Virus record (IMG/VR): IMGVR_UViG_3300047476_002078
Coordinates: 248,001 to 312,000 of that record
Length of the DNA stretch: 64,000 nucleotides
Direction: 5' to 3' (one strand)
Shown: in pieces, positions 1-64,000 of the stretch
Layout of the letters: the number at the start of each line of letters is the position of its first letter
Numbering within the stretch: the stretch's first letter is position 1
The notes under the pieces: generated by a model
Told to the model about the DNA's origin: nothing
What the model saw: only the letters and a program-made list of their open reading frames with translations
The model's database searches: none
Translations under genes and position numbers: made by a program

Positions 1-323
1 TCAGAAGCTCCAATTTGGAATTGGTTTGTACCTGCTCCCAAGAACAATATTTTTCCATTGATTAAAACTAAAGGGTTTTTAATCTTGATGGCATTTTTCC
101 AAAAACTACTTCCGTTTTCAGGTCGAGTAGTGATCTCACCACGAGTAATGAAACCAGATTTGTGAAAAGACCGTAAAATATCACTAATAATAGTATTTTG
201 AATATTTTGAAGTAAATTGAACTCAGAGTCCAAAGGCGGTCTAAGTGGTTGAAAAACAACTGAATTAAAAGATTTATCTTTTGCTTCAAGAACTCTTGAG
301 ACTTTGTTTCCTAATTTCTGCAT
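1..323 (-). CDS. Truncated tail/baseplate-associated protein (runs off left edge); paralog of 38285..39547
   Basis: Not in the ORF track. Manual translation from ATG at 323 gives MQKLGNKVSRVLEAKDKSFNSVVFQPLRPPLDSEFNLLQ..., open to the window edge. It shares the VSR...V.F....LDSE.N.LQ N-terminal motif with 38285..39547. Confidence 0.75.
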   Translation of the reverse strand, partial: MQKLGNKVSRVLEAKDKSFNSVVFQPLRPPLDSEFNLLQNIQNTIISDILRSFHKSGFITRGEITTRPENGSSFWKNAIKIKNPLVLINGKILFLGAGTNQFQIGAS

Positions 324-378
324 CTTCTATCTCTTCATTTCAATTTGTAGAATAATAACTATGATTTATAAATGTAAA

Positions 379-660
379 TTAGTCGAAAATGCACTTTACA
401 TAAATACCGTCATGTAAAATTATTCGTACTCCTTGTATTTTTAATTTTCCTGCTTTTGTACATTCTGGACAGAAAACTCCATCAAAATGTTCATAGATTC
501 CCATGATTGAATTTGTTACTTTGTCTCCAATTTTAAAATATTTTTCTTTATCTTCAAAAAAGGAAGGAGTTCCTAATTCAACAGAACCTTTATAGTCACA
601 AGTAGAGCACTTGAAACCGTCACAAAAAAATTTGTTAATCTTTATTGGAAAGTTATACAC
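379..660 (-). CDS. Small Zn-ribbon hypothetical protein
   Basis: CSTC...CPEC Cys pairs. Confidence 0.6.
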   Translation of the reverse strand: MYNFPIKINKFFCDGFKCSTCDYKGSVELGTPSFFEDKEKYFKIGDKVTNSIMGIYEHFDGVFCPECTKAGKLKIQGVRIILHDGIYVKCIFD

Positions 661-689
661 AGAGATATTGTAGTAAGCAGAAAGAATAA

Positions 690-1037
690 TTATTCATATA
701 AATTATAATTATTCCAATGATCTGCTTCTATCCAGCGTATTTTTTGAACACCTTTATAGTTTGGATTGTTTTGAAAAGAAGAAACTTCTTTAATCTTTTT
801 AACAGATAATTGTTTGTAACAAGTATCACCGAAATTATCAGTGATACAAAGAACAACACAATCTTCATCGTTCAAACAATTAAAGACTTCTTCAAATATA
901 CCGTACCCTCTATTTTGGATAGAAGGTACACAATACCATAAAACATTCCTATCAGTTTTTTTAAACTGACTCGCAGGAACAGGATTACCAGCAAGTTGGA
1001 TTAATTTAACCCAACCAGCTTCATCAACTTTAACCAT
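690..1037 (-). CDS. Hypothetical protein
   Basis: 115-aa ORF co-oriented with neighbours. Confidence 0.6.
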   Translation of the reverse strand: MVKVDEAGWVKLIQLAGNPVPASQFKKTDRNVLWYCVPSIQNRGYGIFEEVFNCLNDEDCVVLCITDNFGDTCYKQLSVKKIKEVSSFQNNPNYKGVQKIRWIEADHWNNYNLYE

Positions 1038-1115
1038 TTTGAAAACATTTAATATTTATTTTTGATTACAAAGGGAAATATTAAAACCCTTTTGCCGGAC
1101 TAATTCGGTCTTTCT

Positions 1116-1190
1116 CATGAAGAACATGAAACATAAGCATGAGTTGTTTTTGTTATTTCTCCTACTACCGTTTTTTCTTCTTTAGCTTTT
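1116..1190. repeat. 75-bp exact direct repeat, copy 1
   Basis: catgaagaacatgaaacataagcatgag...tttagctttt, identical to 1456-1530. Confidence 0.95.
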
Positions 1191-1455
1191 CTTCTAGCAA
1201 GTTACCTGCCCCCTCAGAGTCTCATAGGTTTAGTCTTTTGGAGAGTATAGTATTAAATACATCATCTCCCTAGCATCCTAATACAGGTGAGTTGCAATTT
1301 GATTATTCATAAAAAAATATTCAATTGCAATAGTATAGTTGAAAATTTTTTAAAATTTTTATTTTACGGTATTTTGTTAAATTATTTACGGTAATCTATA
1401 ACGTACTATGTTAAATTTAACAGAATTAATAACACGTATTGTTATTTTATTTTGC

Positions 1456-1530
1456 CATGAAGAACATGAAACATAAGCATGAGTTGTTTTTGTTATTTCT
1501 CCTACTACCGTTTTTTCTTCTTTAGCTTTT
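1456..1530. repeat. 75-bp exact direct repeat, copy 2 (340-bp period)
   Basis: Identical to 1116-1190. Confidence 0.95.
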
Positions 1531-1616
1531 TTAATGCTTAAAAAAGAAAGAGAGAGATAATATATAATATAATATAGTAAAACATATATTGTTCTAATTT
1601 GACTTATTTTGTCAGG

Positions 1617-1646
1617 ATAATAAATAAAGATTTTACGGTAAATCAA
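1617..1646 (-). promoter_or_regulatory. Putative leftward sigma70 promoter containing a TTTACCGTAAA box
   Basis: Minus strand TTGATT-18-TATTAT; perfect palindromic box at 1632-1642. Confidence 0.55.
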
Positions 1647-1718
1647 GCTACAGTAAATTAATTAATAAACCCGTGATTAGTTTTCTTTAAAGGAATATAA
1701 ATCGGAGGGATACTTATT

Positions 1719-2228
1719 GTGGTTAAGGATGAGTTAAAACGAACCATAAAGTTTGCTGAAGGTTTAGGATTAAAAATCCGTTTTGTGAAAAGAAACGGAG
1801 ATTATCATGGTTGTTATGTTCATCCTGATAAAAAACAAACAGGTGAAATAGAAATATGTCGTGGACCTAGAACGACAGTTACATTTCAAATAATAACCCT
1901 TTTGCATGAAATAGGGCATCATTTAGATTATACGGAAAGGTTAAAGATTCCTGACGCATACTGCAAGGTAGGGGATAATTCAACCCCTAAGTGGGCAAGG
2001 AAAGCTATCTTTAATGCAGAGAAAAGGGCTGTAGGCTTCGGAGAACAGCTTTATTGGACTTTGATGCTGAAGATACCTTTTTGGAAAGTTAAAAAAGAAT
2101 TGGATACTGATATTTACATATATCGTCATTTTTATATTTATGGTGATTATCCTACAGGTAAAGCTATCGCAGAGTACCAAAAAAGATGGGATAAGAAAAA
2201 AAAGAATTCACTTCTTTACCGTAAATAA
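1719..2228 (+). CDS. Zn metallopeptidase-like protein (ImmA/IrrE-type HExxH)
   Basis: TLLHEIGHH motif with downstream AEKRA; GGAGG RBS before GTG. Confidence 0.65.
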   Translation: MVKDELKRTIKFAEGLGLKIRFVKRNGDYHGCYVHPDKKQTGEIEICRGPRTTVTFQIITLLHEIGHHLDYTERLKIPDAYCKVGDNSTPKWARKAIFNAEKRAVGFGEQLYWTLMLKIPFWKVKKELDTDIYIYRHFYIYGDYPTGKAIAEYQKRWDKKKKNSLLYRK

Positions 2229-2239
2229 AAATACAATCT

Positions 2240-2268
2240 TTGACTTACCGTAAAATCGACTTTAACCT
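2240..2268 (+). promoter_or_regulatory. sigma70 promoter with operator-like box in the spacer
   Basis: TTGACT-17-TAACCT; CTTACCGTAAA at 2244-2254 and a perfect box at 2215-2225. Confidence 0.65.
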
Positions 2269-2308
2269 TATTCCTCAAAAGTTTAACAACACTAAGGAGA
2301 GTGTTCTT

Positions 2309-2665
2309 ATGCTCAAGAAGGCAGATAGACTAAAAATTGAAAAACTTATGAAAGCTGAAATTGTTTCCCTTCAGGAACAATTGAATAGCATTGAAATTCA
2401 ACCCTCTTCAAACTCTGGAGATAGTGCAGACATGAGTGCTTCACTGTACGACGAGCACGCAGCTATTTTAATGAAAGAAAGGTTGTCTAAAAAAATTCAC
2501 GAGTACAAACAAGCATTAGCAAGAATCAATGACTCTGATTTTGGTATTTGTGAAGAAACTGGAGAACCTATCGAAGTAAAGAGACTTTTAATGGTTCCTA
2601 CCACTCGATTGTCAATTGAGGCTCAACAAAGATTAGAAAGCGAAAAAAGAAACTTTTACAGATGA
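2309..2665 (+). CDS. dksA: DksA/TraR family RNA polymerase-binding protein (single-Cys type)
   Basis: GDSADMSA coiled-coil tip (DxxD); ALARI...FGICEETGEPIEVKRL..VPTTRLSIEAQ; AAGGAG RBS favours ATG 2309. Confidence 0.85.
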   Translation: MLKKADRLKIEKLMKAEIVSLQEQLNSIEIQPSSNSGDSADMSASLYDEHAAILMKERLSKKIHEYKQALARINDSDFGICEETGEPIEVKRLLMVPTTRLSIEAQQRLESEKRNFYR

Positions 2666-3315
2666 ATCAACCTAGAGCTTTCCATTTTTTGAATATGTTT
2701 ACGGATAATTGCCCTCCGTGCATGATCTTTTATGGGAAAAATGAAGGTGATAAAAAAATCATATTTGAAGAATTTTTCAAAAACGATGAGATTCATTTTT
2801 TTGACAAACCTAAACTGGATGAATTGTTAGAAATAAAAAAATGGATTTTTTTAAAACCTGCATCTAGGTATAAAGTTATCTTTATTAAAAAAGCTGATTT
2901 TATATCAAAAGAAGCCTCAAATTTTTTGCTGAAAATAATTGAAGAATCCCCAGATTACGTTCGATGGGTCATATCCACAGATTCATTGAATATTTTAGGA
3001 GCTTTGAAATCTCGAAGTTTTTTAATACCTTTCACAGAAGAAGAAAAAAATTTAGACGAGTTAGAAGGGAAGATTTTCGATATTTTAAAATCACGTTTGT
3101 ACTGCAATGCTTACAAATATTTATTGGATATTAAAAAAGCCGAATACTCTGAAGAAGAGTTAAAGCAAAAATACCTAGATATTTGTAATGTCTTGATTAA
3201 ATTTTACGCTAATCATAGTAAAAAACTTCATCTTATACAAAAAGCTAAAAACATTATTGATAAAAATGTTCGATCTGAAACAATTTTAAAAACCCTTTTT
3301 ATTCAGGTGCTTTAA
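2662..3315 (+). CDS. holB: DNA polymerase III delta'-like clamp loader subunit
   Basis: YKVIFIKKADFISKEASNFLLKIIEESP...ILGALKSRS matches the HolB pattern (A.NaLLK.lEEP...i.SRC). Confidence 0.7.
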   Translation: MNQPRAFHFLNMFTDNCPPCMIFYGKNEGDKKIIFEEFFKNDEIHFFDKPKLDELLEIKKWIFLKPASRYKVIFIKKADFISKEASNFLLKIIEESPDYVRWVISTDSLNILGALKSRSFLIPFTEEEKNLDELEGKIFDILKSRLYCNAYKYLLDIKKAEYSEEELKQKYLDICNVLIKFYANHSKKLHLIQKAKNIIDKNVRSETILKTLFIQVL

Positions 3316-4262
3316 TGAATTTTTCAGAGTTTAAAGACCAAGATAATTTTGATTTTAAAGTTTATGTTTTAAATGGAGAGGAAGAACTATACAAAGTTTT
3401 AGCTAAAGAAAAAATCAGAGATTCTTTTAAGACTTTGGAAATAGATTATGTTGATTCAGAATTAGAAGTTTCAGAGTTTTATTCCAAAATAGACTCGTCT
3501 GATTTATTTCCTCATCCTAAATTATTTTACATAAATAATACTAGCAACAACTTATCAAAACAAAAACAGTTTTGGAGTTACGTAAAAAGTTCAGACAGTG
3601 AAAGCATTTATATAATCAATTCTTTAAAAGAAAAAGTACCGACTGAAATTAAATCTATAGAAATTAAATGTGATAAGATTAAAGACTCTCAAAAAGACGT
3701 ATGTAAAGCGGTAGGTGAAATAGCTCAAAGTTTAGGTATTGCAATATCGGTTACAGACTTACCGATATTTTATTCTCTATATAAAAATAATTTATTTGCT
3801 ATCTACCAAGAATTAAAAAAATGTAAAACTTATTTGGATTCTAAAAAAACTTCTTATTTAGAATCCAAGGACATTTTTAAAATTGTTAGCCCTGCACTAG
3901 AAAAAGACCCGTTCATTTTTGCTAACAACTTTATGCACCGTAAATTAAAATCTTGTATAGCTAACCTACCAAACGAATCGGATTTTATACCTCAGTTTGG
4001 TAACATCTTTAATACTGCCGAGAAAATTTTAGTTTATAAATCAGCCAAACTATCAAAAATGAGTGACGATGAAATTTGTAAAAAATACGAGATAAATCCT
4101 TTTTATCTCAAATACAATTTATTGTCTGTTGAAAAAATGTGGAGTGTTAAAGAACTGTCTGAATTAATGATAGAAATTGAGAGTATTAATTGCAAAATTA
4201 GACGTTTTAATTTTACGGTAAAAGAGGCTATACTTAACCTCGTTTTTCAGTATTGTAAGTAA
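3315..4262 (+). CDS. holA: DNA polymerase III delta-like clamp loader subunit
   Basis: VYVLNGEEELY N-terminus, SDLF..KL, QELKK, INPFY; adjacent to the holB-like gene. Confidence 0.65.
   Translation: MNFSEFKDQDNFDFKVYVLNGEEELYKVLAKEKIRDSFKTLEIDYVDSELEVSEFYSKIDSSDLFPHPKLFYINNTSNNLSKQKQFWSYVKSSDSESIYIINSLKEKVPTEIKSIEIKCDKIKDSQKDVCKAVGEIAQSLGIAISVTDLPIFYSLYKNNLFAIYQELKKCKTYLDSKKTSYLESKDIFKIVSPALEKDPFIFANNFMHRKLKSCIANLPNESDFIPQFGNIFNTAEKILVYKSAKLSKMSDDEICKKYEINPFYLKYNLLSVEKMWSVKELSELMIEIESINCKIRRFNFTVKEAILNLVFQYCK
4206..4234 (+). promoter_or_regulatory. Putative promoter with a perfect TTTACGGTAAA box, upstream of the 4273-nrdAB-ligA genes
   Basis: TTTAAT-17-TATACT; box at 4212-4222 starts the spacer. 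Confidence 0.45.
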
Positions 4263-4272
4263 AGAGGAAAAC

Positions 4273-4962
4273 ATGGAATTAGAGAAAAAAGATATAGAGA
4301 TACTTTTAGCAGATGAATATTTTCCTGCCTCAAAATATTTAGGTGAAGGTTTCAATAATTGGTATTATCACGAACATTTAGTACAATCTGAAAAGAAGAT
4401 GCAGGTTTTTGTAAACGGTCACACTCATAATTTACCTATTATAAGCCGATCAATTATTTTTAAATGGTTAATGCCGCAAAAACCTTGCTTATACTCCGAA
4501 GAGGATTTTTACAATGACTTAGATAGAAAAGCAGGTATCTATCGTCTTTCTGTTGGAGAAAAAATCTGTATCTCGGAAAAAGAACTTAAAGAAATCGCAA
4601 AAGGGTATGTAAAAGTAGATAATGATTACTTAAAAAAGTTACAAGAGTTAGTGGAAAAATCATTCACTTTTTATTCAATAAAAATACCTATCGTGAATAT
4701 TCGTCTTGATGAAATACCTGATTCCTCTTTTAATCATCTTTACGAAATCCATACAGGAAGCTGGGTTTCTAAAATAAAAGAGATAGAAGAACAGCAAAAA
4801 GAATCACAAGAAAAAGCTAAAATTAAATCATTACTCCAAGTTAAAGACACTTTGAGTTCTTTTCCTGATTATCTTTCGATTTTGAAAGACTTAGTATCTG
4901 GAAAAATTTCTATAAATGAAGTCGAATCAAAACATGTTGGAATTTTTGTAAAGGGAATTTAA
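4273..4962 (+). CDS. Hypothetical protein
   Basis: 229 aa; GAGG RBS. Confidence 0.7.
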   Translation: MELEKKDIEILLADEYFPASKYLGEGFNNWYYHEHLVQSEKKMQVFVNGHTHNLPIISRSIIFKWLMPQKPCLYSEEDFYNDLDRKAGIYRLSVGEKICISEKELKEIAKGYVKVDNDYLKKLQELVEKSFTFYSIKIPIVNIRLDEIPDSSFNHLYEIHTGSWVSKIKEIEEQQKESQEKAKIKSLLQVKDTLSSFPDYLSILKDLVSGKISINEVESKHVGIFVKGI

Positions 4963-4964
4963 TT

Positions 4965-7274
4965 ATGTACGTTGTAAAAAGAAATGGTAAAAAAGAAGAA
5001 GTTAGATTTGATAAAATTCTCCAAAGAGTAAAAGCTTTCACTTCAGACTTAATTGTTGAACCTGTAAGTGTTTCTCAAAAAGTTGTAGCAGGTTTGCATG
5101 AAGGTATCACAACAAAAGCTATAGATAATTTATTAGCTGAAACTGCCTCTGTTTTAGCCAGTGAGCATCCTGACTATGCAAAACTAGCTGCCAGAATAGC
5201 GGTAAGTTCTCTACACAAAGAAACTACTACTTTTTACCAAACTATGAAAATGCTCTATAAAGAGGGTTACATTTCAGATGATTTTATCCAAGTAGTTAAA
5301 CAAAATGGAACTGTTATTGAGTCTGCTATTAAGTACGATAGAGATTTTGATTTTGATTATTTCGGATACAAAACTTTAGAAAAATCATACCTGTTGAAAA
5401 TTAACGGGAAAATTGTTGAAAGACCTCAACATTTATTCATGAGAGTAGCTATCGGTGTTTGTGGTTCAGACTTAGATAAAGTTTTTGAGTTATACGATCT
5501 AATGTCACAAGGATACTACACTCATGCCACGCCTACTTTATTTAATGCTGGGACTAAAAGACCTCAGATGTCATCTTGCTTCTTAATTTCTATGGAAGAT
5601 GATTCTATTGACGGTATTTATAACACTCTTAAAGAGTGTGCCTTAATCTCTAAACATGCTGGAGGCATTGGTCTTCATGTTCATAATGTAAGAGCACAAG
5701 GTTCTCATATCAAGGGAACTAATGGGACTTCAAATGGGATTATTCCTATGTTGAAAGTTTTTAACGAGACTGCTAGGTACGTGGACCAAGGTGGCGGAAA
5801 AAGAAAAGGGTCTATTGCAATTTATATTGAACCTTGGCACGCAGACATTGAAGCCTTTCTCGATCTTAAAAAGAACACAGGAAAAGAAGAATTCAGAGCA
5901 CGGGATTTATTTTTAGCCTTATGGGTTCCTGATCTTTTCATGAAGAGAGTAGAGGCAGATCAAGATTGGTCTTTAATGTGTCCAAACGAGTGTCCTGACC
6001 TATCTGATTCTGTTGGCGATGCTTTTGAAAAACTTTATACAAAGTATGAAAAAGAAGGAAAGGTTAGAAAAACTATTAAAGCTAGAGAAATTATGATGAG
6101 AATCATGGAGTCTCTTTCTGAAACAGGGGTTCCTTATATTTTATTCAAAGATGCTGCTAATTTGAAATCTAACCAACAAAATATCGGTGTGATTAAATCT
6201 TCAAATCTTTGTACAGAAATTTTGGAAGTATCAACTCCAGAAGAAACTGCCGTTTGTAATTTAGCTAGTATCTGTCTCCCTAAGTTTATCGTGGAAAAGA
6301 AAGGTAAAAAGTATTTCGATTTTGATAAGCTTATTGAGGTTGTTAAGGTTTCTACTAGAAATCTTAATTTTGTTATCGACAAAAACTTTTACCCTACGGA
6401 AAAAACAAAACGCTCTAACATGAGACACAGACCTATTGGAATCGGTGTTCAAGGGTTAGCAGACGTATTTTACGCTTTGGGGTATGCTTACGATTCCCAA
6501 GAAGCTAAAGAATTGAATAAAGAAATTTTTGAGGCAATGTATTTCGGAGCGTGTACTTCATCAATGGAGCTTGCAAAAGAACACGGTGCTTACGAAACAT
6601 TTCAAGGCTCACCTGCTTCTCAAGGCAAATTACAGTTTGATTTATGGGGTGTAAATCCTTCTGAGAAATACGATTGGAATTCTCTTAAAGAAGAAATTAA
6701 GCAACATGGGATGAGAAACTCGTTACTAATAGCTCCCATGCCTACAGCTTCCACTTCTCAAATTTTTGGTAATACTGAAGCTTTTGAGCCAGTAACATCT
6801 AACATTTATAAGCGTCAGACTCTTGCAGGTGAATTTATTGTTGTTAATAAATATTTAGTTCGTGATCTTCAAAAATTAAATCTTTGGAATGGTGTTATTA
6901 GAGACAAGATTATTTCAGAAAATGGTTCGGTTCAAAATATTCCAGAGATTCCTGCTAATGTTAAAGAGGTTTATAAAACTGTTTGGGAAATGTCTCAAAA
7001 AGTTATTATTGATTTAGCCGCAGATAGAGGTCCATTTATTTGTCAATCTCAGTCAATGAATCTTTACTTTGCTAAACCTAACTTTGGAGCAATGAATTCA
7101 GCGTTGTTCTACGGATGGAAAAAAGGTCTTAAAACTGGAAGTTACTACACAAGATCACGTCCAGCGGTAGATGCAGTTAAAGTGACAACAAAGATTGAAG
7201 AAAAAGTTCAACAAGCTGAAGCTTTAGTTTGCTCACTTGAAAATCCTGAAGCTTGTGAGGCTTGTGGGTCATGA
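4965..7274 (+). CDS. nrdA: Ribonucleotide reductase class Ia alpha subunit with ATP cone
   Basis: VVKRNG ATP cone, HATPTLFNAG, QMSSCFL, SNLCTEI, LIAPMPTAST, GLKTGSYY, C-terminal CEAC. Confidence 0.97.
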   Translation: MYVVKRNGKKEEVRFDKILQRVKAFTSDLIVEPVSVSQKVVAGLHEGITTKAIDNLLAETASVLASEHPDYAKLAARIAVSSLHKETTTFYQTMKMLYKEGYISDDFIQVVKQNGTVIESAIKYDRDFDFDYFGYKTLEKSYLLKINGKIVERPQHLFMRVAIGVCGSDLDKVFELYDLMSQGYYTHATPTLFNAGTKRPQMSSCFLISMEDDSIDGIYNTLKECALISKHAGGIGLHVHNVRAQGSHIKGTNGTSNGIIPMLKVFNETARYVDQGGGKRKGSIAIYIEPWHADIEAFLDLKKNTGKEEFRARDLFLALWVPDLFMKRVEADQDWSLMCPNECPDLSDSVGDAFEKLYTKYEKEGKVRKTIKAREIMMRIMESLSETGVPYILFKDAANLKSNQQNIGVIKSSNLCTEILEVSTPEETAVCNLASICLPKFIVEKKGKKYFDFDKLIEVVKVSTRNLNFVIDKNFYPTEKTKRSNMRHRPIGIGVQGLADVFYALGYAYDSQEAKELNKEIFEAMYFGACTSSMELAKEHGAYETFQGSPASQGKLQFDLWGVNPSEKYDWNSLKEEIKQHGMRNSLLIAPMPTASTSQIFGNTEAFEPVTSNIYKRQTLAGEFIVVNKYLVRDLQKLNLWNGVIRDKIISENGSVQNIPEIPANVKEVYKTVWEMSQKVIIDLAADRGPFICQSQSMNLYFAKPNFGAMNSALFYGWKKGLKTGSYYTRSRPAVDAVKVTTKIEEKVQQAEALVCSLENPEACEACGS

Positions 7275-7429
7275 GAACTTTAAATATCCAAATACTGTTT
7301 TTACTTTCGTTATTTGTTATTTATTTCGCAACAGTGTTGCTATTACCTATGGCAACACTTACCGAAAAGCAGTCTCATCAAATGTTTCAAACAATTATAA
7401 AAGCAACAGAGGTTAATAATGAGCAATAA
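7271..7429 (+). CDS. Possible 52-aa membrane microprotein between nrdA and nrdB
   Basis: ATGA overlap with the nrdA stop; MRTLNIQILFLLSLFVIYFATVLLLPM... hydrophobic helix; below the ORF track cutoff. Confidence 0.4.
   Translation: MRTLNIQILFLLSLFVIYFATVLLLPMATLTEKQSHQMFQTIIKATEVNNEQ
7333..7359. other. 10-bp stem-loop in the nrdA-nrdB interval
   Basis: agtgttgcta-ttaccta-tggcaacact. Confidence 0.6.
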
Positions 7430-8342
7430 ATATTCCATCTTTCCAATTAAAAAACAAAAATTATGGGAAGCTTTTAAAAATCACGAGAAAACATTTTGGA
7501 CAGCCGAAGAGTTAGATTTTGGTGCAGATTTAACAGATTTAAAAAAACTCAATCAAGACGAATTACATTTTCTTAAATATGTTTTGGCTTTTTTTTCCCA
7601 ATCAGACGGAATAGTTAATGAAAATTTAGCAATCAGGTTTTATAAAGACGTAGATATTCCAGAAGCAAGAGCTTTTTATTCTATGCAAATTTTAATCGAA
7701 ACAATTCATGCTGAAGTGTATGGATTGTTAATTGAAACCTATGTTGCAGATGAAGCAGAAAAAGATAAATTGTTCAACGCTATCTCAGAGATACCTGTAA
7801 TTAAGAAAAAGGCTGAATGGGCATTAAAATGGCTATCTTCAAAAGCCTCTTTCGCAGAAAGATTAATTGCTTTTGCCGTAGTTGAAGGAATATTTTTCTC
7901 AGGCTCATTTTGTTCAATCTATTGGCTAAGAAAAAGAGGGTTGTTGCCCGGACTAGCTGCCGCAAATGATCTAATCGCAAGAGATGAAGGATTACATTGG
8001 AACTTTGCAGTTCTTCTTTATCAAGAGATGGGGCTTAAAGTTGAAAAAGATGTTTTTGAAAAAATTGTAAGAGAGGCAGTAGAAATAGAAAAAGATTTTA
8101 TCTGTGATGCTTTACCTGTTAGTCTTATTGGAATGAATAAAGACTTGATGGCTCAATACATAGAATATACTGCCGATAGAGTCAGTCAAAATTTTGGATT
8201 TGGTAAGCTATATAATGTAGAAAACCCTTTCGATTTTATGCAGCTTATTGATATGGAAATTAAAACAAATTTCTTTGAAGCGAGAGTTACAAGCTATCAA
8301 AAACCTATGGATAGGGACCTTGATTTTGACTCTGATTTCTAA
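7419..8342 (+). CDS. nrdB: Ribonucleotide reductase class Ia beta subunit
   Basis: FWTAEE, DGIVNENL, ETIHAEVY (radical Tyr), VEGIFFSGSF, RDEGLH, TNFFE.RV..YQ. Confidence 0.97.
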   Translation: MSNKYSIFPIKKQKLWEAFKNHEKTFWTAEELDFGADLTDLKKLNQDELHFLKYVLAFFSQSDGIVNENLAIRFYKDVDIPEARAFYSMQILIETIHAEVYGLLIETYVADEAEKDKLFNAISEIPVIKKKAEWALKWLSSKASFAERLIAFAVVEGIFFSGSFCSIYWLRKRGLLPGLAAANDLIARDEGLHWNFAVLLYQEMGLKVEKDVFEKIVREAVEIEKDFICDALPVSLIGMNKDLMAQYIEYTADRVSQNFGFGKLYNVENPFDFMQLIDMEIKTNFFEARVTSYQKPMDRDLDFDSDF

Positions 8343-8354
8343 GAGGGATAAAAA

Positions 8355-10217
8355 ATGTTGATTAAAACTCCAGAAGAATATGTAGAACTTTTAAGACGCT
8401 ATTCTCATCAATATTACAATTTAGGTGAGCCTGAAGTAACTGATTCAGAATTTGATGAGCTAAAAGATGAATTTAAAAGTTTATACCCCGATCACGCTTA
8501 TTTTAAAGAAGTTGGGATTGTTCCTTCTGACCCAAATTTTAAAAAAGCGAATCATGAAATACCGATGGGTTCCCTCGATAAAGCCTTAAATGAACAAGAA
8601 ATGAGAGAATGGGCTGTAAAATCCACCTCTGATTTAACTTTTTGCGTTTCTGAAAAAATAGACGGCTTGAGCGTTAGTGTTACATATTGGAACGGTCATT
8701 TGAGACAAGCTATAACTAGAGGGGATGGGGTTGTTGGAGATGATATAACAAGAAATGTCTCAAACATGAAAATTCCCAAAAAGCTCCCACTAAATTTAAC
8801 CCTAACTCTTAGAGGGGAAATATTTTTAAGGAAATCAATTTTTTCTCAAAAGCATAGCTCAACTAAAGCAAACCCTAGAAACGCCGCAGTAGGTCTAACT
8901 AAAAGACTAGATGGGGTCGGAACAGAAGACTTGGATATATTTTTTTATGACATTATAAGTAATGTTACTTTTAAAGAAGAGATTCAAAAATTTGAATATA
9001 TAAAAAATACTCTGAATTTAAACACCCCTTTTTATAAAAAAGTTTCTTTAGAAGAATTGATAAAAATTCATGAAGATTATGAAAGTTTAAAAAGGCAGGA
9101 ACTCGACTACGAAATTGACGGTTTAGTTGTCAAAGTTAATTCTTTATCAAAGCAAGAAATTTTAGGAGAATTAAATTTAATACCTAAATTTGCAGTTGCT
9201 TATAAATTTGAATCACAAAAAGCAAATACTGTTCTTGAGGATGTTATTTGGCAAGTAGGGCGAACAGGTTATGTTACTCCTTTAGCTCAGGTTAAACCTA
9301 TAGAAGTTGGAGGAGTTACTATTAGCAATGTCACTCTTCACAATATTGCTGAAATGGGAAGATTGGGAGTTAAAAAAGGTCAATTAATAGAGGTTAAAAG
9401 AAGCGGTGACGTTATTCCTAAAATAACAAAAGTTGTTTCTGAAAAAGGTCAAGAAATAAAAATACCTACAAACTGCCCTGAATGTGAAAGCGTTTTAGAT
9501 AATAACGGTATCCAATTACGTTGCTTAAATAATGACTGTCCTGCCAAAATGACAAAAGGTTTACTTCACTGGTTAGAAACATTAGATATTTTAAATTTTG
9601 GTGAAAGGTTAGTTGAGCAACTGGAAGAAAGAGGATTTATTAAAGAGCCTTCAGACTTTTATAAATTAAGACCAGAGCACATAGCGAGTATCGAAGGAAG
9701 AGGTCAAGTAATAGCACAGAAAGTTTTAGATGAATTACATTCAAAGAAAAAAATTACTCTAGGAACTTTTTTATCTGCTTTATCAATACCTAATTTATCA
9801 ATTAAGACAGGTAAACTTTTAGCTTCCGAATTTGGAAATCTGGAAGCCGTTCAACTTGCTTCTGAAGAACAGCTTGAAAAAATCCAAGGTATCGCAAAAA
9901 AGTTAGCAAAAATTATCGTTCAGGGGTTGAAAGAGAAAGAAAAGGTTATAAAAAACTTAATGCAGCATGTTGAGATTGTTGAAAGTGAGTTTGTTTCTAC
10001 CAAACTTGGTGGAAAAACTTTTTGCTTTACAGGTTTCAGAGATAAATCCCTAGAACAGAAAATTGAAACAAACGGTGGAAAAGTTGTATCTGGTGTTACA
10101 AGTAAATTGAATTACTTGGTTTCAGTCGGGGCACAGAGTACAAAAACTTCAAAAGCTAAAGAGCTTGGAGTTTCTGTAATATCTCCAGATGATTTAAAAA
10201 ACTTGCTAGACTTCTAA
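8355..10217 (+). CDS. ligA: NAD-dependent DNA ligase
   Basis: EKIDG adenylation motif, TRGDG..GDDIT, NPRNAA, QVGRTG, CPEC Zn finger, C-terminal BRCT. Confidence 0.95.
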   Translation: MLIKTPEEYVELLRRYSHQYYNLGEPEVTDSEFDELKDEFKSLYPDHAYFKEVGIVPSDPNFKKANHEIPMGSLDKALNEQEMREWAVKSTSDLTFCVSEKIDGLSVSVTYWNGHLRQAITRGDGVVGDDITRNVSNMKIPKKLPLNLTLTLRGEIFLRKSIFSQKHSSTKANPRNAAVGLTKRLDGVGTEDLDIFFYDIISNVTFKEEIQKFEYIKNTLNLNTPFYKKVSLEELIKIHEDYESLKRQELDYEIDGLVVKVNSLSKQEILGELNLIPKFAVAYKFESQKANTVLEDVIWQVGRTGYVTPLAQVKPIEVGGVTISNVTLHNIAEMGRLGVKKGQLIEVKRSGDVIPKITKVVSEKGQEIKIPTNCPECESVLDNNGIQLRCLNNDCPAKMTKGLLHWLETLDILNFGERLVEQLEERGFIKEPSDFYKLRPEHIASIEGRGQVIAQKVLDELHSKKKITLGTFLSALSIPNLSIKTGKLLASEFGNLEAVQLASEEQLEKIQGIAKKLAKIIVQGLKEKEKVIKNLMQHVEIVESEFVSTKLGGKTFCFTGFRDKSLEQKIETNGGKVVSGVTSKLNYLVSVGAQSTKTSKAKELGVSVISPDDLKNLLDF

Positions 10218-10219
10218 CC

Positions 10220-10256
10220 TTGATAGTTTACCGTAAATAAGTTAAATTACGGTATG
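10220..10256 (+). promoter_or_regulatory. sigma70 promoter of recD2 with two operator-like boxes
   Basis: TTGATA-17-TAAATT; perfect TTTACCGTAAA at 10227-10237; ATTACGGTATG at 10246-10256 overlaps the start codon. Confidence 0.65.
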
Positions 10257-11930
10257 AACAAATTAGAACAATTAATTGAATTATTAAAAAAGTCGCCATT
10301 TAAGCATTTAGTGGCGACTTTTGAAACAAACCCTCCAGATGATGATTTTTATCAAAATATTTATATTCGATTTCCTTTAAGGAATCTCACATGGGAACAA
10401 ACTGACTTCATTGGAAAAGTTTTTTGTCCTAATCATAGGGTTCACGGCATAATTCTTTATTATCTTCACAGCATGGTTTGTACTTTTGGGGATACTCTAG
10501 CCAGAGTAAACACTATGTATGACAACTATAAAAAAAGAGTCGAAAGACAGCCCAAACTGTTTGTTCCATGCTCCAAGGATGAATGGTATAAAGCTTTAGA
10601 TGAATTAGAACAGCTAAAGATGGTTGTAATAGCTGAAGAAAAGCTAAGAGATAATTCTACCGTAAAATATGCTTGGCATTATACAAATTATTACAGTGAA
10701 GAAATCATTGCTCACACGTTTTCAGAGCTTTCTAAAACAAGGCTACCTGAATTGATAGACCCAAGCGGTTTTAAAGGCGAACTGACAGAAAAACAATATG
10801 CTGTTTTGGAAAGCATAAAAAGCAATCGTGTTACCATTATGGACGGATTGCCCGGAACAGGAAAAACTTTTACATGTGAAAAAATTGTTAAGTATTTAGA
10901 AGCCTGTGGTATTCCTATCTGGTTATTAGCACCAACAGGTCGAGCAGCAAAAAATTTAGCAGATAGGTGTAAAAGACCTGCAAGAACAATACACAGTTTT
11001 GTTCTTAAAAGAACTGAGATACACGGTGATGTGGCTTTTTTAATTGACGAATTTTCGATGGTAGATACAAAAATATTTTCTCGTTTTCTGGAGAAAATTT
11101 TTGTAACAAGCAACCCTATTTTAATTTTAGTGGGTGACGAAGGGCAATTACCTTCCATAGGAGCAGGTCAAGTTTTTAAAGAGCTTATAGAACTACATAA
11201 AAAATGGAACATAGCTTATCACAAGCTGGAAGAAATAATACGTCAGCAATCTGATTCTGAAATTATTCAAAATGCTCACAATATTAGAAAAGGTGACACT
11301 AAATTGGTGGATAAAAATCAATTTAGGTTCGTTCAGATGGATGAAAATGAAGCATCTGAAAATATTATTAAAGCTGCAAAAAAGCTAAAAGAATCTAATA
11401 AAGATTTCATAGTTCTTTCTCCAACACATAAAGGCGTATGTGGTGTTAGCTATCTTAATGAGCAATTACGGGAAATTTTTAATCCTCCAGAAATAGGAAA
11501 GATGGAAACAGAAGATGGTTGGAGAGTAGGAGATAGAATTCTTATCAATCAAAATTTTTATGATTTAGGTTTAGTAAACGGAGATATTGGTAACATAAAA
11601 GCCATTCACGGTGAAAAAGAAATGACTATTACAATTGCCGAACAAGACTTTAGAATAGGCAAAGATGTAATTTACACTTTGAAACATGCTTACGTGACTA
11701 CAATCCATAAAGCTCAAGGCGGCGAATTTGATGTAGTAATAATGCCTTTTGTTAAAGCTTTTAGCATACAATTACAAAGAAAATTACTCTATACCGCTGT
11801 CACAAGAGCAAAAAAACAAGTCGTTATATTTGGTCACAGAGAAGCACTTGTAAAAGCTATAGAATCAAATAAAGAAGATACACGCCACACAGGACTAAAA
11901 ATTTTAGCGAGGGTAAATGAAAACAGATAG
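10254..11930 (+). CDS. recD2: RecD2-like SF1B helicase
   Basis: GLPGTGKT, LAPTGRAA, IDEFSM, VGDEGQLPSIG, TIHKAQGGEF, LLYTAVTRAK. Confidence 0.9.
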   Translation: MNKLEQLIELLKKSPFKHLVATFETNPPDDDFYQNIYIRFPLRNLTWEQTDFIGKVFCPNHRVHGIILYYLHSMVCTFGDTLARVNTMYDNYKKRVERQPKLFVPCSKDEWYKALDELEQLKMVVIAEEKLRDNSTVKYAWHYTNYYSEEIIAHTFSELSKTRLPELIDPSGFKGELTEKQYAVLESIKSNRVTIMDGLPGTGKTFTCEKIVKYLEACGIPIWLLAPTGRAAKNLADRCKRPARTIHSFVLKRTEIHGDVAFLIDEFSMVDTKIFSRFLEKIFVTSNPILILVGDEGQLPSIGAGQVFKELIELHKKWNIAYHKLEEIIRQQSDSEIIQNAHNIRKGDTKLVDKNQFRFVQMDENEASENIIKAAKKLKESNKDFIVLSPTHKGVCGVSYLNEQLREIFNPPEIGKMETEDGWRVGDRILINQNFYDLGLVNGDIGNIKAIHGEKEMTITIAEQDFRIGKDVIYTLKHAYVTTIHKAQGGEFDVVIMPFVKAFSIQLQRKLLYTAVTRAKKQVVIFGHREALVKAIESNKEDTRHTGLKILARVNENR

Positions 11931-12471
11931 AATCGGAGCTTTACTTACAGAAGTTAATTCAATGCTAGATGTAATACGAAATAAAGTAACGCAAGATGTT
12001 AGACATGTTACTTCAGAATACGTTTGTGAAATATTAGGCATTGTGGATGACCATGGGCAAAGAATTGAAGAAATGTTGATTGAGGTAGAACAAGATGTAA
12101 TGCGTTTAGAAAGATTAATTACAAACAAGAAAGATTTTTATGAGACTAGGTTAGAAGAAGTTAAAGTAGAAGACCCTGAAGTGGCTTCGATGGGAACAGG
12201 AGCGGAACGTCTTAATAGGGCTAAATATAAGTTACGTGATTTGTCGAAAGAGATCAAAGACCTTGAACAAGAGTTACGTGAAACAGAAAGACTTGGAAAA
12301 ATCCTAATTCAAAGAAATAAAGGGCTAGATAGAACCAGATCGTCAGTAAATAGACAAAATGAAGCTACTATTCAATCCGCTAAATATTTAAACCTTAATT
12401 ACAGAGCAACTTCTGAAGCTTTTGTTGATGAAGGGATAGAAGAATTGAAGGAAAATTCTGATTTTGAATAA
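11917..12471 (+). CDS. Coiled-coil hypothetical protein (possible recombination mediator)
   Basis: All-helical with heptad character; context only. Confidence 0.5.
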   Translation: MKTDRIGALLTEVNSMLDVIRNKVTQDVRHVTSEYVCEILGIVDDHGQRIEEMLIEVEQDVMRLERLITNKKDFYETRLEEVKVEDPEVASMGTGAERLNRAKYKLRDLSKEIKDLEQELRETERLGKILIQRNKGLDRTRSSVNRQNEATIQSAKYLNLNYRATSEAFVDEGIEELKENSDFE

Positions 12472-12539
12472 ACATCTAAATTATAAATAATAACTATAAT
12501 AAAAATAGTTATAAAAATTTTCTCTCAAGGAAAGAGAGT

Positions 12540-12986
12540 ATGTCTGATAAAAAAAGCGTTAAAGAAAGAAAGTTACAACGCAGAGAAATAGAGAAAAATT
12601 TAAAGCAATACCGTAAATCAGAAATAGTTGATATGCTTTGTGGGGTATTAGACTTACCCAGAGATAAAATACTAGATGTATGTAATGCTTTAACCGATCT
12701 TTTAATTGAATTATCTTTCACAGAGGCTATTGTGCATTTTCCTAAATTTGGGAAATTTGTATTTGAGCCTTTATCAAAAAGAAAAATTTGGAATCCTAAA
12801 GAAAAAAAGTCGTTAGTTTACCAAAATCCCAAAATGACTTTTAAGCCTTCACACAAATTACGGAGCATGTTACGGAAACAATATCGTCGTAATAGTTATC
12901 AACTTGCAGAATTGAATAAAATTTCTGATACTAAACATAAACAGCCAACAAGCTGGTCAAAAATAACTGAGGAAAAAGAGGGATGA
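12540..12986 (+). CDS. HU/IHF-like DNA-binding protein with terminal extensions
   Basis: VHFPKFGKF.....KRKIWNP......KMTFKPSHKLR matches the HU arm signature. Confidence 0.75.
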   Translation: MSDKKSVKERKLQRREIEKNLKQYRKSEIVDMLCGVLDLPRDKILDVCNALTDLLIELSFTEAIVHFPKFGKFVFEPLSKRKIWNPKEKKSLVYQNPKMTFKPSHKLRSMLRKQYRRNSYQLAELNKISDTKHKQPTSWSKITEEKEG

Positions 12987-15355
12987 GCGTGAACAAGCAG
13001 GATATTATTTTAGCAGATGAACTCCCACTTATGCCTGTAAGAGATATGGTTATGTTTCCTAACATGATTGTACCTTTTTTTGTAGGCAGAGAAGAGTCTC
13101 TTAAAGCAATTGATTATGCGGCTAGAAATACTCAAAATTTGATGATTTTAGCTAGTCAAAAAGATGTTAATTTAGACAAACCTTCTAAAAATGATATTTA
13201 CCCCATAGCTGTTGCAGCTTTAATTATCAAAACAAAACAAGTCCCAGATGGAAGAATTAAGATATTAACTCAAGGGCTACATAAAGTTCGTATTTTAGAG
13301 TGGAAAGCGGAAGCTCCTTACGTAGTAAAATATGAAATCGTTGATGATTTTATAAGCGAATTAAAGACAGAACATAAAGCTCTCATGGGTTTAGTAAAAG
13401 ATAACCTTGAGCAATTAGTTACTATTGGTAAATTCGCTTATCCTGAAATAGTACAAATTTTAGAAGAACAAGAAGACCCCGGAAAATTAGCGGATTTAAT
13501 TTCTGCAAACTTGTCTCTAAAATTGACAGAAAGTTATTCTATTTTATCAGAACTTGACCCTATCAAAAGACTCGAAAAGGTTAATAAAACTTTAGTTCAA
13601 GAAATTGAAATATACAGATTACAACAAAAAATAAAAACCAATACTAAAGAAGAAGTTACTAAATCACAAAGAGAATACTTTCTTCGAGAACAGCTTCAAT
13701 CTATTCGTAAAGAGCTAGGTGAAAACGAAGATAAAGAAGGTTACAGTAAAAAAATTAAAGATGCTAAAATGCCAGAAGAGGCTCAAAAAGAAGCATTAAA
13801 ACAAGCAAAAAGATTAGACAGTCTCAGCCCAGAGTCTAGCGAAGCTTCAATAATTAAACACTATCTTGATTGGATGGTAGAGCTTCCTTGGGCAGTATCT
13901 ACTCAAGACAACTTAGACATTAAAAATGCTCGAAAAGTTCTTGATGAAGATCATTTTGGTCTTGATGATGTTAAAGAAAGGATTCTGGAATTCTTATCAA
14001 TCAAAAAATTGAACCCTGATAGTAAAGGCTCAATTCTGTGCCTTGTCGGTCCTCCGGGCGTAGGTAAAACAAGTATCTGTAGAAGTGTTGCCAAAAGTAT
14101 GAACAGAAAATATATCCGTTCATCTCTTGGTGGAGTAAGGGATGAGGCTGAGATCAGAGGGCACAGAAGAACTTATATAGGTTCCATGCCCGGAAAAGTC
14201 ATTCAAGGAATTAAACAAGCTGGTTCAAATAACCCTGTTTTTGTTTTGGATGAAATTGATAAATTGGGAAGAGATTTTAGAGGCGACCCTTCTTCCGCTT
14301 TACTGGAAGTTTTAGACCCAGAACAAAATAAAGATTTCAAAGACCACTATATCAATGTTGCTTTTGATGTCAGTAAAGCTTTTTTTATTGCTACAGCTAA
14401 CAGCCTAGATACAATTCCGGGTCCTTTATTAGACCGTATGGAAGTTATTAATGTAAGTGGCTATACTGAATCAGAAAAAGCTGAAATTTGTCGTAAATAC
14501 CTTCTTCCGAAGCATCAATTAGAGAGCGGATTAGGTGACATGAAATTAGAATTTGACCCTTTTGCTATCCGCAAGATGATTCAGGGCTACACTCGTGAAA
14601 ACGGTCTTAGAAATCTTGAGCGTCTTGTAAATAGAGTTTTCCGTAAAATTGCTCTACTTGTAACAGAAGACAAGATTAAAGTTTCAGAAAAATTGAATAT
14701 TACGGAAGATTCAATTACAAAATATCTGGGAGCACCAAAATACCTAACAGATGAGATGAGAAATTCTGACTTAGTAGGTGTTTGCACAGGTCTTGCTTAT
14801 ACTTCTGTTGGAGGAGTCACTTTAGAACTGGAAGCTATCCTTGTGCCTGAAAAAGACTTTAATTTAAAAGTTTCGGGTAATTTAGCTCAAGTTATGAAGG
14901 AATCTTCTGACATTTCATTCTCCGTTGTAAAATCTCGTGCAGATAAATTCGGTATTAAACTAGAAGATTTCAAAAACACTGGAATACATTTACATGCTTT
15001 AAATGGAGCCGTGCCAAAAGATGGTCCATCCGCAGGTATTACTATGGCAACGGTATTAACAAGTTTATTGTCAAGTAAGCCTGTTAGAAAAGACGTGTCT
15101 ATGACAGGAGAATTAACTCTTACTGGAAGAGTGCTGGCTATCGGTGGAGTTAAAGAAAAGCTAATAGCGGCTGCACGTCATGGGTGTAAGACTGTAATTA
15201 TACCTAAAGATAATGAAAAAGATTTGGAAGAAGTACCAGAAGAAATTAAAAAACTTATCCAGATCGTACCTGTAACAACTATTGAAGAAGTTATAGACAT
15301 TGCTTTAGTTAAAGAAGCTAAATCTTCTAAAAAGAAAAAAGAGAAAATTGCATGA
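12983..15355 (+). CDS. lon: ATP-dependent Lon protease (LonA)
   Basis: LPLMPVRD N-domain, GPPGVGKT, RGHRRTYIGSMPG, LDEIDK, PKDGPSAG (Ser), GGVKEK (Lys). Confidence 0.97.
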   Translation: MSVNKQDIILADELPLMPVRDMVMFPNMIVPFFVGREESLKAIDYAARNTQNLMILASQKDVNLDKPSKNDIYPIAVAALIIKTKQVPDGRIKILTQGLHKVRILEWKAEAPYVVKYEIVDDFISELKTEHKALMGLVKDNLEQLVTIGKFAYPEIVQILEEQEDPGKLADLISANLSLKLTESYSILSELDPIKRLEKVNKTLVQEIEIYRLQQKIKTNTKEEVTKSQREYFLREQLQSIRKELGENEDKEGYSKKIKDAKMPEEAQKEALKQAKRLDSLSPESSEASIIKHYLDWMVELPWAVSTQDNLDIKNARKVLDEDHFGLDDVKERILEFLSIKKLNPDSKGSILCLVGPPGVGKTSICRSVAKSMNRKYIRSSLGGVRDEAEIRGHRRTYIGSMPGKVIQGIKQAGSNNPVFVLDEIDKLGRDFRGDPSSALLEVLDPEQNKDFKDHYINVAFDVSKAFFIATANSLDTIPGPLLDRMEVINVSGYTESEKAEICRKYLLPKHQLESGLGDMKLEFDPFAIRKMIQGYTRENGLRNLERLVNRVFRKIALLVTEDKIKVSEKLNITEDSITKYLGAPKYLTDEMRNSDLVGVCTGLAYTSVGGVTLELEAILVPEKDFNLKVSGNLAQVMKESSDISFSVVKSRADKFGIKLEDFKNTGIHLHALNGAVPKDGPSAGITMATVLTSLLSSKPVRKDVSMTGELTLTGRVLAIGGVKEKLIAAARHGCKTVIIPKDNEKDLEEVPEEIKKLIQIVPVTTIEEVIDIALVKEAKSSKKKKEKIA

Positions 15356-16260
15356 GTATGAATATCGTAAAAGAAAAAATCAGTGATGAAGATGCAGTTG
15401 TTATTAAGAAATTAAATAAACCTGTTAAAACTACAATCATTGATAAATCTTTACGTATAGATGAAGATGAAGATATTTCGTCATTAAATACGAAAACTTC
15501 ATCTTCAAGCTCATCTCGACCTGTCAGTTCAAGAGAAGAAAAAGCACCTCCAAAAAAGAAGTTACTTGGTAATGCTGGACCTAATCCAGACGGGACTATT
15601 GATTGGGACAAAAATCCGGACTGTGTGGATTTTATAATTCAGTATCACGAATCAAGCGGTAATTCTAATGACGAGGAAGGTTATTTAAAAACTGGAAATA
15701 AGTGTTTTAGGCAATTTAACAAGATGTTTTCCACTAAAGCTAAAGCAGTTAATGTTAATCCTGAAGATATACAAAAAGGTCTAGTGGATTTTTATGAATC
15801 TGAATCCGACTTTAAATATACAAAAAAAGATGTTGTAGAAGAATATGAAGATGAAAGAACTGAGGGTTTAACAACACAAGAAATTATTGAAAAAGAAATA
15901 CCTAATACTAAATCCCCAAAAGTTCAAAATGAAGAATACTATCCAATAAATAGAAAAACTATATCAATTGTTGAAGATAAAAAAGTTTTGTTAAAAGGAA
16001 ATAAATTAGAAATTTGCAAAATTTTAGGTTGTAAAAATATCTGTATAGTAGCAAGAAATGAAGGTAAAATAGAAGAAAATGGATTCTTCCATGCAGCTTG
16101 TTCTAATAGTGAAAATGGGCAGATTTTAGAAGGTTGCCCACAACTTCAAGAGTTTTCAGGTAAAGAAAAAATAGCCTTTGAAATGTTTAAACAACAATTC
16201 CAAGGAGACGAATTAAAAGCTAAAAAATTTCTGTTGCTGACGAGAACTTTGTACAAGTAA
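15352..16260 (+). CDS. Hypothetical protein with low-complexity N-terminus and Cys-rich C-terminus
   Basis: ATGA-coupled to lon; CKILGCKNIC...HAAC...GCPQ. Confidence 0.65.
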   Translation: MSMNIVKEKISDEDAVVIKKLNKPVKTTIIDKSLRIDEDEDISSLNTKTSSSSSSRPVSSREEKAPPKKKLLGNAGPNPDGTIDWDKNPDCVDFIIQYHESSGNSNDEEGYLKTGNKCFRQFNKMFSTKAKAVNVNPEDIQKGLVDFYESESDFKYTKKDVVEEYEDERTEGLTTQEIIEKEIPNTKSPKVQNEEYYPINRKTISIVEDKKVLLKGNKLEICKILGCKNICIVARNEGKIEENGFFHAACSNSENGQILEGCPQLQEFSGKEKIAFEMFKQQFQGDELKAKKFLLLTRTLYK

Positions 16261-16272
16261 TGGAATATAAAA

Positions 16273-17262
16273 ATGATTGTTAATTGGGGAATCCCGTTAT
16301 TCAAATCAGTATTAATAAATTTTGATTTTTCGTTCAATTCATTTAATTGTGATGGTAAGTTAGTAAAATATAACGGTAATTTAAGTTCTCTCAACGGAAA
16401 TATTTTTGTATCTAAAGAAGATTTTTCCAGAATAGTGATTGATTTTTACAAGAGTTTATATCCTATTGCTTCAAACGATAAAATAAAAGATTTGTACTTA
16501 CTAATTTCTGATTTCATATCACTTGCTTTCCCAATACAGGGAGACATTCAAATTGATAAAAATTTAGTTTTAAATTTTTGGAACTCTCGATTATCAGAAT
16601 CCGAAATAGAAAATATTATTCATAATTCAAAACCTCAATTTATTGATAAAGATAACCTACCATTTGAACATTATTTTGCAGACTACTTAGGAAAAAAAGA
16701 AAAATCTTTGCACTTTGATAAACTATTATCAAAATCTCAGGACTTGGGAACAAGTTTCATGCTTTTCATGCTTACTGTTTGCTTCCGTACAATTTTGGGT
16801 GGAGTATATACCGCACCTTTTATAAATGATAATAATCTGTCTCGTTTTTTCCCCCGATATAAAGGTATGCCAAACAAAGAGTTAATAAAAAATTTAAGTT
16901 TTATTCATGATGAAAAAATACCGTTTATTTATACCAACTATTTAGATAGCAGTAAAATTGTTGAATACATATTTGATAAATACGACCACTCCTTAATAAA
17001 AGAAATGTGGGTAAATATATTGTATGAAAGAATTCCAGAAGTAGTTTCCCCTTACGAGCCAAAACAATTTTTGGGGGATTTGTTTGATAATTTAAAAGAT
17101 ATTGTTATTACAAAAAATTGGGAAAAATTTATTGATGATAAAACTTTAGGTCTTGAATGGGTTGTTTGTTTTAATAATTCTCCAGAGCTTTCAGTAAGAT
17201 ACAAGAGATCATTTGTTAAATATTTTTCAAACCAAGATGACTATTCGGTTTTTGTATTATGA
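16273..17262 (+). CDS. Uncharacterised paralog family member A
   Basis: FVSKEDF..IV..FYKSLYP and LPFEHYFADY, shared with 17259 and 31332. Confidence 0.75.
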   Translation: MIVNWGIPLFKSVLINFDFSFNSFNCDGKLVKYNGNLSSLNGNIFVSKEDFSRIVIDFYKSLYPIASNDKIKDLYLLISDFISLAFPIQGDIQIDKNLVLNFWNSRLSESEIENIIHNSKPQFIDKDNLPFEHYFADYLGKKEKSLHFDKLLSKSQDLGTSFMLFMLTVCFRTILGGVYTAPFINDNNLSRFFPRYKGMPNKELIKNLSFIHDEKIPFIYTNYLDSSKIVEYIFDKYDHSLIKEMWVNILYERIPEVVSPYEPKQFLGDLFDNLKDIVITKNWEKFIDDKTLGLEWVVCFNNSPELSVRYKRSFVKYFSNQDDYSVFVL

Positions 17263-18176
17263 ATTTGACAGAAAAAACAAAATTAAACATTTCTTTAAAT
17301 AAAATAACTCTTTTTTGTGTTGATGAAAAATACATAACAAATGAAGGGGAAGTGTTTTCATTTGATGAGTTTATAAGATCAGAAAAGGAATATTTCGTCT
17401 CACCTGAAGATTTCAGTATTATAATTTCAAAGTATTTAATATCCTTGTATCCTGACAAAAGTGTTGAAACTATTTTTGAGAAAATTTGTGATTATATCAA
17501 AATAAACGGTTCTATATTTAATAGAGACTTTCTTAGCATTGATTTTAAATTCAAATATTATAATCCTGAAAAAATAGAAAATTTTGAACCTTCTTTTGAA
17601 TTTTTGTATGGTGATTACTTGGCAGGAAATATAAACAGTAAATTTATAGAAAAATGTAGAAAGCTTTGTTATGACCATTTTTTATATATGACTATAGGTT
17701 CTTTCAACGCCATATTTACATCTTCTTTTGGATTAAGAGATTCCGTTCCTGACGCTTTAGAAAATTTATTTGATTTTGAAAATTCAAAATCTGTTTTGGA
17801 TTTATTAAAAAAACCATATTTTGACATTCTTTGGGATATTAAAGTGCCTATTGAATTCGATGGTAAAGATTCTGAAACAACCTCTGAATATTTGTTAAAA
17901 AATTTAGGTAAAGAAAAAATAAAAGAATTTTGGAATATATTACTATCCAAAAGAATCCCTGCTTATTTATACAGAAATTATGATAAAGACTTCACTAATA
18001 AAATGTTTAAAGAGAGATTGGATGCTATAGAAAGTCAAAATTTTGAACCTTTTATAAATAGCGAAACTGGTTTAATTTTTAGCGTTTTATATTCAAATGT
18101 TCCTTATTTCAGGAATTCTTATAACAGAGGTCTTATAACTTTCTTTAAGGAATCTGATTCAATTTGGCGGCTTTAG
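17259..18176 (+). CDS. Uncharacterised paralog family member B
   Basis: FVSPEDF..II..YLISLYP and PSFEFLYGDY. Confidence 0.75.
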   Translation: MNLTEKTKLNISLNKITLFCVDEKYITNEGEVFSFDEFIRSEKEYFVSPEDFSIIISKYLISLYPDKSVETIFEKICDYIKINGSIFNRDFLSIDFKFKYYNPEKIENFEPSFEFLYGDYLAGNINSKFIEKCRKLCYDHFLYMTIGSFNAIFTSSFGLRDSVPDALENLFDFENSKSVLDLLKKPYFDILWDIKVPIEFDGKDSETTSEYLLKNLGKEKIKEFWNILLSKRIPAYLYRNYDKDFTNKMFKERLDAIESQNFEPFINSETGLIFSVLYSNVPYFRNSYNRGLITFFKESDSIWRL

Positions 18177-18804
18177 TAGAAAACATTACGTGAGGCTTAT
18201 TCTTACTATGTAAGCTAGGGTCAACATACCCAAAGTGACACATTACTGTATATCTTTCTTTGTCACAAACCAATGGATTAACTTTGTGTTTAAATATGGG
18301 ATTAAGATTATTAACACAAACCAAAGTACCGTGTTGAGGCAGTATAGTATTAAGTGTAAATATTTTTTCAGAAGATTCTATTCCAACGCTCAAATATCCG
18401 CCGTCAGTTATAGTATATGTATCCTGTGTTAGATAAAGCATAGTTGTCATAAAAGAACCGTCAAGATAATCAGAGTGCCATGCCATACCTTCTCCATTTT
18501 TAAATTTATTGGACATTGGAAGACCTTGACTAAAATCTCCAAAATTTTTTATGAAAAAAGAAAAATACTCACTGGAGGATAAATAATTCCAGTAATAATG
18601 AAACAAAGAAGGTTGGGTATCTTTTTCCCAATGTAAAACCAAAGGGTCTTTCCAACCGTACTTTTCTTGATTAGCTTTTACAAAATTTTCTCCTCTAATT
18701 ATTTGTAGCAGGTCATCACAAAAATTTTTATCGACGGAAGAAATCACGTAACCATCTTTAAAAAATTGATTCAAATCAAAATGCGTATTATTAACTATTT
18801 CCAT
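18145..18804 (-). CDS. 2OG-Fe(II) oxygenase (prolyl-hydroxylase-like)
   Basis: WHSD...GGYL...HKV...RYT (HxD...H...R). Confidence 0.85.
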   Translation of the reverse strand: MEIVNNTHFDLNQFFKDGYVISSVDKNFCDDLLQIIRGENFVKANQEKYGWKDPLVLHWEKDTQPSLFHYYWNYLSSSEYFSFFIKNFGDFSQGLPMSNKFKNGEGMAWHSDYLDGSFMTTMLYLTQDTYTITDGGYLSVGIESSEKIFTLNTILPQHGTLVCVNNLNPIFKHKVNPLVCDKERYTVMCHFGYVDPSLHSKNKPHVMFSTKAAKLNQIP

Positions 18805-18806
18805 AA

Positions 18807-19337
18807 TCAGTATCCAGATTTACACATTAGAGAGTACCTTTTTAAAGGTAGCTTCATTTTTTCAACTTTATGAAAGAATAAAGGATTCCAATTCAATATC
18901 GAAACTAGAGTACCGTTTTCAGGCAGTATGTTTTGAATTTTATGGGCATTTTTTATAGAAAGACATCCGCCGAAAGACTCGTGCCAATTTTCATCACCTA
19001 AATAAAGTATATGATTAATGGGAAAATTGTGTGAAGCATCATTATGCCACTCTAAACCGTCACCTTGGCGATAACTATGAACGCAGAACTGCCTTTGCGA
19101 GAAATCACCGTAAATCTGAGTAAAAGGCTTCTCATATTCATTTAACATGTTTATAAAAAATTCTTGAATACTTTCTGGAACTTGAAGAGTTAAAAGCGGT
19201 GCATTGCTATCGTTATATTTTTCATTTGTATCTTGAAAGTTAAGTTTGCTAATCACTTCTAAAATTTCGCAAGGCGTTTGTATTTTTTGATAAGTAACAC
19301 CATTTTCAAATAATTCTGTGAGTTTAATTTTTAACAT
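18807..19337 (-). CDS. 2OG-Fe(II) oxygenase (prolyl-hydroxylase-like)
   Basis: WHND...LYL...GGCL...HKV...RYS. Confidence 0.85.
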   Translation of the reverse strand: MLKIKLTELFENGVTYQKIQTPCEILEVISKLNFQDTNEKYNDSNAPLLTLQVPESIQEFFINMLNEYEKPFTQIYGDFSQRQFCVHSYRQGDGLEWHNDASHNFPINHILYLGDENWHESFGGCLSIKNAHKIQNILPENGTLVSILNWNPLFFHKVEKMKLPLKRYSLMCKSGY

Positions 19338-19362
19338 ATTACATTATAGAAAATAATCAAAA

Positions 19363-19420
19363 TGACCGTAAAAAGCACCGTAATTTTTTTCTTGCTACCG
19401 TAAAGTTTTGTTACTATCAT
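19363..19420 (+). promoter_or_regulatory. sigma70 promoter of the ssb-ruvC-recA-sbc operon with three ACCGTAA boxes
   Basis: TTGCTA(19392)-17-TATCAT(19415); box variants at 19363, 19375 and 19395. Confidence 0.65.
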
Positions 19421-19509
19421 TTGATACAGATTGAAAATGCTGGAGAACAGCTAAAACGTGATTTCACGATTCTTACTCAAATGACCTAAAAGTGTCGAAG
19501 GAGAAAAAA

Positions 19510-20160
19510 ATGAGTATGTCTGAAGAAGTTGGATTTGATGATGAAAGTGTACGGTCTTTGGATTTTGAAAAGTACAAAGGTACAAAAGGAACAACAGATC
19601 GTTTAGCTTTTGTTCACCTTAAAGAAATTCAAGGCAAACTACAACCTGTACTGAGAAAAGCTTATGTTCATTACATTGAAAATGTAGGCTATGTTCTTGC
19701 GAACGATTATACACGCTCTCGTTTCGGTGAGCCTACGCTTCGTCTTGTAACGATTGTAGGTCAATACCAAACAGACAAATTCGGAAAAATTAAACAGCCT
19801 TTCAATGAAAGCAGTTTAACTCTGAAGTTTTTTGTTCTTAGTGCAAAAAAATATGATGCTCTTAGAAAAGCACATCAAGAATTCCCTCTTGATAAACATG
19901 ACTTAATGGTAACTTGTATTGAAGATCAGTACCAACAATTAAACTTCCAATCCTGCAAGGAAGCCGCTTGGGCAATTAAACCAGAAATTAAAAAAGCTGT
20001 TTTAGCACAAGTGGAAAAACTCGCACCATATCTTGAAGGTCAATTAGGTCAGAATTTAACAGCCGATCAAATTAAAGAGAAGCTAGGTGAATCTTCTGAA
20101 GGCGGTATTGTTGCTGACGATACGTCAAGCAATGCTGACGACATTATTGCCGGACTGTAA
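19510..20160 (+). CDS. Putative single-stranded DNA-binding protein
   Basis: First gene of the recombination operon; acidic-hydrophobic tail (DDTSSNADDIIAGL); AAGGAG RBS at 19498; codon usage like highly expressed genes. Confidence 0.5.
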   Translation: MSMSEEVGFDDESVRSLDFEKYKGTKGTTDRLAFVHLKEIQGKLQPVLRKAYVHYIENVGYVLANDYTRSRFGEPTLRLVTIVGQYQTDKFGKIKQPFNESSLTLKFFVLSAKKYDALRKAHQEFPLDKHDLMVTCIEDQYQQLNFQSCKEAAWAIKPEIKKAVLAQVEKLAPYLEGQLGQNLTADQIKEKLGESSEGGIVADDTSSNADDIIAGL

Positions 20161-20183
20161 TTTAGGAATCTAGTTTACAGTTT

Positions 20184-20291
20184 TACGGGGAAAACAAGGA
20201 AGTTGACTCGTAGTGCGAGAAAGGTGGAGGGTCTAGTGACAAGGAAGTGTATCACAAAGACCCTCCTTCTTTTTAGAACAAAGGAATGTTC
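20184..20291 (+). promoter_or_regulatory. Structured RNA with three AAGGAA-loop hairpins (CsrA/RsmA-type sites); the middle one is terminator-like
   Basis: aac-AAGGAA-gtt inside tacggg/ctcgta; ac-AAGGAA-gt inside ggagggtct/agaccctcc followed by ttcttttt; gaaca-AAGGAA-tgttc over the ruvC RBS. Confidence 0.65.
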
Positions 20292-20945
20292 ATGCGTGTT
20301 TTGGGCATTGACCCTTCACTTACAAATTTAGGATATGTTGTCTTAGAAGATGGTAAAGTTTTAGAAAAAGGAAGATTTCAGACTAATCCTGAAGATGGTT
20401 TAAATGTTCAAAGGTATTTAATCCAAGCAAACAGGGTTTCTGAAATAATTGAAAAGTACGAAATAAAATACGTTTCTTCTGAATCACCGATATTCCAAGA
20501 TTTCAATACAGAAGTTCTATACGGTCTTCAAAGTTTTTTACATTTAGTGTATTGGGTACACGCTGTAAATGTAGTCATATTATCTCCACTCCAAGTTAAA
20601 AGTTACGCTTTACCGAATTTCAAAGGAAAGATTTTTAAATCTGATATGGTAAAAGCTGCAAGAAAAGATATGGGTCTTCCTGATAACTCACGTCTTGCTA
20701 ATGATGTAGCTGACGCTTATTGGATTTCAAAAATTGGATTACGTTGGTGGATGTTTTATGAAAAACTTATTACAGAAAAAGATTTAACCGTAAAAGAGAA
20801 TCAAATGTTTTTGCACAGTCACACATTTACTCGTGGCAAAAAACAAGGTCAAACAGAAAAGAAGGGTATTGTCTTCCGTAAAAATGAAATTTACTATATT
20901 TATGAAGAATTAAAAAAACCGATATTTTTATTTAAGGGGAAATAA
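20292..20945 (+). CDS. ruvC: RuvC-like Holliday junction resolvase
   Basis: MRVLGIDPS, ESP, P..VK, K..M, NDVADA; alternative ATG at 20286. Confidence 0.85.
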   Translation: MRVLGIDPSLTNLGYVVLEDGKVLEKGRFQTNPEDGLNVQRYLIQANRVSEIIEKYEIKYVSSESPIFQDFNTEVLYGLQSFLHLVYWVHAVNVVILSPLQVKSYALPNFKGKIFKSDMVKAARKDMGLPDNSRLANDVADAYWISKIGLRWWMFYEKLITEKDLTVKENQMFLHSHTFTRGKKQGQTEKKGIVFRKNEIYYIYEELKKPIFLFKGK

Positions 20946-20948
20946 TTT

Positions 20949-22205
20949 ATGGCTGTTAAAAAAGGTAAAGAGACTCAGAAAAAGGTTTCTATGTCTGAGC
21001 TTGTAAAAAAACTCGCTGCTAAAAGCGATGATAAAGATTTGTTCTATAGCAAAGAAAGGCACAGAGAAATTGAATGTATTGATACAGGTTCAATTATTAT
21101 CAATAAAGTCATCGGTCTTGACGGTATTCCAAAAGGCAGGATAACTGAAATTTTCGGAATGGAGTCAAGTGGTAAATCAACACTTGTACAATCGTTAGCA
21201 ATTCAATGTTTAAAAAACGGAGGAAAAGTTCTCTATTTAGATTATGAGCAAGCCTTCGATACTGAATATGCTAGAAAGCAGGGATTAGATATTGATGACC
21301 CTGACACATTTATTTTAGCTCAACCTAAAACATTTGAAGAAGGCTTTGCAATCTGCCGTGAATTCTTGGATTGCGTGGAAGGTCTTGATCTAATTATTAT
21401 TGACTCTGTAGCTGCTATGACACCATCAAAGATTCTTAATGCTGAGATTGAAAAAGAGCTACAAATTGGTTTAATGGCTCGCCACATGGCTCAATTTTGT
21501 GCTGAGATGACAAAAACTATATCTAAGACAAATACAGCTATGGTTGTAGTAAACCAAGTTCGTAGTCGTATTAAAACAAATATGTACGATGCTGGACCTG
21601 ATACAGATACAACAGGCGGTAAAGCTCTCAAGTTTTACGCCTCTTTAAGACTGGAACTACGTCATAGAAAAATTGAAACTATAAGCACTACTAATGACAT
21701 TGATGGGACACCTGAAGACAAACCTGTTGGAATGTTATGTCAAGTAATTAACCGTAAAAACAAAGTTGCAAACCCATACCGTAAAGCTGAATTTGCGATT
21801 AGATTCGGAGAAGGTATTGATAACGTCAGAAGTGTAATAGATGTTTCTGAAAATCTAGGTCTGATTAAAAAAGCTGGGGCTTGGTTCAACTTCCGTAAAG
21901 ATATTCCATTTGATTTAGATGAGGACTTGATGACTCAAGAAGGGAAAATGCAAGGACTTGAAACAGTCAGAGAATATTTAGTTAAGCACACAAAAGTTTT
22001 GGCGACGTTAGTGGACAACATTTATGTTGAAAAAGATGATGAAGTCGAAAGAGAGTCTAAAAAAGATGATCTATCGACAACAGGAGTAGAATCTGGAAAC
22101 TTCGATGCTATCGAACTTAATGATGAAGAAGAAGCTGCTATAGCAGAAGCTCAATCTAAAGTTAAGAAAAGTAAAAAGAAAGCAAAAGAAGTTGAAATAG
22201 AGTGA
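20949..22205 (+). CDS. recA: RecA recombinase
   Basis: GIPKGRITEIFGMESSGKST, IIIDSVAAM, NQVR, TTGGKALKFYAS, KNKVA.PY. Confidence 0.95.
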   Translation: MAVKKGKETQKKVSMSELVKKLAAKSDDKDLFYSKERHREIECIDTGSIIINKVIGLDGIPKGRITEIFGMESSGKSTLVQSLAIQCLKNGGKVLYLDYEQAFDTEYARKQGLDIDDPDTFILAQPKTFEEGFAICREFLDCVEGLDLIIIDSVAAMTPSKILNAEIEKELQIGLMARHMAQFCAEMTKTISKTNTAMVVVNQVRSRIKTNMYDAGPDTDTTGGKALKFYASLRLELRHRKIETISTTNDIDGTPEDKPVGMLCQVINRKNKVANPYRKAEFAIRFGEGIDNVRSVIDVSENLGLIKKAGAWFNFRKDIPFDLDEDLMTQEGKMQGLETVREYLVKHTKVLATLVDNIYVEKDDEVERESKKDDLSTTGVESGNFDAIELNDEEEAAIAEAQSKVKKSKKKAKEVEIE

Positions 22206-22213
22206 GGTAGATT

Positions 22214-23377
22214 TTGAAGGACGTTCTTAAAGTATCGGTTAAAAATATACAAGCTATTGAAGAAGCATCTATTGAAGTGGAAGGGTTTACTGGAATTGTC
22301 GGACGTTCCAATTCTGGTAAATCTGCTTTAATTAGGGGTTTATTTGCAGCTTTAACAAATAAGTCTCCTAAAGGCATTTTTCGATATAACACTAAAGAAA
22401 GCCAAGTAAAACTAGATGATGAATCTCGAAATATACATATTGAATGGAGAAAAGGCGACAGCATTAACATGTACAATGTTAATGGAAAAGAGCATACAAA
22501 AGTAGGTAAGGAGCCTCCTCCAGAAATAGCAGATTGGGGATTTAAAACCATTAAAGTTAATGATGAAACTCTTGATGTTCAATTTGCAAGACAACATCAA
22601 TATCTTTTTCTACTAGATAAATCAGGTGGATTTGTAGCCGAGTTTATATCAAAAATAACTAAAGCTGATATATTAACAGGGGCTTTAAAAGATTGTGAGT
22701 CTGATTTACGTAAAGCTAATGAGTCAATCAAGCACAACGATAAGGAAGTAGAAAAATTAAATCAAGATTTATCAAAATTTGACTCTTTAGATTATTATCA
22801 TGAAAGAGTTAAAAATCTTATTGAAGCTAAGTCAAACTTATTGAAACAAAACGCAGAAATCAAACAAATAGAAGAATGGTGCAAGCAAAAAGAAGTCTTT
22901 GTTTCAGAGTATAAGAAGTTAGGAGAAACCCCAGAAATTATAGAATTTCAATTTGATCTATCAGAATTAAAAAAAATTAAAGATTGGTCAGATGAAGTAG
23001 AAGAACAAAAAAATAAACTAATCTCTGCAAGAAAAGTTGATGACTGTCAAATACCAGAAGTAAGTTTCGATATTGATATATTAAAAGTTTTTGAAGAATA
23101 CTTCCAATTATTAAAAAAATCAAATTCAGACATTCCTTCTATACCAAAAGCGGAATTCAATCTTGATGAAATAAAAGAAATACAAAATTTGATAGAAGAG
23201 AAAGATTCTTTAGATTTTGACAAAGATCAAATTGAAGAAGATTTAGAAAATGCTTGTTCTAAAATAATAGAACTAGAAAAACAAATGAAATCTTTAGAGA
23301 AACAATTAGGTAAGTGTCCACTGTGCAAGCACGATTTTAAAGGCATTTCGCACGACCATTTGGAGTTTAACGCATGA
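22214..23377 (+). CDS. SbcC/Rad50-like ATPase, N-terminal half (Walker A, Q-loop, coiled coil, Zn hook)
   Basis: KNIQA, GRSNSGKS, FARQ, ends in GKCPLC; no Walker B. Confidence 0.8.
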   Translation: MKDVLKVSVKNIQAIEEASIEVEGFTGIVGRSNSGKSALIRGLFAALTNKSPKGIFRYNTKESQVKLDDESRNIHIEWRKGDSINMYNVNGKEHTKVGKEPPPEIADWGFKTIKVNDETLDVQFARQHQYLFLLDKSGGFVAEFISKITKADILTGALKDCESDLRKANESIKHNDKEVEKLNQDLSKFDSLDYYHERVKNLIEAKSNLLKQNAEIKQIEEWCKQKEVFVSEYKKLGETPEIIEFQFDLSELKKIKDWSDEVEEQKNKLISARKVDDCQIPEVSFDIDILKVFEEYFQLLKKSNSDIPSIPKAEFNLDEIKEIQNLIEEKDSLDFDKDQIEEDLENACSKIIELEKQMKSLEKQLGKCPLCKHDFKGISHDHLEFNA

Positions 23378-24327
23378 AATTTAAAGCGATAACTATAGGA
23401 GATGTACACTTAGCAGATAAAACTCCAGCATCACGCTTAGATAACTATCGTGAAACTCTTTTTGAAGAATTGATGATGGCTAGACAAGTAGCCTTGGAAG
23501 AAAAAGCTGACGCTGTTCTAATAACAGGAGATATTTTTGATGTTAAATCACCTAAACTCAATTCTCATTACTTGGTATCAAAAGCTATATCGCTTTTTTC
23601 CTCATTTCCTTGTCCTGTTTACAGCATCATCGGAAACCATGATATTACTGCTAATAGGATTGATTCTCTTGATAAACAGCCGTTAGCTGTTCTTTTCAAT
23701 TCCGGTGCTGTGAAAAGATTAGATAGAGAAACAATTAATGGTGTAGATATTGTTGGAATTCATTTTAACGAAAACAATTCTTATGAAACTTTGTCCCAAA
23801 AGAAGCAAGACGGAAAACCTTTAATTGCTGTATGTCACGTTCTAGCGTCTCCCACAGGAGGAGACATGTTCGGTGAACCTATATTCTCTTATAAAACTTT
23901 AGCATCTAGCGATACAGAAGTAGATGTTTATGTTTTCGGGCATTATCATCACGATCAAGGAATTCAAAAAATTGGAAAAAAATCATTTATTAACATAGGT
24001 TCATTAGCTAGAGGTGCTTTAAGTAAAGAAAATATAGATAGACAAGTTAAAGTTGGAAAAGTTGTATGGGATGGTAAAAAATTTGAATGTTCTGAAATCC
24101 CATTACCTGTTAAGCCCGGAAGTGAAATTTTCAATATTGAAAAGAAACAAGAGCTTGAACACAGAGAAACAGAAATTGAAAAATTTGTATCCACATTAAA
24201 TAAAACTGACTTATTTGAAAACATCTCCACGCTAGAAGAAACTATAAAAGAAATGCGTCTTGATTCCGCTATCCGAATCCGTGTTACGGAATATTTGAAT
24301 AATAGAGGGGCTGGGATAAACGTATGA
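23374..24327 (+). CDS. sbcD: SbcD/Mre11-like metallophosphoesterase nuclease
   Basis: GDVHL, TGDIFD, GNHD, CH, FGHYH, NIGSL.R. Confidence 0.88.
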   Translation: MKFKAITIGDVHLADKTPASRLDNYRETLFEELMMARQVALEEKADAVLITGDIFDVKSPKLNSHYLVSKAISLFSSFPCPVYSIIGNHDITANRIDSLDKQPLAVLFNSGAVKRLDRETINGVDIVGIHFNENNSYETLSQKKQDGKPLIAVCHVLASPTGGDMFGEPIFSYKTLASSDTEVDVYVFGHYHHDQGIQKIGKKSFINIGSLARGALSKENIDRQVKVGKVVWDGKKFECSEIPLPVKPGSEIFNIEKKQELEHRETEIEKFVSTLNKTDLFENISTLEETIKEMRLDSAIRIRVTEYLNNRGAGINV

Positions 24328-25148
24328 CAGATATTAAAACTTTGGATTACAGTGGTTTAAAGGACTATGAAGATTGCCCTCAAAGATTTTTATGGTCACG
24401 TATTGAAAAGCGTAAACCTAAAATTCCTGAAAACGCTTACTATTGGATTTGTGGCACAGTTAAGCAAAAAATGTTCGAGCTTTTTGTTAATGAGCGTTGG
24501 TATCTGAAAGGGAAAGACTGTGTTCCTTTTATGGAAAGTATGGCTCCAAAACTTTTTGAAGATACTCTCAAATGGGCAAAAGTTGATTGGTCTGCCAGTT
24601 ATGCCAAATTAACCAAAGAGGATATGATACAAGAAGTTAAAAAAGGGGTCAAAGATGGCATTAAAATAATCAAAGACCATCGGTTAATTTCCGCAGCCTC
24701 TAAATCTGAAATAAAATTAACTGCGAATATTAATAATTGGTTTTCATTAGTTGGAAAAGTTGATTTCATAATCAAGCATAATGATACAAATGAGTCCATA
24801 ATAGTAGATGGCAAAGATACAGTAGATTCCGCTAAGATGCCTTCAGTAGACCCAAGACAGTTATGGATTTATAGCTTATTGCATCAAAGAAATTACGGAG
24901 ATTATCCAAATAAGCTAGGTTTTCTTTTTTGGAGACATGATACCGTTTTGTATTATGATGCTAAAGAAGGAATCGAAGCTGTCACTGAATGGGCAAAAAA
25001 GTCTTTCTGGGACATTAAGAAAGACAAATTTGAGCCAAAGCCTTCCCAATCTGCTTGCTTTTTTTGCAAGTATAAAAATGAATGTGACGCTTATAAAACT
25101 GAATCAGAGCTACTAAACATACCCGAAGGTGACGAAATAACTTTTTGA
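24324..25148 (+). CDS. PD-(D/E)XK exonuclease (AddB/Cas4-like, four-Cys Fe-S staple)
   Basis: YEDCP, GKVDFI, IVDGK, QL.IY, CFFCKYKNEC. Confidence 0.8.
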   Translation: MTDIKTLDYSGLKDYEDCPQRFLWSRIEKRKPKIPENAYYWICGTVKQKMFELFVNERWYLKGKDCVPFMESMAPKLFEDTLKWAKVDWSASYAKLTKEDMIQEVKKGVKDGIKIIKDHRLISAASKSEIKLTANINNWFSLVGKVDFIIKHNDTNESIIVDGKDTVDSAKMPSVDPRQLWIYSLLHQRNYGDYPNKLGFLFWRHDTVLYYDAKEGIEAVTEWAKKSFWDIKKDKFEPKPSQSACFFCKYKNECDAYKTESELLNIPEGDEITF

Positions 25149-25174
25149 CTTTACCGTAAATTGTAATTTAAAAT
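25145..25174 (+). promoter_or_regulatory. sigma70 promoter with a perfect TTTACCGTAAA box
   Basis: TTGACT-18-TAAAAT; box at 25150-25160. Confidence 0.6.
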
Positions 25175-25184
25175 GGAGATCATT

Positions 25185-25469
25185 ATGGCAGAATTAAATG
25201 AGCTTGTAAGTAAATACCAAAACATACAAAAAAGTATTGAGCAATCAAGAGACTTAAAAGCACGTCTTGAAGAAAGAAAGAAAAATGTTCATAAACAACT
25301 GAGCACGTTATTAGATAAAATTAAATCTCAAGGTTATGACCCAAAAAACCTTAAAGAAATCAGAGATCAAAAAATACAAGAACTCGAAAATCTTGTTAAA
25401 GAAAAAGAACAAGAGGTAAAAGAAGTTCACGAAAAATTAAAAGCTATTGATATTGAGACATCTCTATGA
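25185..25469 (+). CDS. Small coiled-coil protein (possible SbcC middle segment)
   Basis: Heptad-rich; GGAG RBS favours ATG 25185; coupled to the SbcC C-half. Confidence 0.65.
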   Translation: MAELNELVSKYQNIQKSIEQSRDLKARLEERKKNVHKQLSTLLDKIKSQGYDPKNLKEIRDQKIQELENLVKEKEQEVKEVHEKLKAIDIETSL

Positions 25470-26122
25470 TGGATTTGAATATTTTTGAGAAAAATTTAAG
25501 CGATCTCTCCGATCTTCAGCAAAAGCTCATCGGAGAGCGTTCTGCTTTATTAAGAAAGCATACTCAAAAAATTCAAGAATTAGAAAAATTAAAATTAGAA
25601 AGTCTGGAAATTCAAAAAGCAAAGCTCGTTCTTGAAGATTTGATAAAACAGTTTATCGGGTTTCAATTAGAAAAAATTCGAGAATATGTTTCTTACGGTC
25701 TTAAAACGGTTATTCCAGATCAAAACATTGAATTTGATTGCAACGTAACAACGAAAATGAATAAGCCTTGGGTTGAACTTCTCACTAAAAATAGTGAAGG
25801 TGTTTCGGAAAATGCTTTAGAAGCTTTTGGAGGTTCAGTAGCTCAAGTTGAATCTTTGATTTTAAGAGTATTAGCGATACTGCAATTAAAACTTTACCCT
25901 ATGATTGTATTGGACGAAAGTTTAAATGCTGTTAGTGAAGAGTATCTGCCAAATTTATCAGTTTTATTGAATGAACTGAGTAAACAATTAAACATCAAAA
26001 TACTTTTAGTTACGCATAATAAAGAAATTCTAGCAAACGCTACAAGAGTTTATCGAGCTACTGAAACATCTCGTGGATTGAAATTTACGGAAGTTCACTC
26101 TTCTGAAATGGTGACTACATGA
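25466..26122 (+). CDS. SbcC/Rad50-like ATPase, C-terminal half
   Basis: Coiled coil, then FGGSVAQ (signature), MIVLDES (Walker B), LLVTH (H-loop). Confidence 0.8.
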   Translation: MMDLNIFEKNLSDLSDLQQKLIGERSALLRKHTQKIQELEKLKLESLEIQKAKLVLEDLIKQFIGFQLEKIREYVSYGLKTVIPDQNIEFDCNVTTKMNKPWVELLTKNSEGVSENALEAFGGSVAQVESLILRVLAILQLKLYPMIVLDESLNAVSEEYLPNLSVLLNELSKQLNIKILLVTHNKEILANATRVYRATETSRGLKFTEVHSSEMVTT

Positions 26123-26550
26123 AAGAACCTACTAAAATAAAAGAAAAAATAAGACAATTAAAGTTTGCTTATATTAAGCAGTTTTATAAAGAACATCTGT
26201 CTCGTGAACCTAAAAATTGCGTTTATAACAGAACAGTTATATTTGCAGGAACAAAAGAACACGCTACGAGAGTTTGTAATTATTTTTCCGATAACAATGT
26301 TTATCAAATTTGTGATAGCTCTGAATGTGCTGGAAACTGTAACGCTTTTGTTTCTAAATTAAAAAAGAAAGATATTAAAGCTTCATTAGAAAATGATATT
26401 AAAAATAATCCTATGAAGTATCCAGAAATTATGGCTTTAAATTGGGTATTAGATAAAAACGTAGAAGATACTTATTTAACCAATTTAAAATATTATTTTT
26501 ATTCAAAACTGTTCTCAATTAAAGAATTTATCAAAAGGTGGATTAAATGA
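26119..26550 (+). CDS. Cys-rich hypothetical protein
   Basis: PKNC..N, CNY, CD...CAGNC..F. Confidence 0.65.
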   Translation: MKEPTKIKEKIRQLKFAYIKQFYKEHLSREPKNCVYNRTVIFAGTKEHATRVCNYFSDNNVYQICDSSECAGNCNAFVSKLKKKDIKASLENDIKNNPMKYPEIMALNWVLDKNVEDTYLTNLKYYFYSKLFSIKEFIKRWIK

Positions 26551-27122
26551 ACCGTCACCAACGTAGAGCTTATGAAAAAGTAAATAAAATAGGCTCGGCT
26601 CAAAATGATATTAACTCTGCCAACGCAATGTCATCTAATCTAAAAGCTTTAATTGAAGACTTTAGAAATATTCAATCACAGTTAGTTAAAATGGTAGAGT
26701 TTAATAAATCTCTATTCAAAAGTGTTCAGATTGTTAGAGAAACTCTTGAGAGGAAAGGTTTTCTAACTATTGATGATATTAAAGACACCGAAAATTTATA
26801 TAGAGTCAATATAGAAAACAGAGATAAAAAAATTAAAGAGGTTTTGTCATCTGACATGACAGATGACGAGAAGATAGAAATGTGTCTTCAGGATGCTGAG
26901 ACATATAAGCCCGGATATGAAAAATTAAATCTAAATCCTGTTAGAGACTTGAACGTGGCTCCAAACGTAGTAAATGATTACCTAATTCATTCTAAAGAAA
27001 TGACTGGATTAAATTATAAGCAATATGCTTTATTTTTAGGTGTTCCTGAAGTGATGCTTGTAAAACCTTTGCCAGAGCCAAAAAATAACAAGGTCGGGAA
27101 AGATGAAATTCAAGGAGCCTAA
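26547..27122 (+). CDS. Hypothetical protein
   Basis: ATGA-coupled; MNRHQRR N-terminus. Confidence 0.7.
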   Translation: MNRHQRRAYEKVNKIGSAQNDINSANAMSSNLKALIEDFRNIQSQLVKMVEFNKSLFKSVQIVRETLERKGFLTIDDIKDTENLYRVNIENRDKKIKEVLSSDMTDDEKIEMCLQDAETYKPGYEKLNLNPVRDLNVAPNVVNDYLIHSKEMTGLNYKQYALFLGVPEVMLVKPLPEPKNNKVGKDEIQGA

Positions 27123-27318
27123 TCTTTTTGAATTTATTCTATATGATCTTGAAAATTTTGAAATGAAAAGTTTTCGAGAAAAGATTTCAATTGCGGTTCA
27201 TTTTTCAGAAGAAAATGATAACTGGGTTGATTTTTCTTTTTCTCAATCAGAAGATTTAGTAAATGAGTTTAAAAAATCATTAAAAGGTGAATCAAATGTC
27301 GTCTCATTCAGAAGATAA
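27103..27318 (+). CDS. Hypothetical protein
   Basis: Short overlapping ORF in operon. Confidence 0.5.
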   Translation: MKFKEPNLFEFILYDLENFEMKSFREKISIAVHFSEENDNWVDFSFSQSEDLVNEFKKSLKGESNVVSFRR

Positions 27319-27556
27319 ATACAATTTGGTTATAGTTGATAAAAGACCTGAAGTAGAAAACTTTACTTATTGTGGTATAACAAAAGAAGATAGAAAACTA
27401 ATTAAAGCACAAATGTTGGAATATACCGAAAAATATTTGCATTTTGATTATGATGAAGGTGAAGTAATTGTTGTCAAGGATGTGATACATTCAATAGTCT
27501 TTACGGATTATATTAGTTCGGAAGAGATGGAAATTGGAACAGTAGAAGATGAGTAA
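27287..27556 (+). CDS. Hypothetical protein
   Basis: Short ORF in operon. Confidence 0.55.
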   Translation: MNQMSSHSEDKYNLVIVDKRPEVENFTYCGITKEDRKLIKAQMLEYTEKYLHFDYDEGEVIVVKDVIHSIVFTDYISSEEMEIGTVEDE

Positions 27557-27821
27557 TTTAGATTTTCAATCAATAAAAACCAGAGTTTTTAGTCTTGTTT
27601 CAGATTTGGAATATGTTGATGATGTATTAAAAAGCAAAAGTGGTTATGAAACAAATTTATGGGCTATAAGAGAGCAGAAAAAACTAGAAACAAATATCTC
27701 AGAAGATATGCAAAAAGCGTTACAAGAACGAGAGAATGTTTTGTTAAAACAAATAAATAATTGTGATAAAATGCTAGAAGCTACTAGAGAAAAAATTTTA
27801 AGAGCTTTAGGAAAAATGTGA
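27549..27821 (+). CDS. Hypothetical coiled-coil protein
   Basis: Short ORF in operon. Confidence 0.55.
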   Translation: MSNLDFQSIKTRVFSLVSDLEYVDDVLKSKSGYETNLWAIREQKKLETNISEDMQKALQERENVLLKQINNCDKMLEATREKILRALGKM

Positions 27822-28033
27822 ATAAACAAGATATAATTGAACACATTAGAGAATTGCCTGATTGTGAGGAGTGTAAAAAGCGTCCCACTATGTATCTGGC
27901 TTTTGATGGAGTGATTCTAAGCGGTTGTGATACTCACATGGTAGAGCTTGGTGATATGCTTTATCAATCTCATTACTATAATAAAAATTATGTCAATTAC
28001 GATTTAAAAGATCGAGGAAGCAAAGCTAACTAA
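27818..28033 (+). CDS. Small putative Zn-binding protein
   Basis: CEEC...GC..H. Confidence 0.5.
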   Translation: MNKQDIIEHIRELPDCEECKKRPTMYLAFDGVILSGCDTHMVELGDMLYQSHYYNKNYVNYDLKDRGSKAN

Positions 28034-28395
28034 TGATTATAACAATTCTATCGAGAGATAAAATTTCTCAAAATATATTCAAAGAAAATATACTAGATAT
28101 AACTAATTTTGTTACCTTGGGAACGCATAGTAATCAAGACAGTAATACATTAAAAGAAAGAATAAATTTCGCTTTAGGTCAAAATAAAGACGTTTTAATT
28201 TTCCACGCATTAAAAAGATCATCTTTTGCTATTTCAAAAGACTGGAATCCTGAACCTGTTGCAGACTATCAAAAAGAGCTATACGAAATATCAGACCTTT
28301 TAATTTACACGCCTACCTTGTTTCAAAGCAGTTACGGTAAAACTTTAACCGTAATTAAAGGTGATTTATCACTATTGAAATTAAAAACGCCATAA
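28033..28395 (+). CDS. Hypothetical protein
   Basis: TAATG-coupled ORF. Confidence 0.55.
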   Translation: MIITILSRDKISQNIFKENILDITNFVTLGTHSNQDSNTLKERINFALGQNKDVLIFHALKRSSFAISKDWNPEPVADYQKELYEISDLLIYTPTLFQSSYGKTLTVIKGDLSLLKLKTP

Positions 28396-28396
28396 C

Positions 28397-28425
28397 TTGA
28401 CACCTTTCTAAGCAAATACTACGAT
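28397..28425 (+). promoter_or_regulatory. Near-consensus sigma70 promoter of the clpX operon
   Basis: TTGACA-17-TACGAT; box variants upstream at 28331 and 28346. Confidence 0.7.
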
Positions 28426-28453
28426 TTTCATCTCACATAACGGAGGTATCTTT

Positions 28454-28630
28454 ATGGAAGACCTATATGAGGTAAAAATTGAAGTCACTGTTCCAAAAAT
28501 TCTTAAAATTAAAGCTAAAGATGAGAACGAGGCTTTAGAAAAAGTACAGCAATTGTTAGAAGAGAAAAACATAGAGCGTACAAGAATTCAAGAAATGACT
28601 TGGAACAAAATAGAGGAAAAAAGTGAATAA
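28454..28630 (+). CDS. 58-aa protein missed by the ORF track
   Basis: GGAGG RBS; [32 protein letters not shown]...; overlaps the clpX start. Confidence 0.7.
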
Positions 28631-29804
28631 GAACGCACAATCTTCTTGCTCTTTTTGTGGAAGCAAAACCCAATTGCTTGGGCTTTCTCCACAAATACTT
28701 ATATGTAAAAACTGTAGTGAGAAAATTTCCGGCTACTTTAAAGAAAATAATCAAGAAGAGGTCACATTCAATTTTGATCTGACTCCCCTTCAAATAAAAA
28801 CACATTTAGATGATTTTGTTATTGGTCAAGATCAAGCCAAGATAGAGTTAGCTACGGCAGTCTATTACCATTACAAAAGAATCAATGATAAAGATTCAGA
28901 AAATCTGGTAGAAAAAAGCAATATTCTTCTTTTGGGTCCGACTGGAGTGGGAAAGACTGCTCTATGTAAAGCATTAGCTAAATGCTTAAATGTGCCTTTT
29001 GCAATAGCGGATGCAACTAATCTTACTCAAGCAGGATACGTAGGTGATGATGTCGAAAATATACTTTATTACTTACTTCAAAATGCGGATGGAAGTGTAG
29101 CAAAAGCTGAAAAGGGTATAGTTTATATTGATGAAATAGACAAAATTGCGTCCAAAACTCAAAACGTGAGCCTTACAAGAGATGTTAGTGGTGAGGGAGT
29201 TCAACAAGCTTTACTTAAAATAATCGAAGGAACAATTGCAAAAATACCTCCAAAAGGAGGGAGAAAGCATCCAGACCAAGAATGTATTCAAATTAACACT
29301 GAAAATATTTTGTTTATAGTTGGAGGAGCTTTTGTAGGATTAACAGATATTATTGAGAGACGAACAAATAAAAAACGTATAGGTCTATCTAGTCAAACAT
29401 TTGACGATTTTGAAACTTTAAAAGATGTAACTCAAGAAGATTTAATATCTTATGGTTTTATTCCAGAATTTATCGGAAGATTGCCAAATATTGCAACGCT
29501 TCAAAATTTGACAGTGAGTGATTTAGTAAGCATAATCACCAAACCAAAAAATTGTATTTTATCGCAGTATAAAAAACAGTTCAACTACAATGGAGTTGAA
29601 TTAGAGATTACAGGCGAAGCTTTGAATAAAATCGCTGAAAGAGCCTTATCAAAGAATACAGGAGCAAGAGGTTTAAGGGCAGAGTTTGAGGTAGTTTTAA
29701 AAGATTATTTGTATGAAGCTCCAAATAAGACATTTGAAAAAGTAATAGTTGGAGATAATTTAGAAGTATGTGTAAAAAAAGAATATAAAGAAGCAGCGAA
29801 TTAA
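28623..29804 (+). CDS. clpX: ClpX AAA+ unfoldase
   Basis: CSFCG...[68 protein letters not shown]. Confidence 0.95.
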
Positions 29805-29815
29805 ACGGGGGATTA

Positions 29816-30304
29816 ATGCTACATAACGTGATGATGAATCTAGTGGTTATAAAAGAAGATAACCCCGGAAAATATTCAATTTTGCTTCATGATCCAGATG
29901 GACTCGGATGGAGACTCCCAAGTGGAGACGTTTTAGAAGTAGAGGATGAGGATGAACTTCCAGAACCTAACTCAATTTATTCTATTTCGTGTTTTCATCA
30001 CTTACAAAGTTTATGTAATTTAAGTCCTGAAGTTATAGAAGATTTTGATATTTTACCTTATTCCCACATACGGTCTTTTAGCCCAGAATTAGAAGTCCCA
30101 GAGTTAATCCTTGTTTACTGGGCGATTATAGATTCTGAAAAATTAGATTTAGTTTATGAACAGTTAAAATCCAAAAACGGTAATGCTCGATTTTTCCCTT
30201 ATATGGATGAAGCTGGAAACTGCACCTTACCTGAATTAAATATAATTGAAGATGAGCAGTCTATTATCGGTGTCATGAATAATTTTTATAAAAAGGTAAA
30301 TTAA
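29816..30304 (+). CDS. Degenerate Nudix-fold-like protein
   Basis: ILL......WRLPSG.V precedes the expected Nudix box, but REUxEE is absent. Confidence 0.35.
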   Translation: MLHNVMMNLVVIKEDNPGKYSILLHDPDGLGWRLPSGDVLEVEDEDELPEPNSIYSISCFHHLQSLCNLSPEVIEDFDILPYSHIRSFSPELEVPELILVYWAIIDSEKLDLVYEQLKSKNGNARFFPYMDEAGNCTLPELNIIEDEQSIIGVMNNFYKKVN

Positions 30305-30864
30305 TGCAACAAGGTATTGAAAAAGATTTAGAAGTTTCCTTAGAATGGACTCCTAATCCCAAGACTTTAAAATTAGTTGTAAATAAAACACTTTTAAGCA
30401 AAGGTATCAGTAATTCAAAAAGTTTACAAGAAGCTTCCGAAAAATCACCTTTGGCAGAAAAATTATTTTCTATTGATGGTGTTAAAGGTGTAATGATTGC
30501 AAAAGATTTTATTACTGTAACAATTGAAGGTTACGAAGTTTATGAAATTTACGACAGAATTAAATCTTGTATTATAGAAGTCATTAACTCAGGTTCCGAA
30601 TTAGTTTACGCATTTTTTAATAAAAAGGAACTTACTGGCATTGAACTTGAGATTGATACTATTTTACAAACTCATATCAAACCTGCGGTAGCAAAAGATG
30701 GAGGAGACATTAATTTTGAGAGCTTTGAAGACGGTGTGGTATATGTATCTCTTCACGGTTCTTGCAACGGTTGTCCTAGCTCTAAAATAACTTTAAAAAA
30801 CGGAGTCGAAACTCTTTTAAAAGAAAAAATACTCTCTGTTAAAGAAGTCGTATCTATAAGCTAA
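30304..30864 (+). CDS. nfuA: NfuA/NFU1 Fe-S cluster carrier
   Basis: TPNP.TLK, SPLAEKLF.IDGV, KDGGDI, GSCNGCPSS.ITLK.GVE. Confidence 0.92.
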   Translation: MQQGIEKDLEVSLEWTPNPKTLKLVVNKTLLSKGISNSKSLQEASEKSPLAEKLFSIDGVKGVMIAKDFITVTIEGYEVYEIYDRIKSCIIEVINSGSELVYAFFNKKELTGIELEIDTILQTHIKPAVAKDGGDINFESFEDGVVYVSLHGSCNGCPSSKITLKNGVETLLKEKILSVKEVVSIS

Positions 30865-31368
30865 ATGGCAAAATTAGAATTAGATCAAGTAGCTTTGTTA
30901 GATTTTAAAGAAATCATTCCTAATCTTTGTTTGCAATTAAAAACAAAAAGAAATGGTAAGTTATTATCTATTTTAAATTCAATAAAAATAGACGGGCATA
31001 AGTTTAAGTTTGTTTATAATGAAAACTCTTTTTATAAAATTTATGTTAAGTGCCCCAAGTGTAAAGAGCCTAAATTAAAACTCTACAAATTAGATGATGT
31101 TTATTGGTGTAGTTCCTGCCATAGAGTTGTTAAGAAGAAAAATAAAAGACGTTCAACAGTTTACTCCAAGTATGTCAGACCTTTAAAACTACTAAAAGAA
31201 ATCGAAGATGCTCTATTTACCGATAATATAACTGAAGGCAAGAGACGAAAATTGGAAATAAAAGCTGAAAAATTAAGAAAAATCATACCGATATATATCT
31301 ATGAACTAAGAGAAAAAGTCTTAAAAAGTATTCAGAAAGATAAAGATATTGGATTATCTGACAAATAA
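30865..31368 (+). CDS. Basic Zn-ribbon protein (possible DNA binder)
   Basis: CPKC.....KLY......CSSCH. Confidence 0.65.
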   Translation: MAKLELDQVALLDFKEIIPNLCLQLKTKRNGKLLSILNSIKIDGHKFKFVYNENSFYKIYVKCPKCKEPKLKLYKLDDVYWCSSCHRVVKKKNKRRSTVYSKYVRPLKLLKEIEDALFTDNITEGKRRKLEIKAEKLRKIIPIYIYELREKVLKSIQKDKDIGLSDK

Positions 31369-32411
31369 TTTAATAGGAAAAAGTTAATTCTTCTTCTATG
31401 TGACGACATCTGCATCACACTTTCAATCCATTCTTTATTATCAATAAGAGACTCAAAATCTCTATCCTTTATAATCCTTAATTTATTTTTAATTTGCTTA
31501 TCTCGAATGAGATTTTTAATACAGTCGTTTATGGTACTATTGTTTATATTTAAAAATTCGATATTGTATTTAGGTAAACTTCCGCTTAAAGGCATTGCTA
31601 AAATAATATTTCCGCTTATCCCACGATTAATATCTGATTCAAAAGTTTTAACATACAGTTCCGAAATGTGGTCTATTCCGTAAATTTCAATTATTTTATA
31701 AACATCTTCATCTGTGTCACAGTTAAATACTAATGGGTCAAAGATAAAAGGGTAAGATTTTTTAAACATTTCTCTCAGAGATTCTTTTTCTGATTTAAAA
31801 AGTTTTTCGTGTGGATAAGTGATGAAAAAGTTTTTAATTTCTCTCAGCATTTCTTTCATTTCTTTTAACGCTATTTTTTCGATGTCTTTTATCAAAGATT
31901 GATAAGTTTTGGGTTTTTTAAAAAACTTATAGTCGCCGTAACGAATTTCAAAAGGAAGAAATTCTACCATCTCTTCCTTAATTAAATTATTGTCTGCTAT
32001 CTGGTAAATAACCTCAAATTCTTGCTTACTGAATTCTATGTTGATATTTTCAATTAAGAATAGTTTATCAAATGTTAAGTCACATATTTTGTAAATTATT
32101 TCCTTATTTTGGTTAGGGTAAAGGCTTTTAAAGAAAGAAACGATTAAGTATTTAAAGTCTTTTATTTCGCAATATATGACAGACGGTCTATCACTATGAT
32201 AGCAAAAAAAATCATTAAAAAATAACTCAAGACTCGAATTATAATTGCTTGATATTAGCGTATGTAGATTTGAAGACTTTGAGATATATCTTGAATTTTG
32301 ATCTAATGTTATTTTAGTTGATAGTATTATTGCATCTGAGAATAATAAATGTTGTTTACTAAAATTTGTATCCAAATCTAAATATTTGTTTTTAAATAAT
32401 TGAAAAATCAT
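31332..32411 (-). CDS. Uncharacterised paralog family member C
   Basis: IYCEIKDF..LI.SFFKSLYP and LPFEIRYGDY. Confidence 0.75.
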   Translation of the reverse strand: MIFQLFKNKYLDLDTNFSKQHLLFSDAIILSTKITLDQNSRYISKSSNLHTLISSNYNSSLELFFNDFFCYHSDRPSVIYCEIKDFKYLIVSFFKSLYPNQNKEIIYKICDLTFDKLFLIENINIEFSKQEFEVIYQIADNNLIKEEMVEFLPFEIRYGDYKFFKKPKTYQSLIKDIEKIALKEMKEMLREIKNFFITYPHEKLFKSEKESLREMFKKSYPFIFDPLVFNCDTDEDVYKIIEIYGIDHISELYVKTFESDINRGISGNIILAMPLSGSLPKYNIEFLNINNSTINDCIKNLIRDKQIKNKLRIIKDRDFESLIDNKEWIESVMQMSSHRRRINFFLLNYLSDNPISLSF

Positions 32412-32944
32412 GAATCGTACTTATCCAATTTTGGATACCTTGGTAGTAGCATAGTTAAGAACTCTTTATCTTCTTTAAAATTAGGGGACTTGATTGCGAC
32501 AAACTTTTTATATCTAAGAATAGTGAATCCTAAATTATCTTTTGAAAAAGACTGTCTTCCTAAAAAATAATTATAAACTTCTACAGAATCGGGAATATTA
32601 AAACATTTAGCTTTTACATAAAAATTTTCTAGTCCTTCTGAACACAAAAAGCTTGTGAGGTATGAAGAACTTAAAGAAGAGATTGCTTGGATATTTCCGT
32701 CTAGCCACTGTTGAGTGTTAGGCTTCCAAAAGTCGCAGAATAAAAAACTAACTTCATTTCCTTGAGTAAAACCCATCTGAAGGTTTGGAACAAAATTAGC
32801 AAAATTAACTAGAGAATTGAGATGTTTTTCAAGATCGACGTTTGGGTAAATTTTCATTCTTAATATAGCGTAACATCTTCTAGCCAAATAAAAATCTGAT
32901 CTACCTTCGTACTGCTCTTTCATTCTTTTATTCAAATCTTTCAT
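32408..32944 (-). CDS. Thg1-like (tRNAHis guanylyltransferase) homolog lacking catalytic Asp residues
   Basis: L..RMK.YE....YL.RR...I.R, GFTQGNEVS, W..GNIQ..S, FNIP...EV.NYF..RQ; RxDG is RMKI and SDE is GNE. Confidence 0.7.
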   Translation of the reverse strand: MKDLNKRMKEQYEGRSDFYLARRCYAILRMKIYPNVDLEKHLNSLVNFANFVPNLQMGFTQGNEVSFLFCDFWKPNTQQWLDGNIQAISSLSSSYLTSFLCSEGLENFYVKAKCFNIPDSVEVYNYFLGRQSFSKDNLGFTILRYKKFVAIKSPNFKEDKEFLTMLLPRYPKLDKYDS

Positions 32945-32973
32945 ATAAACCTTTTACGGTATATAATTGTAGC

Positions 32974-33597
32974 ATGGTATTAGATTTACATTCACTGTTT
33001 TCTAAGGGATTTGCTGTAACAAAAGTAGATAACGTAGATTATTTGTTACATAGCATTAAAAATGATGTTTTCGACGATCATTCTGGCATATATTCAAATA
33101 ACGCTCCGCCAAAAGTAGTCGATTGGTCTTACACAGAAAAAGTTCCAGACCTTGTTAAAAATTTTTGGAGCAATTTAGCGTTAGATTCTTATTTTAATCT
33201 GTTTCGTTTAAATTATGGTGATTTCACCCATCTAAAAATGAGTGCTCACAAATATGAAAAGAACCATGAATTGCTTTGGCATCACGATTTTCATGAGGCT
33301 TGCCCAATAAATAATATTTTATATTTATCTGATACTGAAGTTTCAGAAGACCATGGCTCTTTACTTAAAATAGGAAAGTGGAAAATAGATAGAAACGGTT
33401 GGGGTAAGTCCCATGAAGTTGAAATTTTAGACACTATAATTCCATATCACGGTACTTTGGTAACTTTAATGAACTTTAATCCTATCTTTTGTCATTCAGT
33501 AACGCCTTTTTTAGGAAATTATGGAAGGTATTCGTTAATTTGTAGAATGGGTTACACGGAAAATATAGAAAACAGTAAGATTTCAAAATTCATGTAA
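32974..33597 (+). CDS. 2OG-Fe(II) oxygenase (paralog of 18145 and 18807)
   Basis: WHHD...ILYL...PYHGTLV..MNFNPIF.HSV...RYSL. Confidence 0.85.
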   Translation: MVLDLHSLFSKGFAVTKVDNVDYLLHSIKNDVFDDHSGIYSNNAPPKVVDWSYTEKVPDLVKNFWSNLALDSYFNLFRLNYGDFTHLKMSAHKYEKNHELLWHHDFHEACPINNILYLSDTEVSEDHGSLLKIGKWKIDRNGWGKSHEVEILDTIIPYHGTLVTLMNFNPIFCHSVTPFLGNYGRYSLICRMGYTENIENSKISKFM

Positions 33598-33849
33598 TTC
33601 AATACATAGTATTTTTGAGTTTGATATTGATAATATTTCAACTTCTGACAAGCTAGTGTATTGTGAGATGTCTCCGCACCCTTCCGTGAGTATTTGGTTA
33701 TCGAAAAGAATCGAACCGCTTTGCAAATAATATGTCTCTTTTTTAATGTTTAATTTTATGGATTTACCTTGTAAAATATCAATTATTCTAGTTGTGCATT
33801 GATTGGTTTTATCAACAATTGTTTCTAATCCCCATTCATGTTTATTCAT
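33583..33849 (-). CDS. Degenerate cupin (MPI-like)
   Basis: K.EWG.E....I.I..GK.....KKETYYLQSG; metal-binding His absent. Confidence 0.45.
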   Translation of the reverse strand: MNKHEWGLETIVDKTNQCTTRIIDILQGKSIKLNIKKETYYLQSGSILFDNQILTEGCGDISQYTSLSEVEILSISNSKILCIELHEF

Positions 33850-33885
33850 AAAACCTCTACTAAATGTTTAATATAATATAGTTAT

Positions 33886-34179
33886 ATGAAAAAATATGCG
33901 ATAGCTTTAAAAATAGCTGAATTAACTCTCAAAGATATAGTTTATCAGGTTGGAGAGTTAAACCCTTCTTTACACCAAAGAAAAACAGAACAATCTGACC
34001 CAAAAGAAATCATTATGCAGTTAGAAAAAATGCAAAAATGGTTGGAAAACGAAGGTCAAAATATGTCTGAGCTTGTTAATAAAGACATTTTGCCAGAGCA
34101 TCATAAATACCCAGAAATAAGGGGCTTGGTAAAATACTTAGTTGAAGATTCAACCAAACCAAAAAAGGTGATTTACTAA
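33886..34179 (+). CDS. Hypothetical, possibly head-associated protein
   Basis: N-terminal KKYA/LKIA motif as in the head cluster. Confidence 0.55.
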   Translation: MKKYAIALKIAELTLKDIVYQVGELNPSLHQRKTEQSDPKEIIMQLEKMQKWLENEGQNMSELVNKDILPEHHKYPEIRGLVKYLVEDSTKPKKVIY

Positions 34180-34739
34180 TGGCACTTTCAAACTTAATAC
34201 AACGTGACGTATATTTTCTTAAAAAGGGTGACACTATAACAGTATTAGTTAATGAAGAACTAGCTGAAAACGGATGGGCTGGAGGTCATTACTTTTCTTA
34301 TACTGACTCAATAGTTGTCGATGGTCATGTAGTGCCTGTTGTAAGAAGAGGAAACGGCATCCAAAGAGGTCCGTTTGCAATGTATGGTTCCGATGAGCCT
34401 GAAGATAAATCAATGTCTTATACAGGTCAGCATTTGAAGTATAAATATGCTCAAACAGTATATGGCAATACGCATTTCTTAACACGTATTTTTGAGACTA
34501 ATTCTTATTTTGATAGGACTGGGTTAGACACTCTTACTGACTATCATTCAGTTTCACACGACGTATTAAACCCGACATCTTTTTCATTGCAATATAAGGC
34601 AGGAAACCCTTTATACATTTCAGAAAGAGGTTTTTTAACCACTGAAAAAATAACAGAGGCGAATGAAGTAGTAGCTTATATTTTTCAAGAACCTAAAGAA
34701 GAAAATTCATTGTTTTTAGGCGTAGCTAATATTTCTTAA
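34179..34739 (+). CDS. Putative head decoration protein (third paralog)
   Basis: IFET...GNPLYISERGFLTT resembles IFET...GDKLYSSQNGLLTT of 53526..54056. Confidence 0.55.
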   Translation: MALSNLIQRDVYFLKKGDTITVLVNEELAENGWAGGHYFSYTDSIVVDGHVVPVVRRGNGIQRGPFAMYGSDEPEDKSMSYTGQHLKYKYAQTVYGNTHFLTRIFETNSYFDRTGLDTLTDYHSVSHDVLNPTSFSLQYKAGNPLYISERGFLTTEKITEANEVVAYIFQEPKEENSLFLGVANIS

Positions 34740-36121
34740 TAAACAATATCTTCAAAAGTAACTGTTCTTCCCTTTTCTAAAGGGTAGTTTCTATTTGTTG
34801 GTTTATCCGCTGTAATTATAGGGGAAGAATTACCAACTCTCTCAGATCGAGAGTTCCAAGGGTCTATAGGTGACTCAACAGATTGATTAAGATTTGTATT
34901 GTTACCTTCTATTCCAACTGAATAAACAATGTCTCCTGCGTCTAATTGTTGCAGAGTAAACATTTGCTGAAATATTGCACCTCTTTGACCAACATAATTT
35001 ATACTACCTACAGAAAATCTTTCTCCTGAAGGTCTAACAATTATATCTCTCTTATTCAACATAGGTGAAGGACCTGTCCAAGTCTCCCAAGTGTAATTAA
35101 CTCTAATACCGATCTCAGTTAATTCTACATTTTTTTCAGCGTCAGGAGGGGCAATAATTACATCGAAAGGACCTTCATATCCACCAACTATGTTAGTACC
35201 GTAACAAATGGGGCAATCTGAAGGAGAATTTTGGTGAACGTCAGAAAAATCATCACAAAGTTGACCATTCCATTTTCTGATAAAAACTTTAACTCTTTCT
35301 CCGCCTTGTTCAAGAATCCAACGGTTTCTTCTTACAGCTTCCTTCCACATCCAATCCGTTTTTTCTTGTTCGTGTAAATTTACAGATTTGCAGAATTCCA
35401 ATTCAGATTCTACTAGCTGACCTTGCGAATTTATCCCTACCGTGGTCAATTTATAAAAAATTCTATTGTGAAGATTCGCTCTTATTCTATTACTGTTTAT
35501 GTAATAGCTGACAGTTAAAGCTCCTGCATTATTTAACGGTAATCTTGGAGGGATTAATTTTTCTGTAGCTGGGTCTAATATTTGCTGGCTGATTAGAGTT
35601 ATCTCTCCAGTTAATGCTGATATTTTATGTATCGGAACCTCTAACAACCCGTTCCCATCTCCGTTATCAACTCTAACAATCACGTCTTTTATTTCAGCTA
35701 GATTGCCTTCATAAAGAGACTTTCCTTGATCTTCTATATTTTTCACAATTGGGAAAAATTTGGTCTTAAAACGCCACTCTTTTTGAGGATTGATGCCTCT
35801 TTCTAAATTTTGAACTTCTTCATTAGTTATAAGGCTATTTGTGGTTTTATCACGATACACTCCGCTACTTAAAGGTTCTGAATTAACCTTGTGGTACGGA
35901 CCTGCTTCAGAATCAAAACTTCTATATAAATTAACTCCAAGGATGGAAAAAGCAGTATTTTCGGGAAGTATGCTAGGGTTGTCCCATCTAACGTCTAATA
36001 CTCCGTTTAAATAAGGTGAAATCACAAAAACATTAATTGGAGGCTTTGGTAATAACGAGGAAGGCTTCCTTTCCGGAATTTCAAATGGTTTATTAGTTTG
36101 GTAAACTTGGTTGAATTTCAT
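34736..36121 (-). CDS. Putative neck/head-closure protein with an FN3-like N-terminus
   Basis: P.PP.NV...V.W......GVNLYRS; GGERVKVFIRK..G..C.....CPICYGT..VGGY. Confidence 0.5.
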   Translation of the reverse strand: MKFNQVYQTNKPFEIPERKPSSLLPKPPINVFVISPYLNGVLDVRWDNPSILPENTAFSILGVNLYRSFDSEAGPYHKVNSEPLSSGVYRDKTTNSLITNEEVQNLERGINPQKEWRFKTKFFPIVKNIEDQGKSLYEGNLAEIKDVIVRVDNGDGNGLLEVPIHKISALTGEITLISQQILDPATEKLIPPRLPLNNAGALTVSYYINSNRIRANLHNRIFYKLTTVGINSQGQLVESELEFCKSVNLHEQEKTDWMWKEAVRRNRWILEQGGERVKVFIRKWNGQLCDDFSDVHQNSPSDCPICYGTNIVGGYEGPFDVIIAPPDAEKNVELTEIGIRVNYTWETWTGPSPMLNKRDIIVRPSGERFSVGSINYVGQRGAIFQQMFTLQQLDAGDIVYSVGIEGNNTNLNQSVESPIDPWNSRSERVGNSSPIITADKPTNRNYPLEKGRTVTFEDIVY

Positions 36122-36461
36122 TTTTCTCTAACTTTTCAATGTGTTCATGACACTCAAAAATTTTATCAATCAGATATTGTTTTATTTCAGTTATTTCTTT
36201 TTCACTTGCAAATAAATTAGAAACTTCATCTTCAAAAACATACTCTTTATAAAAGAAACCAATTTGAGAATTAGCGAAGAGTCCATATATCTTATCGCCG
36301 TCAATAACCTCACACTTAATGAAAACTCCGCAATCACATTTCTGATATTTTCTTAGATTACTAAAATCAATAGGTTTTCTATGATCTTTATGAAAATAAA
36401 CGCCTAATTTAAAAAATGCCGAACTAATAAATATAAACAGCCTCGATAAAATATTTTTCAT
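36093..36461 (-). CDS. Hypothetical protein
   Basis: 122 aa, in a minus-strand operon. Confidence 0.55.
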   Translation of the reverse strand: MKNILSRLFIFISSAFFKLGVYFHKDHRKPIDFSNLRKYQKCDCGVFIKCEVIDGDKIYGLFANSQIGFFYKEYVFEDEVSNLFASEKEITEIKQYLIDKIFECHEHIEKLEKNEIQPSLPN

Positions 36462-36488
36462 TTATAACCCTTAATTATTATCGAGAAA

Positions 36489-38210
36489 TTAAAACTGTTT
36501 CCTTGCAATAGGCTTTCCATGAACAACTAAGTCATAAAACATACTTTTGGTCGGTTGCATTTTTTGGGTCATTTCTGGAAACATACAAAAAAGATTTGTT
36601 TTTGCTCTTGTGACTGCAACATAAAAAAGCCTCAATTCTTCAAAAAATTCTTCGTTTTTGAAAGATGGGAAGACTCCATCATAAATACCCATGACAAAGG
36701 TAGTATCCCATTCCAAACCTTTAGATTGGTGAATGGTTGTCAACACAACTCCATTACTCTCTTTTTCTAAACTGTCTGAAAATATTATATCAGATATGAA
36801 TTTTTTAAGATCGGGATGTGATCTAGCAAAGTCCAAAAATTTTTTTACTGCTACATCTCTGCTAGTATCTGGATGATCTCTCTGCACTACAGGCACGTAA
36901 AAATTTTCAACATTTTTTAAAAATTCTTTTGGGTCACTTGTTTTGAAAATATCTACTATTGGAGAAATTCCTCCATGGTTTACAGAGTTTATTCCACTTG
37001 AAATAGCGGTTTCAGCAAGTTTTTGAGCAGTAACTTTACCGACCTTGGGAATTAATCTAAAAATTCTAGCCCAAGCAATGATGTCTTTTTTATTAGTATA
37101 TGCTCGCATAAAACAAATAACATCTTGGATGTGCGAAGCTGTTAATAAATTTTGACCACTCCACACAGTAAAAGGTATTTTTAATTCAGCTAGTTTTAAT
37201 TGAAGTGTTTGGGAAATAAAATGTGATCTATACAAGACAGCCATAGAGTCAAAAGATTTACCTTGGTTTCTAAATTCCAAAATTTTCTGAGCTATATAAT
37301 TAACTTCATCCAAATAATTTCCAACTTTAACCAACTTAGCTTTTGGTGCATCGGGGTAATCCTTTACTGCAACAAGTTCAACTTTAGGACTATCAGGCAT
37401 ACCTGCTAATATACGATTGGCTACTTTTAGAACTTCCTGAGATGATCTGTAATTTACAGAAAGGGGATAATCCGTAACTCCTTCTTTTGACCAGTCGATG
37501 AACGATTCCAGTGATGCTCCACGGAAAGAATAAATTGACTGTGCTGCGTCACCGACAATAAAAAGGTTACGGTGTTTTTTAATAAGTTCTTTTGTAATCA
37601 TTGACTGAATTCCAGAGTTATCTTGAGCTTCATCAACAATCACTAATAAGTAATCAAGTGGGAAAAAATCTTTTTTCAGAAGGGTTAAAACATCTTCAAG
37701 CAAATCATCATAATCTTTAAGCTTATTTTTTACTTTAAACTCTTTATATTTTATTTCAACTTCTTTTAAAATAGGGTCATGATAAGGTTTTTGTAAATTA
37801 CGGTGATAACATAAAATTCCTGCTAAATCGCCCATTTGGTAAGAAAAATTTGAATAATCTTCTGTAATTGTTTTTAAAATATCTTGAACATCGTTATCGG
37901 TAATCAATGAATATGTAAGAACCTTAGATAGTAATTGGTGTGCAAAACTATGAAAAGTTCCTGCAAAAACTTTATCTGATTTTTCACCAATGATTTTACG
38001 GAGTCTTGTTTTAAGCTCTATTCCTGCTTTTTTAGTAAATGTTAGAGCTATAATTTTCTCAGGAGGGATACCGTTGTGAACTTCATAAGCGATTTTAGTG
38101 GTAATACATGAAGTTTTTCCTGAGCCTGCTCCTGCGACAACACGCACAATACCTTTGGGGGCGGTAACGGCAGAAAGTTGTTGGGAGTTTAAATGTTTTA
38201 ATAAGTTCAT
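36489..38210 (-). CDS. uvrD: UvrD/PcrA/Rep SF1A helicase
   Basis: AGAGSGKT, TFT.KA, GTFHS, VDEAQD, VGD..QSIYSFRGA, NYRS, TIHQSKGLEW, LFYVAVTRAK. Confidence 0.93.
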   Translation of the reverse strand: MNLLKHLNSQQLSAVTAPKGIVRVVAGAGSGKTSCITTKIAYEVHNGIPPEKIIALTFTKKAGIELKTRLRKIIGEKSDKVFAGTFHSFAHQLLSKVLTYSLITDNDVQDILKTITEDYSNFSYQMGDLAGILCYHRNLQKPYHDPILKEVEIKYKEFKVKNKLKDYDDLLEDVLTLLKKDFFPLDYLLVIVDEAQDNSGIQSMITKELIKKHRNLFIVGDAAQSIYSFRGASLESFIDWSKEGVTDYPLSVNYRSSQEVLKVANRILAGMPDSPKVELVAVKDYPDAPKAKLVKVGNYLDEVNYIAQKILEFRNQGKSFDSMAVLYRSHFISQTLQLKLAELKIPFTVWSGQNLLTASHIQDVICFMRAYTNKKDIIAWARIFRLIPKVGKVTAQKLAETAISSGINSVNHGGISPIVDIFKTSDPKEFLKNVENFYVPVVQRDHPDTSRDVAVKKFLDFARSHPDLKKFISDIIFSDSLEKESNGVVLTTIHQSKGLEWDTTFVMGIYDGVFPSFKNEEFFEELRLFYVAVTRAKTNLFCMFPEMTQKMQPTKSMFYDLVVHGKPIARKQF

Positions 38211-38284
38211 TAAAGAGGTTTCCGTAAATTGTTAATCAATACTTAGCTAATTTTAATAATACTTTGAGTTAAGGAAAAAAGTAA

Positions 38285-39547
38285 ATGACAGTATCAAGAG
38301 TCTCACACGACCCTACTAAAAATTATCTTGAAGTTCAATTTAATCAAGACGTTTCGCTTCTTGATTCAGAATTAAACGAACTACAAAAAATATTTCGAGG
38401 CTCTCTCGAAGATACCAGACGTGTATTACTCGGAGTTTCATTTTTTGGCGACGAGTTAAAAGTTGTTCCGGGCGATACTCCAAACTCCGTAAAAGTTAAA
38501 GCAGGTACTCTTTTTTATAAAGGTTTAAGAATTAACTTGGCTGAAGACAAAACAGTAAGTTTTTTATCTACTCCTTTAGCAAACAGAACTGACTGCGTGT
38601 TTATTGAGTTTTACGAGACAGAAATCGACCCTACAGAAGACCCAAATCTTCTTGACCCTGCCGTTGGAGCAGAAACAAGCCAAAGATTAAAACTTGAGTA
38701 TTTTGTAAGGGTAATTGAAGGAGTTGAGTTTCCTACACCTTCTGGAACTAATCAGTTTGTTCAATTAGGTAGATTGAATCGAGTAACAGGTGAACCTAAC
38801 ATAACTGAAAGCCAAATTGTTGATGATCGAGCAAAATCAACTCATACTTATGTTATTGATGGGTGTGCTGTTAAAAAATCAGGGGATTTTGAAATTACTG
38901 TAGGGGCAGGCTCCGTAAGAGTGGCGACTGTCGATATGGTAGTTGAAGAAGATGTTGTTTTTAGTATTCCTACAAATTCAACTAGATACATAGTAATTCA
39001 AAATGATTCTGTTCAGGCTTTAGCTTCTCGACCTCTGTCTTATGCTTGTACTTTAGCTATAGTTCAATCCGACAATCTAGGTATTACGATCTTAGATCGA
39101 CGTGATTTTATTCCTATGGTTTATCGTTCAGAAGCTACCGCAGAAACAGAGCAGTTACCGAAACCTCCCACACCTGATACTCAGTCTGGAACGCCTGTTT
39201 CAAAATATAAAGCGGCTACTCAAATCGCACAATTTAAGGTTGTGTGTTTAACAAATACTTCAAATGTAGTGAACTTAGCGAGCAATACAACAAGTGCTAC
39301 CGCTCCTGCTATAGCTATCGCTATTCAAACAGTAGGAGTTAATCAAATAGGAAGTTTCATGAAACAGGGTGAAATTACAAACCCTGCTTGGAACTGGGAA
39401 TTAAAGAAGCCTATTTTCTTAGGAATTAATGGTGATTTAACACAAACTCCTCCGACAATTCCCTATACTATAATTCAAAAGGTAGCATTTCCGGTGACGG
39501 CTCAGACTATTGAGTTCAATCCAAGCCTTTACACTATAAGGAACTGA
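38285..39547 (+). CDS. Tail/baseplate fibre adaptor protein
   Basis: VSR..HDP.KNY..V.F.Q....LDSELNELQ N-terminus; I.D.R modules; C-terminal cement-like W...PIFLG..G.LTQTPP. Confidence 0.6.
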   Translation: MTVSRVSHDPTKNYLEVQFNQDVSLLDSELNELQKIFRGSLEDTRRVLLGVSFFGDELKVVPGDTPNSVKVKAGTLFYKGLRINLAEDKTVSFLSTPLANRTDCVFIEFYETEIDPTEDPNLLDPAVGAETSQRLKLEYFVRVIEGVEFPTPSGTNQFVQLGRLNRVTGEPNITESQIVDDRAKSTHTYVIDGCAVKKSGDFEITVGAGSVRVATVDMVVEEDVVFSIPTNSTRYIVIQNDSVQALASRPLSYACTLAIVQSDNLGITILDRRDFIPMVYRSEATAETEQLPKPPTPDTQSGTPVSKYKAATQIAQFKVVCLTNTSNVVNLASNTTSATAPAIAIAIQTVGVNQIGSFMKQGEITNPAWNWELKKPIFLGINGDLTQTPPTIPYTIIQKVAFPVTAQTIEFNPSLYTIRN

Positions 39548-39548
39548 A

Positions 39549-42491
39549 ATGAGTCTTGAGAAATTTTTAGTTGTTAGACCAGACGGACAAGCAGAAAAAA
39601 GTAAATCTTTTGATAAAATTGACTCACGGGCGAGTTCTTTTTTAGCACCTATTCCATCTGAAACAGAAAGCACAACATTTAATATTTTAAGCGGTTCTGT
39701 TTATATTGATAACGCTGTAGTTAATTTTAACGGTTTAACGGTTGATTTATCGACAGGAGCTAATTATGAAGTTTCTGCGATTCCTTCAAACTATTACAAC
39801 GTAGCTGTTTTCACTTTATCCCCTTCAGGATTGATCGAAAAGGTTGAAGGTACTTCTTCATCTACAAAAGAAGGGGTAGTAGAACCTTCACTTCCTACAG
39901 GGAACTTTCCGATAGCTAAAGTTATTTTTCAAGATAATGGAATCGGTGGAACAGGAACCGTAAATAATGTTTTAGAAGAAGATATTACAGATATAAGACC
40001 GTTTTTTTACGGTAACTACGGTAAGCCTATTTTTGGAACAGATGCGGTAGCTGACTTTAAAGCTTTACCTACGATTCCAGAATCAGCCTCATTAAGAATT
40101 ACTAGAGGTACGCTCTGGATGAATGACGGAAACTTAGTTTCCATTCCAGATACTACAATTAGTTTTTCAAGCGGCGACTTAATATCTCCTTCAATACCTG
40201 CCAACTGGTACAACAAAGCCATTGTTGCTTTAGATGCTTTTGGAAACATTAAAGCCTTTTGGGGAACCCCTGCTTTAAATTTAGAAGACGTAGGTTTAGC
40301 TCAGACTCCGAAAGAATCAATGCCTATAGCGATTGTTAATGTTAGAGACAATGGCAACGCTAATGCTGGAACTTTAAGAAATATTTTAGTTTCTGATATA
40401 CTGGACGTAAGACCTTTATTTAATAACTTCTTAGGGCAGTTGAGAGCCGAGGATATTAATTATTGTAGAGTTCGTGCTTTCTATCCAGCCAATAAACAAA
40501 TTCAAATTTTTAATGGAATTGTTTATCCTAAAGCAGGTTTATTGGTAGATTTTCCTTATACTACAATAGACTTTTCAACAGGAACAAACGCTGTTCCTGC
40601 TACAACTCCGGGCTATTATCGAAAAATACTTATCACTTTAAATGCCGCAGGAAGCCCTCTAATTTTTTACGGAAATCCTTCAGTAAATATTTCAGGATTG
40701 GTAGCACCTCCGACACCACGGAATGTTATCGCTTTAGCTTATGTGACTGTTAAAGACGACGGCTCAGGTTTAACAGGTTCTATTTTACCGATCAATGAAG
40801 AAGACATCCAAGATGTAAGACCTTTTTTAGGTGCAAGTGGAGGCGGTGGAGGAGAAGGAACAACAGCTAGTCAGTCTTACAGTGACTACCTAAATACTTC
40901 TACCTTTGAACAAGGTTTCTACGAAGATTTTTCAGACAGTGATTACATTGATCTTGATAATACTACAGCGGATGCAGATGTTATTGTAGATAACAACACT
41001 ACTTTCCAAGTAGGTGAAACGCTACAAACCACAAATTTGTTTGATAATACGTTTTCATTAACGAACATTCCAAGAGTTTTGATTTTATTATCTGCAAACT
41101 TTTCAGAATTTTTACAGATTGAAGTTACAAATAACGGTGGAATAGATTGGTTTCAGGTAACTACCAATTCAGTAAAAGTTTTTACAACTGTAGGAACAGA
41201 TTTACGTGTTAGATTTACAAATATCGGTACAGGCGAAGTAATACTAACAGATTGGGCTATTTTTTATAATGATGATGAAATAAGCCCTTCGTTTTTATTT
41301 TCAAATGAAAGAGTACCGTTAAATCAAACAATAAATTTTGGTGATAGTGAAATTAATGGAAATGTAATTACATTACAAAATGAAAGATACTATCCTGTAG
41401 GAGAAAACGCTCTTTTAGTATTTAAAAATGGAGAACTTCTAAGACGTGACCCAGAACTTTTGGTTCCTAATTCATATAAAGAATTAAACGCTTCTCAAAT
41501 AGAAGTAAATGTTGCACCGCAATCTGGGGATTACTATCAATTAGCAATTCCAGCCGGATTTTTTGGTAAGTCTGTTACAGAATTTACTTCGTCTTTAAAT
41601 TTACTGCTTCCTGCCAAATATATAGTTGATGAATTAGTTCGAGCGGTGGAGGGAACTACAGTTAGCGTAAAAACAGCTATTGAAAGTGGCGGAAGAGTTC
41701 TTTTAGAAACCCAGAATTGGGACATAGACTCTCCTATAGAAGTTACCAATAATTGCTACATTTATTCAAAAACCATTGGTGAGACGGCAGTAAACTCTAG
41801 TTTTTCAGAAGCTATATTTGAAATAACTTCTGCAAATGAGTTTACTTTGGAAAACATCAAATTATCATCTCTTGCATTATCTCCAAGCGGTATAGGAGTT
41901 ACAATCGCATCCAGCGGTTCTTCAGCTTACTTTTTCAACTGCATGTTTGAAAATTTAGAAAAAGCTGTTGAGGTTGTTGGAGAATCTGAAACTCTAATGT
42001 TCAAAAATTGTAAATTTAAAGATTGTGAAATACCAGTCATAGCAAAGAATAACGCTACTTTTGAAAATTGTTTTTTTGAAAATTGTAGTGTTAGTGGAGT
42101 TTCTGTCGAAAGCAATAGTTTTGTTATTAATTGTAAGTTTATAAACTGTTCAACTCATGGGTTAATTGTAAACGGATTACATAATGTTATTAAAGGGAAT
42201 AATTTTGATTCCTGTGACAATGGAATTATTATTGAAGCTACAGGTGGAGAAAGCGTTGTAAGTGGAAATAAAATTCTAAATTCTATTTCACACGGTTGCA
42301 TTATTAACGGTGAAAGGGTTGTTCTCAATAATAATATATGTAAAGGGAATGATACTGGAATTAGTATTGAAGGTTCTGAAAATATGATAGAGGGTAATAT
42401 CGTTACTGACAACCTAACAGACGGTATTGTGATAGGTCTATCTGCGATTAATAATGAGATAGGTTCAAATGTACTGTTAAGGAATCCATAA
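39549..42491 (+). CDS. Tail spike/fibre protein with three internal repeats and a C-terminal right-handed beta-helix
   Basis: Three ~135-aa repeats ending DI.D[IV]RP; NCxFxN and GNxI beta-helix repeats. Confidence 0.7.
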   Translation: MSLEKFLVVRPDGQAEKSKSFDKIDSRASSFLAPIPSETESTTFNILSGSVYIDNAVVNFNGLTVDLSTGANYEVSAIPSNYYNVAVFTLSPSGLIEKVEGTSSSTKEGVVEPSLPTGNFPIAKVIFQDNGIGGTGTVNNVLEEDITDIRPFFYGNYGKPIFGTDAVADFKALPTIPESASLRITRGTLWMNDGNLVSIPDTTISFSSGDLISPSIPANWYNKAIVALDAFGNIKAFWGTPALNLEDVGLAQTPKESMPIAIVNVRDNGNANAGTLRNILVSDILDVRPLFNNFLGQLRAEDINYCRVRAFYPANKQIQIFNGIVYPKAGLLVDFPYTTIDFSTGTNAVPATTPGYYRKILITLNAAGSPLIFYGNPSVNISGLVAPPTPRNVIALAYVTVKDDGSGLTGSILPINEEDIQDVRPFLGASGGGGGEGTTASQSYSDYLNTSTFEQGFYEDFSDSDYIDLDNTTADADVIVDNNTTFQVGETLQTTNLFDNTFSLTNIPRVLILLSANFSEFLQIEVTNNGGIDWFQVTTNSVKVFTTVGTDLRVRFTNIGTGEVILTDWAIFYNDDEISPSFLFSNERVPLNQTINFGDSEINGNVITLQNERYYPVGENALLVFKNGELLRRDPELLVPNSYKELNASQIEVNVAPQSGDYYQLAIPAGFFGKSVTEFTSSLNLLLPAKYIVDELVRAVEGTTVSVKTAIESGGRVLLETQNWDIDSPIEVTNNCYIYSKTIGETAVNSSFSEAIFEITSANEFTLENIKLSSLALSPSGIGVTIASSGSSAYFFNCMFENLEKAVEVVGESETLMFKNCKFKDCEIPVIAKNNATFENCFFENCSVSGVSVESNSFVINCKFINCSTHGLIVNGLHNVIKGNNFDSCDNGIIIEATGGESVVSGNKILNSISHGCIINGERVVLNNNICKGNDTGISIEGSENMIEGNIVTDNLTDGIVIGLSAINNEIGSNVLLRNP

Positions 42492-43315
42492 TGCCATTAA
42501 TAAAACAGCTTAATCAGAAATTAACAAAAATAAGAACCCCTAGAGACACAGATTTAGCCGGAGGTCTTTTTAATTTTAATTTCTTTTTGGGTTCTCAGGG
42601 TATTGGACCTGATTCTAATATTTTTACGACTACTAGAAGATTTGTAGCAGATGACTACTCTTTGATGGTTTTTAAAAACGGTCAATATCGGTATCAAAAC
42701 ATACACTATCTTGCTCTGGACAATCAAAACATTCAATTTATTGAAAGTATTTCATCAACAGATGAAATAGCTATAATTGTTAATGGTGGGAGTATTGTAA
42801 GAGATAATAGTGCTAACAATTTTAACAATATTGTTCAATTAGCTGGGGATTTATACAAAACAGGTTCCGCACAGCTTTTTAACACTGGTGTTAAGGCTTT
42901 AGAAAATCCTGTAAGCTTTCAAGGTTTATTGTCTCCTGTAAAAGCGGTTGTTGGTCCCAATGGAACACATGATCGACTTCAAGACGCAATTGATTTTGTT
43001 TCAGACGGTGCTTTAATCATGATTGATTCTCACGAATTAATACTAACCGAAGCAGTTAATATCAATAAAGATAATATCACTATCATGGGTTGCGGAAGAG
43101 GCTCTGTTATCAGCGGAGACGGTTCTTTCATAGGATTAAATATCACTAATGATGGTGTAAAAATTAAAGGTTTAAAATTTAATAATTTTTCTACAGCTAT
43201 AAAGGTTTCTTCGGAATCTTGTATGGTTATTGAGAATTATTTTACAAACAATACAATTGATGTGGATTACAGCGGAATCGTTAAACTGATTCTTGAAAAC
43301 AATTTAAAAGAGTAA
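42491..43315 (+). CDS. Beta-helix virion protein
   Basis: LMVFKNG module; VGP.G....LQDAID...I.I.G.G..S.I pectate-lyase-like start. Confidence 0.6.
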   Translation: MPLIKQLNQKLTKIRTPRDTDLAGGLFNFNFFLGSQGIGPDSNIFTTTRRFVADDYSLMVFKNGQYRYQNIHYLALDNQNIQFIESISSTDEIAIIVNGGSIVRDNSANNFNNIVQLAGDLYKTGSAQLFNTGVKALENPVSFQGLLSPVKAVVGPNGTHDRLQDAIDFVSDGALIMIDSHELILTEAVNINKDNITIMGCGRGSVISGDGSFIGLNITNDGVKIKGLKFNNFSTAIKVSSESCMVIENYFTNNTIDVDYSGIVKLILENNLKE

Positions 43316-43316
43316 T

Positions 43317-46300
43317 ATGGCAAATTTTAATTTAACAGTTAAAGGTACAGTTAAATCTGACGACGACTTTAGAATTCAACTTGAATTACTTCAGCCTAGT
43401 TGTACAGAGAATGATAAGGTTGTAACTATAAGTTCAGCTTCCAAAGTTAAATCTAATGGGCAAGTTGTTAAAGCTTATGTTATTCCACGAAATCCTTCAA
43501 ATTTTCCGGGCGGTTCAGTAGATTTTTCATTATATGAATCTAATGTGCCTTCTGATTCTTATGTAAAAGCTTTAATTGTCATAAACTCCGTAGATGGTGT
43601 AGATGTTTATTTTGGAACTCCTGCTGCTTCGGCTGAATTAGCGTCTGAGCCTAACTCTTTAAGTTATCACATTGCGATTGTAACTTTAAGAAAAATAGGA
43701 AGCGTTTTACAAAACATTACGAACGCTGACATTATAGATAGAAGACCTTTAAACCAAATTAACGGAGCACCTGTTTACTATGCAGCAGGCGATGAAATAG
43801 CTACCGAGCAGTTTTTAGTTCAGATAGCAGACTCCTTTGTAGGTCTTCCAAATACACTTGATAACTCGATAGATTTTACTGCAAATAGAGCGTCTGTAAG
43901 TCAGTATGCTTCACCGAATTTAATTACTGCTAAGTTTAGTGTAAGAACAGGAAGTTTCTCCGGAAACGCTGTCAGCCTTGATGACGCACCTTCTTTTTCA
44001 ATTAGACCTAATTGCTGGGTTCGTGTTGGTCAAGAGTTTAGAAGAATAACCAATATTTCTAGTCAAACAGAATTTGAAGTTTCTTCAGATTTTTTAGGAG
44101 CTTCTTGGATTAACGAAAGTGATATAGAGCAGTTGCCTTGGGTAGATGTTGTATATGGGCAAAGTAAATTTTTTGCGGTATCTACTACAGGTAAAATAGC
44201 TAACTCTGAAGATGGATTAAGCTGGACAGAAAAATATACATCCTCATATCATTTTAACAAAATAATTTATACAGGCTCTATATTGGTTGCTGTTGCCAAT
44301 GATGGAGTTATTGTTCACTCTAATGATGAGGGTGAAAATTGGAATGTGGTAACGACAGGATTAGAAGATTTTTATTCTGTTGTTTTTGATGGTACAAATT
44401 ATATTATTGTTTCAAGCGGTAATGTTTATACTTATGATAGCGTATTTACTCTAAGTAATACTGTTTCAATACCTCAAACTTTACTTCAAACTTCTGGAAA
44501 TAATAAATACTATACCTCAAATCTAATTAAAAAAATTACTTATGGAAACGGTTTGTATGTAATTGTTACTGACGAGTTCAAAGAATATGAAACAGTCGGT
44601 TCTACAACAGTAACAAACCTATATCTCAGCTATATATGGACTTCAAATGATGGTACAACTTGGAGTAGAATAAGCACTCCTTGGAAAACCTCATTCAATT
44701 ATTCAAGTTTTTATGTTAATTATGCAGATTACTTAAACGGTGTTTATCTTGTAGGTGGAAATTTTGGAACTTACAAGTCAAGTGATGGTTCAAGCTGGTC
44801 TTTTGCTTGTGCTGAAACTATGGGAGCCTCATACGGCTTAGGTATTTATCTTTTAATTAGTTCAAATATTTCATACTTCTCAGAAGACTTAATTACATTT
44901 TCAGAAACTACTCTTGCTCAAAATAATTGGAAAGCTAGTTCGTTTAACGGTCAAATTTTCTTAGCTGTTGGAACGTCTGGAAATTACAGGTCAATGTTTG
45001 TTGATCTTAGCACAACAACTTTTGCCATCTACGAACCTATTCCTACTAAAGATTTGTATCAAAATGTAGGGGATGAGTCTCAGGGAACAAGAGTCATAGA
45101 TAATTTTAGTGAATTAGTTACAAGTTTGATTCTCGATTATGATGACAGTTCATCTGTAGATGACGGTCAGTATGATTCAGGAAGCAATAATATTATTGCC
45201 TTAGTATCCACAGATGATGAAGACGATTTTGTAACATTTTTAAGACCTTTATCAAAAGCAGGAGAGCTTACTGAAATAGTAATGCCTAACCCTGCACAAA
45301 ATTTAAAAATCACATTTTTACCATTTCACTATGTAGGTGATGGTCAAGTTAATCTACTTGGGTATAGCTGTTTCTTTATTAAAGACGTAGAACAATACAA
45401 AGGTGGAATATTTAATCAAGCTTTAGGATTCACTAACGAGTCTTCTGGATTAAATATGGATATAGGGTTGTTTAACAACAGAACTTTAATCACATTCAAA
45501 GATGAATTTTCTTCGTATGTTACAGGAATAAATTCTTCCTCTCCTTATGGTGATCTAATTGTTCAAGAACAAGGTGCAGAGATACCTAGACGTTTAGTTG
45601 GAGTAACAGATGATACTCTTCCTTATTACGAAGAACTGTCTCCAAATCAAATTCTTTTATGGGATAATCTAAGCAATTCTGTAAAAAGAAGAATGATTTC
45701 TGTAGTAAGAAGATATGGAACAATTGATACAAACGACCAAAACTCTTCTTATATTCAATCCTTTAAAGCAAAAGGTTCCCCTGTACTGTACAGCGTAACT
45801 CAGGCTGGTTGTAATAATGGAGATGTTGTTTATTTTAATGGTACTCAATTCGTAAAAGCTTTAGCAGACGATATTTCAAATGCCGACATTGTTGGAGTAA
45901 TTTTTAACGTATCTGGCACATTAGGAGATGTTGCAATATCTGGGAAAATTGAAAACGTGTTCACAGGTCTTGTAGTAGGAAATCCGTATTTTTTAAGTCA
46001 GGTTGATGCAGGTCAAATAATTACACCAAAACCAAGTTCCGGATTAATTGTAAAAGTAGGATTCGCTACGTCATCTAACACTTTAGTTCTTGATGTAAAA
46101 GAATTTTTTGATCTTCCTCAAGCCGATGCTATTGTAGGGTCTTCAACTCAGCTTGCTAATGGACAAGCAACTCATACTTCTTTAACAACAGCTATTAGTG
46201 ATATACCTGTTGATGGAAAGATTTTGATTTTAAGAGGAACTTTTACAGGAAATATAGATGTCAATAAAAGATGCTCAATAGAAGGTCAAGGATATGGTTC

Positions 46301-46478
46301 TAACTTCAGTGGAAACATAACTGTATCTACTGATTACGTTACTTTAAAAAATGTAAGATTTGGTGGAAATTTAACTGTGTCTGGAAATAGCAATTTCATT
46401 CAACAATGTTTTGTTTCTTCTACCTCTACAATTTCTAACACAGGTACTAACAATCTGGTTCAGACAATTACAGGGTAA
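43317..46478 (+). CDS. Large tail fibre/receptor-binding protein (beta-propeller, cement-like and beta-helix domains)
   Basis: S.DG..W propeller repeats; GDVVYFNG..FVKA.AD...G.PYFLS...AG.I; C-terminal beta-helix. Confidence 0.7.
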   Translation: MANFNLTVKGTVKSDDDFRIQLELLQPSCTENDKVVTISSASKVKSNGQVVKAYVIPRNPSNFPGGSVDFSLYESNVPSDSYVKALIVINSVDGVDVYFGTPAASAELASEPNSLSYHIAIVTLRKIGSVLQNITNADIIDRRPLNQINGAPVYYAAGDEIATEQFLVQIADSFVGLPNTLDNSIDFTANRASVSQYASPNLITAKFSVRTGSFSGNAVSLDDAPSFSIRPNCWVRVGQEFRRITNISSQTEFEVSSDFLGASWINESDIEQLPWVDVVYGQSKFFAVSTTGKIANSEDGLSWTEKYTSSYHFNKIIYTGSILVAVANDGVIVHSNDEGENWNVVTTGLEDFYSVVFDGTNYIIVSSGNVYTYDSVFTLSNTVSIPQTLLQTSGNNKYYTSNLIKKITYGNGLYVIVTDEFKEYETVGSTTVTNLYLSYIWTSNDGTTWSRISTPWKTSFNYSSFYVNYADYLNGVYLVGGNFGTYKSSDGSSWSFACAETMGASYGLGIYLLISSNISYFSEDLITFSETTLAQNNWKASSFNGQIFLAVGTSGNYRSMFVDLSTTTFAIYEPIPTKDLYQNVGDESQGTRVIDNFSELVTSLILDYDDSSSVDDGQYDSGSNNIIALVSTDDEDDFVTFLRPLSKAGELTEIVMPNPAQNLKITFLPFHYVGDGQVNLLGYSCFFIKDVEQYKGGIFNQALGFTNESSGLNMDIGLFNNRTLITFKDEFSSYVTGINSSSPYGDLIVQEQGAEIPRRLVGVTDDTLPYYEELSPNQILLWDNLSNSVKRRMISVVRRYGTIDTNDQNSSYIQSFKAKGSPVLYSVTQAGCNNGDVVYFNGTQFVKALADDISNADIVGVIFNVSGTLGDVAISGKIENVFTGLVVGNPYFLSQVDAGQIITPKPSSGLIVKVGFATSSNTLVLDVKEFFDLPQADAIVGSSTQLANGQATHTSLTTAISDIPVDGKILILRGTFTGNIDVNKRCSIEGQGYGSNFSGNITVSTDYVTLKNVRFGGNLTVSGNSNFIQQCFVSSTSTISNTGTNNLVQTITG

Positions 46479-46481
46479 CAA

Positions 46482-47117
46482 ATGAAAAAAGCAAATCAGA
46501 GTCAATCAGATACAGATATTGAAAAACGTCGTTACGAAACAACGCTAGAAAGACCTCCAAGACATGATTTGAGAAGAGATCATGCTCCAGTACGTGACCC
46601 TGATTTACAAAAAGAAAAAATACAAAGAAGAGACGATATGGGTGGAACTTCTGTTTACAAGAAAAAGAACGAACAAAAATCCAAAGCCTCCAAAGAAGAA
46701 TCTGGTTCAACTGGAAGATTAATGGATGGCTGGGAACCTAAAAAAGAAAATTTAGAACAACTATTAAAAGTTGAAGCAAAACTAGATGTTTGTATTAAGT
46801 TTTTATCTCAAGCCCTCTCTGATTTTGCTGGTTTAAAATCCATAGACATTTCCCCTGACGGAAAATTAGGTGGAAGAGGTTTCGTGATGGATATTTCTGA
46901 AATCCGATCTCGTTTATATAGCACGGTAGAAAACATCTCTTTAGTGATTGATACTTTGTATGATGAAACTAGAGGAAAACATTGGACTAGCAAATTTGAA
47001 GTAGCTGAAATGAAAGAAGAGGCGAAAGAAGATGCAAAAGACGATCATTTGGAAGAATCTGACTTAAATAAAGTATCTTCAATTTACGAATTTGTAAAAA
47101 AGAAGGCTAATAAATGA
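46482..47117 (+). CDS. Putative head-associated protein
   Basis: RPPRHDLRR; ISPDGKLGGRGFVM; KKA motifs. Confidence 0.6.
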   Translation: MKKANQSQSDTDIEKRRYETTLERPPRHDLRRDHAPVRDPDLQKEKIQRRDDMGGTSVYKKKNEQKSKASKEESGSTGRLMDGWEPKKENLEQLLKVEAKLDVCIKFLSQALSDFAGLKSIDISPDGKLGGRGFVMDISEIRSRLYSTVENISLVIDTLYDETRGKHWTSKFEVAEMKEEAKEDAKDDHLEESDLNKVSSIYEFVKKKANK

Positions 47118-47635
47118 GCCAAAAGGCAGCATTAAAAATAGCCGCTCATTGGATGACTGTCGCACAACCTAATCTAAAGTGTGACGAGTTCTCATTACCT
47201 TACTATATTATATTTTCTCAACGCATTAATTCCTTATATAACAAGCTTCCATCAAAAGTGAAGAAAGTTATGTATGGGTGCAATTTACATTTGTGCTCTC
47301 AAGAAACTTTGGAAGAGTGTGCTGATAGAGAAGGAATTCTTGGTTTATGCAGACCTAAAGAAAAGTGCATTTGGTATAACATTGAAAGATTTTTGGACGG
47401 TAAAGAAGTCAATTTTGAAAAAAATCGTTTTGACAGTCTTTTTTATCATGAAATTGGGCATTACTTGACCCATTTTATGACAGAAAGAGAAAAATCTTTC
47501 TATTATAAATTATTCAATATGGAGCCAAAAACTTCAGGAGAACCTGAAGCAGATGGGTTTTCAGCTTACATGAGAGGGGTAGCTCCTTATCATGTACAAG
47601 AATTTTGGTCTTGGTATATTTTAAACGAATTGTAA
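47114..47635 (+). CDS. HExxH metallopeptidase-like protein in the head cluster
   Basis: FYHEIGHY...EADGFSAY; N-terminal LKIAA. Confidence 0.55.
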   Translation: MSQKAALKIAAHWMTVAQPNLKCDEFSLPYYIIFSQRINSLYNKLPSKVKKVMYGCNLHLCSQETLEECADREGILGLCRPKEKCIWYNIERFLDGKEVNFEKNRFDSLFYHEIGHYLTHFMTEREKSFYYKLFNMEPKTSGEPEADGFSAYMRGVAPYHVQEFWSWYILNEL

Positions 47636-47671
47636 TTATTTAATGATTTTTTATGTTTAGAAGGTTTTATT

Positions 47672-48394
47672 ATGAAAAAAGATATTGCAGAAAAAATTTT
47701 TAAAAAAATGGCTTATGAAAGTGGTGCAGACTATTTTCATAAACATAAAATTTTAGACTCTGGTGACAAACGTGAAGAAAGAGAGCCTTACACAAACCCT
47801 TCTCACGTAAGCGATGATGATCTTTTAGTAATAGCAAAACACGCCTCTACTATATTGGATAAAGAGCTAATGAATTATAATGTAGAGGTTGCCAAGCAAT
47901 CTGCCGTAGAAGTGGCTATTAAAACATTAGCAGACGGTAAGTATGACGGTAAGATTAATTCGGTAAACTATTTTAAAATTTTAAATTTAATGAATCAGTC
48001 AAAAACTGGAGGAGTAAACATGAAACGTACTGCAAAGTATTATACTGACAGACTTGATAAGATTGCAAACGAAATTCGCAATCTTGTAGCTGAAGGTAAA
48101 CTGGAAGCAAAAGTAGGATTTAATCTTGAATATGCCCTAGACCAAGTGTCAGATGAGCTTGAAGTTCAAGCAAAACAGGCAAAAGCCCTAGAGCACGACA
48201 AAGATGAAAAATACATGAAAGATTTCGGTCAAGACCCTGCAACTCATGAGCAAGATAAAGACGAAGACTATATGAAAGAATTTCATAACTTTGGTCAAAA
48301 TGTAATGTCTGAAGCTCACGATAAAGGTGAGTTCGACCCAAATAAAAAAGCAAGCAGGCTTGACGCTAAAAAACTTGCTGCAAGAAGAAAGTAA
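47672..48394 (+). CDS. Putative internal head protein with an in-frame internal start at 48020
   Basis: Many K-x-A motifs; GGAGGAG RBS before the internal ATG 48020. Confidence 0.6.
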   Translation: MKKDIAEKIFKKMAYESGADYFHKHKILDSGDKREEREPYTNPSHVSDDDLLVIAKHASTILDKELMNYNVEVAKQSAVEVAIKTLADGKYDGKINSVNYFKILNLMNQSKTGGVNMKRTAKYYTDRLDKIANEIRNLVAEGKLEAKVGFNLEYALDQVSDELEVQAKQAKALEHDKDEKYMKDFGQDPATHEQDKDEDYMKEFHNFGQNVMSEAHDKGEFDPNKKASRLDAKKLAARRK

Positions 48395-48413
48395 TAATTT
48401 TAGGGAGAGTGCT

Positions 48414-48932
48414 GTGAGCAAATCTAAAAAATCTTCAGTAGCTCTTTTTCCTTTCCAGACTTCAGTTTTAGATTATAAAATTGGAGATCATGTAAAGAAA
48501 TTGACTCGAAACAACGAAAGTCAGATTGTTGGTATAGTGACTCACATTTTACCAAAATCTTGCAAAATTAGAGTTCAGTGGACTTACGGAAATGAATTAG
48601 AGTCGCCTGAAGAAATCTACAAAGTTTCGCCAACTCTTTATCCAACTAGCGTAGGATTTGATACTTCTTATGACAGTTGGGAGAACAGAGACAGTGAAAA
48701 AAATTACGGCACTTCTCTCCCTAAAAGACCAAAAAAATATTTAGAGTCTTTAGCTGATAAGATAGCATCAAAACATGTCAACGCTACTTCAATTTTAGTT
48801 GAAAACATACTTAGTATGAAAAAAGCTAATCTGAACGAACTACAATGTTATTTAAAGATGAGTAGTAAGTATGCCAAGAGTGTTGGAGATAGCTTACTAA
48901 AAGAATTGGTTTTATCTGTTTATGAAGAATAA
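48414..48932 (+). CDS. Putative head-associated protein
   Basis: GGGAG RBS before GTG 48414; IGD.V.......G.V.........VQW.YG. Confidence 0.55.
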   Translation: MSKSKKSSVALFPFQTSVLDYKIGDHVKKLTRNNESQIVGIVTHILPKSCKIRVQWTYGNELESPEEIYKVSPTLYPTSVGFDTSYDSWENRDSEKNYGTSLPKRPKKYLESLADKIASKHVNATSILVENILSMKKANLNELQCYLKMSSKYAKSVGDSLLKELVLSVYEE

Positions 48933-49692
48933 AATTGCTATTGATTTAAACAAAGTAACTAACTCTTTGGATGCTAGATTCAAGTGTGAATTATTAGAAG
49001 ACAATCTTCTTTGTATCGAAAATAAATTTGGCTTACCAAAACATATTTATGTAAATGATAAGGGCGAGATTTGGACAAGTAGTGCTGACGTACTGGTAGA
49101 TTCAAAAAATGTTGGCGATGTTGTGAAAACAGTTCGTAACCTAGCTGCTTCTAAACAAGAATTGGTCTTCAAGGTAAGCGATTTATTCAAATTAGTCGTT
49201 CCTCCTGACTGTTCGCTACCTGAACCAGAACTATTAGAAGACGAAGTTTTTGAAGTCGGTAATGACCTTGCTTCTGACATTTTGAAAGAGCCTGAAATTT
49301 TAGCACTTAACCTACCTCAAGAAGATGAAAATGAAGTAGTAGTAATGGTTTTTGATTCTATTGCTGACGATAAAATCCAATCTTTTGAGGAAATGGAAAG
49401 CTTCATAGCTCCAAAATTGGCTTCTTTTTTAAATGATACTTTTGAAAATATGAAATTTATTAATATTGGAAACGGTTTAGTTGAAATTGTTTTTGATTCT
49501 AAATTAGCTTCAAATGTATCAAAAGATCAATTTTGTGATTTTCTTAAAGTAGCTTTTCAAGATGTAGATTTTTTTAATTTTTACTCAAGTTGCGTAAAAG
49601 ATTTTTCAAAAAAGATTTCTTCTGATTTACCTGATTATTTTAAAATAAGAAATGAAGTCATAAATGAAGTGCTGGAGCAAATAAATGGATAA
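48922..49692 (+). CDS. Putative head-associated protein
   Basis: Repeated KLAS/KIA/KVA motifs. Confidence 0.55.
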   Translation: MKNKIAIDLNKVTNSLDARFKCELLEDNLLCIENKFGLPKHIYVNDKGEIWTSSADVLVDSKNVGDVVKTVRNLAASKQELVFKVSDLFKLVVPPDCSLPEPELLEDEVFEVGNDLASDILKEPEILALNLPQEDENEVVVMVFDSIADDKIQSFEEMESFIAPKLASFLNDTFENMKFINIGNGLVEIVFDSKLASNVSKDQFCDFLKVAFQDVDFFNFYSSCVKDFSKKISSDLPDYFKIRNEVINEVLEQING

Positions 49693-50038
49693 GAAAAAAG
49701 CTCAAAAGATAGCTAATAATATCATGCAAAAGAAAGCTTACATGGTTCTTAAAGTACCTGTTGGCTACGCACTTCTCAAAAACTCTAAAGATGTTTTACA
49801 AAAAAAGATCGGAATTCAAGTTCAGGATGAGGATTTAGAAGAAATTTTTGCAAGATTTATAGATTTAGTTATTTTTGGTCTTATGAAAGATACAGAAAAT
49901 GTAGGGACTTCTATGCCATCGGCAGATGCTTTTGTTCAAGTAGCAGAAGAAGTTTTACAAGATAATTATGACAGTGATGAAGATTTTGAAGATTCTGATT
50001 TTGACGATGATATTGAATCTGAAAACAATAGGTATTAA
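49685..50038 (+). CDS. Putative head-associated acidic protein
   Basis: KIAN/KKAY motifs; Asp-rich tail. Confidence 0.55.
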   Translation: MDKKKAQKIANNIMQKKAYMVLKVPVGYALLKNSKDVLQKKIGIQVQDEDLEEIFARFIDLVIFGLMKDTENVGTSMPSADAFVQVAEEVLQDNYDSDEDFEDSDFDDDIESENNRY

Positions 50039-51670
50039 ATGGCTTTTTTAAAATATGCAGATGCTATAGTAAGAAATCCTAATTTAGAGCCAAAAGCTTG
50101 GAACAATATGCGAGCCGCTGCAACGGCAGTCAGAGTTCCGGTTTCTTCCATACTTGAAGATTTTTCGCCAGACAAATATCTACTTACCCACGCTACAATT
50201 GTAGCTTCCGTAGATGTAGAAGATAATGATTATTATATAAAACCAGACTGCTCACAATACGTTAATCAAAATGGCGACTGTTGGGAAAGGCAGCTTTTGA
50301 TGGCTTCTTATCCAACATTTATTGGAGCTTATAATTATTTAGAGCATGTTCAAATTCCAGCTTTGTCAAAAGGCAGAATTATTGACGCTGTTGCTAGAAG
50401 TGTTTCAAATAACAATTCAGTTTATATAGATATTCTTGTAGCTACTGAAAGAAAGCACAGAGAATTAGTTGCATCAATTGAAGGTGGAAAAATTTCTACA
50501 CTTTCTATGGGGTGCTCAATCAAATATTCAATATGTTCCGCCTGCGGTAACAAAGCAGCCGATGAAACTGAATTATGTGACCATATAAGATATATGAAAA
50601 ATTCTTATTTCGTTGATGAAAACGGAGTAAAGAGGATAATTGCAGAACTTTGCGGTCATCGTGAAGAAAAAGATTCTAACGTGTTTATTGAAGCATCTTG
50701 GGTTGCTAATCCAGCCTTCAAGGGTGCTGTAATGAGAAATATTTTATTTCCAAAAGATTCTTTAGAAAGTGTAGAAGTAGCAAAGAAAATTGAAGCTTCT
50801 TACGTTCTTAAAAAAGTAGAAGAAAATAGTTTAGACGCTTATTTAAAAGCAGCTTCACTTCGTAAAGCAGTTGAAGACCCAATGGATTTCCCAAATAAAG
50901 ACGAAGAAGATTTAGTTAAACCAGAGCAAGCTCAACCAGAGCAAGCTCAACCAGAACAAGCTCAACCAGAGCAAGCTCAACCAGAACAAGCTCAACCAGA
51001 GCAAGCTCAACCAGAGCAAGCTCAACCAGAGCAAGCTCAACCAGAGCAAGCTCAACCAGAGCAAGCTCAACCAGAACAAGCTCAACCAGAGCAAGCTCAA
51101 CCAGAGCAAGCTCAACCAGAGCAAGCTCAACCAGAGCAAGCTCAACCAGAAGAAGATTCTTTTGATGGGGTTATAAATAAAGTTAAAAAAGAAATTCGCC
51201 AGCAAGTTATTGACGAACTGCAAAAAGAGTTGTCTGACTCGGTAACAACAAAAACACCGGATTTCTCAGATTCAGACAAAATGAATCAAGGTTGGAATAC
51301 TAACGATAATCTAGTGAAAGCTTTTATTGAGATATATCAACCCAAAACAGGATTTTCAAAAGCTAAATTAGCCTCAATTTTTAAAATGGTTGAAGCTTAT
51401 GAAAATAAGAAAGATATTGTTAAATTGGCTCACAGTTCTCGTGACCTTATAGATTTTTTTGAATTTGTAGATACTTTTCAATTAAATCCAAAAAGTCTCA
51501 AGAAAAGTCACTACAATATTCTTAGAAAAGCTTCTAGCGAAAATTTAAGTAGTTTTGATAGTTTTTTAAACTTTGTTGCAAGTAACGGTATTTCCGATAA
51601 TGCAGTAATTAACAGTATTTTAGCAAGGGCTAAGTTTATTCGTGAAAAATTTAAGGACGATAATCGCTGA
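50039..51670 (+). CDS. Prohead (capsid maturation) protease with Zn-ribbon insert and repeat linker
   Basis: NQNGD, LEH, LSMG, CSACGN...CDH, E.SWV.NPAF; located upstream of scaffold and capsid genes. Confidence 0.7.
   Translation: MAFLKYADAIVRNPNLEPKAWNNMRAAATAVRVPVSSILEDFSPDKYLLTHATIVASVDVEDNDYYIKPDCSQYVNQNGDCWERQLLMASYPTFIGAYNYLEHVQIPALSKGRIIDAVARSVSNNNSVYIDILVATERKHRELVASIEGGKISTLSMGCSIKYSICSACGNKAADETELCDHIRYMKNSYFVDENGVKRIIAELCGHREEKDSNVFIEASWVANPAFKGAVMRNILFPKDSLESVEVAKKIEASYVLKKVEENSLDAYLKAASLRKAVEDPMDFPNKDEEDLVKPEQAQPEQAQPEQAQPEQAQPEQAQPEQAQPEQAQPEQAQPEQAQPEQAQPEQAQPEQAQPEQAQPEQAQPEQAQPEEDSFDGVINKVKKEIRQQVIDELQKELSDSVTTKTPDFSDSDKMNQGWNTNDNLVKAFIEIYQPKTGFSKAKLASIFKMVEAYENKKDIVKLAHSSRDLIDFFEFVDTFQLNPKSLKKSHYNILRKASSENLSSFDSFLNFVASNGISDNAVINSILARAKFIREKFKDDNR
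50921..51145 (+). repeat. 15 x 15-bp tandem repeat encoding (PEQAQ)15
   Basis: ccagaRcaagctcaa; GAA variant in units 3, 5 and 11. Confidence 0.97.
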
Positions 51671-51872
51671 ATTAGAAGTCCGTTTAGAGCGGATAGCGTA
51701 CAAACCTAGATTTAAAAGACAACGTAAATTACGTGGTCCTAGAAAAACTAAAAGCCGAAAGTATTATCGCAGAAATAAGTCTGAGATAAAACGTAGAATG
51801 AAGCATTATAGGAAAAAGTTTAAGACTTTTTTGAAAAATAGAAGGAAGAAAATTCATCATAGAAGGCTATAA
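51642..51872 (+). CDS. Small, very basic (Arg/Lys-rich) protein
   Basis: RFKRQRKLRGPRKTKSRKYYRRNK... Confidence 0.65.
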   Translation: MKNLRTIIAELEVRLERIAYKPRFKRQRKLRGPRKTKSRKYYRRNKSEIKRRMKHYRKKFKTFLKNRRKKIHHRRL

Positions 51873-51880
51873 GGAATATC

Positions 51881-52156
51881 TTGAAAAAGCTCAATAGTGA
51901 TTACTTAAAAAGATTGGTTGGGAGTATAGAGGAAATAGCTGACGATTTTCTTGATTCTAATGATTTTTCTACAGGATTAAAACTTAGAAGAATTGCTTCA
52001 AATATTATGGGAAGTTTAGCGTCAACTGATCTTTTAGTAGAAAATTTAGACGTTGATGATGAAAGTAGAGAGCACATTGCTACAATAATAAAAGAAGCTG
52101 TCGCTGCAAAAAGAGCTTCTAAGCAAACTAAGAAAAAAGTTAAGAATAAAGTATAA
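51881..52156 (+). CDS. Hypothetical head-cluster protein
   Basis: AAGGA RBS; RIAS/KRAS motifs. Confidence 0.55.
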   Translation: MKKLNSDYLKRLVGSIEEIADDFLDSNDFSTGLKLRRIASNIMGSLASTDLLVENLDVDDESREHIATIIKEAVAAKRASKQTKKKVKNKV

Positions 52157-52192
52157 ATAAATTTTTAAATTAATCTCTTTGGAGGAAACAAA

Positions 52193-53500
52193 ATGAGAAA
52201 CAGACTTACAAGATTAAAGAAAGCAGACCCTTTCACACTAGGACGTGAAAAAGAGAATCCACCTGTTGAAAAATATACTAACGGGGACCCTGATTCATGG
52301 GCTGAGACTCCTTACGACAAAAAACATTGGGAAGACGATAAGCGTGAAGAAACTAACCACGCTGCCGAATCAGACCACAATTTCGGTGCTTCTGTAAAAG
52401 CTTCTGTAAAAGTTGCTCGTGAACTTCGTGAAAAAGCACTTAAATGCGTTCACATTGCTTCTGCTCTTTTCCCTACAGCTTCAGAAGAAACTCTTGAAGC
52501 TCAAGGATTTGACCTTATGGAACTTTCTGATCGTTCAATCGAAGCAACACTTAAACGTATTGCTGAAATGGAAGAAATGAAAGAAGACGAAGCTCAAGAA
52601 GAAGAACAAGAAGAAGTAATGAAAGAAGCTCGTTCTCTTCTCGCAAAAGTTCGTTCTTTAATTGCTGAAGCTGAAGAAGGAGAAAAAGAAGAAGCTCTTG
52701 AAGAAGATGAAGCTTGTGAAGACGAAGAAGAAATGAATCAAGCTGAAAAAGCTGCATCTGTTCTTGTTAAAAAAGCTTCGGCTCTTGTAGCTGCCGCTGA
52801 GTATGAAGAAGAAATTGGTGCTGAAGAAGAAGCTGAAGCTAAAAAAGAAGAAGCAAAGCAAATCCTTGCTAAGGCTAAAAAAATTCTTGCAGGAGAGCTT
52901 CCACCAGCACTTAAAGAAAATGCAGAAAAGATGAAAAAACTTCATGAAGAAGGTGCAGAAGTTGATAATTCTAAACTTAATACTGAAGGTCTTGAAGAAG
53001 CAGAAATGAGTCTTGAGGAAAAGAAAGAAGCTGCCCTTCGCCACTTAGCCGCTGCTAAAAAGCTTATGGCTGAAGTTGGAGTTGAAGATAAAGAAGAAGC
53101 TCACGAAGAAGAAGCACAATCTGAAGCTATGGAAGAAGAAGTAGAATCTGAAGAAGAAGCTATGGAAGAAGAAGTAGAATCTGAAGAAGAAGCTATGGAA
53201 GACGAAGAAGAACTTTCTATGGAAGAAGTTGACATGATTCCGTCTGAAAAAGACGAAGCTCTTGAAGACCTTTTCATGTCTCCTGATATGAAAGATGCTA
53301 AAGAAGCTTATGAAGACGCTTTCGGTGGGGAAGCTCACGAAGAGAAAGAAGAAAAACAAGCTTCTAAAACAGCTTCAAAGGCTCCTAAAAAAGGTGCTAA
53401 AACTCTGAAAGGTGGATTAAAAATTAGCTCTGTAAATAGTGCTGAAGATTTATCTAACTTGTGGGACTGCCCACCAGATGTTTCTCACCTATTTAAGTAA
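52193..53500 (+). CDS. Capsid scaffold protein
   Basis: Highly acidic and helical; GGAGG RBS; DLSNLW...PDVS.LF C-terminus; precedes decoration and capsid genes. Confidence 0.7.
   Translation: MRNRLTRLKKADPFTLGREKENPPVEKYTNGDPDSWAETPYDKKHWEDDKREETNHAAESDHNFGASVKASVKVARELREKALKCVHIASALFPTASEETLEAQGFDLMELSDRSIEATLKRIAEMEEMKEDEAQEEEQEEVMKEARSLLAKVRSLIAEAEEGEKEEALEEDEACEDEEEMNQAEKAASVLVKKASALVAAAEYEEEIGAEEEAEAKKEEAKQILAKAKKILAGELPPALKENAEKMKKLHEEGAEVDNSKLNTEGLEEAEMSLEEKKEAALRHLAAAKKLMAEVGVEDKEEAHEEEAQSEAMEEEVESEEEAMEEEVESEEEAMEDEEELSMEEVDMIPSEKDEALEDLFMSPDMKDAKEAYEDAFGGEAHEEKEEKQASKTASKAPKKGAKTLKGGLKISSVNSAEDLSNLWDCPPDVSHLFK
53123..53202 (+). repeat. 33-bp tandem repeat (EAMEEEVESEE, ~2.4 copies) in the scaffold gene
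   Basis: gaagctatggaagaagaagtagaatctgaagaa repeated. Confidence 0.85.
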
Positions 53501-53525
53501 TTGATCTGATAAAGGGAGATAGCAG

Positions 53526-54056
53526 ATGCTAACATTATTGTACGTCGGTCATAGAGTAAGTTTAGGAAAGTTGAATAACGCTGCTTTTACTAAAAGTAAT
53601 GCAAGCGGAAATTTACAACTTGCCAACAACACTACTCTTCTCCCTTACAGAGACATTGCAGGAGTTCTAGGCGGTTCTGTGGCGGCAGCGGTTGGGTCAG
53701 ATATTATCGGACCTGCGGGTGCTGCCGCATCCAACGATGCTGTCGTTGGTATTTTTATGAACAACGCTGCGGGAAATCCTTTTGAAAACTCTCCAGCCGC
53801 CGCTTCAGGAATTTGTCCTTATGTAAGCGGTATGGGTGTTTATGAAGTGGATATTTTTGAAACCTGTGATGTGAGTGGTAATCCAATAGCTTTGCCACAA
53901 GTAGGGGATAAACTTTATAGCTCACAAAATGGATTGTTGACGACCGCCGCTGGATTAGCAGGAGGAACGGTTCCAAATGGTGCAACACTAATTGGGATTG
54001 TAACAAGTGCTCCAACAGGTTCCAACATGATTATGAAATTTGAATTACGTATTTAA
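53526..54056 (+). CDS. Head decoration/cement protein 1
   Basis: Gly/Ala-rich beta protein before the capsid gene; GVLGGSVA...G.F.NNA.GN.FEN. Confidence 0.65.
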   Translation: MLTLLYVGHRVSLGKLNNAAFTKSNASGNLQLANNTTLLPYRDIAGVLGGSVAAAVGSDIIGPAGAAASNDAVVGIFMNNAAGNPFENSPAAASGICPYVSGMGVYEVDIFETCDVSGNPIALPQVGDKLYSSQNGLLTTAAGLAGGTVPNGATLIGIVTSAPTGSNMIMKFELRI

Positions 54057-54112
54057 TTTTTTAACAATAACAGACTAATAAATTTTTAATTACAGTCTAG
54101 GAGGATTTAACA

Positions 54113-54562
54113 ATGGCTTTTGAACTTTTACACGCAGTAAAGCGTCCCACAGTTCTAAAACTTGGCTCTGGTGTTGACAAGACTCTTGTCGAAGCAGGGA
54201 AAGTGGCGGCTGTGAACACGTCAGGAGAATTAGTTATCGGTGCAGACAATGAAGCTGCTCCAGTAGGTATTTTCCAAGTACAGGGATACGTCCCATCTTA
54301 TCAATCTACAGGATTACTTGATTCGCAAATCAACGGAGCCGTTGGTTCCGCTGGCGGTGGAGTAACTGTATCACTTATCGCAGGTGCAGGTGCAGTTTTT
54401 AAAACTGACCAGTTCGTGTCACTTAGTTCAGCGGCTATCGGCTCTGAGCTTGTTTGTGGTGCAGGCGGTAAGTTAAAAGTTAAGGGAGTTTCTACAGCAC
54501 CAGTTGTAGGGCTACTTATTGGTAAAGATGGCGATTTAGCAATCGTACAAATGAGACTTTAA
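54113..54562 (+). CDS. Head decoration/cement protein 2
   Basis: Gly/Val-rich; PVGIF...FKTDQF...G..L.....GKL; GGAGG RBS. Confidence 0.65.
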   Translation: MAFELLHAVKRPTVLKLGSGVDKTLVEAGKVAAVNTSGELVIGADNEAAPVGIFQVQGYVPSYQSTGLLDSQINGAVGSAGGGVTVSLIAGAGAVFKTDQFVSLSSAAIGSELVCGAGGKLKVKGVSTAPVVGLLIGKDGDLAIVQMRL

Positions 54563-54636
54563 TTTTTTAACAATTATTAAGTAGGTGCTAGTGGACGAAA
54601 ATTCCACGAACGGTACTGAAAAAGGAGTTTTTAACA

Positions 54637-55506
54637 ATGAAACCAGCAGATAACGCAACAAAACAAAAAGTAATCAGCGAACTGATTAAAACCGCCGCAG
54701 GCAGAGCAAAATTAGCTGCCTCTATGGTTCAACCTCTTCGCTTCCGTCGTGATTACACTTCAATTGGACGTAAAACATTCCTAGTTGAAGCTTTACCAGA
54801 TGGAGCACTTCCAATCTACGATAAAGACCCAAAGGCTACTGCCTACATTATCGGTGAAGAAGGTGAAAACATTCTTGCTATCCAAAAGCCTAAGCGTGTT
54901 ATTTTCCCTCTTTTCGAGATTGCTTCTAACCCAGAAATTCCTCTAACGCAGATCAAAGAGCGTCGCTTCGACCTAATCGAACGTGCTCAAGACCTTGCTA
55001 AAGCTGAAATTCAAGCTGAAGAAGATGGTCGTGTATTTGAAATCATGAACGCAATCGCAGGTGCGGCTACTGACGATGGTATCACTAACCCTGATATTCC
55101 AGTTGTAGCTCCTCTAACTGCTTCTGTTATGGCTGACTCTTTTGCAGACGTTGAGCGTCACGATCTTCGTGTTGCTAAAATTTTCGCAAACGCTAAAGAC
55201 TATACAGATATTCGTAAATGGGGTCGCGACGTTCTCGACATCGAAACTCAGCAAACATTACTTAAAACAGGTCTTCTTGCATACCTTTGGGGTGCTCAAA
55301 TTCTTGTTTCTCGTCGTGTTCCAGTAAACTACGTTTATACTTGCTGTGAAGCAGAAATGTTTGGACGTATTCCTGTAAGAACTGAACTTACTGTTCTTTC
55401 TGCGGATGATCCGAAAGCAAGAACTATCGGTTTCTCAATCTTTGAAAATATCGGAATTGGTGCTCATAACCCTGCCGGTCTTTCAAGACTTGTTCTTACT
55501 CGATAA
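54637..55506 (+). CDS. Major capsid protein (HK97 fold)
   Basis: GRAKLAASMVQPLR.RRDY..IGRKTFLVE.LPDGALPIYDKD, FEIASNP.I......RRFDLIERAQ, WGAQI.VSR; strong RBS, biased codons, followed by a terminator. Confidence 0.88.
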   Translation: MKPADNATKQKVISELIKTAAGRAKLAASMVQPLRFRRDYTSIGRKTFLVEALPDGALPIYDKDPKATAYIIGEEGENILAIQKPKRVIFPLFEIASNPEIPLTQIKERRFDLIERAQDLAKAEIQAEEDGRVFEIMNAIAGAATDDGITNPDIPVVAPLTASVMADSFADVERHDLRVAKIFANAKDYTDIRKWGRDVLDIETQQTLLKTGLLAYLWGAQILVSRRVPVNYVYTCCEAEMFGRIPVRTELTVLSADDPKARTIGFSIFENIGIGAHNPAGLSRLVLTR

Positions 55507-55529
55507 TCAATTTTTTTGTGAATCTAGTG

Positions 55530-55558
55530 AAGGGCGACCAGAAATGGTCGCCCTTTTT
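55530..55558 (+). terminator. Rho-independent terminator after the capsid gene (likely bidirectional)
   Basis: aagggcgacca-gaaa-tggtcgccctt + ttt. Confidence 0.9.
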
Positions 55559-57392
55559 ATTTTGTGATTTTAAATTTCCAATTTCCAGAATTCCATATTG
55601 AATAAATTCCTTTAGACGATAGAATTTGATCTGCGGTTAAATTGCTATTAAATGATTCTGGAAAAAATGATTTAATTTTATGTTTTTGAAATGCTTCTCT
55701 TGACCAACGTCTGCGAAAATTTGTGTAGAATAATCTCGGTCCTGTATCTTCTACTAACTCAAATCCGTTTTTAAAATACACTGTGTTTTCTGCTACTGGA
55801 GATAAGTCTCTATCGCAGTATGAAATTATTGTATGCCATTTAAGAGTCTTCATAGCGTGTTTTAAGAGCCTTGAAAAACCTCCTCTAACCGATGTTCCTA
55901 GTCGAGAAGAGAATCTACTGATCTCTAACCCTTCTGGATGATTACGAAAACTCATTGCACATTGTATTTCATCTTTTTCATCTACCAAAGCAAATTGAGC
56001 TATTGCTTGAGCCTTACCATAAACATGTGTTTCATCAAAAAACTTAGAACAATCTATTTCTTTTATTTTTAGTGATCTAGCATTTTTCTTATCTAATATT
56101 CCTAGCTCTGACTTAATAACTGATTGTATTTTTAAAAGACTCCAATCTTCCCAAAGATGAATTAACCTTATCCCTTCTTTGGTTGCGGATTGTGTCTTAT
56201 TTAAGTGATAATTTTTTTCAACGGGTTTACCCCATTGTAAAGAGTGGGTGCTGTGGTGATATAGGCTATCAATTTCAAAAGCTAATTTTTTACTTTCAAT
56301 ATAAATATCTATCTCAAACCATTTACCTGTTGATGTGTTTTTAATAACGTCTTTAGTATTACACTGAACATTGAATCCGAGAGACTCTATATATGAAGCT
56401 AATGCTATTTCAAGTTGTCCTCTTTTATTACCTACAAGCGGAAAGCATTTTCGACACCGTGGGGTCAAATAAAGGTCATCATAAAATTCTAACCCACAAT
56501 CTAAATGTTTTATTTTGTATTGTTTATATCCCTTAGTAAAACCGTCTTTGGTAAAGATTCCTTTGTATTCATCGAGTAGAGCATAATTAAAAAAATCAAG
56601 AGTTTTTAATACCTCTGCATATTTTTTATCAGTGATGGTAGCGACTCTTTTTTGTATAACTTCTTGATTTGAAAGAGGTGATTCACTTCCATACCGAACT
56701 TTATTAGTATTTTGAATTTTTGAACGAACTATATTTGAAGATGCTGCGTGAGCAGTTCCATATCTTTCAATATTTGTGTTTAATATTTTCTGTTTTACTT
56801 CAGGGTCTTGTTGAGCAAAATTAAAACCATAGCGACATAGGTTTGTCTCTTTTCTTTTTACAAGAGCCTCTTCAGATGTAGCAGAAACACTTTGAGAAAT
56901 TTTAACTCTTGAATCTACGAATTGAGCGACATTATCGACACAGTATTTTTCTTTTACTGTTATCTGAGTAGCTTTTTTAATTTCATCTGATTGTTGAGCG
57001 TACTCAACTCCATACAATTTCTTTGTAGTAGATCGCATTTTTTCGATTGCTAACTTTCTATTTTCTGATTCTTTGCGTAGCTCTAGGTTAAAAAGATTAA
57101 ATCTTTCTTTTATAGTATTAGGCTTGATACCAAGTTTAGAAGAAAGAGATTCAATACTTTCACCTGACTTATAATCATTATGGATATTTTCCCAGTATTC
57201 TTTATCATTTTTTGGGACAAGAGGTTTAAAAGAATTTCGAGGAAAGTAGTGGCTTTCAGAACTAAATCCTAAAGAACGCATACGGGAGTTAAAGGTTGCT
57301 TTTTTGTAACCTAATACAATCATAGCTTCTTCTTTGGAAATCTTTCCATGTGCATAATTAAGTAAGATTTGTGTTTCTTCAGGAGACATCAA
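55557..57392 (-). CDS. Hef-like homing endonuclease: HTH, T(N)..(R/K)YG repeats, PD-(D/E)XK domain and C-terminal Mom/GNAT-like domain
   Basis: TNIERYG-type repeats; EIDIYI..KKLAFEID..YHH; EISRF......VRGGFSRLL....IISYCDR....Y..NGF. Confidence 0.75.
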   Translation of the reverse strand: MMSPEETQILLNYAHGKISKEEAMIVLGYKKATFNSRMRSLGFSSESHYFPRNSFKPLVPKNDKEYWENIHNDYKSGESIESLSSKLGIKPNTIKERFNLFNLELRKESENRKLAIEKMRSTTKKLYGVEYAQQSDEIKKATQITVKEKYCVDNVAQFVDSRVKISQSVSATSEEALVKRKETNLCRYGFNFAQQDPEVKQKILNTNIERYGTAHAASSNIVRSKIQNTNKVRYGSESPLSNQEVIQKRVATITDKKYAEVLKTLDFFNYALLDEYKGIFTKDGFTKGYKQYKIKHLDCGLEFYDDLYLTPRCRKCFPLVGNKRGQLEIALASYIESLGFNVQCNTKDVIKNTSTGKWFEIDIYIESKKLAFEIDSLYHHSTHSLQWGKPVEKNYHLNKTQSATKEGIRLIHLWEDWSLLKIQSVIKSELGILDKKNARSLKIKEIDCSKFFDETHVYGKAQAIAQFALVDEKDEIQCAMSFRNHPEGLEISRFSSRLGTSVRGGFSRLLKHAMKTLKWHTIISYCDRDLSPVAENTVYFKNGFELVEDTGPRLFYTNFRRRWSREAFQKHKIKSFFPESFNSNLTADQILSSKGIYSIWNSGNWKFKITK

Positions 57393-57870
57393 GTCCTCCT
57401 TTAAGCTTTAGTAGAACCTCTTCAACAGTTAAATTTGGGTAATATTTTTCTTGAACGTATTTAAGCTTTTTAATATTTATATTTGTGGGCTTATTCTTAT
57501 AGTATGAATCATTTCTAAGTTGAGAAGACATACAACCACAGCTTTTAGTTGTTCCTTTAATAAGATACTGGCTCCTTACATCAACTACATTTCCGCAAAA
57601 ACATAAGCACGTCCAATAACCTCTACGAGATATTTTTTGTGTAGTTAAAAAACCAAATTTTTGATTCTCTTGAATTTTTCTTCGACCAGATAAAACTTTT
57701 TTTCTTAAACATCCGCAAGATTTTGTATTTTTTAACAAATATGTATTTTTTTCACAGATAGTTCCACAGTCACACATAACAAGCCAGTTACGGTTTTTCT
57801 TATCGTTTTCTAATTGGTCTATCACGACCATTGATCCAAACCTTTCTCCGATTAAACTTTTTCTTTTCAT
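57379..57870 (-). CDS. Protein of tandem HNH-associated Zn/DNA-binding repeats with no recognisable nuclease domain
   Basis: Two copies of (G).[RK]FG......W...C.CG.........TKSCGC. Confidence 0.65.
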   Translation of the reverse strand: MKRKSLIGERFGSMVVIDQLENDKKNRNWLVMCDCGTICEKNTYLLKNTKSCGCLRKKVLSGRRKIQENQKFGFLTTQKISRRGYWTCLCFCGNVVDVRSQYLIKGTTKSCGCMSSQLRNDSYYKNKPTNINIKKLKYVQEKYYPNLTVEEVLLKLKGGLDVS

Positions 57871-58691
57871 GATCTTTTAGGATAAGGTAAAGGTGTATAA
57901 TTTTTAAGGCTGTTTAATTTTAAAGACTCTTTTTTATTAGAGCCTAAAACAAGAATGTATTTTCCTTTAGGTGAGATTTGTATTTTTTCAGATTCTTTTA
58001 CGATAGAATTAATCCAATTTTTCCATGCTTTATTTACATCTTGTGGTATTTTAGAAAGGTCTTTAAAACCGTTTTCTTTTATCCAACTCGGTTCTATTTT
58101 GACATTATTCTCTTTCGCCCATTTTTTTAAAGTGGATGTTCGATAAAGAGACTGCTTTGAAAAAGGAGCACCTTTTTTAAATTTAGGATGAGTCAACATG
58201 TTTTTTGTTCCAAAATTACATCCTAGATAATCAAAATTGCAAGCTTGGTATATTGTTCCTATTTCATTGGCGGAAGAATCAGCATAAGCTACGAAAGCTC
58301 TTTTAGGTGTGGTTTTAACCATTTCTTTACATGAGAACATGATTAACCTGCTTCCGAGATTTTTTGGAGTCCATGAAGCACAAGCACCCCGCTGAATTAA
58401 GGCTTCATATTTTTTGGTATCTTTCCCCAAAACATTTGAATATGAGCTAGGTTCATTTATTAAAACCACTCCGCCGAGTAAATTGTTATACCTTGCTGTA
58501 AAAACCCATTTAGGTTTTGTTCCTATATTTCCTAACCATTCATAAGTTTTTATAAAATCTATAATTTCTGAATTTAATATTTCTTGCTTCAAAGAAAAGT
58601 CCGAAGCTTTTAAATTACTAGAGTCAAAATTTAGATTAACTAAATCAGCTTCTAACCTTTGCTCTCGGATAATTCTTTGATGGCATTTCAT
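57867..58691 (-). CDS. Mom-family (GNAT fold) DNA adenine-modifying enzyme
   Basis: FI..YEWLG, L.GVV, RGAC..W.PKN.GSRLI, VAYAD....EIGTIYQACNF.YLG. Confidence 0.75.
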   Translation of the reverse strand: MKCHQRIIREQRLEADLVNLNFDSSNLKASDFSLKQEILNSEIIDFIKTYEWLGNIGTKPKWVFTARYNNLLGGVVLINEPSSYSNVLGKDTKKYEALIQRGACASWTPKNLGSRLIMFSCKEMVKTTPKRAFVAYADSSANEIGTIYQACNFDYLGCNFGTKNMLTHPKFKKGAPFSKQSLYRTSTLKKWAKENNVKIEPSWIKENGFKDLSKIPQDVNKAWKNWINSIVKESEKIQISPKGKYILVLGSNKKESLKLNSLKNYTPLPYPKRS

Positions 58692-59590
58692 AGTAATTTA
58701 TATTTTAATGTTGGTATTATGTTTGGTTCAAGTATTTTACTAAGAATTAAGGCATTTATTCCTTGAAAATATATTCTTTTATTTCGAGTATAAGATTCAA
58801 TTTTCCACCGACTTTTGAACCACTTTATACAATTGTTTATATCTTCTTCAGAAAAACAATCTGTGCTTATTCCCAATAAATTTTCATTCTTGAAACCATC
58901 ATCTTGAAACCAAAAAGCTAAACCTCTGTCATCAAGACTATTAAGAACTTCTTCTGATACTATTTTTAATTTGTTTTTATAAAAAAGGCTGTGAATGTCA
59001 TTGAATATAGGATTTGTTTCTGTTCTAAAAGAAACACTTTGGTAGTTTTTGTTAGTTCTTTTGTCAAATCTTTCAAAAATTTTAGGAGGTTGTTGGACAA
59101 AGTTTTTAAGAATATTATATTTTAATTCCACATAGTCTTTTTGTTTTAAACCATGCTCTATTTTTAATCTACCTTTGTTTCTATGCAATTCAATACTAGC
59201 ATCACCCAACAAAGACCCTTTTATAAGCTGTTCCTGAATAGGGCTAATCCAATTAAGTAGTTCATTTTTTGAGTCTGAGATAACATCGCTTACTATTCGG
59301 AATCTAACTAAAGCTTTTTTTATAGCGTCAACATTGGTGTTTTTATTTGAAGCTATCTCTTCAATAGATTTATTGTTTTCTAAAAATTCTTTTATCAGAT
59401 AATGTTTTTGGAGAGACACTCCGTCTTGCCTTCTCAGAGTTATTTTTTCTTTTTTAAATATTTGATACAAAGTTGAAGTCGAAAGACCTACCTTGGAGGC
59501 TATTTCAGATACGGGAACGCCTTCAGAATACATTTTGATTATGGTTTCAAACATATTGAATTTACTAACATTACTATATTTTTGTGTCAA
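58688..59590 (-). CDS. LAGLIDADG homing endonuclease with N-terminal HTHs
   Basis: LIKGSLLGDASI and GLAFWFQDDG; ISTDCFS; N-terminal G..VSEIASKVGLS.STLY. Confidence 0.85.
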   Translation of the reverse strand: MTQKYSNVSKFNMFETIIKMYSEGVPVSEIASKVGLSTSTLYQIFKKEKITLRRQDGVSLQKHYLIKEFLENNKSIEEIASNKNTNVDAIKKALVRFRIVSDVISDSKNELLNWISPIQEQLIKGSLLGDASIELHRNKGRLKIEHGLKQKDYVELKYNILKNFVQQPPKIFERFDKRTNKNYQSVSFRTETNPIFNDIHSLFYKNKLKIVSEEVLNSLDDRGLAFWFQDDGFKNENLLGISTDCFSEEDINNCIKWFKSRWKIESYTRNKRIYFQGINALILSKILEPNIIPTLKYKLL

Positions 59591-59643
59591 TTTAATTATT
59601 TTAGCAACTATTCACTGAATAAACCTTTATTTTTTCATAATAA

Positions 59644-59985
59644 GTGAATCTTTTACATAAGGTAATCATGGACGATCTGCTTAAAGATTTTCAAGGAGGG
59701 GAATGGCGACCAAAGAATTTGGTTCAGCCTGCCTTGGCTAAAGCTTTGTTGTCGGAAATGTCAAAACTGAAAAAAACAGTAGATGTTTTAGAGAATCAAG
59801 ACTTGCCGAGTATTAAAAAGATGTTAGCTCGTCTTAATATGTATTTGGCGAAAGCGAATCAAGTTAAGTCGATAAACCATGTAGATTACTTAGTATTTAT
59901 TGCAAATGCGTTGATAGATATACAAGAAATTGTTGGATGGTATCAAAGAAATAAACAAATCCTTAAAGGGGGAAAAAATGGCTAA
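59644..59985 (+). CDS. Hypothetical protein
   Basis: Helical ORF resuming the plus-strand late genes. Confidence 0.5.
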   Translation: MNLLHKVIMDDLLKDFQGGEWRPKNLVQPALAKALLSEMSKLKKTVDVLENQDLPSIKKMLARLNMYLAKANQVKSINHVDYLVFIANALIDIQEIVGWYQRNKQILKGGKNG

Positions 59986-60256
59986 GGTTTTAACACACAC
60001 TGGAGAAGTTACAACTGCGAGTGGAGGATTTCAAGTAGGTCCTTTTACATCACCTATTTATCTTGGTTTTCTTGAAAAAAGAAACGGATTAGGTGGAGGT
60101 GTAGCAGTTGGTCAAGCAGGTCAAGATCAGTACCTTGCTTCAGGCAATTCTATTATCGTAGAAGAAACGTCTCAGTATCTTTTAGCAGTCGCTTCTGGCG
60201 GTGCTCTTGATAAGTTCGTTGTTATGGGACTTATTGAAATTTCTGATCCAGAATAA
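59978..60256 (+). CDS. Putative small virion protein
   Basis: GGGGG RBS before ATG 59978 (MAKVLTH); Gly-rich. Confidence 0.55.
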   Translation: MAKVLTHTGEVTTASGGFQVGPFTSPIYLGFLEKRNGLGGGVAVGQAGQDQYLASGNSIIVEETSQYLLAVASGGALDKFVVMGLIEISDPE

Positions 60257-60266
60257 ATTTAATTAA

Positions 60267-60290
60267 GGGCGGAGAAATAAATCTCCGCCC
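60267..60290 (+). terminator. GC-rich stem-loop (possible terminator or attenuator)
   Basis: gggcggaga-aataaa-tctccgccc; weak U-tract. Confidence 0.55.
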
Positions 60291-60310
60291 GAATTTAAAA
60301 GAGATTTAAA

Positions 60311-60547
60311 ATGAATGAATATAAAACATCTGATTTGTACTTCGCTGCTTATCTTCAAACGGCAGGATGTACTTTAAAAAGAACAGAAAAGACTGGAAAC
60401 AGAGTATTTTTTATTTTTGAGTATCAGCCTTTACTAGATGATTTAAAGCTTCAATACTTTAATGGAGAGGCAAAAGTTAAGGCTCAACCTTACGCCGCTT
60501 CAATAAAAAATTTGAAGTCTCTCACACATCAAGTAATGTCTGCTTAA
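60311..60547 (+). CDS. Small DUF5659-like phage protein
   Basis: YKTSDLYFAAYL...G........RVFFIF...YFNG...V. Confidence 0.6.
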   Translation: MNEYKTSDLYFAAYLQTAGCTLKRTEKTGNRVFFIFEYQPLLDDLKLQYFNGEAKVKAQPYAASIKNLKSLTHQVMSA

Positions 60548-60594
60548 TCCACAAATAATTTTCTTTTCTTGAGAAATTTTATTAAGGAAAGAAA

Positions 60595-61194
60595 ATGAAA
60601 ATTTTTAATATAGGGGATTATGCAGATTTCGTTTTTGAATCTAATGAAATAGTAACCGCTATTCAAATTAAAATATTCAATATAGTTGAACCTAAGCCAG
60701 CGTATGTACTAAGTAATTTGGAGCCTTTTGCTGATTTAGAAAATACTTCAATCACTTTATCCGTTAGCGGAGGTAGTGAAGAAACAGTTGTGTTTGATAA
60801 AAATTATCAAACTGCTTCAGATGTCGCTAATTTTATTAATTCTGAAATATACCCAAATTTTGACTTCACGGCAGTAGAAGACAAAGGAAGAATTAAAATC
60901 CAAAGTCTTTTGGAAGGCAGTCAATCAAATTTAATTATTTCATCTAACACCTCTTTGGGGTTTTCTGAAGGTATTTATTTTGGCGAAGATTTATCAAAAA
61001 ATGATTACTTAGGTGGGATAGAATTTTCTTCGATATTCAGCGGTCTTTATGCAGTTTCACTATACCTAGATTCTGAATTTTTTGTACCTAATGAAACTTA
61101 TTTTCTTTTAGTAGAACTTGAAAATTATAAGATAATAAAAGAATTTAAAGTAGTTAAAAAACAAACTTTTGCATCTGTTAATTTCGTTAGCTAA
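60595..61194 (+). CDS. Putative virion structural protein
   Basis: Beta-rich; TASDVA.FIN...G..S.L.I.....LGF module. Confidence 0.5.
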   Translation: MKIFNIGDYADFVFESNEIVTAIQIKIFNIVEPKPAYVLSNLEPFADLENTSITLSVSGGSEETVVFDKNYQTASDVANFINSEIYPNFDFTAVEDKGRIKIQSLLEGSQSNLIISSNTSLGFSEGIYFGEDLSKNDYLGGIEFSSIFSGLYAVSLYLDSEFFVPNETYFLLVELENYKIIKEFKVVKKQTFASVNFVS

Positions 61195-61203
61195 GGAGAT
61201 ACT

Positions 61204-62436
61204 GTGGTAGTTTTTGAAAGAGGTCAACAACTTACTAAAAACGATCTAAATATTTTTGTTAGAGATAACGAAGGAAATTTAATTGACCCTTTTTCTATTA
61301 CATACACTATTTACGATAGGACTGGTAGCAAGCCTGTTCTTGTAGGAGGTTCTTTAAATCAGATACCTAGTAGAGATTCTGTTGGTTACTATTGGGTAAA
61401 TGTTAGAATGGATGAAGGGGAAAATCTCGGTGAATACGAAATCCAATGGGATATACGTTTAGTAGAAAACGGAAACAGGGAGCAAGTAAATCAAAGGTTT
61501 TCTATTGTTAGAAAATCAACTCCTCTTCAGTTTCTTGCAAATACTGGAGGGGTAGCATATTACCCCGGACAAATACTTGGACCTCAAGAATTATACATTC
61601 AAGTTTTGAATGAACGTAATAACCCATTTGACCCAAAAGAAATTTATTATGCAGTATTCGACAGAACCACAGGATTGGACATTCTAGTTGGCGGTTTAAA
61701 AAACCAACCTGTAAGGCTTTCTACTGGTAAATATTATGCAAATTATACTGTTCCTCAAAATGCTCCAGTAGGGGATTATTCTATTCGATGGACTTTTATT
61801 GATGATGAAGGGAATCCTGCAAGAAACGTAGTGCAAGAATTTGCAGTAGTTAATCCATCAACTATTGTTAATAGCATTTACAATGAAAATGAAAGAACTA
61901 TGGTAAGAAGATTAAGATTCTTACTTCGTGATAATAACCCTGACAGAAACTACAGATTTGTACCGCCTGAACATGAAAAAGTTATTCAGAATTACACGGA
62001 AACTTTTGGGTTTATCTGGACTGACGAGGAATTATACGAATATTTATTGATGGCTGTTGATGCCGTCAATATGGCTCCACCTATAGAACAACACACATTA
62101 ACAAGTTTACCAAATTTTCTTCAAACTATCGTAACGGTAAAAGCAGCTTCTTTAGCTTTATCTGCATTAAGTATTAACTGGATTCACGACGAGTTTGATT
62201 ACAGTATTGGGGGAGTTTCTTTACAGATTGATAAGTCTTCTAAATATCAAGGTATGTCTGACAAATTTGAACAAGAGTATCAAACTTCTGTGGAGCGTTA
62301 CAAAGATTTTGGAGTCAAGATTGTTAAAGGTATCCAACAACCTAAATATGGAATTGGGGTATCGGCAGCACTTGGTCCCTTTTCTTCTCAGGGTGTTCAG
62401 AACAGAAGAAATTTTATTTCTTCCAATAGAGTTTAA
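61204..62436 (+). CDS. Neck/head-tail adaptor protein with two Ig-like repeats
   Basis: Two repeats of DP..I.Y..(Y/F)DRT...P.R...G.Y......G.Y.I.W, then LRFLLRDNNPD, WTDEEL..YL, FDYSIGGVSL. Confidence 0.6.
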   Translation: MVVFERGQQLTKNDLNIFVRDNEGNLIDPFSITYTIYDRTGSKPVLVGGSLNQIPSRDSVGYYWVNVRMDEGENLGEYEIQWDIRLVENGNREQVNQRFSIVRKSTPLQFLANTGGVAYYPGQILGPQELYIQVLNERNNPFDPKEIYYAVFDRTTGLDILVGGLKNQPVRLSTGKYYANYTVPQNAPVGDYSIRWTFIDDEGNPARNVVQEFAVVNPSTIVNSIYNENERTMVRRLRFLLRDNNPDRNYRFVPPEHEKVIQNYTETFGFIWTDEELYEYLLMAVDAVNMAPPIEQHTLTSLPNFLQTIVTVKAASLALSALSINWIHDEFDYSIGGVSLQIDKSSKYQGMSDKFEQEYQTSVERYKDFGVKIVKGIQQPKYGIGVSAALGPFSSQGVQNRRNFISSNRV

Positions 62437-62485
62437 CCTTTTAAGTTTGACTATAATAAATCAAGACTTTTAAGGAGTTAATTTT

Positions 62486-63277
62486 ATGCGTGAATACATT
62501 GCCACAAAATCATTTTATTCAGGTGAGCTAGACCAGTATGTTCAGAAAGACGAGCGAATCAAATTTGACGGCGTAAAAGCTGAATTCAGGGGTGAAGATA
62601 AAAAAGCCCCTTCATTGATGTCTGCAATCCGAGCAGGGATACTAAGCCCTGCACAGGTAACATCTTTGGGTAAATCAGAAGAAGACGCTTCAATTCCCCA
62701 AGAATCTGCTTCTGAAAGAGCAAAAAAAGCTAAAGAGGCTAGATTAATGCAAATTAGAGGTTCCGCTGGGAATGGTCAATTTCTTGAAGATACTGAAATG
62801 AAAAAAGTGGATAAAAGAATTGTTAAATCCACTGTAGATGAAAAAGAGACGGAAATTAAAAAAGACAAAAAAGTAGAAAGACCTATCGTTCAAGAAACAG
62901 AAGGGGTTGAGGTTGCTAAAGTAACTAAAAACGCTGTTGTGGAAGATGAACATCCTAAATCTTTTTATGAAAATTTGATGGAAGGTCAAACTAAAAAATT
63001 AGAAGTAGCTAAAGATCAGTTTGTTCCAAAGGTAATCAAAAAAGACTCTCAAGACGACGCTATTGAAGTTAAAAGCTTAGTTGATTCAGAAATGACTGCT
63101 TCTAAAGACCCTTTAAAAAATTGGTCTAGCTTAAATGCGAAGAAAAAAGCGACATTTATCAAAAATGCTTCCGATAGTGCAGTAATCAAACAGATTATTA
63201 GTAAAGAGTCTGGCTCTATTAAACGTAAAGCAGAAGAAAAATTGGCAGAGATAAATGGCGATAAAGGGTTACGATAA
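62486..63277 (+). CDS. Hypothetical charged protein
   Basis: AAGGAG RBS. Confidence 0.65.
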   Translation: MREYIATKSFYSGELDQYVQKDERIKFDGVKAEFRGEDKKAPSLMSAIRAGILSPAQVTSLGKSEEDASIPQESASERAKKAKEARLMQIRGSAGNGQFLEDTEMKKVDKRIVKSTVDEKETEIKKDKKVERPIVQETEGVEVAKVTKNAVVEDEHPKSFYENLMEGQTKKLEVAKDQFVPKVIKKDSQDDAIEVKSLVDSEMTASKDPLKNWSSLNAKKKATFIKNASDSAVIKQIISKESGSIKRKAEEKLAEINGDKGLR

Positions 63278-64000
63278 TATTTATGATTTTAGAACTCCAG
63301 AAGAGATGGCAAAACCGGGCGACACGGTTTTGCAACCTTCTGAGAAACTTCTAGTTCCGTATTTTAATAAACCGAGTCTTTCAGATGTTCCGGGCGAATA
63401 CGAGAAACTGTTAGAGCAAAAAAACCAAATCGACCCAGAGACAGAAGCTCAATTTCCTAATATGTCTTTAGATTCAGAAAAGCCAAATACTCCACCCAGA
63501 AAAGCCTATTTGAGTGATTTAACTCCTTCTTCTGAGCAGGATAAAGAAGAAATCAAAGAAGATGTTTTTTCAGGAAATTGGGATAGCGGTATTGAGGTTC
63601 AGACTACTCCCGACCCATACATTGAAAAAATAGCTAGATCAATACTTGCAGAGTACAGGCTTGAAAAAAATCCAGTAGAGCTAGATTTAAGTGAAAACAT
63701 AAAGGTAGCTTGGACTTTAGATGAGTTGTTTGATGCCACTAGCAAATTTTCTTTAAAATATAAGGGAAGTTGTAGTGCCTCCCCTAAAAGGATAAGAAAT
63801 AAAATTTTCAGATATGACTTTCATGTTATTTGTGGGGAATCTTGGTCTAACCCTACAGGTCACATAGTAAAACTTAAATTTTTGCCTAAAGGTAATCAGA
63901 AAAAAGCAGTTAGTTCAAAAGTTTTAATTTCTTGCTCATGCGAGTTTTGGCAATTTTATGGTTGTGATTGGAATAGCTTAAAAAAAGACTATAACGAAAG
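63255..64000 (+). CDS. Truncated protein with a SWIM-like CSC motif (runs off right edge)
   Basis: Not in the ORF track; MAIKGYDNIYDFRTPEEMAKPGD...EKIARS...VLISCSCEFWQFYGCDW, open to the edge. Confidence 0.7.
   Translation, partial: MAIKGYDNIYDFRTPEEMAKPGDTVLQPSEKLLVPYFNKPSLSDVPGEYEKLLEQKNQIDPETEAQFPNMSLDSEKPNTPPRKAYLSDLTPSSEQDKEEIKEDVFSGNWDSGIEVQTTPDPYIEKIARSILAEYRLEKNPVELDLSENIKVAWTLDELFDATSKFSLKYKGSCSASPKRIRNKIFRYDFHVICGESWSNPTGHIVKLKFLPKGNQKKAVSSKVLISCSCEFWQFYGCDWNSLKKDYNE

What the first reader, a model, noticed from the sequence alone, without database searches (positions are those of the whole stretch)
31332..33849. Island 2: third unknown paralog and third oxygenase divergent around an operator box
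Seen: 31332..32411 (IYCEIKDF..LI.SFFKSLYP, LPFEIRYGDY) is ATGA-coupled downstream of a Thg1-like gene. A paralogous oxygenase is transcribed divergently across a 29-bp gap carrying TTTACGGTATA next to TATAAT. A degenerate cupin converges on the oxygenase. Recurrence of the pair in a different arrangement suggests functional linkage rather than a single block duplication (inference).
Basis: partly seen in the sequence, partly recalled or inferred. Interest (0 to 1): 0.65.

Follow-up and report, generated by a model that had tools for sequence, protein, structure and literature searches.

The report
Jumbo-phage orphan family beside hydroxylase paralogs
In an uncultured 356-kb freshwater jumbo phage, this stretch joins two small conserved gene pairs (a probably inactive Thg1-like gene coupled to an undescribed protein, and an intact 2-oxoglutarate oxygenase with a tiny cupin) across a gap that carries the phage's commonest promoter-like word, not a private operator.

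Summary
The window lies in a complete 355,874-bp uncultured lake-water jumbo phage.

- **The unknown protein (U3).** It belongs to an undescribed family with no Pfam or PHROG hit. Only 15 clusters turned up among 1.84 billion representatives, plus a distant member in Ralstonia phage RSL2. Its first 150 residues fold like a Cys-phosphatase but lack CX5R.
- **Copy numbers.** The genome holds 5 U-family genes, not 3, and 13 oxygenase paralogs, its largest family.
- **The Thg1-like gene.** It is Thg1-derived, but both Mg-binding aspartates are replaced and about 42 residues are deleted. It is probably not a polymerase.
- **The oxygenase.** It keeps HxD...H and RxS and is nearest OGFOD1/Tpa1. The 88-aa neighbour is a small cupin without metal-binding histidines.
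- **The "operator".** It is one copy of TTTACGGT, a genome-wide promoter-like word (97 copies against 9.4 expected). It points at the oxygenase.
- **Linkage.** This is partly supported. U genes lie beside oxygenases far more often than chance (P about 1e-3 to 1e-4), in three arrangements. O1/U2-type pairs persist in relatives. But Thg1-like+U3 and oxygenase+cupin occur apart in other relatives, and deep-branching U genes have no oxygenase neighbour.

Function remains inferred.

The parts
31332..32411 (-). U3: 359-aa member of an undescribed jumbo-phage protein family. It has an N-terminal alpha/beta domain and a helical C-terminal part with a beta-hairpin insert.
   Evidence: ORF. Paralogs. 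The family has 15 representative clusters. No Pfam or PHROG hit for any of 23 members. Model pLDDT 87.5, pTM 0.82. Residues 1-150 resemble DSP/PTP phosphatases, best Z 6.8. No conserved CX5R. Whole-length match to a Ralstonia phage RSL2 protein, TM 0.62.
32408..32944 (-). Thg1-like gene, 178 aa, ATGA-coupled to U3. Probably catalytically inactive and shortened.
   Evidence: PHROG 4717 E 9e-12; Pfam Thg1 16.1 bits, under the 29.2 cut-off. PDB 4kgk E 2.7e-5; the L014 ortholog gives E 1e-19. Asn63 is invariant at the BtTLP D75 position, there is no conserved Asp at D30, and about 42 aa are deleted relative to L014. ATGA overlap.
32945..32973 (.). 29-bp divergent gap. TTTACGGTATATAAT lies at 32953..32967 on the + strand, ending 6 nt before the oxygenase ATG.
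   Evidence: Sequence. The word is genome-wide: TTTACGGT 97 observed against 9.4 expected; the 7-mer TTACGGT has 46 of 152 copies in the 7% non-coding DNA. A sigma-70-like TTCATA-16-TATAAT match scores 10 of 12, but such matches are not above shuffles. The gap is identical in close relative L018.
32974..33597 (+). O3: 207-aa P4H/OGFOD1-like 2OG-Fe(II) oxygenase, one of 13 paralogs in the genome.
   Evidence: Pfam 2OG-FeII_Oxy_4/3, E 1.6e-4 and 3.4e-4, under the cut-off. H103, D105, H174, R185 and S187 are invariant in five orthologs, and all but S187 also in the three window paralogs. Profile hits OGFOD1 4nhx at 7e-6 and Tpa1 at 2e-4. 13 paralogs.
33583..33849 (-). 88-aa small cupin without metal-binding His. 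It converges on O3 and overlaps it by 15 nt.
   Evidence: Pirin_C_2 E 0.013 and PHROG 7851 E 0.002. The Atlas model (pTM 0.80) matches only cupins, TM 0.71-0.78, and the features search gives viral MannoseP_isomer/Cupin_2 clusters at 0.92. Ortholog in the same position in L019.
16273..17262 (+). U1, 329-aa paralog, first gene of the tandem U1-U2 pair (island 1).
   Evidence: U1-type clade, support 98/97.
17259..18176 (+). U2, 305-aa paralog, ATGA-type overlap with U1. Its 3' end overlaps the convergent oxygenase O1.
18145..18804 (-). O1, 219-aa oxygenase paralog convergent on U2.
   Evidence: It clusters with the U-adjacent oxygenases of L006 and L011.
18807..19337 (-). O2, 176-aa oxygenase paralog, first gene of the O2-O1 operon.
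   Evidence: It clusters with the L009 oxygenase that lies divergent from a U1-type gene.
19365..19403 (-). Three copies of the (T)TTACGGT word upstream of the O2-O1 operon.
   Evidence: Genome positions 267371, 267383 and 267403 on the minus strand. Conserved in L002 and L004.

Best explanation
**What is shown**

The stretch is coding DNA of a complete 356-kb uncultured freshwater jumbo phage. It is the meeting point of two two-gene cassettes, each conserved on its own elsewhere.

- Cassette A (minus strand): a Thg1-derived protein that has lost both Mg-binding aspartates and about 42 residues. It is translationally coupled (ATGA) to U3.
- U3 belongs to an undescribed jumbo-phage family with 5 copies in this genome. 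Its N-terminal domain has a Cys-phosphatase-like shape but no CX5R.
- Cassette B: an apparently active P4H/OGFOD1-type 2OG-Fe(II) oxygenase (HxD...H and RxS intact), one of 13 paralogs, with a convergent, overlapping 88-aa cupin that lacks metal ligands.
- The 29-bp gap carries one copy of the phage's genome-wide word TTTACGG followed by a TAnAAT-like -10 element. It is oriented toward the oxygenase and ends 6 nt before its ATG.

**What is inferred**

- The word is a promoter element giving a leaderless or near-leaderless oxygenase mRNA. It co-regulates this gene with dozens of other units, including the island-1 oxygenase operon, which has three copies.
- It is not a dedicated operator.
- The non-random closeness of U-family genes to oxygenase paralogs suggests that U proteins work with the hydroxylases, either as substrates or as targeting or regulatory partners.
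- The Thg1-like/U3 pair acts as a non-polymerising binding module, plausibly for RNA 5' ends or nucleotides.
For: - Genome identity and completeness.
- ORFs, coupling and gap.
- Cassette A is conserved in L014 (Thg1-like 40% and U3-type about 30% identical, adjacent and co-directional).
- Cassette B is conserved in L019 (58% and 35% identical, same convergent overlap) with no U or Thg1-like gene within 8 kb.
- Loss of catalytic residues: read against BtTLP D30/D75/E76 in PMC3701042.
- Oxygenase motifs and nearest solved relatives.
- Cupin fold.
- U family rarity, fold and motifs.
- Motif statistics and placement.
- U-oxygenase proximity: P = 7.6e-4 and 1.4e-4; extra members U4 and U5.
- Orthologous O1/U2-type and O2/U1-type adjacency in L006, L011 and L009.
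Against: - No expression, interaction or activity data exist.
- The one complex prediction (U3 with the Thg1-like protein) gave no answer.
- The only metatranscriptome run covers 34168..34519, outside these genes.
- Most copies of the word (106 of 152) fall inside my crude ORF calls, and 120 lie more than 100 nt from the next co-oriented start. It could therefore be a factor-binding site rather than a promoter.
- Deep-branching U loci lack oxygenase-family neighbours (by Pfam lists only for the two loci).
- Both families may simply gather in accessory islands.
- The phosphatase-like fold match is modest (Z at most 6.8).
- The RNA-end idea rests only on ancestry (Thg1) and on fold neighbours that include RNA 5'-phosphatases.
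Confidence: 0.55

Rival explanations
1. Accessory-island clustering only. U genes and oxygenase paralogs are both expanding accessory families that land in the same permissive gaps between core blocks. Their closeness reflects where insertions are tolerated, not shared function.
For: - The oxygenase is the largest paralog family, with 13 copies at 9 sites.
- Ten copies have no U neighbour.
- U-adjacent oxygenases are scattered over the tree.
- Cassettes A and B occur apart in L014 and L019.
- Deep U loci lack oxygenases.
- An HNH gene sits between U and the oxygenase in L011, and an integrase-like gene lies next to the U4 locus.
Against: - Permutation P is 7.6e-4 to 1.4e-4 under random placement, though that null ignores island structure.
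- The O1-type/U2-type adjacency, with overlapping 3' ends, persists in L006 at about 65% (oxygenase) and about 20% (U) identity, in otherwise different flanks.
Confidence: 0.3
2. One reading: U3 and the oxygenase form a dedicated divergent pair controlled by a private operator in the 29-bp gap.
For: Divergent layout with a very short gap and a distinctive word next to TATAAT. The layout is kept in close relatives (L018, and the contig of P0005 at 59% U3 identity).
Against: - The word occurs 97 to 152 times in the genome, in front of many unrelated genes.
- Only one copy is present, oriented to the oxygenase, with none oriented to the Thg1-like/U3 pair.
- The two sides of the gap are separately conserved elsewhere.
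- The gene that actually faces the oxygenase is the Thg1-like gene, not U3.
Confidence: 0.1
3. U proteins are virion or inner-body-type structural paralogs, as in phiKZ-related jumbo phages, unrelated to the oxygenases.
For: - A distant member is RSL2 ORF069, which lies in a long run of same-strand hypothetical genes containing other paralog families.
- Tandem paralogs are present.
- No family-wide catalytic motif was recognised; only Y98, F154, E155 and D225 are nearly invariant.
Against: - U1/U2 lie in a same-strand run with RNR, ligase, helicase and Lon genes, not among the genes preceded by the second motif GTGGAATCGGTATAGC, which lie mostly at 121-165 kb. That those genes are structural is my inference, not tested.
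- No proteomic data exist for any member. All RSL2-group homologs are annotated as hypothetical.
Confidence: 0.08

Closest known systems
Thg1-like proteins (TLPs), e.g. Bacillus thuringiensis TLP (PDB 4kgk/4kgm)
   Same: Detectable sequence homology over the palm domain: window protein E 2.7e-5, ortholog in L014 E 1e-19. PHROG 4717 'tRNA-His guanylyltransferase' E 9e-12.
   Different: - The metal-binding D75 is Asn in all four members.
- There is no conserved Asp at the D30 position.
- About 42 residues are missing relative to L014.
- The Pfam score is below the cut-off.
- It is coupled to a partner (U3) that TLPs are not known to have; that last point is from my own knowledge.
OGFOD1/Tpa1 and other prolyl-4-hydroxylase-like 2OG-Fe(II) oxygenases (PF13640/PF13661)
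   Same: HxD...H triad and RxS are present. A profile of the window paralogs hits OGFOD1 (4nhx, 7e-6) and Tpa1 (2e-4).
   Different: - It is a single small domain of 176-249 aa, against about 560-650 aa for the two-domain solved proteins.
- The window copy is under Pfam's cut-off.
- There are 13 paralogs in one phage.
- No tblastn match among 50,697 GenBank phage records at E 1e-5.
- The substrate is unknown.
Cys-based dual-specificity/PTP-fold phosphatases, including pseudophosphatases such as STYX and RNA 5'-phosphatases such as baculovirus BVP and PIR1
   Same: U3 residues 1-150 align to many such chains: Z 4.3-6.8, 111-138 residues. Foldseek probability is up to 0.97. The strand-loop-helix at residues 77-97 lies where the P-loop would be expected; that is my reading of the secondary structure, not a superposition.
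   Different: - There is no conserved Cys and no CX5R in the family.
- Z is under the level at which the tool's notes allow a confident fold call.
- The remaining 200 residues have no match.
- The U1 and U2 types have shorter N-termini.
Ralstonia phage RSL2 ORF069 (BAQ02597.1) and its RSL2/RSF1-group homologs
   Same: Whole-length predicted-structure match (E 1.5e-8, TM 0.62). The family profile hits it at E 3e-10 to 1e-12.
   Different: - About 13% identity.
- A phiKZ-related phage of Ralstonia/Burkholderia.
- No oxygenase or Thg1-like neighbour was detected.
- All are annotated as hypothetical.
Small viral cupins of the MannoseP_isomer C-terminal/Cupin_2 type
   Same: The 88-aa protein's Atlas model and features point to these clusters, which are mostly viral and about 100-130 aa.
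   Different: Sequence hits in Pfam are only marginal. There are no conserved His ligands. It is conserved as a convergent partner of one oxygenase lineage.

Membership tests
Thg1/TLP 3'-5' nucleotidyltransferases | Significant sequence similarity to the Thg1 palm domain | tested here: met
   PDB 4kgk E 2.7e-5 for the window protein and 1e-19 for its L014 ortholog. PHROG 4717 E 9e-12. However, Pfam PF04446 scores 16.1 bits, under the 29.2 cut-off.
Thg1/TLP 3'-5' nucleotidyltransferases | Three conserved carboxylates (BtTLP D30, D75, E76), of which D30 and D75 bind two Mg ions | tested here: not met
   D75 is replaced by Asn63, invariant in 4 members. The D30 position is Lys31 or Leu20 depending on the alignment, with no conserved Asp in the N-terminus. 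Only E64 is kept. Residue roles are taken from PMC3701042.
Thg1/TLP 3'-5' nucleotidyltransferases | Full-length catalytic core of about 245 aa | tested here: not met
   The protein is 178 aa. About 42 residues present in the L014 ortholog, aligned to BtTLP residues about 150-195, are missing.
2OG-Fe(II) oxygenase superfamily (P4H-like, PF13640/PF13661) | HxD/E...H iron-binding triad | tested here: met
   H103, D105 and H174 are invariant in 3 window paralogs and 5 O3 orthologs.
2OG-Fe(II) oxygenase superfamily (P4H-like, PF13640/PF13661) | Basic residue binding the 2OG C5 carboxylate (RxS) | tested here: met
   R185 and S187 are invariant in the O3 orthologs. R185 is also invariant among the window paralogs.
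2OG-Fe(II) oxygenase superfamily (P4H-like, PF13640/PF13661) | Score over Pfam's gathering threshold | tested here: inconclusive
   O3 scores 22.5 and 22.0 bits against a cut-off of 27. Related paralogs in other contigs carry PF13640/PF13661 hits on record, and L006:492-1031 gives E 7e-12.
2OG-Fe(II) oxygenase superfamily (P4H-like, PF13640/PF13661) | Double-stranded beta-helix fold and hydroxylase activity | not tested
Activity cannot be tested with these tools.
Cys-based PTP/DSP phosphatases | PTP/DSP alpha/beta fold | tested here: inconclusive
   About 40 top rows of the wide VIA search are DSP/PTP chains, Z 4.3-6.8, over residues 1-150. Foldseek gives probability up to 0.97 but E of 0.05 or worse. 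This is below the confident range stated by the tool.
Cys-based PTP/DSP phosphatases | Catalytic CX5R P-loop | tested here: not met
   The position after the strand (U3 C81) is C, S, V, L, A, T, F, I or D across 23 members. No Arg is conserved six residues on.
Cupin superfamily (88-aa ORF) | Small beta-barrel cupin fold | tested here: met
   The Atlas's own model (pTM 0.80) matches 10 of 10 cupin clusters at TM by query 0.71-0.78. The features search gives viral cupin clusters at 0.90-0.92. Pfam is only marginal.
Cupin superfamily (88-aa ORF) | Metal-binding His/Glu motifs | tested here: not met
   The window protein has two His, H5 and H86. H5 is Tyr in L018. Neither is an invariant column of the three-sequence alignment.
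Dedicated operator of a divergent gene pair | Site specific to this intergenic region, bound by a dedicated regulator | tested here: not met
   The 7-mer core occurs 152 times and TTTACGGT 97 times against 9.4 expected. It lies in front of many unrelated genes and three times upstream of the O2-O1 operon. Regulator binding cannot be tested here.

The most novel reading that the evidence does not exclude
The U family and the expanded P4H-like oxygenases form a previously unrecognised jumbo-phage protein-hydroxylation toolkit. In it, U proteins (pseudo-phosphatase-like) are dedicated substrates or targeting subunits. In the U3 branch the U protein pairs with a dead Thg1-like protein to bind RNA 5' ends or tRNA, directing modification of the host translation or RNA-repair machinery or shielding phage RNA from defence nucleases.
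Probability: 0.12. Interest if true: 0.75.

Novelty: new variant of a known kind. Interest (0 to 1): 0.45.

Why it matters
- **A possible pseudoenzyme.** Thg1-like enzymes are the only known 3'-5' polymerases. A conserved phage lineage that has lost both metal-binding aspartates, yet stays coupled to a partner, would be a natural pseudoenzyme worth testing.
- **An unexplained expansion.** Thirteen P4H/OGFOD1-like hydroxylases in one phage is an unusual expansion. Their substrates are unknown.
- **A lead to substrates or partners.** The orphan U family that keeps turning up beside these hydroxylases gives a concrete, cheap pair to co-express and analyse by mass spectrometry.
- **A regulatory handle.** The genome-wide word TTTACGGT, and a second 16-mer in front of genes at 121-165 kb, give ready handles on the regulatory programme of an uncultured freshwater jumbo phage.

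If the linkage turns out to be mere island clustering, the finding is ordinary accessory-gene mosaicism.

Tried and rejected
- **Nothing close in public phage records.** Megablast of 30000-35000 against GenBank phages found no match. tblastn of U3, P0009 and O3 against 50,697 phage records found none.
- **IMG/VR scans were empty.** Scans with U3, O3, A6 and A7 gave no confirmed relative, and A5 was too diverse to scan.
- **First U3 model was unusable.** Built from 8 sequences, it had pLDDT 64 and gave only noise in PDB and Atlas searches.
- **Sequence-based leads for U3 were blank.** The Atlas features search gave 0.76, not usable. The profile search against PDB sequences gave no hit.
- **Complex prediction gave no answer.** U3 with the Thg1-like protein scored 0.00 against a mark of 0.32. 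This is evidence neither for nor against binding.
- **A weak BLAST hit was dropped.** The Thg1-like gene hit ORF 25466..26122, which turned out to be SMC_N-like, not Thg1.
- **Sigma-70 scan was uninformative.** It found 16 sites against 19.3 in shuffles, and no terminators.
- **Reads said nothing on expression.** Lake metagenomes carry the phage and variants. The single RNA run covers only 34168..34519.
- **Co-divergence of paralogous pairs is rejected.** O3, O1, O2 and the U4-adjacent oxygenase fall in different oxygenase clades.
- **RSL2 neighbours are unrelated.** They are neither Thg1-like nor oxygenase-like by profile. The RP12/RP31 paper has nothing on ORF069.
- **Limits.** No alternative genetic code was used.


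Full report
**Observation.** The four ORFs are as described: 31332..32411(-) 359 aa (here U3), 32408..32944(-) 178 aa, 32974..33597(+) 207 aa and 33583..33849(-) 88 aa. The Thg1-like stop and the U3 start share ATGA. The divergent gap 32945..32973 is 29 bp and reads ...TTTACGGTATATAAT..., ending 6 nt before the oxygenase ATG. Within the window, U3 is 24-26% identical to two tandem ORFs at 16273..17262 and 17259..18176, with shared DF...SLYP and PFE..Y.DY motifs. The oxygenase is 31-35% identical to 18145..18804(-) and 18807..19337(-).

**Where it lies.** The window is bases 248001-312000 of a 355,874-bp virus record with direct terminal repeats, rated 100% complete, GC 34%.
- It encodes RNR, NAD-ligase, helicases, Lon, a ClpX-like ATPase and a NifU-like protein in the window, and 5 tRNAs, none of them tRNA-His.
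- No GenBank phage is close; the best helicase identity is 30%.
- Lake and freshwater metagenomes hold it.

**The unknown family (U).**
- A word search with the three paralogs found only 5 clusters in 5.8 billion proteins, all close and syntenic.
- The full HMMER search found 15 representative clusters in 1.84 billion.
- None of 23 aligned members hits Pfam or PHROGs.
- The tree shows three well-supported subfamilies: U1-type, U2-type (often a tandem pair) and U3-type.
- With the 23-sequence alignment, the U3 model reached pLDDT 87.5 and pTM 0.82.
- Residues 1-150 align to dozens of dual-specificity/PTP phosphatase chains (Z 4.3-6.8; Foldseek probability up to 0.97). The family has no conserved Cys and no CX5R. 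I therefore call this a fold likeness, not membership.
- The whole protein matches predicted structures of uncharacterised jumbo-phage proteins, best Ralstonia phage RSL2 (E 1.5e-8, TM 0.62). The family profile finds that gene, ORF069, at E 3e-10. All its homologs are annotated as hypothetical.
- The broader profile also revealed two further members in this genome. One is a 292-aa gene at genome 208488..209366(+) that overlaps the 3' end of an oxygenase paralog. The other is a 249-aa gene at 31083..31832(+), 3 kb from a cluster of four oxygenases.

**The Thg1-like gene.** Homology is real: PHROG 4717 at 9e-12, PDB 4kgk at 2.7e-5, and the 212-aa ortholog in L014 at 1e-19.
- BtTLP uses D30, D75 and E76, and D75A nearly abolishes activity (PMC3701042).
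- In all four members of the phage lineage, D75 is Asn. No Asp is conserved in the N-terminal stretch where D30 belongs.
- The window version also lacks about 42 residues.
- It is the only Thg1-like gene in the genome and is under Pfam's cut-off.
- I conclude it is probably not a polymerase.

**The oxygenase and the cupin.**
- H103, D105, H174, R185 and S187 are invariant in the O3 orthologs, and all but S187 are also invariant in the three window paralogs.
- The nearest solved relatives are OGFOD1 and Tpa1.
- With 13 copies, this is the largest paralog family of the genome.
- The 88-aa ORF has a confident Atlas model that matches only cupins, and features like small viral MannoseP_isomer/Cupin_2 proteins. 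It has no conserved His.

**The gap.**
- TTACGGT occurs 152 times against about 23.5 expected. TTTACGGT occurs 97 times against 9.4 expected.
- 46 copies fall in the 7% of DNA outside my ORF calls.
- Copies lie singly, in tandem or as inverted pairs, often 18-60 nt before a start codon and followed by TAAAAT-like bases.
- Three copies precede the island-1 oxygenase operon. The sites are unchanged in close relatives, while distant relatives do not use the word.
- In this gap there is a single copy, pointing to the oxygenase.
- Read as a promoter, it would give a leaderless or near-leaderless mRNA. That is inference. A factor-binding site is equally allowed, because 106 copies fall inside ORF calls.
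- A second, distinct 16-mer, GTGGAATCGGTATAGC, precedes about 30 genes, mostly at 121-165 kb.

**Linkage test.**
- In this genome the four U loci lie 1, 1, 2 and 8 genes from the nearest oxygenase. Random placement gives at least 3 of 4 loci within two genes at P = 7.6e-4, and the summed log distance at P = 1.4e-4. The null ignores island structure.
- In L006, a U2-type gene converges on an O1-type oxygenase followed by a second one. In L011, a tandem U pair, an HNH gene and an O1-type oxygenase lie in a row. In L009, an O2-type oxygenase is divergent from a U1-type gene.
- L010, L013, L015 and L016 have U genes without any oxygenase-family neighbour. The two loci on a 345-kb contig show none in the precomputed Pfam lists, but their DNA was not on hand for a profile check.
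- For the pair in the finding, L014 has Thg1-like, then U3-type, then the orthologs of window 33886..34179 and 34179..34739, with no oxygenase or cupin between.
- L019 has the 58%-identical oxygenase with its cupin next to a metallophosphatase and an ATP-dependent ligase, and no U or Thg1-like gene within 8 kb.
- Island 2 is therefore two cassettes side by side. The juxtaposition is kept only in the near lineage: L018, and the contig of P0005 at 59% U3 identity.
- U-adjacent oxygenases fall in different clades, so the paralogous pairs did not arise by duplication of a pair.

**Mechanism.**
- Shown: the gene content, the coupling, the loss of Thg1 catalytic residues, the intact oxygenase motifs, the genome-wide word, and the non-random proximity.
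- Inferred: the word acts as a promoter; Thg1-like and U3 act together as a non-catalytic binding pair; U proteins are substrates or partners of the hydroxylases.
- The one complex prediction gave no answer, and the RNA run says nothing about these genes.

**Comparison and novelty.** The oxygenase and the Thg1-like gene are divergent members or derivatives of known families. U is an undescribed family with a distant relative in a cultured phage. The pairing of a degenerate Thg1-like gene with U3, and the repeated closeness of U genes to a 13-copy hydroxylase family, are new variants of ordinary phage accessory modules. The function is still open.

Noticed in passing
whole genome (G000), e.g. 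genome 121324, 139608, 151827; none in the finding region: A second conserved 16-mer, GTGGAATCGGTATAGC, has about 30 copies, mostly at 121-165 kb. It lies about 25-35 nt before start codons and is followed by a GGAG-type ribosome site. It looks like a separate promoter class, possibly late.
   Followed up: partly
genome 34903..37641, 49061, 104203, 173525..174963, 207848, 233578 (outside the window), plus the window copies: The P4H-like oxygenase is the largest paralog family of the phage, with 13 copies including a run of four. No tblastn match in GenBank phages.
   Followed up: partly
window 12983..15355, 28623..29804, 30304..30864: The phage encodes a full-length Lon protease (790 aa), a ClpX-like AAA ATPase (393 aa) and a two-domain Nfu/NifU-like iron-sulfur scaffold protein.
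   Followed up: no
L023:3488-4366 (genome 208488..209366) and L024:3083-3832 (genome 31083..31832): Two further divergent U-family genes. The first overlaps the 3' end of an oxygenase and lies beside an amidoligase and a short integrase-like gene. The second is truncated (249 aa) and follows two glycosyltransferases.
   Followed up: partly
L019:4343-5308 and L019:6587-9877: A related 95.6-kb phage contig carries a deoxyhypusine-synthase-like gene, a PhyH dioxygenase, a metallophosphatase and an ATP-dependent ligase around the O3 ortholog. In the window's genome a metallophosphatase also lies next to the four-oxygenase cluster.
   Followed up: no
L016:8417-10024; L009:1400-1810: Other U-family loci lie near RNA- or translation-related genes. 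A Ro60/TROVE+vWA gene is about 1.4 kb from the tandem U pair in L016. A PTH2 peptidyl-tRNA hydrolase converges on the U gene in L009. This may be chance.
   Followed up: no
L022 (Ralstonia phage RSL2 66000-84000): Around the distant U homolog ORF069, RSL2 has several local paralog families (ORF067/072/075/077, ORF073/074, ORF076/078, ORF064/065), all annotated as hypothetical.
   Followed up: partly
window 34168..34519: The only pieces of this region found in a lake metatranscriptome run (X9) lie in the 186-aa ORF 34179..34739, which is 71% identical to its L014 ortholog. These are contigs only, so neither strand nor level can be read.
   Followed up: no
window 30865..31368 versus 31332..32411: U3 converges on a 167-aa zinc-ribbon ORF and overlaps it by 37 nt. 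O3 and the cupin overlap by 15 nt, and U2 and O1 by 32 nt. No terminator-like hairpins were found in 30800-34400. Convergent overlapping ends seem to be a habit of these cassettes.
   Followed up: no

What the first reader, a model, noticed from the sequence alone, without database searches (positions are those of the whole stretch)
55557..59590. Antisense operon coupling two endonucleases with two Mom/GNAT domains: candidate restriction-modification-like or selfish exclusion cassette
Seen: four overlapping genes (ATGA overlaps at 58688 and 57867) in the order HTH-LAGLIDADG, stand-alone Mom-like enzyme, nuclease-less Zn-repeat DNA binder, and Hef-like PD-(D/E)XK nuclease fused to a second GNAT-like domain. 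The block sits exactly behind the capsid terminator. Established: Mu Mom modifies adenines and blocks restriction, and free-standing homing endonucleases often sit beside conserved target genes. Inference: a cut-and-protect module that marks self DNA and cleaves unmodified rival phage or host DNA, or a co-homing unit targeting the capsid locus.
Basis: partly seen in the sequence, partly recalled or inferred. Interest (0 to 1): 0.7.

Follow-up and report, generated by a model that had tools for sequence, protein, structure and literature searches.

The report
Nuclease-plus-Mom selfish gene island behind capsid gene
Behind the capsid gene of a 356-kb freshwater jumbo phage sit two separate selfish DNA-cutting genes, each paired with or fused to a Mom-type DNA-modifying domain; this pairing recurs widely in phages and suggests, but does not prove, a cut-others, protect-self logic.

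Summary
There are four overlapping minus-strand genes directly behind the capsid-gene terminator:
- an HTH plus I-SceI-type LAGLIDADG nuclease
- a stand-alone Mom-family GNAT
- a nuclease-less two-repeat zinc DNA binder
- a Hef-type (EDxHD/Vsr-like) nuclease whose C-terminal 170 residues are a second Mom-like GNAT

The four genes are not one obligate unit. Close relatives carry different subsets and orders. A 95%-identical strain, and contigs from two further metagenome runs, carry an 829-834 bp internal deletion of the LAGLIDADG gene. Hef is absent from other relatives.

The units that recur are two:
- the translationally coupled LAGLIDADG-to-Mom pair, found in both orientations behind the capsid gene and fused into one protein in two contigs
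- the self-contained Hef-Mom fusion

About half of the best 150 representatives of this Mom subfamily are C-terminal domains of longer proteins. Recognisable partners are EDxHD, LAGLIDADG, HNH and other nucleases. More distant relatives carry LAGLIDADG fused to an amino-methyltransferase at the same locus.

The best reading is a homing-endonuclease island made of nuclease-plus-modifier modules with restriction-modification-like self-immunity. That logic was already predicted for REase-Mom fusions in jumbo phages (Iyer et al. 2021). I found no description of the LAGLIDADG versions in the literature I searched. No activity has been shown.

The parts
55529..55556 (+). Intrinsic terminator of the major capsid gene (54637-55506). 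The o611 stop codon abuts it, so the two converging transcription units end here.
   Evidence: capsid identity (38% to phage G major head protein, 52% to Tunturi_5 major head protein)
55557..57389 (-). o611: Hef-type homing-endonuclease-like protein (610 aa from ATG 57389). Order of domains: HTH regions, DUF7487 helical repeats, small beta/zinc element, EDxHD/Vsr-like nuclease, Mom-like GNAT.
56592..57071 (-). o611 residues about 107-266: DUF7487 helical repeats, the presumed DNA-binding array
   Evidence: Pfam DUF7487 61.9 bits; helices in the AF2 model
56100..56417 (-). o611 residues about 325-430: EDxHD/Vsr-like nuclease domain. E359, D361, E372, H379, H395 and K398 are invariant or nearly so in the family.
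   Evidence: family profile vs 3r3p_A (I-Bth0305I), E 9.1e-7; conservation; active-site mapping from PMC3239194
55560..56081 (-). o611 residues 437-610: Mom-like GNAT domain
   Evidence: Foldseek top hit 8bv8, E 1.1e-4; GNAT Z about 12, and Mom Z 11.2 over 152 residues; hhalign to Mu Mom E 1.9e-4 and to the o274 family E 2.8e-5; 7 homologues carry a precomputed PF25680 hit
57379..57870 (-). o163: two zinc-binding repeats of about 65 aa, of the kind found in HNH homing endonucleases, with no nuclease domain
   Evidence: phrog_374 positions 192-260 of 617 only; the paralogue at genome 101903-102706 has the same repeats plus an HNH/EndoVII-type C-terminus; dN/dS 0.07 against L015
57867..58691 (-). 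o274: stand-alone Mom-family GNAT. Equivalents of Mu R111, S124, D149 and Y159 are invariant in the family. The R151 equivalent is absent.
   Evidence: residue roles from PMC13219725
58688..59590 (-). o300: HTH plus I-SceI-type (two-motif, monomeric) LAGLIDADG endonuclease. The likely start is ATG 59554. The nuclease domain lies at about 58691-59230.
58724..59552 (.). Segment missing in the 95%-identical strain L015 and in contigs from a lake and a subsurface metagenome run. It is an internal deletion of the LAGLIDADG gene that leaves its first and last roughly 30-38 nt.
   Evidence: joint 58718>59553 in runs X5 and X10, with both alleles present in X5
59665..59694 (-). Weak sigma-70-like promoter match upstream of o300; only a candidate for the block's promoter
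   Evidence: 9 of 12 matches; the total number of promoter-like sites is not above the shuffled expectation

Best explanation
The block is a homing-endonuclease island in the variable slot just downstream of the major capsid gene of a phage-G-like freshwater jumbo phage. It holds two independent selfish modules, each joining a site-specific nuclease to a Mom-type GNAT. It also holds a nuclease-less DNA binder derived from an HNH homing endonuclease.

Module 1 is an I-SceI-type LAGLIDADG nuclease translationally coupled to a separate Mom enzyme. Module 2 is a Hef-type protein in which one DNA-binding array carries both an EDxHD/Vsr-like nuclease and a Mom-like domain.

Proposed mechanism: the Mom domain adds an acyl adduct to adenine N6 at or near the nuclease's target in the carrier genome, and that mark is carried in the packaged DNA. 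The nuclease therefore spares its own genome and cuts the unmodified homologous site of co-infecting relatives or other incoming DNA. Repair from the carrier copies the module (homing) or excludes the rival's markers.

Shown here: domain identities, retention of catalytic residues, purifying selection, recurrent pairing and fusion, and independent gain and loss of the modules. Inferred: enzymatic activity, target location near the capsid gene, and the protective role of the modification.
For: Identity of the parts.

Catalytic residues are kept:
- LAGLIDADG: G113, D118 and D218-D219-G220 are invariant.
- Nuclease: D361 and E372 invariant, H379 nearly so, mapped onto the I-Bth0305I active site.
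- Mom: R101, S114, D138 and Y148 invariant in o274, aligned to Mu R111, S124, D149 and Y159. Hef has R492 and Y538 plus the S and D equivalents.

Selection: dN/dS is 0.12 (Hef), 0.07 (o163) and 0.11 (Mom) against strain L015, similar to the structural genes.

Linkage:
- The LAGLIDADG-to-Mom pair with a 4-bp overlap occurs in the window, in L011 and in L174. In L174 it is inverted yet again directly after the capsid gene.
- The pair is fused into one ORF in L032 and in the unrelated L104.
- 28 of 67 unique viral-contig homologues are fusions, 17 of them with DUF7487 and an EDxHD domain.
- 68 of the best 150 representatives are 400 aa or longer with Mom at the C-terminus. Partners include EDxHD, LAGLIDADG, HNH, TnsA-like and MTES_1575.

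Parallel: relatives with 69-76% capsid identity carry HTH-LAGLIDADG fused to an amino-methyltransferase (motifs DPCxGxGG and TSPPY) in the same slot. Of 23 ORFs scanned, 16 have LAGLIDADG_2 and 11 have N6_N4_Mtase.

Independence of the modules.

Literature: Hef of phage U5 cleaves nrdB (PMC2988022). Hef-type proteins belong to the EDxHD family (PMC3239194). HEGs cluster by capsid genes (PMC10448857). REase-Mom fusions in jumbo phages were predicted to work as restriction plus self-protection (PMC7824862).
Against: - No modification, cleavage or target site has been observed.
- The o274 family lacks the equivalent of Mu R151, which is essential in Mu Mom, so its chemistry or donor may differ.
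- 39 of 67 unique homologues stand alone, and their 71 immediate neighbours show no recurrent homing-endonuclease family (only 25 of 36 families were listed). Protection of a linked nuclease cannot be Mom's only role.
- Mom is better conserved than either nuclease (56-96% against 38-57%) and survives loss of the LAGLIDADG gene. That also fits a general anti-restriction role.
- In a mixed infection a diffusible Mom would modify rival DNA too, so discrimination would have to rest on marks already present in the packaged DNA.
- The complex prediction for o300 with o274 gave no answer.
Confidence: 0.5

Rival explanations
1. Mom is ordinary anti-restriction cargo, as in phage Mu. It modifies phage DNA broadly against host restriction enzymes. 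The nucleases are unrelated selfish homing genes that share a hot spot or spread the useful gene by co-conversion. Fusions exist for co-expression and co-mobility, not for immunity to the linked nuclease.
For: - Stand-alone homologues sit among replication and repair genes with no recurrent nuclease family among the neighbours listed.
- Mom is kept under purifying selection where the LAGLIDADG gene is deleted.
- Mom is more conserved than the nucleases.
- Mu Mom protects against more than 20 restriction enzymes (PMC7261163).
Against: - Cargo need not be fused, yet about half of the subfamily is fused to nucleases or HEG-type DNA-binding arrays of several folds.
- The same slot holds LAGLIDADG fused to a methyltransferase in relatives, which points to a nuclease-specific need for a modifier.
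- In Hef-type proteins a long sequence-specific DNA-binding array would restrict a fused Mom to few sites, which suits general anti-restriction poorly (inference).
Confidence: 0.27
2. The Mom-like domains are no longer enzymes. They serve as DNA-binding, dimerisation or regulatory modules of homing endonucleases, and o274 is a leftover of a decayed fusion.
For: - GNAT folds are reused for non-catalytic roles (general knowledge).
- The o274 family lacks the R151 equivalent.
- Mu Mom has an HTH-like insertion and a DNA-binding cleft.
Against: Equivalents of four residues needed for Mu Mom activity are invariant across 51 sequences at 39-69% identity, and again across 68 fusion proteins. dN/dS is 0.11.
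Confidence: 0.1
3. One reading: one four-gene operon acting as an obligate cut-and-protect cassette, in which every part needs the others.
For: Stop/start overlaps, a single orientation and a single terminator in this genome.
Against: Six related genomes show six different compositions or orders. LAGLIDADG or Hef can each be missing, and o163 moves from one end to the middle of the block. Deletion alleles coexist with the full allele in nature.
Confidence: 0.05

Closest known systems
REase-fold nuclease fused to a Mom domain in jumbo phages (Iyer, Anantharaman, Krishnan, Burroughs, Aravind 2021, PMC7824862)
   Same: o611 has this architecture. The paper already predicts that momylation protects the phage while the fused nuclease attacks host or superinfecting DNA.
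   Different: In the passages I searched, the paper does not mention homing or LAGLIDADG. Here the same logic appears with an I-SceI-type LAGLIDADG as a separate, translationally coupled gene, with population-level gain and loss, and with a methyltransferase counterpart at the same locus.
Hef / EDxHD homing endonucleases (phage U5 Hef; I-Bth0305I, PDB 3r3p)
   Same: Vsr-like nuclease core with conserved acidic and His residues, an N-terminal DNA-binding array, free-standing genes beside essential phage genes, and several copies per jumbo genome.
   Different: I-Bth0305I is intron-encoded, uses NUMOD/HTH modules and has no GNAT domain. The Mom-like C-terminus of Hef-type proteins is not discussed in the HEG papers I could read.
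Phage Mu Mom (PDB 8bv8), a Gly-tRNA-dependent N6-carbamoylmethyl-adenine transferase
   Same: GNAT fold with an extra C-terminal insertion. Motif GxxYQAxNFxYxG. Equivalents of R111, S124, D149 and Y159 are present.
   Different: About 13% identity over the structural alignment. There is no R151 equivalent in o274, and E-W replaces H58-Y59. The donor, product and sequence context are unknown. The genes lie next to nucleases rather than a Com-type regulator.
I-SceI-type LAGLIDADG homing endonucleases
   Same: The o300 family profile matches I-SceI over its whole length (E 7.5e-44), with both LAGLIDADG motifs and the C-terminal YK motif.
   Different: o300 is free-standing rather than intron-encoded. 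It has N-terminal HTH domains and is coupled or fused to a DNA-modifying domain.
HEG islands next to capsid, terminase and RNR genes (Barth, Nguyen, Seed 2023, PMC10448857)
   Same: Several nuclease genes and nuclease-less HEG-derived DNA binders cluster beside an essential structural gene, with domain shuffling.
   Different: That work centres on T5orf172 and HNH families. Mom or methyltransferase partners are not part of it (no 'Mom' in the text).
Type IIG/IIC restriction-modification enzymes (own knowledge)
   Same: One polypeptide, or one tight pair, carries both cleavage and base modification, guided by shared DNA recognition.
   Different: The modifier here is a GNAT acyltransferase rather than a SAM methyltransferase. 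The nucleases are homing-type with presumably long targets, and the elements behave as mobile genes inside phage genomes.

Membership tests
Mom family (PF25680; Mu Mom) | Sequence match above Pfam's gathering score | tested here: met
   o274: 42.1 bits against 27.1. o611 itself has no Pfam hit, but 7 of 104 homologues do, and hhalign of its family to Mu Mom gives E 1.9e-4.
Mom family (PF25680; Mu Mom) | GNAT fold with Mom as the nearest solved structure | tested here: met
   o274 model: 8bv8 is the top hit, E 4.8e-9, TM 0.64 by target. o611 model: 8bv8 is the top hit, E 1.1e-4, and Z 11.2 over 152 residues.
Mom family (PF25680; Mu Mom) | Residues required for Mu Mom activity (R111, S124, D149, R151, Y159) | tested here: inconclusive
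   o274 family: four of five are invariant, and the R151 position is variable. Hef family: R, S, D and Y are present, with an Arg one position off R151. Residue roles come from PMC13219725.
Mom family (PF25680; Mu Mom) | Post-replicative N6-adenine acylation of DNA using Gly-tRNA(Gly) | not testable with these tools
   Needs LC-MS or SMRT data on modified DNA.
EDxHD / Vsr-like homing endonucleases (Hef type) | Vsr-like nuclease domain with a conserved catalytic Asp and His | tested here: met
   Family profile against 3r3p_A, E 9.1e-7, with D361 aligned to D196 of I-Bth0305I. phrog_3339, E 3e-79.
EDxHD / Vsr-like homing endonucleases (Hef type) | Mobility: present or absent at one locus among related genomes | tested here: met
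   Present in the window, L015, L008, L011 and L175. Absent from L016, L174 and L032 at the same capsid-proximal slot. Homing itself has not been shown.
LAGLIDADG homing endonucleases (I-SceI type) | Two LAGLIDADG motifs with catalytic acidic residues in one chain | tested here: met
   LAGLIDADG_2 at 112 bits. Profile against I-SceI, E 7.5e-44. G113, D118 and D218-D219-G220 invariant.
LAGLIDADG homing endonucleases (I-SceI type) | Selfish life cycle (gain, decay, loss) | tested here: met
   Internal 829-834 bp deletion in L015 and in contigs from two metagenome runs. It leaves the coding remnant of the conserved C-terminal motif, and the full and deleted alleles coexist in one lake sample.
Restriction-modification-like system | Nuclease and modifier genetically linked beyond chance | tested here: met
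   Conserved pair, fusions to several nuclease folds, and a methyltransferase analogue at the same locus.
Restriction-modification-like system | Modification blocks cleavage by the cognate nuclease, and the nuclease is harmful without the modifier | not testable with these tools
   No biochemical or genetic data. The only relevant point is that no relative in this clade has the LAGLIDADG gene without a Mom gene nearby. A more distant LAGLIDADG homologue (P0229) has none on its 8.9-kb contig.

The most novel reading that the evidence does not exclude
Self-immunising homing endonucleases form a general class. Homing nucleases of at least three folds (LAGLIDADG, EDxHD/Vsr-like, HNH) carry their own base-modifying immunity domain, either a Mom-type GNAT or an amino-methyltransferase. 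This lets them target sequences that are also present and invariant in their own genome, such as the capsid locus. The class would bridge homing endonucleases and restriction-modification systems, and stand-alone phage Mom genes would be the 'orphan' survivors of decayed modules.
Probability: 0.35. Interest if true: 0.8.

Novelty: new variant of a known kind. Interest (0 to 1): 0.55.

Why it matters
It is not generally known how free-standing homing endonucleases avoid cutting their own genome. If the Mom domains, or the methyltransferase domains in relatives, provide that immunity, three things follow:
- Many phage genes annotated simply as 'homing endonuclease' or 'Mom-like protein' are two halves of one competition device.
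- DNA hypermodification would act in phage-against-phage conflict as well as against host restriction.
- LAGLIDADG enzymes would join the nuclease folds used in restriction-modification-like systems.

The locus offers compact pairs, natural deletion alleles and fused forms for a direct test. If the enzymes prove active, they could also supply new site-directed adenine-modifying enzymes.

Tried and rejected
- Megablast of the region against GenBank phages found nothing. Relatives had to be reached through the capsid protein.
- BLASTP of o611 against o274 was not significant. The link needed profile and structure comparison.
- My HMM of the Hef-type Mom domain does not detect the o274-type domain, so these are two diverged subfamilies.
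- Complex prediction for o300 with o274 gave 'no answer' (score 0.00). It counts neither for nor against binding.
- Neighbour analysis of stand-alone Mom genes: I expected nucleases and found none among the families listed. This weakens any claim of obligate coupling.
- Pfam does not recognise the HNH part of the o163 paralogue. PHROGs does.
- My dN/dS for the gene at 59644-59985 used a start one base off and is invalid.
- Two papers (PMC2995806, PMC1275590) are not held, so the original Mom-fusion and Hef descriptions were read only at second hand.
- I considered an intein or in-frame HEG insertion as the origin of the LAGLIDADG-methyltransferase ORFs. I rejected an intein because the LAGLIDADG domain is N-terminal and not flanked by methyltransferase halves.
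- The 544-bp perfectly identical tract at the capsid gene's 3' end could be a co-conversion tract, but it does not include the 95%-identical Hef gene. It stays unexplained.

Full report
OBSERVATION

The window is bases 248001-312000 of a complete 355,874-bp IMG/VR phage genome with direct terminal repeats. Its major capsid protein (54637-55506, + strand) is 75% identical to that of the 485-kb uncultured phage LR745208.1, 52% to Tunturiibacter phage Tunturi_5 and 38% to Bacillus phage G gp27. This is therefore a phage-G-like jumbo phage. Public runs that hold the region are freshwater, lake, wastewater and subsurface metagenomes.

The ATGA stop/start overlaps at 58688-58691 and 57867-57870 are real. 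An 11-nt overlap with an AGGAGG site precedes the last gene.

WHAT THE GENES ARE

- o300 (58688-59554/59590) has N-terminal HTH domains and a LAGLIDADG_2 domain (112 bits). A profile of its family matches I-SceI end to end (E 7.5e-44). Both motif aspartates are invariant. It is a complete, monomeric, I-SceI-type enzyme.
- o274 (57867-58691) passes Pfam's Mom threshold (42.1 against 27.1 bits). Its AF2 model (pLDDT 94.4) has Mu Mom (8bv8) as best PDB match (E 4.8e-9), ahead of ordinary GNATs. In 51 family members at 39-69% identity, the equivalents of Mu R111, S124, D149 and Y159 are invariant. The R151 position is not conserved. These residues are needed for Mu Mom activity, which uses Gly-tRNA(Gly) as donor (PMC13219725).
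- o163 (57379-57870) consists of two zinc-binding repeats that match only the DNA-binding part of an HNH-endonuclease PHROG. A paralogue elsewhere in the genome (101903-102706) has the same repeats plus an HNH/EndoVII-type C-terminus.
- o611 (55557-57389) matches the PHROG 'homing endonuclease' family 3339 over its length (E 3e-79) and the Hef-annotated genes of Campylobacter, Dickeya, Klebsiella and other large phages. Its family profile hits the catalytic domain of I-Bth0305I, prototype of the EDxHD/Vsr-like homing endonucleases (E 9e-7). The catalytic Asp is aligned, and Hef-type proteins were assigned to that family by Taylor et al. (PMC3239194). Residues 437-610 form a GNAT fold (Z about 12) with Mu Mom as the top Foldseek hit. 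Profile comparison links this domain to Mu Mom and to the o274 family.

THE BLOCK IS NOT ONE UNIT

I fetched 80 loci around capsid homologues and several contigs encoding close homologues of the four proteins. All relatives with at least 81% capsid identity that reach past the capsid gene carry some of these genes in the same slot, but never the same set. Listed in transcription order:

- window: LAGLIDADG, Mom, o163, Hef
- L015: (LAGLIDADG remnant), Mom, o163, Hef
- L011: o163-like, LAGLIDADG, Mom, Hef
- L008/L175: o163-like, two other ORFs, Mom, a short ORF and two opposite-strand genes, then LAGLIDADG, Hef
- L016: o163-like, Mom, LAGLIDADG, with no Hef
- L174: LAGLIDADG, Mom, inverted so as to run with the capsid gene, with no Hef
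- L032: a single 715-aa HTH-LAGLIDADG-Mom fusion preceded by a second LAGLIDADG ORF

L015 is about 95% identical in DNA to the window. It lacks window bases 58724-59552 and keeps the first 38 nt and last roughly 30 nt of o300. That remnant includes the coding sequence for the conserved C-terminal motif, so the difference is a deletion rather than an empty site.

The same junction appears in contigs of a lake and a subsurface metagenome run. In the lake run the full and deleted alleles coexist at similar depth.

Between the window and L015 the three remaining genes have dN/dS of 0.07-0.12, like the structural genes. The genome holds only one LAGLIDADG, one Hef and 2-3 HNH genes in 356 kb, so the clustering is not chance.

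THE NUCLEASE-MOM LINK IS GENERAL

- The LAGLIDADG-to-Mom pair with its 4-bp overlap persists at 38-51% (nuclease) and 56-67% (Mom) identity. It occurs in both orientations and is fused in L032 and in the unrelated contig L104.
- In IMG/VR, 518 stretches encode o274 relatives. Of 67 unique ones among the best 80, 28 are C-terminal domains of longer proteins. Seventeen of those have DUF7487, and they also contain the EDxHD nuclease domain.
- An exhaustive profile search finds 1,769 cluster representatives. Of the best 150, 68 are 400 aa or longer with Mom at the C-terminus. Recognisable partners are EDxHD (16), DUF7487 (12), LAGLIDADG (2-3), HNH (2-3), TnsA-like, MTES_1575 and CapR-type domains.
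- About 45 N-terminal regions are unassigned. One gives an Atlas lead to divergent HNH (a lead only).
- Against obligate coupling, the 39 stand-alone genes have neighbours such as RNA ligase, RecA, gyrase B and methylases, and no homing endonuclease family recurs among the families listed (25 of 36 were shown).

A PARALLEL AT THE SAME LOCUS

In relatives with 69-76% capsid identity, the ORF right after the capsid gene is a 550-1229-aa protein with HTH, an I-SceI-type LAGLIDADG domain and an amino-methyltransferase. Of 23 ORFs scanned, 16 have LAGLIDADG_2 and 11 have N6_N4_Mtase. The consensus shows the motifs DPCxGxGG and TSPPY. PDB hits are I-SceI and a modification methylase. The window genome itself has no N6_N4_Mtase match. 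The same nuclease type in the same slot is therefore joined to a different modifier of exocyclic amino groups.

MECHANISM

Best reading (confidence about 0.5): two independent selfish modules, each a homing-type nuclease with a linked adenine-modifying domain that marks the carrier's own copy of the target. This is restriction-modification logic. Unmodified homologous DNA of co-infecting relatives is cut and repaired from the carrier.

Fusion to one DNA-binding array, as in Hef, would make protection and cleavage share specificity automatically. That would also explain why several such genes with different arrays can coexist in one jumbo genome, for example 9 places in LR756500.1 (inference). 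Stand-alone Mom genes would then be the analogue of orphan methyltransferases left after nuclease decay, as seen happening in L015.

- Shown: architecture, conserved catalytic residues, selection, linkage and independent turnover.
- Inferred: activity, target, and protection.

Main rival (about 0.27): Mom is general anti-restriction cargo that homing genes merely accompany or spread.

Minor rivals: the Mom domains are non-catalytic (0.1), or the block is an obligate four-gene operon (0.05, contradicted by the comparative data).

COMPARISON AND NOVELTY

The Hef-Mom architecture and its restriction-plus-protection reading were published as a prediction for jumbo phages (PMC7824862). HEG islands beside capsid genes are also known (PMC10448857).

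In the literature available to me I did not find:
- the I-SceI-type LAGLIDADG partnered with or fused to Mom
- the LAGLIDADG-methyltransferase counterpart at the same locus
- the natural deletion polymorphism

I therefore rate it a new variant of a known kind, of moderate interest. It is a good experimental entry point rather than a new principle.

LIMITS

There are no biochemical data. Gene calls in relatives are my own crude ORF calls. Fusion counts depend on Pfam and home-made HMMs. Metagenome contigs show presence, not absence.

Noticed in passing
L001:10080-13769; L021:11064-13754; L027:10892-13723; L047:11042-12943 (relatives, ORF directly after the capsid gene): Large proteins combine HTH, an I-SceI-type LAGLIDADG domain, an amino-methyltransferase (motifs DPCxGxGG and TSPPY) and often a CGNR zinc finger. 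L019 has ParB_N instead. I found no description of a LAGLIDADG-methyltransferase fusion in the papers searched.
   Followed up: partly
window 54973-55516: A 544-bp stretch at the 3' end of the capsid gene is exactly identical between the window and strain L015, against a background of about 95% identity. It ends just before the terminator and does not include the adjacent Hef gene. It may be a recent recombination or conversion patch.
   Followed up: partly
genome 101903-102706 (outside the window; L176:904-1707): A 267-aa free-standing endonuclease gene has the same two zinc repeats as o163 plus an HNH/EndoVII-type C-terminus. It sits between unrelated genes.
   Followed up: partly
genome 56522-56597 (outside the window): The phage encodes five tRNAs, one of them tRNA-Gly(UCC). 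Mu Mom uses Gly-tRNA(Gly) as its acyl donor, so this may be relevant or may only reflect AT-rich codon usage.
   Followed up: no
window 52193-53500: A very acidic, repeat-rich 435-aa protein (Glu/Ala repeats, scaffold-like) lies upstream of the decoration and capsid genes. Its repeat region is the most divergent part between the window and L015 (86-89% identity).
   Followed up: no
window 50919-51155: This part of the 543-aa gene at 50039-51670 aligns to L015 at several offsets 15 bases apart. That indicates a 15-bp (5-codon) tandem repeat array whose copy number may differ between strains.
   Followed up: no
L032:10971-13445 and L032:13449-15596: Two consecutive LAGLIDADG ORFs follow the capsid gene in this relative. 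The first has an HNH-associated repeat, and the second is the HTH-LAGLIDADG-Mom fusion.
   Followed up: partly
L019:12636-13460; L047:12945-13769: A 274-aa ORF with no Pfam or PHROG match directly follows the LAGLIDADG-containing ORF in several relatives. It has the same length as o274 but no detectable similarity to it.
   Followed up: partly
window 59644-59985: The ORF after the block more likely starts at ATG 59668 than at GTG 59644. That leaves about 75-110 bp of AT-rich divergent intergenic DNA for the block's promoter.
   Followed up: no
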